A stretch of 64,000 bases of DNA, taken from NCBI RefSeq assembly GCF_009914755.1, contig NC_060930.1; one strand, written 5' to 3'. The notes beneath the pieces were generated by a model that made no database searches, was not told where the DNA came from, and saw nothing but the letters and a program-made list of their open reading frames with translations. Within the stretch, counting starts at the first letter, position 1. Every line of letters begins with the position of its first letter. Made by a program: the position numbers and the translations under genes. The stretch comes from the human T2T-CHM13v2.0 reference genome, Homo sapiens. Below are positions 1 through 64,000 of the stretch, piece by piece.

Positions 1-1076
1 TATGAACAAATACCAAACATTTTCAACAAACCTACCATGAAGAACTTAGCATAAATGTATGCCAATTCAAGTTCTGAGGTATGTATTACAGTTTGTACAT
101 ATTTAACACCTGGACAACTTGTTGACATGTATTCTCAGGAAATTTCTCCAGCAATTTAAAATTCAAATTCTGTGTCAAAGTTCTGGGATTAAGACTGGAC
201 TCAAAAGACGTCAACAAACCGGGTAATCTTTAGGACGGTGGGCCAAATTCTTACACACATCTGCTACAGACATTAGGGAAAGGGATCAGACTTCAGTGGA
301 AGGTGACCTTGAGTGATGTGGAGCAGCACTTGTCCTCAAATCTACTGTTAAATTCATTTAAAGCTGACTTAAACCACGTAAGAATTCAAAACTTGTATTT
401 CGGGATTGTGAATGAATAATGTTTTTCTGCATCTATAGGAATCCCTCCACAAAAATATGGATAAATGAAGGCAGAGCCATCTACTTGGTGTTCTCATGAC
501 TGGGACCACAGTACTTTCCAAAAAAAGTCCATACTATGGTTGGTATATTTCTATTTATTAGAGAATGTTTTCTCCTATTTAACTTTTTTGTTTTGATCAT
601 GATTTCTTACCTGCTTTAGTTTTAGAATAAACTATATTTTGACTTTCTACTCAGAGTAGGTTTATTTTCTGTTTTATTTCATCTTTTATTTTTCTCATGT
701 GTTGTTTTTAAAAATATCTTTTTCATTGATGCAACAATAATATTGCCTCTTAATCACAAAAGAAGTCTATTTTTTCAGTGGGTTAGGAACACATTTACTT
801 ATGAGTTATTTCTTTGTCTCTCTATTTCAATCTCTTTAACATATACTAGAAACCAAACATTATGATAGTTGAAAGTGGCATTTAATGTTTTGAAGCACTC
901 TGGGCAGATGAGGTACATTTTTAAAGCAAAGAGCTCCACAAGCAGGGTCTATGAACAGCACATGTGCAACAGAAGTTCCTGACCAAGTTCACATCTAAAA
1001 GTATCCTGTTTCCATTAAGAGGCCCCACTTTTGCTTTCCTGCCTCATCCTTGAGGTTCCAGAAAAACAGAACTGCC

Positions 1077-1366
1077 TCCAGTTCTGCATGACTGGGGAGG
1101 CCTCAGGAAACTTACAATCATGGCGGAAGGGAAAGTAAACACATCCACTTCACATGGCAGCAGCAAGGAGAAATGTCAAGCAAAAGGGGGAAAGCCCCTT
1201 ATAAAACCATTCAGATCTCATGAGAGCTCACTCACTATCACAAGAACAGTATGAGGGTAACCACCCCCATGATTCAATTACCTCCCACCGGGTCCCCCCA
1301 ATGTCACATGGGGATTATGGAAACTACAATTCGAGATTCCAGTGCGGACACAGCCAAACCATATCA
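1077..1366 (-). mobile_element. THE1-family (ERVL-MaLR) LTR, partial
   Basis: Contains the THE1 hallmarks GGGGAGGCCTCAGGAAACTTACAATCATGG ... CAGCCAAACCATATCA; the left end is missing. Confidence 0.85.
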
Positions 1367-1619
1367 CATGCCATTCTCATCTTTAATCTTTTTTGCATGT
1401 CTTGACTCATTCACCACCTATTTCAAATGGCCAACCATACTAACTATTCAGATTTCAGATTCCACATTGCCCTTCTCTTTGCTAACTTCTCTCCTCCACA
1501 CTCACACACAGTCTGAGTTAGAAGCCTGTTGTATTACTGTAGCTAACATACTACCCTTGTTGAACACTGGCATTGAAGTTGCCTATTTACTGGTCTGAAT
1601 CTCATACCTTGTGGTAGTC

Positions 1620-1744
1620 TCACCGAGAGAGGTGTATTTGATTGGTCTTGTTCACAATTATACATCTCAGTTTCTGGCACATGGTAAGCATGAAATAAAT
1701 ACTATTAAATGAATAGAGGAGTGAATGAATGAATGAATGAATGA
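1620..1744 (+). mobile_element. L2 3' end with (TGAA)n tail
   Basis: CTGGCACATGGTAAGCATGAAATAAATACT followed by GAATGAATGAATGA. Confidence 0.65.
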
Positions 1745-3866
1745 CTTTCATGCAGTATCTGTATTAAGTATGCCAGCATGATACTTTGACTTTTTATGTA
1801 ATGATTGATAGTAATTCTCCAATATACTGCTACTGCAGTAAGCAGAGAAAGAATCTATAACAATATTATGTCTTTTTAAGCAAGCTAGGTAGATCTAAGC
1901 AATTGGGAATAGGTGAAATTTCTTGTATAGCAAGGATTAAGAAAATCAGCTTTCTTGATATTTCTAAATTTACCCCTTTATTCCAGAGTCCATCTGGTCT
2001 AGTCTTTCTTAAGTTATTAAAAATTCCACAGCAATTCAACAGGAGATTAAGTCCATTGAACATTTGTGCTGGCTCCTCACCCGGGCCTATGGTGCTGGAT
2101 AGAAGAAAAGTGACAGCTTCAGGACCACACACCTGAAATGGTATTCTTTTTCAATACACACCTGTAACTACACTTTGCCAGAGTGCTTGTGACTGCTTTT
2201 CACTGATAGAGTTATGTCAGGCATCCAGCCATATAGATCATGTTAAAAGCTCCAGTGCACTCTTGGCTAAATATTGATGGATTGGATGAGACATCTTTTA
2301 ACCTTTATTGTGCTTTCCAATTTCTGACATCTGTGAATGACACATTCACAAATTTAACACAATTTTAACTCTGAGATAGACTGGAATGTAAAATATTTGG
2401 GGATCTCAGGGCTAGGGAAGGGAAAGAAGATGTTGGAATAAAACAAAAGGACTATGCAGGGAAAGGGACTAGGACGGCAGGGGAATAAGGTTGTCACGTA
2501 TAATGAAGATTTAGTGCTTCAGCAATAAATCTAATTCAGCTAGAAGAGCATGCTGCCAAAACACTGTGCAAGAAATACCCCCAAGGTATCCAACGGGGTC
2601 CTTTTAAACCCTGTTCACTTCACAGTGCATATTTGAACACAGACAGTTGGAGTTCAGAGAGCACACATCTGGGTCACTGTGCAAATCCCCATTCTCCTTT
2701 AAAAAAATAAAATACATGCACTCTACCTACCCCAGACTTACTCTATTGCTGAGTCTGCCAAGGAAAACTATTCCATTTTAGAATACAAAAGCCAAAACAC
2801 AAAGTGGAACCAACCCACATGGAGTCATGCTCTGCTACTTTATGTATCCAAAGAAAGAAAAATATGCAAAGCACAAATTCTCAGATTACTACTACAACAG
2901 ATGACTGTACCAAGGTTATTTTTTATTACAATTGTCTCCTCCAATGAGGACCAGAAATCTCCAGAAAATCACAAGCTTTAAAAAGCTATTCAACACCATC
3001 TACTTCTCTTGTGCTTAATATAGAATTAAGCTCCATAATCACAGCTTGACATGCCATGCTATTTGTAAATTATTTTTAAGTTCATTGTGATAACTATTAA
3101 AAAGAAGGAATTTGTAAGCAGTAGAATGTTACTCCTAAAAGAAAGACTTTATGATTATAAATTAATTTCATCTTATTTTTATATTGTGCCTTGATACTTT
3201 AATGTTGGAAAGCAAATATATTCAACTGTTGCATTATTGACATTCTCAAGCCCAACACTTTGTACAGAAGTTACTATATGAAAATATCCTTTCTAGTGTT
3301 TAGCTACAAAATATCCTATGTGTTTTCTAAAATCATTCATTTAACGAGAAAACTGTACATAAGCAGGTGCTTGCTAAGAGAGTTCCATGATAATCATTAT
3401 AGTGACAGGGAAAACCAAGATAAACCAACTAAACTGTTGTTCCTAATAGGGATGATTCAAGGTATAAATTAGTTTAGCACCTCAATCAAGAATTTATACA
3501 TGTTCTATCTTGGAACGTATTCTCTAACAGGTAATAATGATTTATACATGATAACTCCAGAATTTATATCTCTTAGAAAAAATATGGAAGCCCAAACAAT
3601 CTTCAATAAACTATACCCCACTCTTCAACCTTTATTTCAAAGGGCTACTATGAATATGAAAACAATGGACTAAAAAGAGCGTAGTCCCCCCACCATTTAC
3701 ATTATTTTTATTTTATTCAAGATTCTGTTTCTGTGAGTGAGGGAGATAATCAAATATTTTGACTTTAAATACATTTACCCTCACTTTTATTTTGCCGTAT
3801 TTATCAAAAGCTGAGCAGGAAAAAAATAGAGAAACGGGAAATCTAAATTATGATGCCTACCCTTAA

Positions 3867-4200
<334 letters not shown>

Positions 4201-4680
4201 AGGACAAGTTGTTTTTTTGTTTTCCTTTTTTTTTTTTCTTTTTTTGCTTTCCCAAGTTGAGAGACACCAAACATAAATACTCGATAAGTTAAATAGCAAT
4301 ATATCTTAGAAGCAACAATCAACAACGTAGAGATGATGCAAAAAAAAAAGTTTAGACAGTAATTGTTGGAAAGGCGATTACTAAAACCACAGTGGACCAG
4401 ATTTCTCTATGAAATACTTCTGATTTTACTACTTACATAGAACTATTCAAACTGTTATTTGAATTGATTGATACTGTTGATGTGAAAAGTGCCTAAACTA
4501 TTCTACAATGACTCTACAAATATTTATATATGTAATGAGAACTTGCATCGAGATGTTGTTGATAATAATAATACCTTATCCTTAAAAAACAATGTAGTGT
4601 GCAGAACAATTTTGACATACCGTATCATATTTTATCTATGTAAAGCACAAAGCATCTACAGTTTGACCTTAGTTGAGGGA

Positions 4681-4994
4681 TGTATTCGTTCATTTTCATG
4701 CTGCTATGAAGAAATACCCAAGAGTGGGTAATTTATAAAGAAAAGAGGTTTAATTGATTCAATGTTCCACATGACTGGGGAGGCCTCAGGAAACATACAA
4801 TCATGGTGGAAGGCACCTCTTCACAGGGCAGCAGGAGAAAGAATGGGAGCTGAGCAAAGGGGGAAAAGCCCCTTCTAAAACCATCACCCCCATGATTCAA
4901 TTACCTCCCACCAGGTCCCTCCCATAACATGTGGGGATTATGGGAACTACAATTCAAGATGAGATTTGGGTGGGGACACAGCCAAACCATATCA
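4681..4994 (-). mobile_element. THE1-family solo LTR with small internal deletion
   Basis: TG...CA termini (TGTATT...CCATATCA); 5-bp TSD AGGGA/AGAGA with one mismatch. Confidence 0.9.
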
Positions 4995-5214
4995 AGAGAT
5001 GAAGGCTAAGCTTGGGGGAAGTTGAAGCAACTGCCTAAATTTACTTATTCATGGCAGTTTTTATTCAATTCTTGTCTGTTCATTTCTAGTAAAATGTCAG
5101 TTCCATTACAGAATTATAAAGCTAATCATAAATCATAAGTTAAACATGATTTATGTAAGACTCAATTACATTTTATGTTTGATGATAATTAAGAGGTGAC
5201 GACATAATTTTTGA

Positions 5215-5707
<493 letters not shown>

Positions 5708-7178
5708 TAAACAGGGTGAAGAGGGTTCCCCTGTGATTATCTATGCATTTTCTGGGTGATACTCTTCATAGCAAAATGAAGACTCTTCAGAGCAAAAAAA
5801 ATTACTCTTGGGCTGCTATAGATAGATTAAATTTGAGTGTATATCTATCATTATTATGTTGCATAACTTGATGGCTTATCACACACAGGACTGAAGTTAG
5901 CCTGTAATCACTTTACCACTTAATACAACAATAAAAGAAATCATGTTCCTATTAAAGTACTGGACAGCTTTAGAAAAGAAGGGTTTCAGACACACATGGA
6001 ATTCGTACCTGAAGGTATATTTTAACCTTTAGGTTATATGAAGCAAAGGTAGACTGACCTCCAATAAGATAAAACAAAATCAGGCTCTAGATTTTTTTAA
6101 ATGCTATTTTGGTTGGAGAACACTTTCTAATTCCATCAACTTTGAATTTCCAAAATTAATTCAAATGTTTTTTAAAAGTCGGTTTCTATATCCACAATTT
6201 GGCTTAGTTCAATCAAAATGAAATTCACATTAGAAAGCAATGTGCTTTTACCATACTTCTGGCATGTTCTGCTAGGGTTAATTAAGTTATTAGCAGATCT
6301 ACAGTTGGTAAAATAAAAAAACAAACAGCCTACAATTATTCACACCTAAAGAGAATTCCAGTCCCTGATTTCATATTGTCTAAACAGAAGCTTTTTCTTT
6401 CCTGGAGAATTTTCAATGAACTTAGTCTAAATAACTAGAAATGTTCTTAGCTATAACAGAGGTAGGTATATGAGCCAAAAGTTATTTGAAAACATACAGA
6501 TTTCCTAGCTATATCACTAGAAATTCTTACTCAGAAGTTTTGAAATGGCACTGAAATACTCATATTTTTATAAAGCTCCCTGGCTTTTTTCTTGTGCAAC
6601 AATCCAGTGTCAATGAGGGGACCTGCATTTGGAAATTCCTGAAGTAGAGCATTTCATTATCCAACAATGCATATGCACTACGAGTTATATTTATAGCAAA
6701 TAAATCTAACAGGAACAGTTTACAGATAGCATTTTATGGTGGATTAGTTTATAGAAAAGGTGCTATAAATCAAATCTTATTTTAATATGATAAATATTGG
6801 GATTATTATTATATTCCTCATCTACAACTCAGTATTAACAGAATTGAACACAAATGTCATATTGAGTCAACTAAAAGTAATTGTCTCTACACTATTTATG
6901 TCTTACTTTTAGTTATTTTACTGATAATTAATATAGGGTAGCAGTCATGCCTAAAAACATAGATAAATTAAGGTAATATATAAAAAGACAAAATTAAATA
7001 GGTCTCAAACAACTAAACTAAGAAGTTTAGACTCAAATGTAATTAGTAAAGATTCATTTGTAAACAGGAAACTGACATGATTGAACTTGTATTTTAGAAG
7101 ATAACTAACAAGACAGATCTAAATGGTAGACTTGAAGGGGAAGGGATAAACAGCAAAGGGAACACTTAAGAATTAACA

Positions 7179-7473
7179 GGCTGGGCTCAGTGGCTCATGC
7201 CTGTAATCCCAGCACTTTGGGAGGCCGAGGAAGGAGGATCACCTGAGGTTAGGAGTTCAAGACAAGTCTGGCCAACATGGCAAAACCCAGTCTCTACTAA
7301 AAATACAAAAATTAGCCAAGTGCAGTGATGTGTGCCTGTAATCCCAGCTATTCAGGAGGCTGAGACAGGAGAATTGCTTGAACCCAGGAGGCAGAGGTTG
7401 CAGTGAGACAATAGGGCACCACTTCATTCCAGCCTGGGAGACAAAGCAAGAATCAGTCTCAAAAAAAAGAGAA
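7179..7473 (+). mobile_element. AluS (Sx-like)
   Basis: GGCTGGGCTCAGTGGCTCA...A-tail; AAGAATTAA repeated at 7168 and 7474 as part of the TSD. Confidence 0.92.
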
Positions 7474-7529
7474 AAGAATTAATTGGTGATGAGAGTTCCT
7501 CTAGGGATAGAGAGGAAAATAAGAATAAT

Positions 7530-8230
7530 AATAACAATAACTATCATTTAAATAATGCTACCTATTTGCCAAGCAATGTCCTAACAATGTACACATATTA
7601 ACTCATATAATCTTCACTACCACCCTATGAAGTAGTGTTATCAGTTGGTATTTTCTAGGTAATAACCCCAAATATAGTGCCGTAACACAACCACCATTTA
7701 TTTAGCACATCATCCTGGCAGTTCTTTTAGGCTTGGCTGAGATCACACATAATCTTTGGTCAGTTGCCAGGTTGGCTGGGGGCTGGCTGAACTAGAATGC
7801 TTCAGCTAGGAAGGTTTGTCTCTACTCTGGATGGTCTTTCATTCACCAAAGCCTGAATCCGACTTATTCACATGGTAACCGGGCAAATTTTGAGCAAGCA
7901 GAAGCACTCAAGGCCTCTCAAGACCTAGGTTGAGAAAAGACATACTATCATATCTTCCTCACTCTATTAACTAGAGCAGGGCACAGTCCAGCCCAAATTC
8001 TAAGGTGGGGAAATCAACTTCATCTCTTGATGATAAGGGCTGCAAAGTCACTTTGCAAAGGGTAAGGATAGAGAGAGGAGGAAAAGATTGTGGCGTTGTT
8101 TACAGTCTTCTTTAGTTAGGTATTATTGTTATCATGCCTATTTTGCAGGTAGGTAAACAGAAGCACAGAGTTGTTAGGTAATCTGCTTTAGGTCATTTAG
8201 CTAACAGTTCACCAAATAATCCAGCTTTAG
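7530..8230 (-). mobile_element. MIR interrupted by an old MLT1 LTR (about 7636-8112)
   Basis: MIR core (ATTAACTCATATAATCTTCAC...; ATTTTGCAGGTAGGTAAACAGAAGCACAGAG) flanks MLT1-like CTCAAGGCCTCT...CTTCATCTCTTGATG...TGCAAAGTCAC. Confidence 0.6.
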
Positions 8231-8269
8231 TGTCTGTTGTCTAAGAAATTTACTTTTATGTCTCTAAGG

Positions 8270-8760
8270 TTTTAAGAAATGGAGAATGGTTAGAGAAGTA
8301 TCAGTGAAAAGAATCAACACGATTTAATGATTGATTAGATTGGAAGCAGGGAGTCAGAGAAGGAGTATGAGGATTCAAATTTGGAAAAATAGCGACATTA
8401 ATAAAAAGTGACAGTACTTATTGATGACACCATCCACAAATTAAGAAACATAAGAACATGATTAAATCCCGGCCAGGGGTAGGAATGAGCTTAATAAAAA
8501 TGTAGATTTGATCATTTAAGATTGAGCCGTGCTCAGGATATACTGATGGATATGTCCATTGGGCTGCCTGGAGATGGAGTCTTTCACTCAAAACAAAGAG
8601 ATTAGGATAGAGATACAGATTTGAGCTCTGTTAGTTGAAAGCATAAAACTAGATGAAAAGACACAAAGAGAGTTTAAAGAAGAAGGACAAGGACAAAGTC
8701 AGGAGAAGTGTAGAGGCAACGCAGAGGAAAAACAGCCTTTCAAGTAACTTTCTGGTGATT
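8270..8760 (-). mobile_element. L2 fragment
   Basis: Purine-rich L2-like GATTTAATGATTGATTAGATT and GGATAGAGATACAGATTTGAG. Confidence 0.5.
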
Positions 8761-10449
8761 AAAACCAAGAAACAGCAACATAAAAAAAAGGAAGAGTGAC
8801 ATCTCCTCCTACTAATAGAAGTGTAGGTAATTTGTCTCCAACTGAAGACTACTGAACAAACTAGATAAAATATTTTAAAATAAAACAAATCATATCCTTA
8901 AATTAGAGAACCAATAAGACATCATAACATTACCATCCAACAATCTAAAATAAGGACAAAGGCCCAGGAAGATAAGAACAGAATTTAGGGTTACTCTACC
9001 CTAGGAGAGTTTGACAATTAAAGAGGGAGGTTCTGGAAGATTGAGCTATGGTTTTGACAGCCTCTTGGGAGTAGGAGTACTGTAGTTGAGTCTAGGGCTT
9101 ACCAAGGAAGATGGCTCTAGTGAATCCTCTTCACTTTGCTTTGGGACTTTGCAAAAGTAGAGAAGACACAGTGAGGACTACATACAAGGTTTTGGAATAT
9201 CAGACAAAACAAACAGAGAAAGCAGGGAAACAACACTTGAACAGATAGTTCAAAAACACAGTATCTACGTGGCCAAAACATATTTTTAAAGTTTCACTTC
9301 ACGAGTAATCATCAAAATGCAAATTGAAGACACCAGATACCACCATATACTTGCCAAAGTGACTAAAAATTAAAAGATTTAAAATGCCAAGTTCTGGGAA
9401 GGAAGTAGAGTGACAGCAATTTACATACACTTCTGGCCACCGGAAAAAAAGAACGCCATTGATGATCAAGACTTAGGAATGGGAAAGATGCAAGTACACA
9501 AGTGGAAGTGTAGCTTTGCAGAGGTGGAATCTGCCTTTTCTATGAGAAGAGAAATGACGGATAAAGATATAGATTGGTTTGAGGCCAAAATGTTGAGAAA
9601 GTTTTACCTGAGGAAGTTTAGAATGGGCTCCATGTTCTTTGTTAATATGAGTGAGCCTATTGATAAAAAGGGAGGAAAGCTGGGGTGAGTAGGCATTTTG
9701 CAAATATTAAGAAAATGTTGTAATAGCTGTTACAAAGTCTGAAAATAGGATTTTGCTAGGCATATGCAGAAGTGTGGCTGAGAATATTGGGAAACAGGAT
9801 GATATGAAAACAATGAAATTCAAGTGACTTCAATCTTAATGTTTTAGATTTCTCTGGTCTTAGTAATGTAGTAACCATCTTGATTCATGAAGCACATCAA
9901 AGGTACCATTCCAGTTGTCTCTGAGGCCCAATTTCTTCACTTAGAGAGAAATATTTCTACACTGTACTTACTGTAAAAGGATGTTATGTATCTGTTTGGA
10001 AACAATCATACCTAGTTATATAGAAAAGTATGCGAAGAAAGTGAAGAAAGAGCACTTACATAGAATTTGAAATAGAGTAGGTAAATTTGACTGTGGAAAG
10101 CTGTTTAATCCACATACTTGCCTAGGGACAGTTGGAATTTAAACCATCATAGGCACTCTGACACCTGTGTCACTTAAGCCATCTCAAGCAAAATGGTGCA
10201 GGAATTCAAATGTCACTAAACTTTTCCAGCAGGAGAGATCCAACCAACTTCACTTGTAGACCATTCTAGTTTCTCCCAATTCTCATGGCCCAGGCATACT
10301 TTCTTATATGTTTCATGGTCTATTTAACTTTCCCTGAAGTCTGGAAAACCTCAAAAGCATGTTGACAGCAAGGATTTTTAAAAGTCTTTCTTACAACAGC
10401 CAAAACTATAGCTCATAGCCTGCATAGAAACCTTGATTTTTACAAGCAA

Positions 10450-11250
10450 ACCGGTGATATAGGTTTCCCTTCTACACTCAATTAGATTCCCTCATTTCAA
10501 TTCAGCTTTGCATATGAGTTTTACAAAGCTGAGTTTGACAAGGTGAAATGTTGTTAAGGAACTAAAAGTCAGGATCATGGAAACACCTCACCGGAGATAT
10601 ATTTAATTAAAATGACTCATCCTAAGAGCAAAAAAACAGGTAATTTCGTAGATTGTCCCCCAAACTTTGTTCTCTCCTTACCACCAAACCTCATGTGGTC
10701 TTAAAAAAAAAAAAAGGTCTTGACCCAGAGTACATAGAATGTGGAAAGGCGTGGTACCCTTTTGCATTTTGTTATTCATCGAAACACCAGAACAGGCAGG
10801 ACAAAGTTTGCAAGCCCAGGAGAGACTTTCAACAGCAACCTTATCTTGTTTGAAAATTTGCTCTGAGGTCACATGGAGCAAGCGAGAGCTCAGCTGACAG
10901 TGTGTCGAAAAGCCTCCAGCTAGCGAAAGAAAGCATCCTTGAGTGCAAAAAGGTCGAGCATCTTTGGAAGTGGGTAAATTGGAACAATATGATATGCCTT
11001 GTGTAAAAACATATTCCATTTTCTAACTTTGCAAAAACAGTTCGTGGTCTGGATTCCTAGCAGTAGAGAAAATGAAAATCAATAAACGTAAGCTAATGTC
11101 AGGAGTGCTAAACTCTTTTGTCTTGTTATTGGTGGCAGTGTTAAAAATAAAAATAACATAAACACATGCCTAAATAAATAAATAGCAGTTCCTTCAAAAA
11201 CCTGAAAACTTTGGACAAGCCCAAAGAGCATGTACGTACCGTCCAATTCA
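10450..11250. promoter_or_regulatory. Candidate enhancer or alternative promoter
   Basis: Apparently repeat-free and locally CpG-retaining; AP-1 ATGACTCAT 10612-10620, TGAGGTCA 10864-10871, CAGCTGACAG (E-box/MEIS) 10891-10900. Confidence 0.35.
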
Positions 11251-13637
11251 AGGGAATCAGGACAGTATTGGATTTCACAGATAGCACCACAGACAGCTAT
11301 TAAAGTCTAATCCAGTGTCACATTTCTGCCCAATGCTTGCTAACTACCAGCCCAATTTGCTGGCTTCACTCACTCTGTGTTTCTTCATTGTTTCAAGCCA
11401 GGCAGAGACTTATCTTAATAATGGGTCAATCCTCAGCCAAATGTGTTCAACTGAAGGCCACCATGGGAGAATGGCAGGATATTGTCTTTCCAACAGCAAG
11501 TGAACTGCAGGCAGCTTAAGGCAATATCCATTTCACTATAATGCTGGTTTATGTTACAGCCCTTTTCAAACTTCTAATTGCCCTGTATTGCTGACATTTA
11601 TATACATGCCCTATTTTAAATGAAAACACAACACTGAGGTCAGAAGGAGGTTCTGGGACAGCAGAGACCCCAGGTGAAACCAAAGGGGGAAATTACGTTA
11701 AAACTTCTAAATGCCAAACATGTTTGAGAAAAAGAGGAAAAAAAATAAAGTCTTAGGGCAGAAAAAACATTAATCATGGCCCCACGGTATAAATTAATAA
11801 TAGCTATATTTAATACTATGTAAACTTTCTATGGTTGGATTATATAAATTTTAAATGAAAGTAAATATTATTCATTTGGCATGGTAAGTCTGGTAAGTCT
11901 CAGCTTATATAGAATAACTTTGAATATGATTTTTTCCCCTCCAAATTTCACTTTTATTTGTCAAAAGCAAACTGGGTTTCTCGGCTGCTTTTGGCAATCA
12001 CTATATGTTATGAATCTTTCAGATCATTCTACAAGTCACAATTAATAAAATAATATTTCGCATTTACATACAGCTTTTCACCTAGTATCTCATACTGTTT
12101 TAAAAGCAATAAATCATTCATTTCAGAATTGCAACTAAAGAGTCTCAAGTGTTGTTCTAACAAGTAATTTCTTCCAAGTAGCTTCAGAAGAAGCAACACA
12201 TATATAGGCTATAATCATTTTCATTTGTTTATTCATATATTCATTCACCGAGTTATTGATTCATTGATTCATATCCTGAACAAACATGTATTGCATGTGC
12301 ATGTGTACTTAACATTCTGTAGATGTAAAGCTATATAAATAAGTGTTAAAGAGCTTACATTCTAGTTGGGTTCTGGTTAAGAGACTGTTTAAGATACAAC
12401 TCTGAATGACCTGAACAAATTATTTCAATACTATGTTCTTTTAATCTCTCCGTGAACATCTTATTGAGGACTAATACATTAAGAAGTAGTCACACCGATG
12501 TTTTTCTTTTTATATAAGGTATATATATTCAAAGAAAAAACTTAGAAACAAAGAAAAAATCATTTAAAATTTAATAATTACCATTATTTCTGCTACACAG
12601 AGATAAACATTGTTAATAATTTGGCATATACATTTCTTGTCTGTTTTAAATTTTTCTACGTCTATATAAAATATATTTACTTTTTATATACATAAGATTA
12701 CAGCACACATATTGATGATTTATAACTGACTTTTAAAAATTTATAAATATATTATAAATATTTTCCCATGTCATTGAATTTTAGGTTTCAGTGTACTGAA
12801 GTCGTGGCTTTTGCTTATAGTTCTGTTTCAAATTGTGAAAGAACACTAGGTCACTAATCAAATTTATATGAAGAAACAAAAGGCACAAATACAGTCAAAT
12901 ACAAGATAAATATAAAAGACAATGTAACTGTATTTTGTATTTGTAATGCCTTTTCCCTCTGATTTAGAAACAACTACAAAATGGAATCATTATAGGTCGA
13001 AGGTGATGGGTACACAATATGTAATATGTAACTGTAACTATAAGAGCATAAAAGAGCAGGAAAACAGAGCTACACAGAAGCAATGTTTTTGTGTATTGTC
13101 AAAATTAAATTGGCATTAATCTGAACAAAACTGTTACAAATTTTTAAAAAATCATACTAAGCTCCAAGGCAGCCATTAAGAAAATATCTCAAAAACATAT
13201 TGTAAGAAAAACAAAGGAATTAAAATGGTACACTAGAAAATATCTACTTAACACAAAAGAGGGTAGTAATAAAGAATTGAGGAGAAAAAATATATAACAC
13301 ATTTAGAAAATAAATGGCAAATGTAAATTCTACCTTATCGGTAATTAGATTAAATGTAAATGGATTAAACTCTCTAATCAAAAAGAAGAGCTTACCAAAA
13401 TGGTATAAATAACTAAATAAATAAACCAACTCTGTCAAAAAGAGACTCATTCTAGATTCACTCATAAGTAGATTAAAAGTAAAAAGATGGGCAAAGATAC
13501 ATCTTGCAAATAGTGTAAAAAATGAAGTGACTACATTAATAGGAGACAAAATAGATTTTAAGCAAGAATTGTTACCAGAGACAAAGGACATTTTATAATA
13601 ATAAAAATGTCAATCTATTAAGAAGATATGGTAATTA

Positions 13638-13935
13638 TTAGGTTATTGCAAAAGTAATTGAGGTTTTTGCCATTACTTTTAATGTTTTTGTGTACTGTCA
13701 AAATTAAATTGGCATTATTCTGAATAAAACTGTTATAAATTAAAATTTTATGGTAAGCTCCAAGGCAGCCATTATTAAAATATCTTAACAACATTGGAAG
13801 AGAAACAAAAAAATTAAAATGGTACACTAGAAAATATCTACTTAACACAAAATAAAGCAGTAATGAAAACTTGAGGGGAAAAACGATATAACACTTTTAA
13901 TGACAAAAAACACAATTACTTTTGCTTCAATCTAA
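13638..13935. mobile_element. MADE1 (Hsmar1 MITE) carrying about 210 bp of inserted sequence
   Basis: TIRs TTAGGTTATTGCAAAAGTAATTG...GCCATT and AATGACAAAAAACACAATTACTTTTGCTTCAATCTAA; TA TSD at 13636 and 13936. Confidence 0.9.
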
Positions 13936-14051
13936 TATAAACATAAATGCACCTAGCAACAGATTTCCAAAGTACATGAAGCAAAAACAGACTAAATTGA
14001 AGAGAGAAATAGACCATTCAACAATAAGAATAGGAAACTTAAATATGTTAC

Positions 14052-15057
<1,006 letters not shown>

Positions 15058-17689
15058 CAAGTTTCAATAATAGATAGAACAACTAAACAGAATATCAGCA
15101 AAGAAATAGAAGACTTGGACAATGCTATAAACCAACTAGGCCTAACAGACATTTATAGAATAAGTCACTCCAAACAGCAAAATACACATTCTTCTTGATA
15201 GTATATGCAACATTTTCCAGGATAGACTGTATGCTAGGCTATAAAACAAGTCTCAATAAATCTAAAAGGATTAGAATAATACACAGTATCTTCTCTGTCC
15301 ATAATGGAATAAAATTAGGAATCAATAACAGAAGAAAACTTGAGAAATTTACAAATATATGTGGAAATTAAACATGCTCCTAAATAATCAATGAGTCAAA
15401 AAAGAAATCATAAGGGTAAGTGGAAAATACTATAGGATGTATGCAAATGAAAATAAAACCTATCAAAACTTATGAGATAAAAAAAAATGCCTAAAGGAAA
15501 CTGCATTCCTGTAAATGCCTACATTGAAAAAGAAGACAGATGCAAATCAATCTTAACCTTTTACTTTATGAAATTGAAAAAAAAAAAGACCAAGCTAAAC
15601 CCAAAGCAAGTAGAAGAAATAAAATAAAGAAAAGAGCAGAAATAAACAAAATAGAGAATAGAAAAATGATACGGAAAATCAATGAAACCAAAAGTTATTT
15701 TTTGAAGCTATCAACATAATTGACAAAACTTTTGCTAAACTAACAGAAAAAGAAAGTGACAAGACTCAAATTACTAAAATCATGTATGAAGGAGAAGACC
15801 TTAAAGAAATTTTTAAAAATATATTCTGAGAAAACTCTATGAACTTTTTATACCAACAAATTACATAACCTAGATTAAATGTGCAAAATTCTAGAAAGAC
15901 ACAAACCTCAAAAATTGATTGAAGAAAATATTGCAAATTTGAATAGACTTATTACTATTAAGATTGAGTTTGAATCAGTAATCTTAAATTTAAAAAACTT
16001 CCCACAAACAAAGTTCAGGACCAGATGACTTTAATGATTAGTTATACCAACATTTAAAGAATTAACACCAATCTTTCTAAAAGTTTTCCCAAAAATAGAA
16101 GAGAAGGAGGAAATACTATCTCATTCTATGAAGTCGTTATTGCCCTGACACAAAAATCAAACAGTTATCACAAGGAAAGAAAATCACAGACCTAAATCCC
16201 TCATGAATATAGGTTCAACAATCCTTAACAAAATAATGAAAAACTAAATCCAACAACATATAAAAAGTGCTGTGGATCATGATCAAATTCGATTTAGCCT
16301 AGGAATGCAAAGTTGTTTCATACAATAAAACTAATCAATGTAATATACTATATTAATCGAAAAAAGAAGAAAACACTTGATCATCTCAATAGATGTATAA
16401 AAAGCATTTGGCAAGGTCTAACATCTTTTCAACTCTACAAGCTACAAATGGGAAAGACGTCCTCAATGTAACAAAGGGAATTCATAGAGAATGTATAGTT
16501 TACATCATACTTAATGGTTAAAGACAAAAAGATTTCTTCATAAAAGACTGAAGGGTTTCCACATAAGACAAAGACGTCCACTTTCCCCACTGGTATTTAA
16601 CATTTTATGGGAGGTTACACTAGAACATTTAGATAGGAAAAAGACATAAAGGCATTCAGACTGGGAAAAAAAGAAGTAAAATTTTCTGTATTTGTTAATG
16701 ACATGATCTTATATATACAAAACTTTAAAGAATTCACACATAAACACATGAACATTCAAAACTGCTGGAGTTAATAAGAGTTCAGCAATTTTGGTTTCAG
16801 GATAGATCAATATACAAAAATCAGTTGTATTTCTATATTAATAAATGTTCCAAAAGTGAAAATAGGAAAAAACATTTATAGTAGCATCAAAAGAATAAAA
16901 TACTTAGGAATACATCTAACAAAACAAGTTTAAGACTTGTAGACTAAAAACTATAAAACCTTGTTTAAAAAATTTTAAAGAAGACCTAAGTAAATGGAAA
17001 GGCATACTATGTTCTTAGATTGGAAAATTTAATATTTTTAAGATCATAATACTCCCCAAATTGATCTTTATATTGATTGCAATCTCTTTTAAACTTCCAG
17101 TTGCTTTTCTTAGAAAAAATGGACAAAGTGATCTCAAAATGTATATGAAATGGAATGAATCCAGAAGAGCCAAAATAATCTTGAAAAAGGATGAACAAAA
17201 TTAAAAGACTCGCAATTCTTAATTTGAAAAGCCACCAAAAGCCTATAGCAATCAAGAAAGTATGGTATAGGAATAAGGCTAGACAATACATCAATGGAAT
17301 AGAATCGAGAGTCTAAAAAGAAACCTTTGTGTTTGCAGCCAAGTGAATTTCAACAAGGATGTCAACACCAGTCAATGGGAACAAGAATAATCCTTTCAAT
17401 ACATGATGCTGTGACAACTGTGTGTCCCTATGCAAAAGATAAATTTATTCCCCTACCTCACACCACATGCAAAATTTAACTCAAAATACATCAAAGACCT
17501 AAATGTAAGAGTTGAAATTATAAAACACTTAGAAGAAAAGAGGTATAAATTTTTGTGACCTGGGATTAGACAAGAGTTTCTTAGATATAACACAAAAAAC
17601 CTTCAAGAAACCAAAGAAAAATATATAGAAATTGGACTTCATCCAAAAAAAATTATTCAAATGGAAATATAATTTGTAGTATGATTTCC

Positions 17690-17890
17690 TAGTATGGTGT
17701 AAGATGGCATATTATTGTGGTTTTAACTTGCATTTCTCTGATGATTAGTGATATTGAATTTTATTTTATGTTTGTTCATCATTTGAATGTCTTTTTTTGA
17801 GAAATATCTGTTCATATACTTTGCCTACTTTTTAATTGGTTCTTTGTTTTTTTCTTGTTGAGTTGTTTGAGTTTCTTGTAGATTTTGGAA
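17690..17890 (-). mobile_element. Inverted L1 (L1MA-like) ORF2 3' fragment
   Basis: GTGGTTTTAACTTGCATTTCTCTGATGATTAGTGAT is the reverse complement of L1 ORF2 3' sequence. Confidence 0.8.
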
Positions 17891-18597
17891 AAACTCTTCT
17901 GGACAATGGCCTCGACAAAGAATTTATGACTACGACCTCAAAAACAAATACACAAATTGGACAAATGGACAAAAGGGACTTAATTAAACTAAAGAGATTC
18001 TACACAGCAAAAGAAAGTCAGCAGCGTAAACAGGCAACTTACGAATAGGAAAAAATATTTGCAAACTATACATCTGACAAAGGACTAATATTCAGAATCT
18101 ATAAGGAACTTAAATCAACAAGAAAATACAACTCATTAAAAGTGAGCAAATGACATGAACAGACACTTCTGAAAAGAAGACACACAAGTGGCCAACAAAC
18201 ATGTTTTAAAAATGCTCAAACTAATTATAAGAGAAATGCAAAAGAAAACCACTATGAGACATCTTACACTATTGTTGAATGGCTATCATTAAAAAGTCAA
18301 AAAATAATAGATGTTGAGGAGGATATGGAGAAAAGAAAACGTATACAGTGTTAGGAATGTAAATTAGTTCAACTCCTGTGAAAAACAGTATAAAGATTTC
18401 TCAAAGAACTAAAAATAGAACTATTATTCAACCTAGCAACCCTATTACTGGATATCTACCCAATGGAAAAGAAATTATTTTATCAAAAAGATATCTGCAC
18501 TCATATGTTTATTGTAGCACTATTCACAATAGCAGAGTCATGGAATCAACCTAAGCATCCCTCATGAGATGACTGGATACAGAAAATGTGGTATATA

Positions 18598-23726
<5,129 letters not shown>

Positions 23727-24636
23727 AGATAATGTGGTATATACACACCATGGAATACTATGCAGCCATAAAACAGAATGAAATCATGTCCTTCACAGCA
23801 AAATGGGTGGAACAGGAGGCCATTATCCTAAGTGAAATAACTCAGAAACAGAAAATAAAATATTGCATGTTCTCACTTATAAGTAGGAGCTAAACAATGT
23901 GTACAAATTGATACAAAAATGGAAATAATAGACAATGGGGACTCCAAAAAGGGGAAGGTTGGGAGAGCGGTAAGGGTTGAAAAATTATCTGTCTGGTACA
24001 ATGTTCACTATTTGGATGATGGATTCACTAGAAGCCCAAACCTCATCATTAGGCAATATATCCACGTAACACACCTGCACACGTAGCCCCCCATATCTAA
24101 CATTTTTAATAAAGAGAGTGATCTATCAGAATTCTATTGGCATAGCTTTATTTTATCAAGATACCTCGAATATAAAGTTTAAAAAGCAGATACACTTTCC
24201 TTGAGGAAGTAGAAAGCCATTTTCTCAAAAACATTTTACTTCACGTTAATTGTCCCATTTAGTATAGTACCTAATAAAGGGTAATAGAATTTGCAACAGG
24301 AAAGTAGTTCTGCTTATCTAACATTTAGAATCAGAAAATCTCTGTGGATAATAATCTATTTTATTTGTATTCTCTCTGTAAAATATCATAATCCCAAATA
24401 TCTTTAAATTCTATTTCAAAGTGCAAATGAAAACATGCCCTTGGCTATTATTGTTTTATAAAATGTCTATTGTTCATAAGACACAAAAGAGTTCTTCTAA
24501 GTCACCAACAGTTTATTATATGTCATAACTTTAGTTGAAGTGTCATATTTGCTTAAAGCATTGCTATGTGCATCATCCAAATGTTCCTTCCTTTCATCCT
24601 TTCTGAACTCTTTATAGACTGCCATCAAAGTACTTA

Positions 24637-24974
24637 GGCCTGGCACGGTTGCTCATGTCTGTAATCCTAGCACTTCGAGAGGCCGAGGTGGCAGACTCTC
24701 TTGAGTCCAGGATTTCAAGACCAGCCTGGGTGACATGGCGAGAGCTCATCTCTACTAAAAATGCAAAAAAAAAAAAAAAAAAAAAAAAATTAGCAGGGCA
24801 TGGTGGCACATGCCTGTAGTCTCATTTACTCAGGAGGCTGAGGTTAGAGGATTGCTTGAGCCTGGGAAGCAGAGGTTGCCGTGAGCCAAGATTACCTTAC
24901 TGCACACCAGCTTGGGGAACACAGCGAGACCCTGTCTCAAAAAAAACAAACAACAACAACAACAACAACAAAAA
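24637..24974 (+). mobile_element. AluJ-like, with expanded central A-tract and (CAA)n tail
   Basis: GAGGATTGCTTGAGCCTGGG and GAGACCCTGTCTC are J-type features. Confidence 0.85.
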
Positions 24975-25009
24975 CCCTCATATTACATATCTAATATTGG
25001 CTTCCACAA

Positions 25010-25135
25010 CTGGTTCCTGAGCTTCCTGAGGTCAGAGATTCTATCTCTTCTGCCTCTGTATCCCCAGTGTCAGTTACCTGGCAGGTCTTCAACTAATAGG
25101 TGCTAAATAGTCATGCATGAATGAATGAGTAGGTG
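25010..25135 (+). mobile_element. L2 3' end
   Basis: AGCTTCCTGAGGTCAGAGA...CTCTGTATCCCCAGTG...ATGAATGAATGA. Confidence 0.6.
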
Positions 25136-26910
25136 GACAAATGGGTGGATGAAAGAAAAAAAATATTTAAATAGTAAGGTAATCTTGGCTCATGCTTTTC
25201 TCTGTAAATGTGGGTGAATAAAATTGTTAAGTAAAAAGAATTAAAATTTATTTTTGTTAGTAATATACATTACCTAAAATTACTTACCTTATTACCAAAA
25301 CAAAGTATTAACTAGATCTTAATTTGATAAGAACTAAATTTTGCTGTTAATCTCAAAGTGCAGGTAAAGGTAACCTTAAATCAAATGTAAACAGAAAGCA
25401 GAGACTGAGATTCAATAATTCACCTTCTCCTTGGAAGTAGAAGCTGGGGTGAGAATAAGGACTACTGGGTGGAGAAGTCCATGGAAAACATCTGCCAGTA
25501 GTGTTTCAAAGAGTGAAGAGGGGACTTATTGTGAGTGCTATTGTCAAAGCCCCCAAAGCACAACATCAATGAAGTACTATTTATTTTTTCTATAGTCAAT
25601 AGATCAAAAGCCTATGGAGCAGTATGATCTGCTCTTTGTAAGGAGAAAAGGTCTATCCAGAGAAATGGAGAGCACATCTGGAAATATCTGTCTATGGAGC
25701 TGCTTGAAAAAAATCACCATGTAGCAGCAATAGGAGAAACATCTGTGCAGTGTGCAGCAAACCAGTCAAGGAAGGAAGCTGCTATGCGAAGAGACCACAT
25801 AATCAAGACAAAGACCAGGGTGGAGACAAGCACCCCTTGAATGACAAATCTTCCTAGATTCCATTTTTAACCACATGTAATCAGTAAGAATGATTTTCTT
25901 TTTCAAAGTATTTATATTAGCAGCACCTGCTCCAGGTGTAGCAGGGCAAAGGCAGAACACAATATCTTAAGGTGATTACTTAAAGACATTTCTATACATC
26001 ACTGAAGAGCAGAATCTGCATGTTATATGTTCACTGCAAAGTTCTAAATATTAATTATTTTAAAATCATGCATTAGAGAAGCTCATAAACATGGATTTTA
26101 ACCCAAAGTACCTTAAACGTGGTTTTCTTATACAACTTATTTACATGAGCTTTTAATCAAAAGTAGTGTGAAGATAATTTTTTTATCAAAACTAACACCA
26201 ATTCAGCAATTTTTTAAAAAACATGGTTTTGTTTTGTTACATGTGAGTTAGTGTCATCACACTAGTTTCAAAAAATAAGTGTGCATGTGAATATTCAGTT
26301 GCATACTCTTTAAAAGACAAATTCACTAGATTATTGCTCATATTCCTAATACAACAGCTCTATCTGTTTTAGTAAATTAACTAACTCCACTATTCAATTA
26401 AAATATGAATGAAAGTCTTCATTTTCATCAACAACTTTAAAATACTGCACTGCTGTGAAACAAGATTAAAAGTATGCTCGATGTTCTTGTTATCTATGAA
26501 ATTTGGCTGGTAAACACGCTGTTCCCAATATTGGTGTTAATTAACAAGTTGTCACTTTGCATTAGGCTGGAATTGTCTAATGCTTTCAATACATCTTGAG
26601 GCTGTGTTTACACTACAAAGTGCAACATGGAAAAAGTCATGTAGATATTTCAGACTAAAAAAAATCCTGTTGAAGAAAACACGAGGCAATTTTTTTAGAA
26701 TCAACCACCTTGGCATTCCGTATTAAATCGTATCACTAGAATATTCCTCAATTATTTTCATTTTTCTCAGTCCATGTTGCCAGAAGTTAAAAAGGGAAAA
26801 AAAGATTATTTTTAACTAATCAAGATAGGCTCCAAATAGAATATCCTATGCCTATAATTTACAAATTAATTGTGTACTTCCATTCATTTAATCCTTTCCA
26901 CATTCCTTTA

Positions 26911-27279
26911 CAGATGGTTTCTGACTTACAATTGTTTGACGTGATTCTTTGACATTATGATAGTGTGAAAGCCATAGGCATTCAGTGGAAACAATACTTT
27001 GAGTACCTACACAGCCATTCTGTTTTTCATTTTCAGCACAGTATTTATTCAGTAAATTACATGACATATTCAGTACTTTATTATAAAATAAGCTTTGTGT
27101 TATATTATTTTGCTCAACTGTAGGTTAATACAAGTGTTCTGAGCACGGTTCAGGTAGGTTGGTCTAAGCTATGATGTTTGGTAAGTTAGGTGTATTACAT
27201 ACATTTTCCACTTAATAATATCTTCCATTTTAAGAATGGGTTGTTGGAAGTTGTCCCATCATAAATCAAGGAGCATCTT
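26911..27279 (-). mobile_element. MER47A (TcMar-Tigger MITE) inserted in a MIR
   Basis: Termini CAGATGG...GACTTAC and AATCAAGGAGCATCT; internal TAAGCTATGATGTTTGGTAAGTTAGGTGTATT; MIR sequence on both sides. Confidence 0.85.
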
Positions 27280-27786
27280 TATTAAGGTTTTATTAATCTT
27301 ATTTTATGAATGACAAAATTGAAGTTCAGAAGAGTGATTTTAACTTTCCTAAAGTTATGTAGCTATAAGTGGCAGAGCTAATCCTTGAATCTAAGTCTTC
27401 TAGTTTTAAATCTAGTAGTAACACTTTTTTTTAAATACTTTTTAAGAATCTGAAAATGCTATCAAAGATAGGGATAAGAGAAGCTTACAATTATACAGTC
27501 TCTGTATAAAAACTACATATAATACAGAGTACATATATATATACACACACATATACAGATTACATGTGCATTTATATAATTTGTATATAGCTACACATTA
27601 TTAAGTATATAGTAAATTATTTATATATTATCTAAATGAATATTTGCAAAATCTTGTGTGGTAGGTATTATTTTCTCCATTTACCCAATGAGTTCCAGAG
27701 AGGATGAGTAACTTACCTAAGAGGACACAGTTGATGAGTGGCAGAGCTTATATTCAAATGACAGCCTGAAAGACTGTTGAGACCCT

Positions 27787-27925
27787 CACTACACTGTGGT
27801 CCGCAAATAGGCTTTATCAGCACTATCTGAGAACTTGGGAGACACAGAATCTCAGACCCCACCCTCAACATAATGGGCAAGATTCCCAGGAGATTCATAA
27901 GCATATAAATATTTGAAACGTACAG
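27787..27925. mobile_element. MER5-like hAT-Charlie MITE, next to a MIR at about 27650-27785
   Basis: TGTGGTCC...CAGAATCTCAGACCCCACC...CAAGATTCCCAGGAGATTCAT. Confidence 0.6.
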
Positions 27926-28240
27926 TTATACACCACATTAGTCTGATATCAAAATTAAATCTATCAAAATGTGTAGTGGAACACAAAGTGGTCTACAGTA
28001 TTTATATCTGTCCATCTCTACTAAAACTATAAGCTCCTCAAGGGCAAAGTCTAAAACTGTTCCCGGCATGTCGCATAAGACTTTGTGCTAGTAGCTGCCT
28101 AAGAAATGTTTACATCTGGTTAGTTGCATATATAAAACAAGTATTTGGCCAACTTTGTATATAAATGTTTGTTTTATTTGTTGATGTTTCAGAGGCTGTT
28201 AGATGGGAAGTAAGTTATTTTAATTCCATTTTATGATTAA

Positions 28241-28619
<379 letters not shown>

Positions 28620-29624
28620 TGGGTATTTTTAAATTGGGATTGCTTCTTATATTTTAGTAGATAGCATTTATGGTGGGAACTATGCTGAAATATATGGCAT
28701 TGGCAAGCTGCTATTTAACCACAGTGGAGAGGAGGGAATTTATTAAGATTGGCTCAAAATTACTTTGGAAAGAGACAGAGCTACAAAGTTGAAGGAAGGT
28801 GGTGCTCTGCCAAGGGAAGAGGTGATGGTTGTGCAGGTTAATTTAGTGATGGAGTATCAGAGGCTGCATGACAGAGGGTACAGCAGAATAAAAAAGAGAT
28901 GGAGACTAGGACTGTGGGAAGCTTTGGAAGATATCCTAAGTAAAGGAGGAACAAATGGGTGGGAAACAGGAAACATGTAGGTCTATGATTCTGTGATTCA
29001 ACATTTCAACTTAAGAAACATTCAGTGAATAATTACATTTTGAGGGTTAAAAGATGGAGAAACTAACATCTAGTAAATGCTTACCATGTGCTAGAAACAA
29101 TGTAAGGCATTTTCATATGTTAACTTGTTTAAATTTTACAGTGATGTAGAGAGGCTTCTATTTTTCCGAGGTGATATTAGAGAGACAAAGAGTTGAACAA
29201 ATTTGTCTAAATTAAACTCCTACTAAATTAAACTCCTACTCCTACTAACCTCACTGTTCCAATCCTGGCTAAGGATTGGATTTTTCCACTGGGCTTTTAA
29301 ACATATAAATATGTGAACTCGTATTCTGTAAATTTCAGTAGAATCTATATATTTGTCTAAAATTCCACAAATGTTTGTGATGAACAAAGTAGAGAAACAT
29401 TGCTTTGTATACAATACTTCTTTTGACCTATTATATACAAACCACTGTACTAGAAGAAATGGGAAAGAAGATAATAAATCAGATAAACATCCTGTCCTCA
29501 AAGAGCATCCAGTCTATTTGGTCAGATAAGTCAGCTACAACAATAACACAATATATGGGGAAATTGCTAGGTAACGTATTTTAAATGCCACAGGAATCAA
29601 GAAAGTGTGATATTGGTGAAAGCT

Positions 29625-31135
29625 CAGATAAATAGACCAATGGAACAGAATAAACAGCCCAGAAACAGACCTACGCAAATAGAGTGAACTGGTACATAAT
29701 GAAAAAGCAGAGACAATTCAGTGGAGGAAGAATAGTCTTTACACCAAATGATGCTAAAATATTCACATGTTTTTAAAAAATGAATCTAGCACAGATTATA
29801 TCTTCCACAAAAATTAGCTCAAAATGGATCATAGACCTAGATATAAGGCTCCAAACTATAACAACTTACAGGCTATAGCATAAGAGACTAGCTGATATTA
29901 GGTTTGGTAATGACTACTTACATACAGCACTAAAAGCATGATCTCTGAAAGAAAAATGTAATACATTGGACTTTATTAAAATTAAAAGATCTGCTCTACA
30001 AAAGACCCCGTTAAAAGAGTGAAAAGTCAAGGCACTGACTGGAAGACAATATTTGCAAAACACTTCTCTGATAAAGAGCTTGTATCCAAAATATATGAAG
30101 AACTCTTAAAACTCAACAGTAAAACAAGCAACCCAATTTAAAAATGGGTAAAAGATGTGAACAGACACCTCATAAATGAAAAAAAACCAATGGCAAGTGA
30201 GCTCCTGAAAAGACACTTCACATCATACATCAAGAGGGAAATGCAAATTAAAACAATATGAAATACCACTCTACACATCTATTAGAATAGCTGAAACACA
30301 AATACTGACAACAAATGCTGACAAAGATGTGCAAAAGGAACTCTCATTAATTGCTGGTGGGAGACCAAAATGGTATAGTTACTTTGAAAGAGTATTTGGC
30401 CATTTCTTTAAAAAATAAACATACTCTTACCTTACTATCTGCCAATTGAAACTCTAGGTATTTACCCAAAGGAGTTGGAAATTTATGTCCATGCAAATGT
30501 TTATAACAGCATTATTTGTGATTGCCAAAAACTGGAAGTCACCAAGACATCTTTCAATAGGTAAAGGGATAAACAACTGTGGTACATCCATACAATAGAA
30601 TATTATTCAGCAAAAAGAAGAATAATCTATCAAGCTATGAAAAAAAATGCAAGAAAACTTAAATGCATATTGCTAGCTAAGTGAAAGAATGAAGCAAATC
30701 TTAAAAAACTACATTCTGTATGATTCCAACCATGACATTCTGGAAGAGACAAAACTAGAGATAAAAAAGACCAGTGCTTGTGAGGGGTTTATGGGGAGAG
30801 AGAGAGGGATGAATGGGTGGAGGAGCACAGAAGATTTTGGGGGAAGTGAAAGCATTCTGCCTGAACCTATAATGATGCATATATGACATTATGCATTTGT
30901 CAAAATCCATAGAACTATATAGTACAGAGAATGGACCCTAATGTAAACTCTGCACTTTAGTTAATATAAGGTACTAATATTAGTTCATCAGTTGTAACAA
31001 ATATGCCACAGTAATGCAAGATGTTAATAAAGGAAACTGTATGTGGAGAAAGAGGGAGTGTATGGGGACTCTGTACTTTCTGCTCAACTTTTCTATAAAC
31101 AAAACACTGCTCTAAAAAATAGTCTATTAATACTT
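29625..31135 (+). mobile_element. L1MC-class 3' ORF2 and 3'UTR
   Basis: GACCAATGGAACAGAATA...CCCTAATGTAAACT...CTCTGTACTTTCTGCTCAA...CTGCTCTAAAAAATAGTCTATT. Confidence 0.85.
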
Positions 31136-31144
31136 TTTTAAATG

Positions 31145-32400
31145 CCATGTGAGTTGAGAGTGGGAAATACTGCTTCCAGTCAGAATAATCAGGGAAAATA
31201 AAACTACCTGGAAGGGACAGTATTCCAAATATACTTTGACAGATGGTTAGGATTTGGATAATATGATATCCTATGTACAGTAAGGACATTCAGATAGATG
31301 AAAGACAGAGGTAACATTCTCAACCCAATAGTTAAGCAAATGTGCAAATCAGCTCATCCGTGACCAGTAATATTTACTATTTAACATATGTGAGACTAAG
31401 TTCTCTTATAAGTAGAAATAATTATTTCTACTTATAGAATATTGGTGTTAATTAACAAGTTGTCAGTTTACATTAGGCTGGAATTGTCTAATGCTTTCAT
31501 ATATATAATGGGTAAGCAAATCTTAAATGTACCATTCAATGAGTTTAACAATTTCATATACATTTATAAAATAAACCTTCATGAAAATAAAGAACATTTT
31601 GACGAAGGATACTATATTATAGGATAATCCTATAATATAGAAGCATAAATATATAATAATCCTAGAAAAATAGTCCCATAACTATTTCTACTATTAATAG
31701 GAATGCCTTCAGTGAGTATAGGTTGCAATGGATACTGCAATAGTAGAGTGGATTTAGAAGGACTGAAAAGACAGTAGGAAAAATGATTGATATCATTTTA
31801 TGAGAATAACTAAAAGCAAATCTGAATGCCATCTAAAGACTTTGGACAATACTCTGTTTTTAAGAAGGAGATTGGAGAACAATCAGTGCTTTGGTCAAAT
31901 GTGCTAACATTTGTAACGTGTCTAGTACTGTGGCAGTCACACTAGATGTTAAAGATGGCAAAATGTTAAGGAAACCACAAAGAAGAGAATAGCAATGAGG
32001 TGAGGATTTTCAACACTGTCAAATACTACAAAGGTGTTGGGGAATTTGAAAAGGGATTCAAAGGCATTGGATCTATCAACCATTGGAGACTTTTGGGAGG
32101 ACTGTTTCCACAGAGCAGTTGGAGCAATAGACAAAGACATGGTTTTCAAAGGTGTATGTAGTAAGGAACTGGAAAAAGCAGCAGAAACAACTCTTTGTCT
32201 CAAAGTTTGGTTATGAAAAAAGGAGACACCTAGGAAAATAACTCAGAGGGGTAGCAAAATACTATTCTTGGATGGGAGAAGACTCGATCATGCATAAAAG
32301 TACAGAATTTTTTGATAATACTAAAGAAGCAAAAGAAATAATATATAGAGGGTGAGGAATAAAAGCACATATGGTGGATAGATAATAAGAAGGGGTAGAG
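31145..32400 (-). mobile_element. L2 fragments interrupted at about 31310-31700
   Basis: L2-like GATGGTTAGGATTTGGATA before the interruption; TGAATGCCATCTAAAGACTTTGGAC and CATTGGATCTATCAAC after it. Confidence 0.55.
31407..31690. repeat. Composite templated insertion (palindromes plus local copies)
   Basis: 30-bp palindrome 31407-31436; 31438-31499 matches 26527-26588; 31500-31596 matches the reverse complement of 33964-34060; 29-bp hairpin 31612-31640. Confidence 0.9.
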
Positions 32401-33474
32401 GAGATTTTTAATTTTGAATGGAAGAAATAATTGTTTTTTTTTTCTCTAAGAAAGAAGGAAGGATGAGAAAGTAATTTAAAAGAAAACAAATTTTGAAGCA
32501 GAGAGGATAGAAGTTAAAGCACTTCATTCATTTACAAATATCTTTATGCATCTAAGTATCAAACACTGGGCTAGAGAACAGTACAGCAAGAACAGAAGCA
32601 TAAGAGGTCTACAATGCCAGGACAGCACAGTAAATTCTCTGATAAATATGAGGGTGAAGTGCCATAGCAGTCAAGGGAGAATCCACATATAAGACAACAT
32701 TTCGATGATGTCTTTGAAGTTCATGTAACCAGGTGGAGAAGTGAAGGAAAGATATTCCAGGCAGGAGAGACAGAAGGTGCAAATCTAGAGCATCGCGAAT
32801 AGAGCAGCTTATATCTGAGGTGGTTTGTAGTTAAATTCTTAATTGCTGACTTCTATAGCAACTGACAGGGATTTTTTCTTTCTCCAAGCCAATTTGTGTA
32901 AGCAGTATAGGTCATCTCCAGAGGTGACCTTTCCCTAATTCCAATTCTATTCCTTAAACCTCCCGCCTCTTACTTTTCCTCCCAGTAAAAGATGGTCATT
33001 TTGCTGGTCTGTGGATACATACAGCCAATAACCTGATGATCACTAAGCCAACACTCTCTTTTTGTTTGTCTATACTTATTAATGGTAATACTGTTTTCCC
33101 TGCACCCATTTTGGAATTTTTCATCTCTTCATTTACCTATCTATGTATTGGCACCAAATACTTTAAATAACTTCCTCATAAAGTTTTTCATGTTGTCTTA
33201 TTTTCAAATTCCCATTGCTTTGGTTTTGGTCATTAGTAGATTATGCCTAAATTATTACAACAACCTTCTTAGATTCTGTCTATAGTCCTTTATTTTCAAG
33301 CACCATCTTGTACCCCACCACCAGATTAATCTTATCAAACATCACATTCCCCAGGCAATCTTCCAGTCCACAGTCCAGTGACTATCTGCTACTTAAGATA
33401 GAGGCTTTAGCAATAAATTCTGTTTTTTCACAATCTAGTCAGTATTTACTCTTTACCACTTAACTTCTGTCTGA

Positions 33475-34335
33475 CACACCAAATGTTGGCAAGAATATGG
33501 AGTAACCATAGGTCTCATGTATTTTTAATAGAAATTGAAAAAAGATATGGAAATTTCTCATAAAACTAAACACATATTTACTTTAGGTTCCAACAATTTC
33601 ACCACTAGGTATTTTTCTGAGGAAAAGAAAATGTATACAGGAATATTTGTAGCACCTGTTATTCATGATAGCCTCAAACTCAAAACAATGCAGGTGTTTA
33701 TTAATAGACAGATAAACAGTAGTATATTCATGCAATGGAAACTTACCCATAAAAAGGAACAAACTACTGATACAACAAAATGAATAAATCTCAAAAACAA
33801 AATACTAAATGAAAAAAATACACGAAAGAAATTCTTTTTATATGAAGTCTTAAAAAAGGCAAACTAATCTATGGTTGAAAAGCATCAGAGCATTGGTTGC
33901 CTCTGAGGTGGCAATTACAAAAAATAACTGATAAGAACCAAAGATAAATTTCGGGAATGGTAGTGTTCTTTATTTTGATGAAGGTTTATTTTATAAATGT
34001 ATATGAAATTGTCAAACTCATTGAATGCTATATTTAAGATTTGGTTATTCATTGTATATAACTTTTACTTCCAAAAATATAACTAAACAACTATTGAACT
34101 CACTGATACATGTGATGAAGTGTTTAGGGGTGAAATATACTGATGTCTGCAACTTACTTTGAAATGAATTATAATTAAGATGGATTGGCTTACAGAAAGA
34201 GGGACAGATAGATATGTGACAAAACACATATACTAAAATGTTACTGACAGAATTAAGGTAGCGAGATATTTATGTTTACATACAATTCTTTCATTTTTCT
34301 GAGTATTAAAACAATTTTATAATAAAATGTTGGGA
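33475..34335 (+). mobile_element. Old L1ME/L1MC-class 3' end fragments
   Basis: ACCAAATGTTGGCAAGAATATGGAG, GAATAAATCTCAAAAAC, GGCAAACTAATCTATGG and TGATGTCTGCAACTTACTTTGAAATG. Confidence 0.75.
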
Positions 34336-36506
34336 GAGGGAACCTCACTTCCCATTACTTCCTTCTATATACCCTCTGCTTGTGTTCATGTCTATTTGAA
34401 CATCCTCATTGTTTGTCACCTCTGTGCCTTTAACCTATAAATACCATCCTTCATTTTCATTTATACTCAAACCCAACCTTATTGAAGTTATATGCTGATC
34501 ACTTCCAAAAAAAACTTTTCATGACTAATTTCATCTTGAAATGAAGCTTAATTAACTTAATGCTTTTCATTTGTATTTAATTACACATTATAACAAGAAG
34601 CATTCTTTTAATTATACATTTAATTATAGCACAGTGAGATAGCATAGGATAGGCATGGAGACAAATCACCTAAATTTTAATCATAGCTTCATAATTTACT
34701 CAATTTACTAGCCTTGGGTTTCACACTTCTTACCTAGAAAACCACTACCTTCCTTAGATGACTATTCTGAGGAACAGATGCATTAATTTGTATTAATATC
34801 TTGTACCTGGCACAGAGCCCAATAAATGTTAATAATCATTATCTTCATAGTATGTAACTAGCACCTTACCTTGTGTCTTAAATTTTATAAGTTTCTTAAT
34901 CGCAGAAGTTGTTTCTATAAGACAACTTTTATTATTGTCTCATTGCATTTTTCTACAAAAATGTGTCATATTGCCAAACATAATCTCTAAGAAAATATTT
35001 CTTTAATGAATGAATGAGGAAATTAAAAGCTTTAGTGTTTTACTAATGTGCTGTGCTGTCTCTGTTTGCCTCTCTTTTGCAGTAATATAGCTTTAACTAA
35101 ACAATCTCCCATAAGCAGCACATAACAAAATTACTTACAAATGGAAGACTATGCTTTTTAATTTAATGCATGCTTTTTCACCGTTGTTTCAGATGTAGAT
35201 CTATCATAAAAAGAAACATTTGTTATATACCGCTATTTTGCCAGTGTTTCCTTATGTACTAGGATCCAATTAGCCATTCATCTTATAGAGTGGGGAGTTC
35301 TGGAGTTCCAGGGAGGTTGAACTTTGAAGGCCTGTAATACGGAACAGAATCAAGCAAACATGAGTTTTATGTCTTTGCTGTTTCTTTAGAAAAGTATTAA
35401 AACATTGCTGGAAGCTGTAATTTTATAAACTTCAAAAGCTAGGGGAAATCAAACATTCTATAGGATCATGGTAAGACTAAGTCCCTTCATCACACCACAG
35501 TGATGACAACACAATCATGTCTCTGGGATATAGAATTACAAAAAGCTTATGATTAACTGAGTGAGAAAATTAGCAAGTTGAACAGCAAGTTCGAGGTTCC
35601 TACCTTACCGCAAAAGCAGGCGGGCCCTATGGATATTGTAATTAAGTGTAGAGCATGTTGGCAAATCTATCAGAATGTCGAGTTTTGGTCTCGAGAACTT
35701 ACACACATTTTTCAGAATTCCAGAACCATGGAGCAGTTTGAAATTGTAAGTGCTTATGTGTGAACAATCTTTTTTTTTTTCTTTACATGACATGATGAGA
35801 ATTTAAAGCTCATGCACAGATGGCTTTAAAATGTAGATAGCTATTCTGTACTTCTCACTACCCAGAACTTTTACAGGAGCTTTGACATCTATAATTTTTG
35901 CGGAAGACCTGACTAGAACACAATTTAAAGAAAGCCCAATGTATTCATTCTGTTTTGAGGCCAAGGCTAGGTGTTTTATTTCAGCCTGGCCTCTTGGAAA
36001 GAAGGTTCCCAGTCATGAAAAGGCCCCTCAGAGGGAAAAGTATGGCCCGAGTTCAACTGAAATCTTTAAGAGCTGGTGCCTCAAGCTTCACCAACAGAGG
36101 GTTTATTGGACCAGGGGTGTCAGCCCTTGAGGTCATTTACTTACTACCCTTTATTAACAAGTGCTCCTTGCACTAGGTCTTGATCCACATAGGTATTCTC
36201 CAGGTATTCATCTGCATGAGGGCAGGCAGAGCTTGTTGCTTATTAAAGCCAGAGGCTTTGCACAGCAAGGTAACATAGACTCTAGTATAAATTTACAAAT
36301 ATCATATTTTATTTAACAGCTAAATCCCCTAGTCTATTTTCCTTATCATCCCAGTAGCAACTAACTGCCTAAGCCACTGAGAAGTCTGCTTCCTAGGTCT
36401 ACTTAGTAATTCTAATGTCTGATAACAGCATTGGTCCCCAGAGTGATCTCAGGTTCACACTCATCCTTTCTTCTCTCTATTTTATAGATTAGAATTGTTT
36501 TTCATG

Positions 36507-36821
<315 letters not shown>

Positions 36822-37075
36822 TCATGGTGGTGGTCTGGCCTCTCAAAAGCTTCTCTCTCTTATCCCCTAAGATTTAGAAAACTCTTACGTATTTCAACCA
36901 TAAGGAAATAGCCAACAATACGGATACTCTTCATATATATATATGGATATACATGACTATGTACATGCCCACTCACCCCCCAACACACAGTAGATGTGCC
37001 TAAACCTAGCAACTCTTGTCAATGAGCAGCTTGAAGACATGTAATACTAGATCTTAAAGGGGCGCATTTCCTGAT

Positions 37076-37569
37076 GTATTTGTTTCATGTAACAAAGTAT
37101 TGCAAAGTTGGTCACTTGAAACAACAGAAATTTACTCTCTCACAGTCCTGGGTGCCAAAAGCCCAGCATCAGTATTACCTGGACAAAATCAAGACTCCAG
37201 CAGTGCTGTACCCGCTCCCAAGGCTCTAGGAGAGGATTGCGTCCTTGCTTCTTCCAATTTATGATGGCTGCTGACATTTCTTGGCTTGTGGCTTCTTTGC
37301 TCCAATCTCTGCCTCTCTCGTCACATTGTCTTTTCTGTGTGTGTATCCTCTTCTCTACTGTCTGTGTCAAATCTCCCTCTACCACTCTCTTTTAGGACAC
37401 ACGTGATTGCATTTAGGGTCTACCGTGATTATCCAGGATATTCTCTCTGTCTCAAAATCTTTAACTCAATCACATCTACAAAGACTTTTTTCCTTCTAAG
37501 GTAACATTTCTGGGCCCCAGGAATTAGGACTTGGCATCCTTTAGGGGTCGTTATTCAGCTTACTCTACC
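37076..37569 (-). mobile_element. MLT1C/D-like MaLR LTR
   Basis: AACAACAGAAATTTACTCTCTCACAG...TGTGTCAAATCTCCCTCT...TTATTCAGC. Confidence 0.8.
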
Positions 37570-37743
37570 TTCCAACCACCCTCCTCTCACTCTGAGTGCT
37601 TTCTATAGATTTCAGGGGATCACTTTACTCCTATGCCTCTACATTTATCACTCTTATTAGAATTCTATTTAAATATGACTACACATTAAGGACTACACAA
37701 GTAAAGCTCATTCACTATGTATAGATGAGGTTATTTCTGGTAA

Positions 37744-38037
<294 letters not shown>

Positions 38038-40280
38038 TGATAATTCTTAGACAGAATAAAGAAATAATCACACAAAAATTCCCAGAAACCAAAGGCCAGC
38101 ACTCCATTAGCTGCGGGAAAGTATCATGCTCTCTTTGTCTTAATCATGGGCATGCCAAGGTGCATTATAGAGAAGGGCATATAAAATATACCCAGGAAGG
38201 TAATTTTAAGACGGTACTAAGAAAAAGCAGGCCAGGAGGTAAGTCATAAGAGTCCAGGGAAAGCTAGTAGAACCTCTGGGGGGCATCTGACTCAAAACGA
38301 ATAATGAGATGAAACAAGTTCATAAGCTTAGTGACAAGAGTGCCATCGCTGCTCTAGAAAGCTATGCATTTAACTTTTGCACTCTTTTTATATTTTTTGA
38401 GGTCTCTGTGCTTTTCCCCATTGGTTGTCCATTTGTGAGCCTTCATTCAATTCTGTCCACATATATTTATTGAATTCCCAGTGTATGCCAGGCACATTAT
38501 GCAATGGGATGACATCCTGAACAAAACAAGCCTAATCTCCATCCTTCCTTGAACTTAAAGTTTGGGGTGTAATTACTTGGCTTTTAGTAGCAGGAAATTA
38601 CAACCGATCAGCTCTGTAATGAGAAATTCAGGGCCTATGATTTACCAGGAGTATGTCATGAGGATGAGAGTGGATCTAACATGTGCAAGAACTAAGATGA
38701 ATATGAAGCTAAAGGAAGCAGACAGAGCCCCTTGATCATCTGTGCCTCCCCACTTGGAGAGTCTCCTTTCAGGGCAAACTCATAGTGTTCCTAAATTTTG
38801 TTACAATCAAGAAGTTAGAATTGCATTAGAGCAGGGGTCTTCAAAGTCCTCAAAGGAGCTAAAGAGAAACACTGTGATCCCTCTCATGTGCCTGGTTTCT
38901 AACAAAGCAGCTCTGTTTTCATCTGTTTTACATCTTGGGCTTTTAAACAAAGGGTTCTGCAACAAGGACAATGAAGATTGAAAACTCCTGCTTTAGAGTA
39001 GCAGCCCCCACAGTGACCAAGAAACTTCTCCTGCAATGCCATGTGTGGGAAACAATTCAAAATGCATGTACAGGGAATGGTGGGTCAGGTACCATCTTAT
39101 ATGAAGAATGGAATATTAAACTAATACTTAACCAGTGACAGTGGCTGGTGTAGATGATGATAACCTGATTCTCTCTGGTGTTTCATTTCTTCTTCATGTG
39201 ACAGGAAAGATAACCAGGAAGGGAATGAAGAAAGGCAAACTGTTGTTTCTCACAATGCTTGTCATCTATCAAGTGACAATTTCCCTGCTCATGTTCCGAA
39301 AGTCTCCTCTTTTGAAGCACCTTATGTCTTCATGAGTTCTGAAGAGCTGTCCATGGGGATTGAAAACACAAGGGTGATAGAAAATTACATAAGTCTGGGT
39401 AAAAAAAAAGAAATTGAATTGAGATCTGAAAGTTTGATGAAAATCTCTCAGCCATTGTGTATGTATAATTTTATTATCTTACACATTTTTAGAAAGAGGA
39501 ATACAACTCATATTTTTCAGACTACGCTAACCTCTGGGTAGGATAAGCTAATAACAACATAACCAACAGTACGTTCTGGCTCTATTTCTGCCCAATCTAG
39601 TCTTCAGAAAATTCTCCCCAAATGGTTCTGAGTGTTCCTAGGTAGGATCTTGTTCTTTGGCACCTAATACCATCAGGCATTTTTATTCTTGCTCACAGCC
39701 ACAATTTCTTCAGTAACCTTTTATGTTGAAAGTGGCAGCTATACCACTGTCAACACTTATAATGTCACTTATAATGAACTGGCAAAGGGTGTCATCACTT
39801 TAGCCCTGCTCAGATTTCAGTTGTGCCAGGACCTGAAGGGGCCTGCAGGCAGAAATGAAGACAGCTCAGAGATATCTGGAAGTACTGAGCACCAGATGGA
39901 AAATGGGTGTATTCTTGCACAAACAGACAACAGTTTGGGTATGTAGAGCCAAGGCTTGTGGGGAGGAGTGTCCACACCTGCCCAAATGTTTCAGAATGCA
40001 AATACAACTTTGAGAACAGGAGTGGAGGATACATTGTCTCAGTAAATGTTTCTGCCTCCAAAAGAATAATGTTCATGAAGATAACAAAGTTTTATTTTCT
40101 GATCACCTGAGTTCATTGACTGCTAACTTTTCCCCTGTACACAAAATTATGAAAACTATAAATTATACAAGATTATTAACTAAATATAAATATATCATTA
40201 TCATGTAACAATTATAGTGTGATACTTAATAGTAATGAAGTATTAACATATACATAATTAATTTTTTACAATACTAATAA

Positions 40281-40958
40281 TTTTTTACTTATACTTTAAG
40301 TTCTGAGATACATGTGCAGAATGTGCATATTTGTTACATAGGTATACACGTGCCATGGTGGTTTGCTGCACCCATCAACCCGTCATCTACATTAGGTGTT
40401 TCTCCTAATGTTATCCGTCTCCTAGCCCCCCACCCGCCAACAGGCCCCGGTGTGTGATATTCCCTTCCTTGTGTCCATGTGTTCTCATTGTTCAATTCCC
40501 ATTTATGAGTGAGAACATACAGTGTTTGGTTTTCTGTTCCTGTGTTAGTTTGCTGAGAATGATGGTTTCCAGCTTCATTCATGTCCCTGCAAAGGACATG
40601 AACTCATCCTTTTTTTATGGCTGCATGGTATTCCATGGTGTATATTTGCCACATTTTCTTTATCCAGTCTATCATTGAGGGGCATTTGGGTTGGTTCCAA
40701 GTCTTTGCTATTGTGAACAGTGCTGCAATAAACATATTTGTGCATGTGTCTTTATAGTAGAATGATTTATAATCCTTTGGGTATATACCCAATAATGGGA
40801 TTGCTAGATCAAATGATATTTCTGGTTCTAAATCCTTGAGGAGTCGCCACACTGTCTTCCACAATGGCTGAACTAATTTATACTCCCACCAACAGTGTAA
40901 AAGTGTTCCTATTTCTCCACATCCTCTCCAGCATCTGTTGTTTCCTGGCTTTTTAATG
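40281..40958 (-). mobile_element. 5'-truncated L1PA7/8-like 3' end
   Basis: TATACTTTAAGTTCTG...GCCATGGTGGTTTGCTGCACCCATCAACCCG; TSD AATACTAATAATTT at 40270 and 40962. Confidence 0.93.
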
Positions 40959-42445
40959 TAAAATACTAATAATTTATCCTATAATTCCATTTTGTGTTTT
41001 TCTACACTGTATTTTCTACATTAATCTTTGTGGTTAATTTATTTAATTAGCTAATATTCTCCAAAGACTTCTATTTTTAAAAAACACATTTTCATTGCTT
41101 TATAAGTGGTTTATTAAACCAACTAGGCTCCAATACTACACATTTGTGGAGAAAGGAGTAAATGCTCTATTCCTATAAATCAAGAACAAAAGCTATAAAT
41201 GAGGCAGTAGTGCAAGGGACCAAATTCTCAAGTCCAGAATCCCAATGAGAAAAGGCAAATTGAAATTTGCTCTTTCTCAAACATTCGCTTTACTTAAGGA
41301 AATTTCTAGCTAATTGCTTTAGGCACAACTAAAAACAAATTCTGCATTTGCTAAGATCCATTAAAGAACTTGAAAATATATTATAGTTCAAGGGAACTAA
41401 GGCAACTCTCCACCACCACCCCTGGCAAACACACAAATCATTGCACCTGAAATTTCAGCTGTGCTAGGGAGGCCAAGCAACAAAGTATTCTTTTAAAAGA
41501 ACAATAGATCTTCTTGTAGATTCACTAGAGACATGAACAACAAAGCAACTACTGGAAAGTCTGGTAAAACTCTGCATGCATCTGGAATTGATAGGAAGAA
41601 ATGACATAGGACCATTATTTGTCTTACATGAATTCAAAAACTCATCTTGTTGAGCACTTTTTTCCTAAGGATATTTGTACTTCAACATAGTATAGCTCTT
41701 TCTTGTACACAGATGTACATGATGGATGAATAGAGTGAGAGCCTATGGTTTCAATGTTCTCACCCTCCAAAACTGAATTATACCAAGATGCTGCTAATTA
41801 CACAATAGTTCTTCTAAATGAAAGCTCACAGCAACAAAACTCACAGTAGGGGGTTTTAATGGGTAGTATTATATTATCGAGTAATTGAATCTTCAGCTGT
41901 TAAAGAGGTCTTCAGCTTTTAAAGTTAAAGACAACAAAACCTGAGTTGGAAAGGTGCCATATAATTAATTAGGAGAAAAAGCAGTACCAGAAAACAAATA
42001 ATTTCCTCTTTACCACATTTCCTCCTCTTCAGAAGTTTTGTGCATTTATTACCATAGAGTATTATCTTGTTCATCATCCCATCAAGACTTAAGTATTACA
42101 TTTACTTTACATGAGGATGTTTTATGTCACATTGAATGGAGTATCAATTGGACTCAAGATACTACAGCTCAGGTTTTTCTTACTCTGAATAATTACACTA
42201 CTCCTAATGTTATTATTGATTATTCGCGACCATTTTTCAATCACCAAGCCATTGTGGCAGGACAACATTAAACAGTTTCTCAGCAATTCATGTTGTACTA
42301 TATGATATTTCTTCCACAGATATAGAAATGGAGCAAGTATCTTGGCCAAGGTTACATCCTACCAAGTGCTGAAGAGGTGTTCAAAATGAAGAATTTCTGA
42401 ATCTACAAATCAAATGATTTTTTCACTAAATGATAGTTACTTCTT

Positions 42446-42474
42446 TGTGTGTCTGCGTGTGTGTGTGTGTGTGT
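42446..42474. repeat. Interrupted (TG)n microsatellite
   Basis: Seen directly in the sequence. Confidence 0.9.
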
Positions 42475-43236
42475 ATTTTATTTAACTAGAATGGTAGAAA
42501 AATTTCAAAGCCCTGGATCCCTTGGTAGGATCACAACTTTGTGGATGAAATAAATTGTTACCATTTATAAGTAAGGCCTGGTGCTTTGGGCAAATAATAT
42601 AGAACAAGCATTTCTTCTACATGAAATCTCCTTGGCAAAGAGTCATAGTGACTTAAGGTTGCTACCTGGCTGTTCGGGCCAACATTGGGACAATTCTAAA
42701 TCTAAACATGCTTCTCAACAGAAGCACTATTGGCATATGAAGTTAAACAATTATTTGCAGTTCTGGACTATCCCAATCATTGCAAGACATTTGCATCCCT
42801 GGACACTACCTACAAAATAGCAATGGCCTCCACACAAATACAAAACCCCACCCTACAGTAATACTGCCCTGAGCTAAGAACCACTGAGCTCGCCCAGTCT
42901 TATGATATTCGATAGTCAACAGCAAGCTGCTCTACTGCTGCAAGAAGCAGTCCTGGACTTTCCGCGCAGTGTTACATCATTTTGGCCCTAGCCCAGAATG
43001 TTAGGAGCAGATAACATGCTGCTGTAGACAGATATGGATGGACTAAGCCACTGCTATGGGGCAAAAACTATATTAGATCAAGAGAGACAGGTTAGGGAGT
43101 CCAATCAGAGTGTATGGATGTGCAAAGATGGTCAGTCTCCATACCGAGTTATAGTCATAAGTGATAAGGAAAGGAAAGAGAAAACACAGTAGGAGGTACG
43201 CATCTCCAGTTTATGGGAAGAAAGGGGCAGTAGTGA

Positions 43237-43653
<417 letters not shown>

Positions 43654-45169
43654 TCAGCCTTTACAATTACTCCTCAGTATCCAGTAACTACTCTTGGGCC
43701 CCACAGAAGACAGGCCAACTGTCGACTTTCATGTCTGTTATGACTTATTCTTGAAATATGTCACCATGAAGTCTAAAAAGCTTGATGCCCCATTCAACAC
43801 ATTTTGAGTTACATTTTTGAAAGAGGATGTTTGGGCAATGACACACAAATTATATGCACAAAGAAAATTAATTATTTGCAGACATGTAGTATAATTATAT
43901 GAGTTTATGCTATCCATCTGTGAACCTTAGTCTCCCCTAGTGCAAGCACTGCATATAATAAAAAAGGTTTAACAGCTTTCAGAAAAATGTATTATGCTTA
44001 CTTTTGCATAATTATGCAAATGATTGTTTCCTTTTGCACAAGAGTGCAAAATGTATTATGCTTACTTTTGCACAAGAGCAAACTCTTCATTATTTGATGG
44101 CATTCATTGGCTCATATGAGTGGAAGGAAACTTAAAGGGCCAACTGGTCCATTCCCTGGCAGTCAAGAGGGACAACTTTCAAACAAACCTTGAAAGATGG
44201 TGCCAAGGATCTGCCACTGGTGCCAGTTGAAGAAATATACCATTGTTTAATCTTTCACCCTCAGAAAGATTTCCTGTTACTGTGTCTATATTTCTTGCAA
44301 CAATTTAAAGTATCCTCAATAATTGGGGGTAAAAAGATGCAGACTAATGCCTGGTCACCTCCTCTATGTTAAAATGCTTCATGACTGAGCGTTGTTATTC
44401 AGTAATTTCTACCTCCTCTTTAGACCAAGTAATATCACTATGATTAGCTTTTCCCCAGAGGTCTTATTTTATCAAACAATAATTTTCAGTAAATCTCATA
44501 CTCAATTTCTAATGATAAAAATCCTTTTTATCATTAGATGAGAAGATCTTTCCAGAGGTCTTTTTATGCATGTTTAAAATTTGTATTGGCATCACACCAG
44601 CTTTTAATGACAGCTTCATGTGCCCTCCATATCCAAGTGCCTTGTTATTATAGCACAAAGGCATAAAAGTTGACTTGGCAAATGCACAAGATACAGAAAG
44701 AGGTAAAAAGAAGGGTGTTTACCTTTGTCCTGGGTATGAAGGGGTGCTTTACAAAAGACATGACCTTCAGCTTCAGCTTCAAGAACGAGAAAGAGTTTTC
44801 CAACAGAAGAAAGAGAGTTACTTTTAGAGGAAATATATGAATGGAATCCCAGAAGAGATGCAAGGTGTTTCATGCAAGTCAGCAATGCTGACACATAGGG
44901 TAGGGAATAAAGTGAGGAAAGGAGGAATGTAAGATGTATTGAGCATTGTCTATGTGTTAGATCCATCATATATATGATTTCATTTCATCTTCATTATGGT
45001 TGCATATGCTGACTCACATTTTGCCTATGATGAATCCAAGGGGTTAATACTTTGCCCACAGTGAGACAGACAGTGAGTAGCAAAGCCAGGATGAGAACCC
45101 TGGACTGGCCGATAGTAAAGCACATGCTCTGTGTTCATCATATTATTCTCTCACTCAGTCCAATAGAGG

Positions 45170-46130
45170 TAGCTAGATCATTGTCAGATCTTGAGGGCCT
45201 TGATTGTACTTCTAAGGAATTTGAACTCTCCTTTGTAGAATAAAAAGGATGGAAATTATTTTTAAATTTTTATTTTTTAAAAAATTATAAAAACAGCTCT
45301 TGTGATAGTAGGGGGTCAGAAACTTAAAAGAGTAGAAATGGTTTCACGAACACACTTAAGGAGGTGAAGGTTATAGCCCAGGTCAGATCCAATGAAGACC
45401 TGACTTACTGCAGTAGCAGTGAGGTTGACATGGAACAGATAGAATCATGAGTTCTTCAAGGCTTTATCTCCAGGGCTTGGTGAATTATTTGATGTGGGAA
45501 TGAAGGTCTGGGAGGAGTCTGGGATCACTCCCAGGTTACTGACTTTGGCAGAGGATGGGGTGGTGGTTAATGGTCATACTATAAATCACAGTAGTAAATG
45601 CCAGAAGAAGCAGCCAGTTTGGAAGTAGAAGATAAAGCATTTGGTTTGGGGACATATTGATTTTGAAACAGAAATGTCCCATAGATAAGGAGTTCTCTGG
45701 GATTGGAGTTCAGAATAGCTGAGGGTTGGCAGAGAAGAACAAAGTCATCCTAGAGAAAGACATAGAGTCAAGAAAGTATAAGCTGAGGGGTGGGCCCCTG
45801 GGGTCATCAAGTTTTTTAAAGCAGATAGCAGGTAGAGAAAAGGAAAGTGATTCAAAGGACTCATCCAAGAGGTAGAAAGTAAACCAGGAAGCATAATATC
45901 TCAGAATATGAGACAGGAGGCTATTAAAGAATAAATAACGGTGAACAAAGACAAATGCTGCAGAGGAGGCAAGGGAATTGGGAATTAAAATAGCCTATCA
46001 GTTTGAATAATTGTAAACATTAGAAGCAAAATTGGCCGGAGATGCTGATGTGAAGTGACTTGGGCTAAAGAAAAATATTGTTGAAGAATTAATATGGAGG
46101 CGAATTATAGATAATGGATTGAAGTGCATT
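45170..46130 (-). mobile_element. L2 fragments (MIR at about 44930-45140 lies upstream)
   Basis: GGGCCTTGATTGTACTTCTAAGGAATTTGAACT, GGGATCACTCCCAGGT and ACAAATGCTGCAGAG. Confidence 0.65.
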
Positions 46131-46429
46131 TTAAGAACTTGGAGCATAATCAATAAACCGAATATGCCAAAATCTTAAGATCTATTCATAAAACTAATTT
46201 TGGCATCTCTTTAAGCCCTGACTTCAGTGGGGATGTATAGTCCTTCCCTGTCCTCAGATAAAAACTAGGGCAGAATTCATGACTCTTCTAGCTCATAAAA
46301 ATTCTTTCAGACACTTCAAGTCACAACTCCAGTATCATTTTAATAATTAAAATTGTCCAGAACAACATAAACACATCTTCAATGTTCAATCAAAGATTAA
46401 AAATTTGTTCTTTCTCCCTAGGCAAAGGA

Positions 46430-47101
46430 GGCAAATATCAAGCACCACCTCATCTTGCTCCACCTGCCTTCCAAATCTTGGTCACTTACTCGAGGGCAAG
46501 CCTCAGCCACCATCACTACTGGTGATGCTCTCAGCCTCTCTGTGTCTACCATGGTGGAATCATCGCACTTAATCCCATCTAACTGGACCTGTGAAGACTC
46601 TGGCTCTCTTGCTACTTCCGCATTCATGAGGAAGCTAAGCACTGCAAGGAAGAGGGTCAGGCTTTCCTAGTGGTTACTTGGTGGTAGGGTGTAGGAGCAG
46701 CAGACTGAGAATATAACCCACCTGAGAAGGGTGATGCACAGGAAACTTAATGTCTCATGAGTTGAACTTGGACCAAAGAGAGACAAAAGATGGGGAAAAA
46801 CCCAGCTTCTCCATTCTCCAGTAATGCTTCTCCCTTACTTCTGTTGAGGGAATATTCTAAGGCACAGTGATTCCACAAGGCCTGTCTAGAAGATGTGCCC
46901 TAGGAAGAAGCAACCAGCTGTATGTTCTTGTAAAGCTGTGGAGTGCTCAGTAATGTATTGTCTGGTGTATGCTTTCCTTCTTTCCCTGCCTCATTTCCCT
47001 TTTTCTTTGATCTTGATATCTTAAGATTGTCTTTCCTAATAAAGGTTTAGTGCAAAAGCTTTCAATGGGGCTTTATATTTTAGGGCACCCAGACCAAGAC
47101 A
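46430..47101 (+). mobile_element. Old ERVL-type LTR (MER68/MER77/LTR41-like), left boundary uncertain
   Basis: AATAAA at 47038 followed by the LTR-like end TAGGGCACCCAGACCAAGACA. Confidence 0.5.
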
Positions 47102-49954
47102 GAGGTGGTTGGCTTCTCTCTTTCTCCCCATGAGACAGCAGCTTTTCTCCTAAACCTTTGTGGGCAGGATTTGACTGGCACTACTATCCTATGGCACACT
47201 GCTCTGTTGAACACTGACTCTTTCTTTTTCTGGGTACTTTGTTGAGGCCCTTAGGTAGATTATCCAGCTACAACTCCCTTGATGCAGACAGTGACTCTCA
47301 TTTGGCTGCTTTTTCCCAACCCCCCACTGTTGTCTCCAGGAATACATCTCACAGCCTCTTACTGCGTCACATCCCTATGCCATGCTCTTCAGTGGGCCCC
47401 TTGAAGTCCCTCTTAGAAGAGCTAGGGTTAAGAAGTTGCACCCCTCATTCCCATGGGTGGGGGTAGAAAGTAGACTCACAGCACTCCAATGGTTCTCCTC
47501 AAACATATGTCTCAAAAAACGCCTCCTTTATCTCTACCCTGAATACATTTATATTCTTAATATGTGAGGGACTCACATTTTAAGTAGTACAATGAAGTAA
47601 TACACTTTTAGTTAACTACCAAATGAAATTTTGCATATGGTCTAGTATCTCCTTTGAAATTCAACATATATTGTTTTGTCCCAGTAAAATCCAACTTTGA
47701 TTTTACTTTGTTTTGATGTAAAGCAAGAAATATTTATAAAGATTCGAAATTCTGGTTACATGGACATGGGAGAGAAGAAAAGGCTGAAAACATAAAAACA
47801 AAAAAAGGTTTTATTTCAGTTATTTTTCTCATCTGAAAAATGGAGCTGAAAATTCATCCAGAGAGATTGTGAAAATTAAATGAAATTAAAAATGTTAAGA
47901 CATTAGCTGGATCAGTCCCAGAATAAGAGCTCAAAGAATCTAGGATTCAAATATCAAGCTGGACAAACTAAGACAATTTTATAGAACCATGATGTAGAGC
48001 TCTTTCTTTAACTCAACTATGAACCTATTAGTTTTTCAATGTTCCAGTAATGTGGATTAGAGCAAACTGAAAGGATCTATGAGACAGGTATTTTTACTAT
48101 CCCCCTTTCACAGATGAGAAAAATGAGGCTTAGAGAGGTTAAGTTTTCAAAACAATTCTTCTTCCAAAGTTGCTACTATCTCAAAAGTCACAAGTTTTCA
48201 GGAAGGGCAGGAGTCTTTGTATGGAGAGAAAGAAGAGAGAAGTTGGCTGTGCCCTACTGTGGATGCATCTCTTTGCTCACACGTAGTGACCTCTCATGGA
48301 GGTCTTCACATGGATCAGAAGCCAGCACTTCTGCCCACCCCAGAAACATATTTCACTCATAATGCATTAGCACGTAAGGCAAATTTTATTAAAGAATTCA
48401 TGGTATGATGTGGAAAAACATCTGGTAAAAATTGCATAAAATCCTCCTCAGGCTTTTATTTATCTAACGATCCCTTCCCCCAAACCAGGTGTTTCATCTC
48501 CTTTCTTCTTCCTCCCTTTATCTCCTAAGGAAGGTAATCACCTGTTTGAATATCCCATTGAACAGATAAAAGTTAGGCAAAGAGAAGGCAGTTCAAGTAG
48601 TATCATCCCTACTTAAGCATACTTCTGAGTTGTAAGGGTTGGGGAGGTGGCTTACCCACCCATCTGCTGTGGCCTACCAAATTTATCCATTATGTACTTG
48701 AGGCTTATTAAAAGTAGGGGGTGACAAGGCAGATTTTGATGCTAAGAAGAGATTTTTCTTTTAATTGCTCTGATGGACTGATATCAGGACCAATTCTTTG
48801 GCAACAAAGGACAAAACTTAATATAATAGGGAACAGGATGGGCCTACCTTCTTAGACACCTCAAAATGAAGGATACCAAGCTTTTCCATGAATTCTGTAT
48901 ATTGAGTGTTAAGTGTTTGAACCACCATGCAGAATTCTGAAATGTAGCCTTTTTGTATCAACTGTCAGTGGCATATTTAGATGTGAGTCACTACAGCAAT
49001 AGGGCAGAGGCAAAGGAAAAGACAAAAGTGTTAATGATCAACTATGCCATATTTTTTCCAAGGAGAAACGCAACTGCTTCCTGTTCAGCAGAAGAGAAAG
49101 AAACTAAAGGACATAAGAAAGGACGATTACGATATTCTGGAAATGTAAAATTTTCTTTCCCAAACTATCTTTTCTAAGACCATGTCTCCAAGTTATGTTG
49201 GTCTCTGATTTAGATGAAAATTTTTCTTAAAACTCAGACATTTCAGAAAGGACATGAAAATAACCACAAATTTCACTTACAAAATTTAAACAATATATAT
49301 CATCTTTTTCATGACTAAATAGATAATGCTAATAATAATGGCATAATAACCAGCTTCTTTTCAATTTCCATACAAAGATTCTTTCTCATAGGAAAATTCG
49401 TTGACTTGAAGTGTGAAGCATGAAATCCTCATTTAAAAAATGTAATAGGCATTTTTAAGCATGAAGAAGATCTTTTGACCAGGGAAAGACAAATCCAAAA
49501 CAATGGATTGTTTGTCTCTTTGTAAACTCAAACTTGATCTTCCTTGTAGAAGTAGGAATGTTTTTGTCATTCCTGCTATTGGCTTGTAAGTTTGGGTCCA
49601 TGTGGAATGGTTAAGATCAATCTGTAATATTTTTCTTTCTTGTAGATACAATGCCTATATCTATACAATTGTAAACAGTCCAGAAAAAAATCAGTCATTA
49701 ATGTTCGCAAAAATATATAGATGGTAAAATGTTGAATCTTTTTTCACTGAAGTATCATAGCACATTGTAACCCAAGCCAACTACTGTATTTGCTGCTATT
49801 TGTGATTTTGAGAATATAAAATATTAGTTTATTCAATTGATATTCCCCAGCTATTTCTGACTCTCAGTTTAAAATAAATTTATCTCACTGTTATCCCCTA
49901 ATTCAGTATCTCCTGTAAGACTATTTTTATCACTTTTATAAAATGCTGAATGCT

Positions 49955-50281
<327 letters not shown>

Positions 50282-50845
50282 TCATTGGAAAGCTCACACA
50301 ACTCTCTACGTATCTAAATCACAGCCACTTTATATATATCACAGTATAATAAAAAAATTGCCTCCAAAATTCAATATTCTTCAATAAGTCAATAGTCACT
50401 AGTGAAAGTGGGTACATCAATTAGCCCCTTTCCTACTTTTTTCATCCTAACTCTAACATATTTTTCAGGTTCGGAATTCGTTTCAGGGTTTTATATCAAA
50501 GAGCCAATAGCTGCGTGAATTCAAATGCCAGCAATTTGAATCTGAATCCATCCCCATACCCAAACATCAATCTCTGAGGCATGTAGCACCCTTTGAATAG
50601 TCAGGTCAGCCCAGACAGGCCTGAATCCTCCTGGGGAATGGTGTTTGCTAGTAGCAAGGCATCTGTCTATGTGCTTGATCATACAGTATGCTCAAATTTA
50701 TCACTATGAGGGATTAAATTGCTCTTCTTTCCAAATAGCACATATTTCAGATATTTTGTGAACTCCATCAAGAATTTTCCAATTTGGTTTTATCCTGAAG
50801 GAGATTTACCATTTATAAGAAGTTCAGAGCTTGAACCTTGAAGAC

Positions 50846-51259
50846 TGTATTAGTCTTCTCCAGCTGCCATAATGAAATACCACAGACAGGCAGGCCTAAA
50901 CAACAGAAATTTATTTCTCACAGATCTAGAGGCTGGGCAGTCCAAGATCAAGGTATTGATAAGGCAGATTTCATTCTGAGGCCTCTTCTCTTGGTTTTCA
51001 GGCTGCCTTCAGCTCACTGTGTGCTCATGTGACCTCTCCTTTGTGCTTCTACAAGTTGGGGGAGGGGGGGAGAGAGAGAGAGAGCAAGCTCTCTGGTGTC
51101 CCTTCTTATAAGGGCACTAAACCTGCCAGATCAGGGCCCCACTCTTATGACCTCATTTAACAATAATTACTTACTTATAGGCCCTATCTCCAATACAGCC
51201 ACATGGGAAGTTGGGGCTTCAAAATATAAAGTGGGGGGAACACAATTCAGTCCCTAGCA
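50846..51259 (-). mobile_element. MLT1A-like solo LTR
   Basis: TGTATTAGTC...CAATTCAGTCCCTAGCA with perfect 5-bp TSD AAGAC. Confidence 0.88.
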
Positions 51260-51946
51260 AAGACATTGTTTCATACTGGAAGCCGAGAGGTTCTGGGAAA
51301 TGAAGGGAAGGATGAAATACAACGTTCATCACACAACTCCATCTGTATTTTACCATCCTTCCCAGGTTTGAGTTATCTCTTTCTTTATTTTCCATCTTGT
51401 TTTTCCTAATGTTCTTTGTTCTATGCTGACAAATAGGAAACCCTGGGCCAGAGCTTTGGTTAAGAAGGATATAAAGGACTCAGGGCAGGCTCAGAGTTCA
51501 AGAGATTCAAGACCATGCAGATTTTAAGGTAAGTTTCAGCTTGGAAGAGGATCCTTCAGTGGCAGTAAGATTTACTTTAAGTTTCTTTACATTTATAACA
51601 CACAATGAAGAGAAATCCTCAACATGAACCATTTTCTAAATGTTTTTCTTAGAAAACACAAAACTTCTAACAGGATTTATCATTCAGAAAATATAATGAA
51701 GAACTGAAATACAAAGAATTTTCACACTAGGTTATTAATTTCTAAATTATTATTCCTTGTTAAGTTATTATGCCTAGACTTTAAAATTATAATAAAAATA
51801 AATAAAAACCTTCTTAAGAATAAAAGTCTCTGGTAAATGAATGGCAAAACTCTGGTTTATCTATGATAATATTGATAATACAACAAGTTTGAGATTCAAC
51901 TGAGTTCTAATGTGATTATAATCCTGAAAATCATATAGCAATATAT

Positions 51947-51948
<2 letters not shown>

Positions 51949-51990
<42 letters not shown>
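51949..51990. repeat. (GT)21 microsatellite
   Basis: Pure dinucleotide run seen directly. Confidence 0.97.
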
Positions 51991-51993
<3 letters not shown>

Positions 51994-53989
51994 CATGCCT
52001 TTTTGCTTTTGCAATTCTTTAAGGGAACAGAACCATACTCACTATTGTGCATATAGTACCTAGCATAGCCACTGACATGAGATGGGAAGTTCATAAGTAT
52101 TATATTAATTAGTTAATCAACCTTTATTGCATGTCTAGTGTGTGACCCAAACTACTTTGCACAGTGGTGAGTAAAATTATGAGACATTGCCCATTGTCTT
52201 CAAAGAGCTTACAGCTAAATAGGGGAGACAAGACCTCCTGCATAAAGCTATTAGAGATTCATTAGAGAATAAATATCTTGAGATAACAATGCAAGATGAT
52301 AAATATGTGGTTAGGTGTGAACAACTGCACTTAATAACAGAACCAGACAATGGTGTTACATTTCATAAACTGTAACATCAGAATAGTTCTCTTCCTCTTG
52401 TATCCAAAACAGAGGTGTCCATATTACAAGCTATTTGCAGGGTTAGGGCAATTCCAACCTTGAAGTAGACACGGCTGAGCCTCTACTCACACCCCAACAT
52501 GCTTCTTTGCTAACGATACCCAAAGTCTTGATTGAGACTAACAGGTGTGACAGTACTTATTTAGTTGCTGTCTGCCTTATCTATGAGGCTAAAATGCTTT
52601 CTGATATCTTTAATACTGACATAATAGCTAATAATATAAGCAAACTGAAAGACTATCCCATTGTCCTTGCATGGTATTGGGCAGAATTTAGTGAGCCATA
52701 CAGCCTGTCATCAAGATCTTTATACAAAAAGGCAAAAAGTTCTAAAAAGCAGATAATCCAGAAATAAATTACCTACTTTTCATGAGAAGTTTCATTTAAA
52801 AAAATTTAAAAAACACTTTTATTTGAAATCCGGTAAAATTGCAATTAAAGATAAAATAAAAACAGATTAGAGCATGGAGAATATAATTTGTATACTCAGA
52901 TGGATGAAATTGCTTTGTATCTAAAATAGTGTGCTGAAAACAAAGTTCCTTGAAGATTTCCTTTTGTTTAATCTAAACCAGTAGTTTTCCAAGTGTTCTA
53001 CAGAGAAGCTTCCAGAGTCACACAAATGTTTAATAGAAACATAATTTCTAAACATATTTAGACTATTTTAAAAACTAGAAAAACACACGATACAATATAC
53101 AGTATATTTTAACACACTGGAGAGACTGTGATGCTCATCTCGACTCCTAGGTTAACTTTTTTTAAGTGGATATTGGAATAAAGCTTCTTATGCCATCTCT
53201 ATGTATATTTTGAAACTCTTACAAATGTGGTATTCACTAGGAAGTTTATAACTTTATACTGTTCTTTTTAGGTGTATGCATATTCACTCTTGAAACAGTG
53301 GATGAATGAAGGGAGCACCACGGAGCACCTCAATGTTGTGCATGCAAAACAAATTATTCAAATCAATGGGCTGCTGAGACTTGACATTAGATAGTAACCA
53401 TTACTTGTAAAGTCATATTTCAAATTTTTATTTTCATTAAAACAGCTTCATTGCTTTTGTGTGGTTTGTAAGTTCTATAAATTTAAATTTATAAGATAAA
53501 TTTATACACATATTTTATCACTTCTCAAATAAATTGATATATACATTTTATTTATAAATCATATCCTTTACAAAATAAACTTATGCTAGTAAAATAAGCA
53601 GTAAGTTATTTTTCTTTAAAAAAGAACTTGCTTATAGTTGTTAATAGTCTAAAGTACCATAATATTTTAAAATATCATATATTATTAATTTGCCAAAAAC
53701 AAATCTTATTCTGGCTCCATTTTTGTTTTACTCTTCACTCATAAAAATTGCCCTATATGAGATCAGTATGGACCTCAACAAAATTAATCATTTTCGTTGG
53801 ATCACTATTCTCTCTGTTGAATATATTGTTCCCACCATCCCCTTCAATAATATCTTGGACTTCAGTGGCAATGTGTTTTCTAGTTTAATCCTATCTCTCT
53901 GATCATTTGTTTTCTTCACTAACATCTGGGGTATTTTTTCTCTGACCATTCATACATCAAATATTAATAGATGATATATGTGCCAGGAA

Positions 53990-54400
53990 TTTACTCCTGC
54001 ATTAATAAATGAATCTCTAAACCCACTTAATAGCATAAAACTACCATTTTATTTGACTTATGATTTGGAGCTAAGGTGTCCAAGAAGGGCTCAACGTGGT
54101 GATTCATCTTTAATCTTTGACATCAACTTGGATTCCTAGGGCAGCTGGGGAGCAACTTCTTAAAAGGTTTCTTCACTCACATGTATTGCACATAGGTACT
54201 CTTTGTGTGCATTCTCCCCCACCTCTCTCTCTCTCTCTCTCCCCAACACCTTTCCCCGTGCCTTGGACTTCTCATAGCATTGCGGTTTCAGGGTACTTGC
54301 AGTTCTTACATGGCAGCTGGCTTCCAAGAGACAGAAAGCAGTGGCTTTCAGACTGCTGAAGGGCCCGGCACAACATCATCTCCTTAACATGCTGTTGTTA
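53990..54400 (-). mobile_element. Old MLT1-like LTR fragment
   Basis: TAGCATAAAACTACCATTTTATTT...TTCTTACATGGCAGCTGGCTTCCAAGAG. Confidence 0.55.
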
Positions 54401-54733
54401 TTGTTGCCTCAGTGAGAGACTATGTGTCCACTTTTATTCCCCTGAATTAGAATAACTTCCTTCTCCCGCTCCAGTTCATGTCTCTCCCCATCTCTCTCTC
54501 TTCTTTTAGAAAATATCCTGTGACTTCTTTCCAGGTTAACTTCATATCTTTAATGTGCCCTTCCCCATCAGAACTTCAACACTATCTTTGTATATTATTA
54601 TGTGTAATGGACGTCTCTAGCTTTCTGACTGTTCCTCATTGAGCCCCTTACTATTAGTAACCCAATTTTATTTGAGAAATTGATAATTTTTCAGAAACCT
54701 TTGGAGATATTAGCCACCTCCTACAAAAGAAGC

Positions 54734-55145
54734 TGTATTATTCAGTGTTTTCCAGAGAAATAGAACCAATAGGATGTATGTATATAAAAGGAAATTTATT
54801 TTAAGAAAATGGCTCACTTGATCATAGAGGCTTAGAGTCCAAAATCTGCTGGAGTAGGCCTGCAAGCTAGAGTTTCAGGGACGAGTTGCAGTTCAAGCCC
54901 AAGGGCAGTCTTCTGACAAAAATCTCTTTTGCTCTGGGTAGGGGTCAGACTTTGTTCTGTGAAAGTCCTTCAACTGATGGGATGTGGCCCACCCACATTA
55001 TGGAGATTGTCTTTACTCAATATCCACTGATTTTCATGTTAATCTCATACAAAACACTCCTTCAGAGAAATATTCAGAATAATGTTTGTCCAAATATCTG
55101 GGAACCTTGGCCCAGACAAGTGAACACACAAAATTAACCATGACA
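54734..55145 (-). mobile_element. MLT2 (ERVL) solo LTR
   Basis: TGTATTA...CCAGAGAAATAGAACCAATAGGA...CAAAATTAACCATGACA with perfect TSD GAAGC. Confidence 0.88.
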
Positions 55146-55149
55146 GAAG

Positions 55150-55520
55150 CCAAAGAGACTTTTTCCTCACTTACTCAGCCACAGAATGGACACCTGATAC
55201 AAGTTCAGCAAATCGGGTGCTTGTTTCTTAGTTGTTGAATCTTAAGCAATTGATGTAATGGTATCAGGAAAACAAGAGGTCATATTCATCACAGCAGCAG
55301 TAGTAGCAGTGGTGTAGCTTCCATATTATACTTGGGGCATGAGTACTGATACAGTTTCTGTCACTGAGTCTTCAGTAGCTTCTTCAGTTGCATCTAGCTG
55401 GTCCTATAGCCTCCCATTGAGTCTGGAGCCTCTAGATATATTCCCAATAATATTCCTTGTATTTCTGGAGATAAGTAGAGTTGCTTTCTGCTGCTTGGAA
55501 CCAAGTTATGCTTAATGCTA
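55150..55520 (+). mobile_element. LTR16/LTR33-like ERVL LTR, probably the host of the MLT2
   Basis: CCCAATAATATTCC...GAGTTGCTTTCTGCTGCTTGGAACCAAG resembles the 3' end of this group. Confidence 0.45.
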
Positions 55521-56089
55521 TGTTATGCTAGTTATGTGCAAGAGTTGCACTGAGGATAGACAAGTTAATAAATGAGAAGTATATCGAAAATTCCTAATAC
55601 AGTAGGGTGATCAGTATATTATATAAATTTTTTTCTTCCTCCTACTTCTTTCCTTCTTCCTCTTTTTTCTCATCATTATTAATATCATTATAGGTATTAT
55701 TATTGAACTTTCTATATATGTTTTGAACAAGAAATATGGCTCCTGGCATGACACTCAGGACAATGTAGTCCCCAGCAGTGACCTATATATCTCACTCTAG
55801 TAAGAAATAAAGTATTGAGACTTTAAGGGACTTAGGTCATTAACACAATAAGCTATCCAGTTTAGTGGTGAACTCTTTAAACTATACTACATTTCACTAC
55901 ATACTTGAAATATTTTCGTTATCTACAGAAAAGAATCTTAGTAGCATGGAAATTGGAGATGAAAAAAATCCACGTTGATTTTTCAGGACTACAAATGAAA
56001 GTTTATTCAAATTAGAAGTTAGACAGAAAGTACCAGTTCCCCGACATTTCCAGCAATAAATCCCACAAAACACTACTAATGGACACAGC

Positions 56090-56275
56090 ATTTATTTGGG
56101 GAATGTTGAAAATGTTCTAGAATTAGATTGAACTGATGATTGTACATATACTACATACTATTTAATGAATATACTATATACTACTATATATAGTGATATA
56201 TTATGTACTAGTTAAATTGTATACTGTAAAAGCATGAATTTTTGGTAAGTGAATTATATCTCAATAAAAAGGATT
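56090..56275 (+). mobile_element. L1M 3' terminal fragment
   Basis: GAAAATGTTCTAGAATTAGAT...GTGAATTATATCTCAATAAA. Confidence 0.75.
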
Positions 56276-57056
56276 TTTAAAAAGCAATTAACCATGCTGT
56301 AAGTATCTTACATACTTACATGAATTACAAACTAGAGATTCAGATTGTGAGTCTCTATTTTTAAGAAATTCATTCTTTTATCCCACAGCTAGGACTCCTG
56401 TTTCTGGAGGAAATTTCATAATCACTGTTATTTATTTATTGGGCAGTTTCTAAACCTGTCAACTTTAAATGAAAACTTTTATATATTTACTTTAAATGAA
56501 AACTTTATCATTTCAATTTCAGGTAAAGTCTAGTTGTGGAATTCAGTCACTCCTAATGGACACATATTTTATCATATTTAGAGGTTTATCTGGCAGCTAC
56601 TTAGTAAAGTAGGGAGATGGATTGATTCCAACAATCCTTGAAGTTGTACAGTGGGCCAAAGCATCCAAATACAGAAATAAGTCAATGATCCCTTTCCATT
56701 TCTTCATCATAGCTGAAACTCTCAGCCATGCTTAGGAGTCATCACATCTAAACATGTTTAACACAGGGCATTCATTGTTCTTCTGTTCTATTCCCAGCGT
56801 GCAACTGGGGACAAATAAAGGGCACATGATGGAGATATTGTTGGCTACAAATTCCACATAAGGAACACACCATTTACATATTGTTTGCCTGTATTGCATT
56901 ACTTGTTAGAGAAACAGAGATAGAAATATTTCAGTCCTCAAACATATGTAAGAAGAAATATTTTACAATACTTCACCTGCTTCCATTCAAGGAGCCTGAT
57001 GTAGCTATGAAGACAGCTCTTTAATTGAGAATAAGTCTATAGTCTCTCTGCCTCAT

Positions 57057-57255
57057 AAGGAGAAGAAAGGAGAGGAGAAGGAGGAGGAGAGGGAGAAGGA
57101 AAAGAAGAAACAGTTTTTAAAACTGGCAATATACCAAGATTCATGCTCAGTATTCCACTGCATAAAATGAGAATGGGTCATTTTATCTTGTGAGAGTCTC
57201 TCTCTCTCTCTCTGTCTCTGTCTCTCTCTCTCTCTCCTTCTCTTCCCCCACCCCC
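57057..57255. repeat. GA-rich purine tract (57057-57110) and (CT)n tract (57198-57255)
   Basis: Seen directly in the sequence. Confidence 0.85.
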
Positions 57256-57560
57256 ATATAAGCAATCTACTTATCATTGTGCCCAGACTTGATTAGATTT
57301 ATAGTTTGTTTATCTGAGAGCTCAATGCTTTATTGCATCCAGAAGCCAAAATACGTGCACCTCCACAACCCGGCTGAATAAAACAAACTCATTTTGATCT
57401 TTGTGTACAAAGCCATCAGCACTGGTTCAAAGTGTAGCGCAGCCAGTTCTGGACGGCAGATGCAGAGTTGAGCTCTTCTCCCGGGCCCTTGGTTTCAATT
57501 AGGCCGTCTGCCAAGTGGCCCATGTGCCTCTGTGTGCTGAAACATTTCTTTGAGGCAGCT
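57255..57560. promoter_or_regulatory. Candidate enhancer or promoter
   Basis: Unique sequence with higher GC/CpG than background; HRE TACGTG at 57352, CTTTGT-GT-ACAAAG at 57399-57412, TTCAAAG, TGCCAA. Confidence 0.4.
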
Positions 57561-58680
57561 TTTTTAAATTAGGAAATAAAGACTTCCCATGTGATTTGCT
57601 ATATATACAACTTATGACAATTGATTTTTATAGTTAAAATACGTACATTTTTAACATATTTCTCTTTCTGCAAAATAGTGGCTTTCTAACAAGGGAAGAA
57701 AATTAGCTAAATGTAAATACTGCGTTTCATTTATTCTTCCTACTCTAAAATTTACTCAAATATACATTAAAATGATACTAAAGACCACTGGTTTTCCAAA
57801 ATAAATTACTTCTTTGTCTTAAAATAAGAAAAAAGACAGTGGAATACAAGTAAGTATTCTAACTTCTAGGAACTATAAATATGGAAGAAATAAATATGAG
57901 CAAAAAGGAAGCTATAGTTACTTGAGCTTGGCTAGTTCCTCAATCAGGATAGATGATGTTTTTCTTACTTTCGCTACCATTTGGGCCTTTTACCTCCTGA
58001 ACTTTCAAACACCACCTTGTGACCTGGCAATAGATATAACACATTCCAAAAGCCAACTTCCAATTTCTAGCTGATTCCTGGTAGAAGTGTGAGTAAATTT
58101 GCACAGCAAATATTTGTGCTTCACATCTCCAATAGACATATCTTATGTAAATATCATTCTCAGCACAGAGTGCCTGACTTGGCAAAAATCTAGACACTAT
58201 TGAAAGCACTTATCTACTTGTCCCAAACTATTGATAATAGCCCTTCTGTTTCTACTTAGACAATGAGGCAACCAAGTCCTCTGAGGCCAGGATGGACAGG
58301 AAACATTCCATAGGATGTCCAGACTGTGTAAAAACCAGAAAACCATTACTGCTTGTAGTCTTTTGCAACTATTCAGGTCAGCTTTGAAGAAGCTCCCATA
58401 TAGGCCTAGATCCCTCTCCTAAAGTAAATTCAAGGTCATTTCAACTCTAAAGACCTGAACCTACACATCACTCCATCACTTAGCAGATGTTAGTCACTAC
58501 CAGTGTGAAGCCAAATTGAAAATAACTGGCCACCAGCACTAGCAACTGAATGGTAACCAGCTGTCAGTGGTGGCTTTGAGCAGGCACTGTACAATGCTAG
58601 GCCACTCATACAACAAGGACACCTAAGTGTGGTAAAAACTGTTTTTCATTGAGAAGACATAATATTCAAATAGCTGTTTC

Positions 58681-59182
58681 TTTTTTTTTTTTAACTTTTA
58701 AGTTCAAGGATATAAGTGCATGTTTGTTATATAGGTAAACTTGCATCATAGTGGTTTGTTGTGCAGATTGTTTCATCACCCAGGTATTAAGCCTAGTACC
58801 CATGAGTTATTCTTCCTGATCCTCTCCCTCCTCCCCACCTCCAACCTCCAATAGGCCCCAGTGTGTGTTGTTCCCTTCTCTGTGTCCATGTGTTCTCATC
58901 ACTTAGCTCCCACTTATAAGTGAGAACATGTGGTATTTGGTTTTCTGTTCCTGTGTTGGTTCACTAAGATAATGGCCCCCAGCTCCAACCATGTCCTTGC
59001 AAAGGATATGATCCTGATCTTTTTTATGGCTGCATAGTATTATGTGTTGTATATGTACCACATTTTCTTTATCCAGTCTATCGATGATGGGCATTTTGGT
59101 TGATTCCATGTCTTTGCTATTGTGCTATTATAAACAGTGCTGCAATAAATATACACATACAGGTGTCTATAATAGAATGATT
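58681..59182 (-). mobile_element. 5'-truncated L1PA13-16-like 3' end
   Basis: CATCACCCAGGTATTAAGCCTAGTACCC and GCTCCCACTTATAAGTGAGAAC; degenerate TSD ATTCAAAT...TTCTT. Confidence 0.85.
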
Positions 59183-60136
59183 CAAATGGCCACTTCTTAA
59201 TACTCTCATAAGTCTGTGGCCTTATTCTATTGCTATAAGGGGAATAGTGTAAATCTATATAAAAAATCAGTTTTGGGTGGAAGAATTTCAATATAATAAG
59301 ACACCAACTACGAGTGAATCTCCACAGATTTGGGGCACAATCTCGAGTACTTTTCTCAGACTTTTTCTCAGGAATGTTTTCCAGTGAACTACATCTTGGG
59401 AGTAGGCATTTTGGGAAACTGGATAACCCCATTAAACACAGAAAGAATAAATTTACTAAATGGTGCTCAAGTAAACTGAAAAGATCAGTGCAAATATTAA
59501 GTGTGTTCTGCTTGTCCTCAAAAAGAATTTGACTTTTTATCTTGGGCATCAAAATACCATTCACACACACACACATACAAACATACACACTCATATCCAT
59601 GGAAGTGGAAGAACTGGTCTAGAAATTAAAGAATAATGGTAACTTATCTACCTATGGCCCTGTAAACATGGAAGACTCACTCACTTGTGTATCATGCTTC
59701 TGCAGGCATTAAAACTCAGCAGCTAACAAATTCTATGTCAAACACACGTCTCAGTCTTCTGGGATCAACCTGCTGCTCTTACTCTCACAAATCATATTCC
59801 TAGATTCTGGCCTCAAACCCATTAACACTTTAATTTTGGTGGCCTATTCAGAATCATCTCAGTGGCTGATGGTATATTGACTTTTCATTCAGCACTTAGC
59901 TTTGGTAACTTTTCTGATTTAGTGTGTACCACAGCCGTAGGTGAAAGTCCTTCCTTAAGCCATAGCCTGTAGAACCATGGTGGCTCCAGGTGAGCACGTA
60001 TATCATAGAGTAGGCTCTGGAAACATGTAAGCAAACAAACAAATTTTTAAAAGATAAAAGAAAATGTTTTTAAATTTTGACCCACTATTGCCTGTGTTGC
60101 GATGACATTGCTATAAAACTTGATCTTCGTAAACTC

Positions 60137-60429
60137 TTTTATTTTTTTGAGATGGAGTCTCGCTCTGTCACCCAGGCTGGAGTGCAGTGGCGCAATCTCA
60201 GCTCACGCAAGCTCCCCCTCCCGGGTTCACACCATTCTCCTACCTCAGCCTCCCAAGTAGCTGGGACTACAGGTGCCCACCACCAGCCCGGCTAATTTTT
60301 TTTGTATTTTTAGTAGAGATGGGGTTTCACCGTGTTAGCCAGGATGGTCTTGATCTCCTGACCTCGTGATCTGCCCACCTTGGCCTCCTAAAGTGCTGGG
60401 ATTACAGGTGTGAGCCAATTCGCCCGGCT
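60137..60429 (-). mobile_element. AluY
   Basis: CACCATTCTCC, CCGTGTTAGCCAGGATGG and ACCTCGTGATC; no clear TSD. Confidence 0.92.
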
Positions 60430-61994
60430 ATAATCTATATTATTAATCTTTCAAAGAAGATGTTCCTAGGTGGTTGTAGGTAATAGAATTCTACAAGCTC
60501 AATCACAGAAATCAAGTGTTGGCCAGTTTTTTCTGGTTCAGATCATTACTGAGCATAACCCAAAATCAAATGTAATTTGGAATCAGTTTTCACTGATACA
60601 TCAGTGAGAAAAATACTAGGTGCTATGAACCTGCAGAATGCTTCCCTTAAGCTATGGGGTTGTAAGTTGAGAAATGGAACCTGAAGTCCTCAGTACTTTC
60701 CTGAAACAGTCAAGTCTAAGTGAAGTATAAAAATAAGAACACCAGTTAAAGGAATGACTTTTTATCACCTGCTATTTCTTTGGCCCCAAATACCAACATA
60801 GAACCAGAATTTAGCTGGTGTCTTGGGCTGAACTACATGGAATTACATGTTGGACCATAGCCTAGAATCAGTGCTCCAGCTATTCACGTGCCTTTCTGCA
60901 ACTGCCAAGGTCATACCTCTGTCTCTTGGTATAGGAAATTTAATCCAAAGAACAGCAAACAAGCTTGCTCAGGACATAGCAGTTCACTATCAAGAAAGGT
61001 CACAAGCCTGTTTTCTAACAGCCACACTGGTAGAAGACAGATCTTCTAATAAAGAGGTGCCAAGCAGAGGACTTCCCCCTTGTGAAGTAAGTATCCATGT
61101 CCTGGATTCATCCATTCTTGCAGTCCACATCCTTTACTTGAAGTAGATTGGAAGTATCTTAAGCACCTGATCAAGGCCAATATTGAGGTACTGTTGGTGG
61201 TGTTAATGTTGGAGACAACTGAAGTTAGTTACGGGGACTTGTTTAGGTATAGAGACTGTCATTAATCTGGAAATGCTTGGCAACTGTAATAGCAGCAGGG
61301 AAGTCTCTGTCCTTTATAGACTACATTAGCCATAAAGGAATCCTCTACCTGATTCACAAGAATTTCTGGATCCCCTGAAAGTCTCTTCTGAGAGATCTTA
61401 AAGGAAGATAAGGAGCTTTAATATATTACCTAAGAATGGAAAGCAAAATGAGTCACCAAAGAAGTATGTGGATGCACAAAGGGAAAGTTAAGCTTTTACC
61501 TATAAAAATCTCTTTGTGTGGACAAGACAACATCAAAGCCCAATGAGACTTAGTCAGTTATTTTTCACTGTTGTGTGAAGAGAGCATTATGTTAAATAAT
61601 ATTAGCAAATACAAAATAAATATATAACTTGGCTGCAAAGGCTAAACAAACATGATATTACTAATAATGAATTTAAAGAACAACATGGTGGCAATTTGTA
61701 AACAAGAGTGAAATAATTAAAAATAACAACATCTTGACTATCCAGATATTTTAGAAAATTATCAATTAGTAGAATTTTCCATATAGGTGAGTTGGATCTC
61801 TTTCAGAATCCAAAAGTATTTCATTTTAATCATTATCTTTAAAAATACTTTTTGAATTATTTGTGTAATTCCTCGGATTTTTAAATAGAGTTCTCTCACA
61901 TGACGCAATCTTTTATTTTAATTTACTTTACCTAGAAACAACATAAAATTCTCCTTTATTCTCACCAATATAACATGACTACTTAAAAAAATTA

Positions 61995-62240
61995 ACAACA
62001 CACATAGTAATACTATGTGGCAGGCATTGTTCTTAGTATTTAATATATACATGATCTCATGTTAAAAAAAATCCTTACAACAGCCATTGGAAGAAAATAC
62101 TCTATCCTTGTTTGTCAGATGAGTAAACAGAAAGACATAGGTTTCATAATTTGCTCAAGGTAAGGCAACTAAAAAGCAGCAAACCTGGAAACGACACTCA
62201 GGAAATGTGGCTTCAAATCTGTGCACATGGCTGCTGTGCT
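61995..62240 (-). mobile_element. MIR
   Basis: TACTATGTGGCAGGCATTGTTCT...CAGATGAGTAAACAGAA...TTGCTCAAGGT. Confidence 0.7.
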
Positions 62241-64000
62241 CTGCCAGTGCTGCTGCTGTTTCATACCAATATTTATCAGCAAATAAGCTTCTTTTACATT
62301 GTGGTAACCAATCATATGTCCATGTGAATCCATACTCATTATTTACTTAACACTGTTAACATTATCCCTTGTTTTTATATAGTCTTCATAATTATCACAT
62401 AAATGATTACATCATGTTCCACTGAGATGATGGACCATCTTTTAGTAAATCTCTCTTCACTGTGAAACAGTTGGATTTCTTCAGTTGTTTGGAGATCACT
62501 TGTATTTGTTTTAAACGTCTTTAGGTCAAATTTCATTAACTCATTGACCTACAAAGTAGGAATGTCTGATTATTCCCTGCAACATCACTAAAGAAATACA
62601 AATTATAATTATTTAACTTATCCTTGTAGACTCAAAGGCTGTACAAAAAAATTTCAATTATTTAACTGTGATGTACTACAACGCTGCCTTGGAAGCTAGC
62701 TGAAAGGTACAGCCTGTTTTTAGAAAATGAACAAAGACAAAACTGCTCTTTCAGTTATGTCTGTTTCATACAGGTTCATTCTGAGTCCCTTCTTTTGCTA
62801 AAAAGCTAACAGGCCTCACTTCTTTTTTCAGAGTATATATACCTTCTTTAGTTTGAATTTATTGTGGTTCTAATTTTGTTATATTTGTGTAAACAATGAA
62901 TAAATAATATCTGAGTGGACAGGGCCCTTTCATGAATGAAACACATGATTTTTGCCATACCTGGTTCACCTGCTAATAACTCTTTAACACACTTGCCTCC
63001 TTTATTTCACATAGGTGAGGGCATCAGGCAGCAAATCTACCCAAAGCTGAACTAATGCAGTATTTTAGTAATAAGAGAATAGATAAATGTCATTGAAGTG
63101 GGAAAAGATAAGAGAGTGAGTTCCTTGAGATCCATAGCTGACAAATAAAATATGTAAGTAAAAATCCATGACCTAAGATGTATTCTCTTTAGGAATTTAT
63201 AATTTGACTTTTGTTTGCTACCTACACTAACTTCATAAGCTAATGTATAATGATGCCATAGTAATTGATAATAATGGTAACAACAACTATGTACTTTTAA
63301 TATTATTGACATCCATTGTATGCCAGAACTGTACAATGTGATGATGTAGGCATATAAGAGATGCATATGATGTCATATTTGCTTTTAAAATTCAAGTCCA
63401 TTTGGGGTACCCATATAAAGCCATTAGAAGGTGATGTAAGAGAGTCTATAAATGCCAAGTAATAAGCAGCACTGGAGTGGGTTTCCAATAAGAAGGCTTG
63501 GTATTACCAAACGTGTTTGTTAGTAATTATATATTTATATTGAAATGTGACTCTGTACATTTCATCAGGTACCGTGGATCCTGTCTTTAAGATAAATAAG
63601 CCAACAAACAAAACACTGAAGTGTTTTTCAACTGTGCAGAAAAGATAAAATCTTAGAGAAGAAAAAAAATACCCACAATTCTCTGAGATCCCTGCAGATT
63701 TTGAAGATCTTGGCTGTGATGGATTACGTTAGAATGTGGGAAGAGAAATACCATGCATTGTTCTGCAGCATTTTTCTTTTAACTGCCCCTTTGCCATTTC
63801 TTTAATATTTGTCTTATATTAATAGTGACTGATATGTAATAATCAACAGACTTGTGCTGTAAATCCAAAGAGAAAACTGCAAAGAATTTAAAGATTTGGC
63901 CTCATATATAATTCTGCCAGATAAATGGAAAAGAGCCAAAGAAATGAAATAAAATTAAAGGAATACTGCAGTTAAATTTTATGCATTATGACTTTATGTA

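What the first reader, a model, noticed from the sequence alone, without database searches (positions are those of the whole stretch)
31407..31690. Mosaic templated insertion stitched from two distant local donors and flanking hairpins
Seen, in order: (a) a perfect 30-bp palindrome TATAAGTAGAAATAA|TTATTTCTACTTATA at 31407-31436; (b) 31438-31499, a direct copy of apparently unique sequence 26527-26588 (60/62 identical, 4.9 kb upstream); (c) abutting it, 31500-31596, an ungapped inverted copy of 33964-34060 (89/97 identical, about 2.4 kb downstream), far more similar than two independent old L1M copies would be; (d) a hairpin with perfect 14-bp arms, CTATATTATAGGAT-A-ATCCTATAATATAG, at 31612-31640; (e) a bulged hairpin TAGAAAAATAGT...ACTATTTCTA at about 31663-31690. 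The patch appears to interrupt an L2. Established: fold-back synthesis with multi-donor template switching is typical of Pol theta-mediated end joining or FoSTeS/MMBIR. Inference: this is a fixed germline repair scar of primate age that sampled templates on both sides of the break.
Basis: partly seen in the sequence, partly recalled or inferred. Interest (0 to 1): 0.8.

Follow-up and report, generated by a model that had tools for sequence, protein, structure and literature searches.

The report
Old multi-donor templated insertion scar
A roughly 240-base patch in a gene-poor stretch of human chromosome 6 was stitched together long ago from copies of two nearby sequences plus several fold-back copies, a well-preserved but ordinary kind of DNA repair scar.

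Summary
31438-31499 is a direct copy of 26527-26588 (60/62). It abuts 31500-31596, an inverted copy of 33964-34060 (89/97). Two perfect hairpins (31407-31436, 31612-31640) lie beside them.

Searches of the window's whole assembly find no other place for either segment. The 33964-34060 donor sits inside a dispersed repeat whose 13 independent copies are 54-78% alike over the same 97 columns. Patch and donor are 92% alike and share 17 private states, so the patch was copied from this donor.

New here: 31597-31621, right after segment c, copies the donor's opposite strand (33973-33995, 20/23 plus one gap). That is a third fold-back, starting exactly at the junction.

Best reading: one error-prone copy-and-paste repair or replication event with serial template switches (MMBIR/FoSTeS-like or polymerase-theta-like). 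I cannot tell these apart. The two junctions that can be scored show no microhomology.

The 10/159 differences suggest an age of very roughly 10-35 million years. This rests on recalled mutation rates.

No orthologues or population data were available. The empty site, fixation, the exact age and the "L2" host could not be tested. It is a new example of a known kind, of modest interest.

The parts
31403..31425 (+). Left boundary stretch, inverted match to the right flank 31678-31700 (19/23). It runs 4 nt past the centre of palindrome (a). Possible copy of the flank, or one arm of an older inverted repeat.
   Evidence: I1; local alignment score 15, reached by 17 of 2000 shuffles.
31407..31436 (.). 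(a) Perfect 30-nt palindrome: 15-nt arms, no spacer, self-complementary 8-nt centre.
   Evidence: None of this size in 60 simulated 64-kb sequences.
31437..31437 (+). Single G between (a) and (b) with no template found.
   Evidence: junction print.
31438..31499 (+). (b) Direct copy of 26527-26588, 60/62. Mismatches at 31466 and 31470.
26527..26588 (+). Donor of (b). Lies in sequence with no other place in the assembly.
31500..31596 (+). (c) Inverted copy of 33964-34060, 89/97 ungapped. 6 of the 8 mismatches lie in the first 32 nt.
   Evidence: Fisher test p = 0.015.
33964..34060 (-). Donor of (c), inside a continuous copy of a dispersed repeat family. I recall it as an L1M-type 3' end; this was not verified.
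   Evidence: 534 first-look candidates, 40 scored, other copies 66-83% identical..
31597..31621 (+). (f) New: fold-back copy of the donor's opposite strand 33973-33995 (20/23 plus one 2-nt gap). It forms a hairpin with 31565-31587 across the 9-nt loop 31588-31596.
   Evidence: 0 of 1300 other 97-nt windows reach the score; 17 of 5000 shuffles do. The stem appears in the MFE and centroid folds.
31612..31640 (.). (d) Hairpin with perfect 14-nt arms and a 1-nt loop. Its left arm overlaps the end of (f). 31618-31635 also resembles 31650-31667 (15/18), which is not significant alone.
   Evidence: (I3, D2).
31641..31662 (+). Stretch with no template found, probably the start of the original right flank.
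   Evidence: no other match with up to 3 mismatches in the window; no other place in the assembly.
31663..31690 (.). (e) Bulged hairpin: 10 bp, 2-nt bulge, 6-nt loop. It shares its stem motif with (a): 31678-31692 vs 31418-31432, 14/15 direct.
   Evidence: (D3).

Best explanation
About 31403/31407 to 31640 is a templated insertion. It is the scar of a single break or stalled fork that was healed by a low-fidelity, low-processivity polymerase. That polymerase copied one template after another without removing the donors.

Proposed order along the + strand:
1. A short copy related to the right flank, then a fold-back that made palindrome (a).
2. One orphan G.
3. 62 nt copied in direct orientation from 4.9 kb upstream (b).
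4. 97 nt copied in inverted orientation from 2.4 kb downstream (c).
5. A switch to the opposite strand 9 nt back, copying about 23 nt (f).
6. A last fold-back that made hairpin (d), then rejoining at about 31641.

Shown: the copies, their orientation, their uniqueness in the assembly, the direction for (c), and the fold-back at the end of (c).

Inferred: that all steps belong to one event, the order of steps, the enzyme, and the age. The age is about 10-35 million years, from 6.3% pairwise difference (95% interval 3.0-11.6%) and recalled rates of 1-2.2e-9 per site per year.

The pathway class is replicative template switching (MMBIR/FoSTeS-type) or polymerase-theta-type end joining. I cannot separate them. 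No function is implied. The patch lies in an intron of a predicted lncRNA.
For: - Copies and sharp ends.
- No other place in the 3.1-Gb assembly for (b), (c), 31597-31700, 31250-31437 or 26300-26850.
- The donor of (c) belongs to a dispersed family (534 candidates, 40 scored). 13 independent copies are aligned over the same 97 columns. Their 78 pairwise identities have mean 0.668, sd 0.049, max 0.784. Patch to donor is 0.918.
- In 17 columns patch = donor while >=8 of the 13 others share another state.
- Family homology continues past both ends in the donor only.
- Fold-back (f): 31597-31621 against the donor + strand 33973-33995 scores 13.5. 0 of 1300 other windows reach that; 17 of 5000 shuffles do; 0 of 5000 also start at the junction.
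- At 31601 the fold-back keeps the donor-type base, while its partner 31583 now differs. This agrees with the independent polarisation of 31583 as a later change on the patch side.
- Hairpins (a) and (d) are 2 of only 3 in 64 kb, against 0 expected.
- The DNA fold of 31395-31705 is -34.1 kcal/mol, z = -4.2, with 0 of 100 shuffles as stable.
- The 10 differences rule out a chimeric-read or assembly artefact, which would be identical to its sources.
- Published germline templated insertions in people can be complex, with up to five templates (PMC8421209, passages read).
Against: - Junctions a/b and b/c show 0 nt of microhomology, and there is one orphan base. Both candidate pathways normally use 1-6 nt. 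After about 6% divergence this is weak evidence against, but it is not what the model predicts.
- The short-range pieces are less alike than the long-range ones: 19/23, 15/18 and 20/23 against 60/62 and 89/97. They may be older, partly chance, or made with more errors.
- With all 66 nt after (c) shuffled, the fold-back score is reached by 168 of 3000 shuffles.
- (a) and (d) are perfect, whereas about one mismatch each is expected at 6.3% divergence. P(none) is 0.38 and 0.40. They could be younger, separate events.
- Mismatches in (c) cluster (6 of 32 against 2 of 65, p = 0.015). 5 changes fall on the patch side and 2 on the donor side; that split is not significant (p = 0.45).
- No empty site was seen, so the insertion limits are inferred.
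Confidence: 0.7

Rival explanations
1. Several separate events at one fragile AT-rich site. One or two templated insertions brought in (b) and (c). Later short-range template-switch mutations of the Loytynoja-Goldman type then made or perfected hairpins (a), (d) and perhaps (f).
For: - (a) and (d) are perfect while (b), (c) and (f) carry 3-13% differences.
- The site is 76% A+T, against 64% for the window.
- Short template switches that create hairpins are common in human-chimpanzee comparisons (PMC5453318, abstract read).
Against: - (b) and (c) abut with no base between them, and (f) starts at the first base after (c). That ties these three together.
- Perfect arms are not unlikely at this age (P = 0.38 and 0.40).
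- Three of the window's hairpin-forming features lie within 240 nt of the chimera.
Confidence: 0.17
2. End joining that captured ready-made DNA or cDNA fragments (a class 2 TSIP-like 'patch'). Two free fragments from the same transcription unit were ligated into a break, rather than copied by a switching polymerase.
For: - Blunt a/b and b/c junctions with 0 nt of microhomology and one untemplated base.
- No poly(A) and the donors are retained, as described for class 2 TSIPs (PMC5110952, passages read).
- All three sites lie inside the span of one predicted lncRNA gene (hub annotation).
Against: - (f) continues from the end of (c) onto the donor's other strand, 9 nt back. That is a polymerase strand switch, not the end of a ligated fragment, unless the fragment was itself a hairpin.
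- Both donors lie within 5 kb. The passages read describe class 2 TSIP donors as distant genomic regions, and the experimental inserts mapped to 18 of 24 chromosomes.
- (b) and (c) have opposite orientation relative to any single transcript.
Confidence: 0.09
3. Not a real event: chance similarity, members of a dispersed repeat with equally close copies elsewhere, a mobile element with terminal inverted repeats, or an assembly error.
For: - (c) lies in a repeat family.
- The 31403-31425 / 31678-31700 pair looks like terminal inverted repeats.
Against: - E-values of 5e-21 and 6e-32.
- No other copy of any part in the assembly.
- Other family copies are at most 78% alike over the segment.
- An artefact would be identical to its sources, not 6% different.
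Confidence: 0.03

Closest known systems
Germline microhomology-mediated BIR templated insertions (MMB-TI), including complex multi-template ones (Osia et al. 2021, PMC8421209; passages read)
   Same: The inserted DNA is a copy of nearby sequence, partly in inverted orientation. Several templates are used in a row. It is present in the germline without a larger rearrangement.
   Different: Those events were defined with templates within 100 bp and with microhomology at the junctions. Here two templates are 2.4 and 4.9 kb away, the pieces are 62 and 97 nt, and the junctions that can be scored show no microhomology. This one is old and diverged, not a polymorphism seen in reads.
Polymerase-theta-mediated end joining with templated inserts (van Schendel et al. 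2015, PMC4490562; passages read)
   Same: Inserts are copied from DNA close to the break. Priming uses minimal pairing. The scars are heritable and shape genomes. The fold-backs here can be primed by 1-3 bp of pairing (my reading of the sequence).
   Different: The passages read describe inserts identical to sequence in close proximity to the break, with single-nucleotide homology. 62-97-nt copies from kilobases away are not the typical product. Dependence on POLQ cannot be tested on a fossil.
Short-range template-switch mutations, four-point model (Loytynoja and Goldman 2017, PMC5453318; abstract and outline read)
   Same: Reverse-complement copying of neighbouring sequence creates perfect hairpins and mutation clusters. 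This fits (a), (d) and (f).
   Different: That model covers local switches only. It does not bring in direct and inverted copies from kilobases away.
Class 2 templated sequence insertion polymorphisms (Onozawa and Aplan 2016, PMC5110952; passages read)
   Same: A patch copied from elsewhere fills a break. The donor is retained. There is no target-site duplication of the L1 type and no poly(A). Untemplated bases can occur.
   Different: Those patches are thought to come from RNA and from distant regions. Here both donors are local, the two pieces have opposite orientation, and fold-backs are attached.

Membership tests
Templated insertion by replicative template switching (MMBIR/FoSTeS type) | The inserted sequence matches a template elsewhere, and the template is retained. 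| tested here: met
   60/62 and 89/97. Both donors are still in place.
Templated insertion by replicative template switching (MMBIR/FoSTeS type) | The copy is derived and the donor is original (direction). | tested here: met
   For (c): family homology runs through the donor's ends only, and there are 17 shared private states. For (b): by adjacency only.
Templated insertion by replicative template switching (MMBIR/FoSTeS type) | Several templates in both orientations are joined in series. | tested here: met
   Direct (b), inverted (c), and a strand switch (f).
Templated insertion by replicative template switching (MMBIR/FoSTeS type) | Microhomology at the switch points. | tested here: not met
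   0 nt at a/b and b/c in today's sequence, and at most 1 nt at c/f. Age weakens the test.
Templated insertion by replicative template switching (MMBIR/FoSTeS type) | An ancestral empty site without the insert. | not testable with these tools
   No primate or other mammalian genomes were on hand.
Polymerase theta end joining (TMEJ) | Short inserts copied from the immediate flanks, including snap-back copies. | tested here: inconclusive
   (a), (d), (f) and the 31403-31425 / 31678-31700 pair fit. (b) and (c) are long and come from kilobases away.
Polymerase theta end joining (TMEJ) | Dependence on POLQ. | not testable with these tools
   It is a fossil event.
L1-mediated insertion (class 1 TSIP or retrocopy) | Poly(A) tail, an L1-type target-site duplication, and a TTTT/A target. 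| tested here: not met
   There is no A or T run at either end of the patch. The only flanking direct repeat (14/15) lies inside hairpins (a) and (e).
DNA transposon or MITE | Terminal inverted repeats plus further copies in the genome. | tested here: not met
   There is a TIR-like 19/23 pair, but no other copy of any part in the assembly.
   No repeat library was on hand. The donor is in a dispersed family. Pfam found no reverse transcriptase or endonuclease in 20 flank ORFs, 15 ORFs upstream of the donor, or 60 ORFs from 28 family loci. The flanks match nothing else.

The most novel reading that the evidence does not exclude
The site was already a short AT-rich inverted repeat (31403-31425 pairing with 31678-31700, related to hairpin e). 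It extruded and broke at its tip. The zero-loop and one-base-loop palindromes (a) and (d) would then record hairpin-capped or self-primed ends. The whole patch would be a single burst of at least six template switches that sampled both the local flanks and donors kilobases away. The mismatch clusters would themselves be micro-switches: an exact 13-mer and an exact 14-mer from 0.5-0.8 kb upstream cover 3 of the 10 mismatches, against a 1.5% background coverage (roughly p = 0.004, post hoc). If so, this is a rare fossil that links palindrome breakage, fold-back priming and long-range templating in one primate germline event.
Probability: 0.12. Interest if true: 0.5.

Novelty: new member of a known kind. 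Interest (0 to 1): 0.3.

Why it matters
Complex templated insertions are mostly known from patients, tumours and recent polymorphisms. An old and still legible example in neutral DNA shows three things. The same multi-switch process has left heritable scars in the primate lineage. It can reach templates several kilobases away on both sides. It creates perfect hairpins de novo.

The case is also a caution for repeat annotation and for dating. An isolated 97-nt repeat fragment here is a local copy, not an independent insertion.

It has no evident function and does not open a new question.

Tried and rejected
- Further donors: whole-assembly searches with 31597-31700, 31250-31437, 30900-31406 and 31641-32200 found none. 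The only result was that 30900-31145 belongs to an abundant ~240-bp repeat (2326 first-look candidates, 40 scored).
- Window scans for 31597-31611 and 31641-31662 with up to 3 mismatches: the first gave 5 hits against 2.7 expected, one of them inside the donor, which led to fold-back (f). The second gave only itself.
- Window scans for the arms of (a), (d) and (e) with up to 2 mismatches found no other template.
- L2 or L1 identity: nhmmer of the flanks against 184 kb of other loci plus the rest of the window gave nothing for the three right-side and middle queries. The left flank 31146-31406 gave one hit at E = 0.91. Pfam scans were empty.
- RNA families: one sub-threshold snoRNA hit (28 bits against a gathering score of 40), taken as chance.
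- The third hairpin at 44508-44538 has no templated neighbours.
- A whole-window self-comparison found no other short, high-identity, non-family local copies of this size. The one other candidate, a 44-nt pair at 1087/4770, looks to me, by recall, like a common repeat.
- Rejected: L1-mediated insertion, MITE, gene conversion (no homologous recipient), and assembly artefact.

Full report
**What is there**

Reading 31200-31900 and comparing it with the whole window on both strands confirms each item of the finding.
- 31407-31436 is a perfect 30-nt palindrome.
- 31438-31499 equals 26527-26588 in direct orientation at 60 of 62 positions.
- The very next base starts 31500-31596, which equals the reverse complement of 33964-34060 at 89 of 97 positions without gaps.
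- 31612-31640 has perfect 14-nt arms around one base.
- 31663-31690 is a weaker hairpin: 10 bp, a 2-nt bulge and a 6-nt loop.

Identity to the donors drops to 2-6 of 20 in the 20 nt beyond each of the four segment ends. The segments are sharply bounded.

**Is it more than chance or a repeat family?**

The assembly that holds the window (3.1 Gb, 24 contigs) could be searched.
- The whole patch, (b) alone and (c) alone each match only themselves and the local donor.
- 31597-31700, 31250-31437 and the donor context 26300-26850 have no other place.
- That tool scores only the best word-sharing candidates, so very diverged copies are missed. Close ones should not be.

With a 601-nt query the donor region of (c) does turn out to lie in a dispersed family. 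There were 534 first-look candidates, of which 40 were scored, and the other copies are 66-83% identical.

Of the 28 family loci returned, I kept the 13 that BLAST aligned across essentially the whole 97-nt segment and dropped the rest. I aligned these 13 with the patch and the donor.
- Over the 97 columns, the 78 pairs of independent copies are 53.6-78.4% identical (mean 66.8%, sd 4.9%).
- The donor is at most 77% identical to any of them, and the patch at most 74%.
- Patch and donor are 91.8% identical to each other.
- In 17 columns patch and donor share a state while at least 8 of the 13 others share a different one.
- In the donor, family homology continues on both sides of the segment. 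In the patch it stops at the segment ends.

So (c) was copied from this particular donor after the donor had acquired most of its private changes. It is not an independent insertion of the same family. Pfam found no LINE protein remnants in 15 ORFs upstream of the donor or in 60 ORFs from 28 family loci.

The hairpins are also far from chance.
- The window holds only three perfect hairpins with arms of 11 nt or more and loops up to 8 nt. Two of them are (a) and (d).
- 60 simulated 64-kb sequences gave none with 14-nt arms. Sequence simulated at the local 76% A+T composition gave one per 1.5 Mb.
- A self-comparison of the whole window shows no other short, high-identity local copies outside obvious repeat families. 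The one other candidate is a 44-nt pair that looks to me, by recall, like a common repeat.

**New anatomy**

A scan for the 15 nt that follow (c) gave a 12/15 hit inside the donor, on its other strand.

Aligned properly, 31597-31621 matches the donor's + strand 33973-33995 at 20 of 23 aligned positions with one 2-nt gap. The match starts at the first base after (c) and 9 nt back from the donor's end.
- None of 1300 other 97-nt windows of the 64 kb reaches that score.
- 17 of 5000 shuffles of the 30-nt query reach it, and none of them also starts at the junction.
- With all 66 nt after (c) shuffled, 168 of 3000 reach it. The strength of this result therefore depends on the framing.

This is a third fold-back. 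Arms 31565-31587 and 31597-31621 pair across the loop 31588-31596. The stem appears in the minimum-energy and centroid DNA folds of the region (-34.1 kcal/mol, z = -4.2).

There is a small internal check. The fold-back keeps the donor-type base opposite 31583, while 31583 itself now differs from the donor. The family alignment independently marks 31583 as a change on the patch side (11 of 13 copies carry the donor's base).

The left arm of hairpin (d) overlaps the end of this fold-back.

The left boundary 31403-31425 is an inverted 19/23 match to the right flank 31678-31700 (17 of 2000 shuffles as good). 31418-31432 is a direct 14/15 match to 31678-31692 (65 of 2000). Palindrome (a) and hairpin (e) are therefore related.

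31618-31635 resembles 31650-31667 (15/18). That is not significant on its own.

**Differences between copy and donor**

There are 10 in 159 positions: 6.3%, with a Poisson 95% interval of 3.0-11.6%.

In (c), 6 of the 8 fall in the first 32 nt (Fisher p = 0.015). By the family alignment, 5 are changes on the patch side, 2 on the donor side and 1 is unclear. A 5 to 2 split is not significant (p = 0.45).

An exact 13-mer (31465-31477 = reverse complement of 30937-30949) covers both mismatches of (b). An exact 14-mer (31514-31527 = 30692-30705) covers one mismatch of (c). Only 1.5% of window bases are covered by such nearby exact 13-mers. This hints that some 'mismatches' are tiny extra template switches or synthesis errors.

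**Mechanism**

The donors are intact, so this was copying, not cut and paste. Direct and inverted pieces are joined base to base, and a strand switch continues from the end of one of them. That points to a polymerase hopping between templates.

Fold-backs (a) and (d) have self-complementary centres that could prime on themselves with 2-3 bp. (f) needs only 1 bp. This is my reading of the sequence.

The published kinds that work like this are:
- MMBIR/FoSTeS-type templated insertions. Complex germline cases with up to five templates are reported in people (PMC8421209, passages read).
- Polymerase-theta end joining with templated inserts (PMC4490562, passages read).
- Short-range template switches that create hairpins (PMC5453318, abstract and outline read).

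Against a simple fit, junctions a/b and b/c show no microhomology and there is one orphan G. That fits end joining of captured fragments (class 2 TSIP, PMC5110952, passages read). The fold-back at the end of (c) argues against plain fragment capture.

I put 0.70 on one multi-switch templated event, 0.17 on several events at a fragile site, 0.09 on fragment capture and 0.03 on an artefact or repeat explanation.

**Age**

With recalled long-term primate rates of 1-2.2e-9 per site per year, 6.3% between the copies gives about 15-33 million years. It is less if the clustered changes arose during synthesis. The 2-3 donor-side changes in 97 nt give a similar range.

This is inference only. No orthologous sequence, population data or repeat library was available. 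'Fixed', 'primate age', the empty site and the 'L2' host remain untested. The flanks 31146-31406 and 31641-32200 match nothing else in the assembly. nhmmer of the flanks found nothing beyond one E = 0.91 hit for the left flank. The flank ORFs carry no LINE domains.

**Verdict**

This is a real and unusually legible complex templated insertion. It is a new example of a known kind, with no sign of function (Rfam gave only a sub-threshold chance hit). Interest is modest.

Noticed in passing
window 44508-44538: The only other perfect hairpin in the window: 14-nt arms and a 3-nt loop. It sits between two copies of a ~19-nt direct repeat, at about 44454-44472 and 44553-44571. No templated segments lie next to it.
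   Followed up: partly
window 43984-44008 and 44048-44072: An exact 25-nt direct repeat 64 nt apart, with further partial repetition of the following bases. It looks like a small slippage or templated duplication.
   Followed up: no
window 31465-31477 / 30937-30949 and 31514-31527 / 30692-30705: An exact 13-mer (inverted) and an exact 14-mer (direct) from 0.5-0.8 kb upstream cover 3 of the 10 bases where the patch differs from its donors. Background coverage by such nearby exact words is 1.5% of bases. These may be micro-template switches or coincidence.
   Followed up: partly
window 30900-31145: A member of a very abundant ~240-bp interspersed repeat: 2326 first-look candidates in the assembly, and the 40 scored are 75-78% identical. 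It lies 260 nt left of the patch. The family was not named.
   Followed up: no
window 30384-30622 and 33535-33762: A direct 62% match over 239 nt. It is a second, separate fragment of the repeat family that holds the donor of (c).
   Followed up: no
window 13082-13305 and 13681-13899: A direct repeat of about 220 nt at 85% identity, 600 nt apart.
   Followed up: no
window 31781-31800: Another small hairpin just right of the patch, with 8-nt arms and a 4-nt loop. I read it from the sequence print. It was not tested for significance.
   Followed up: no
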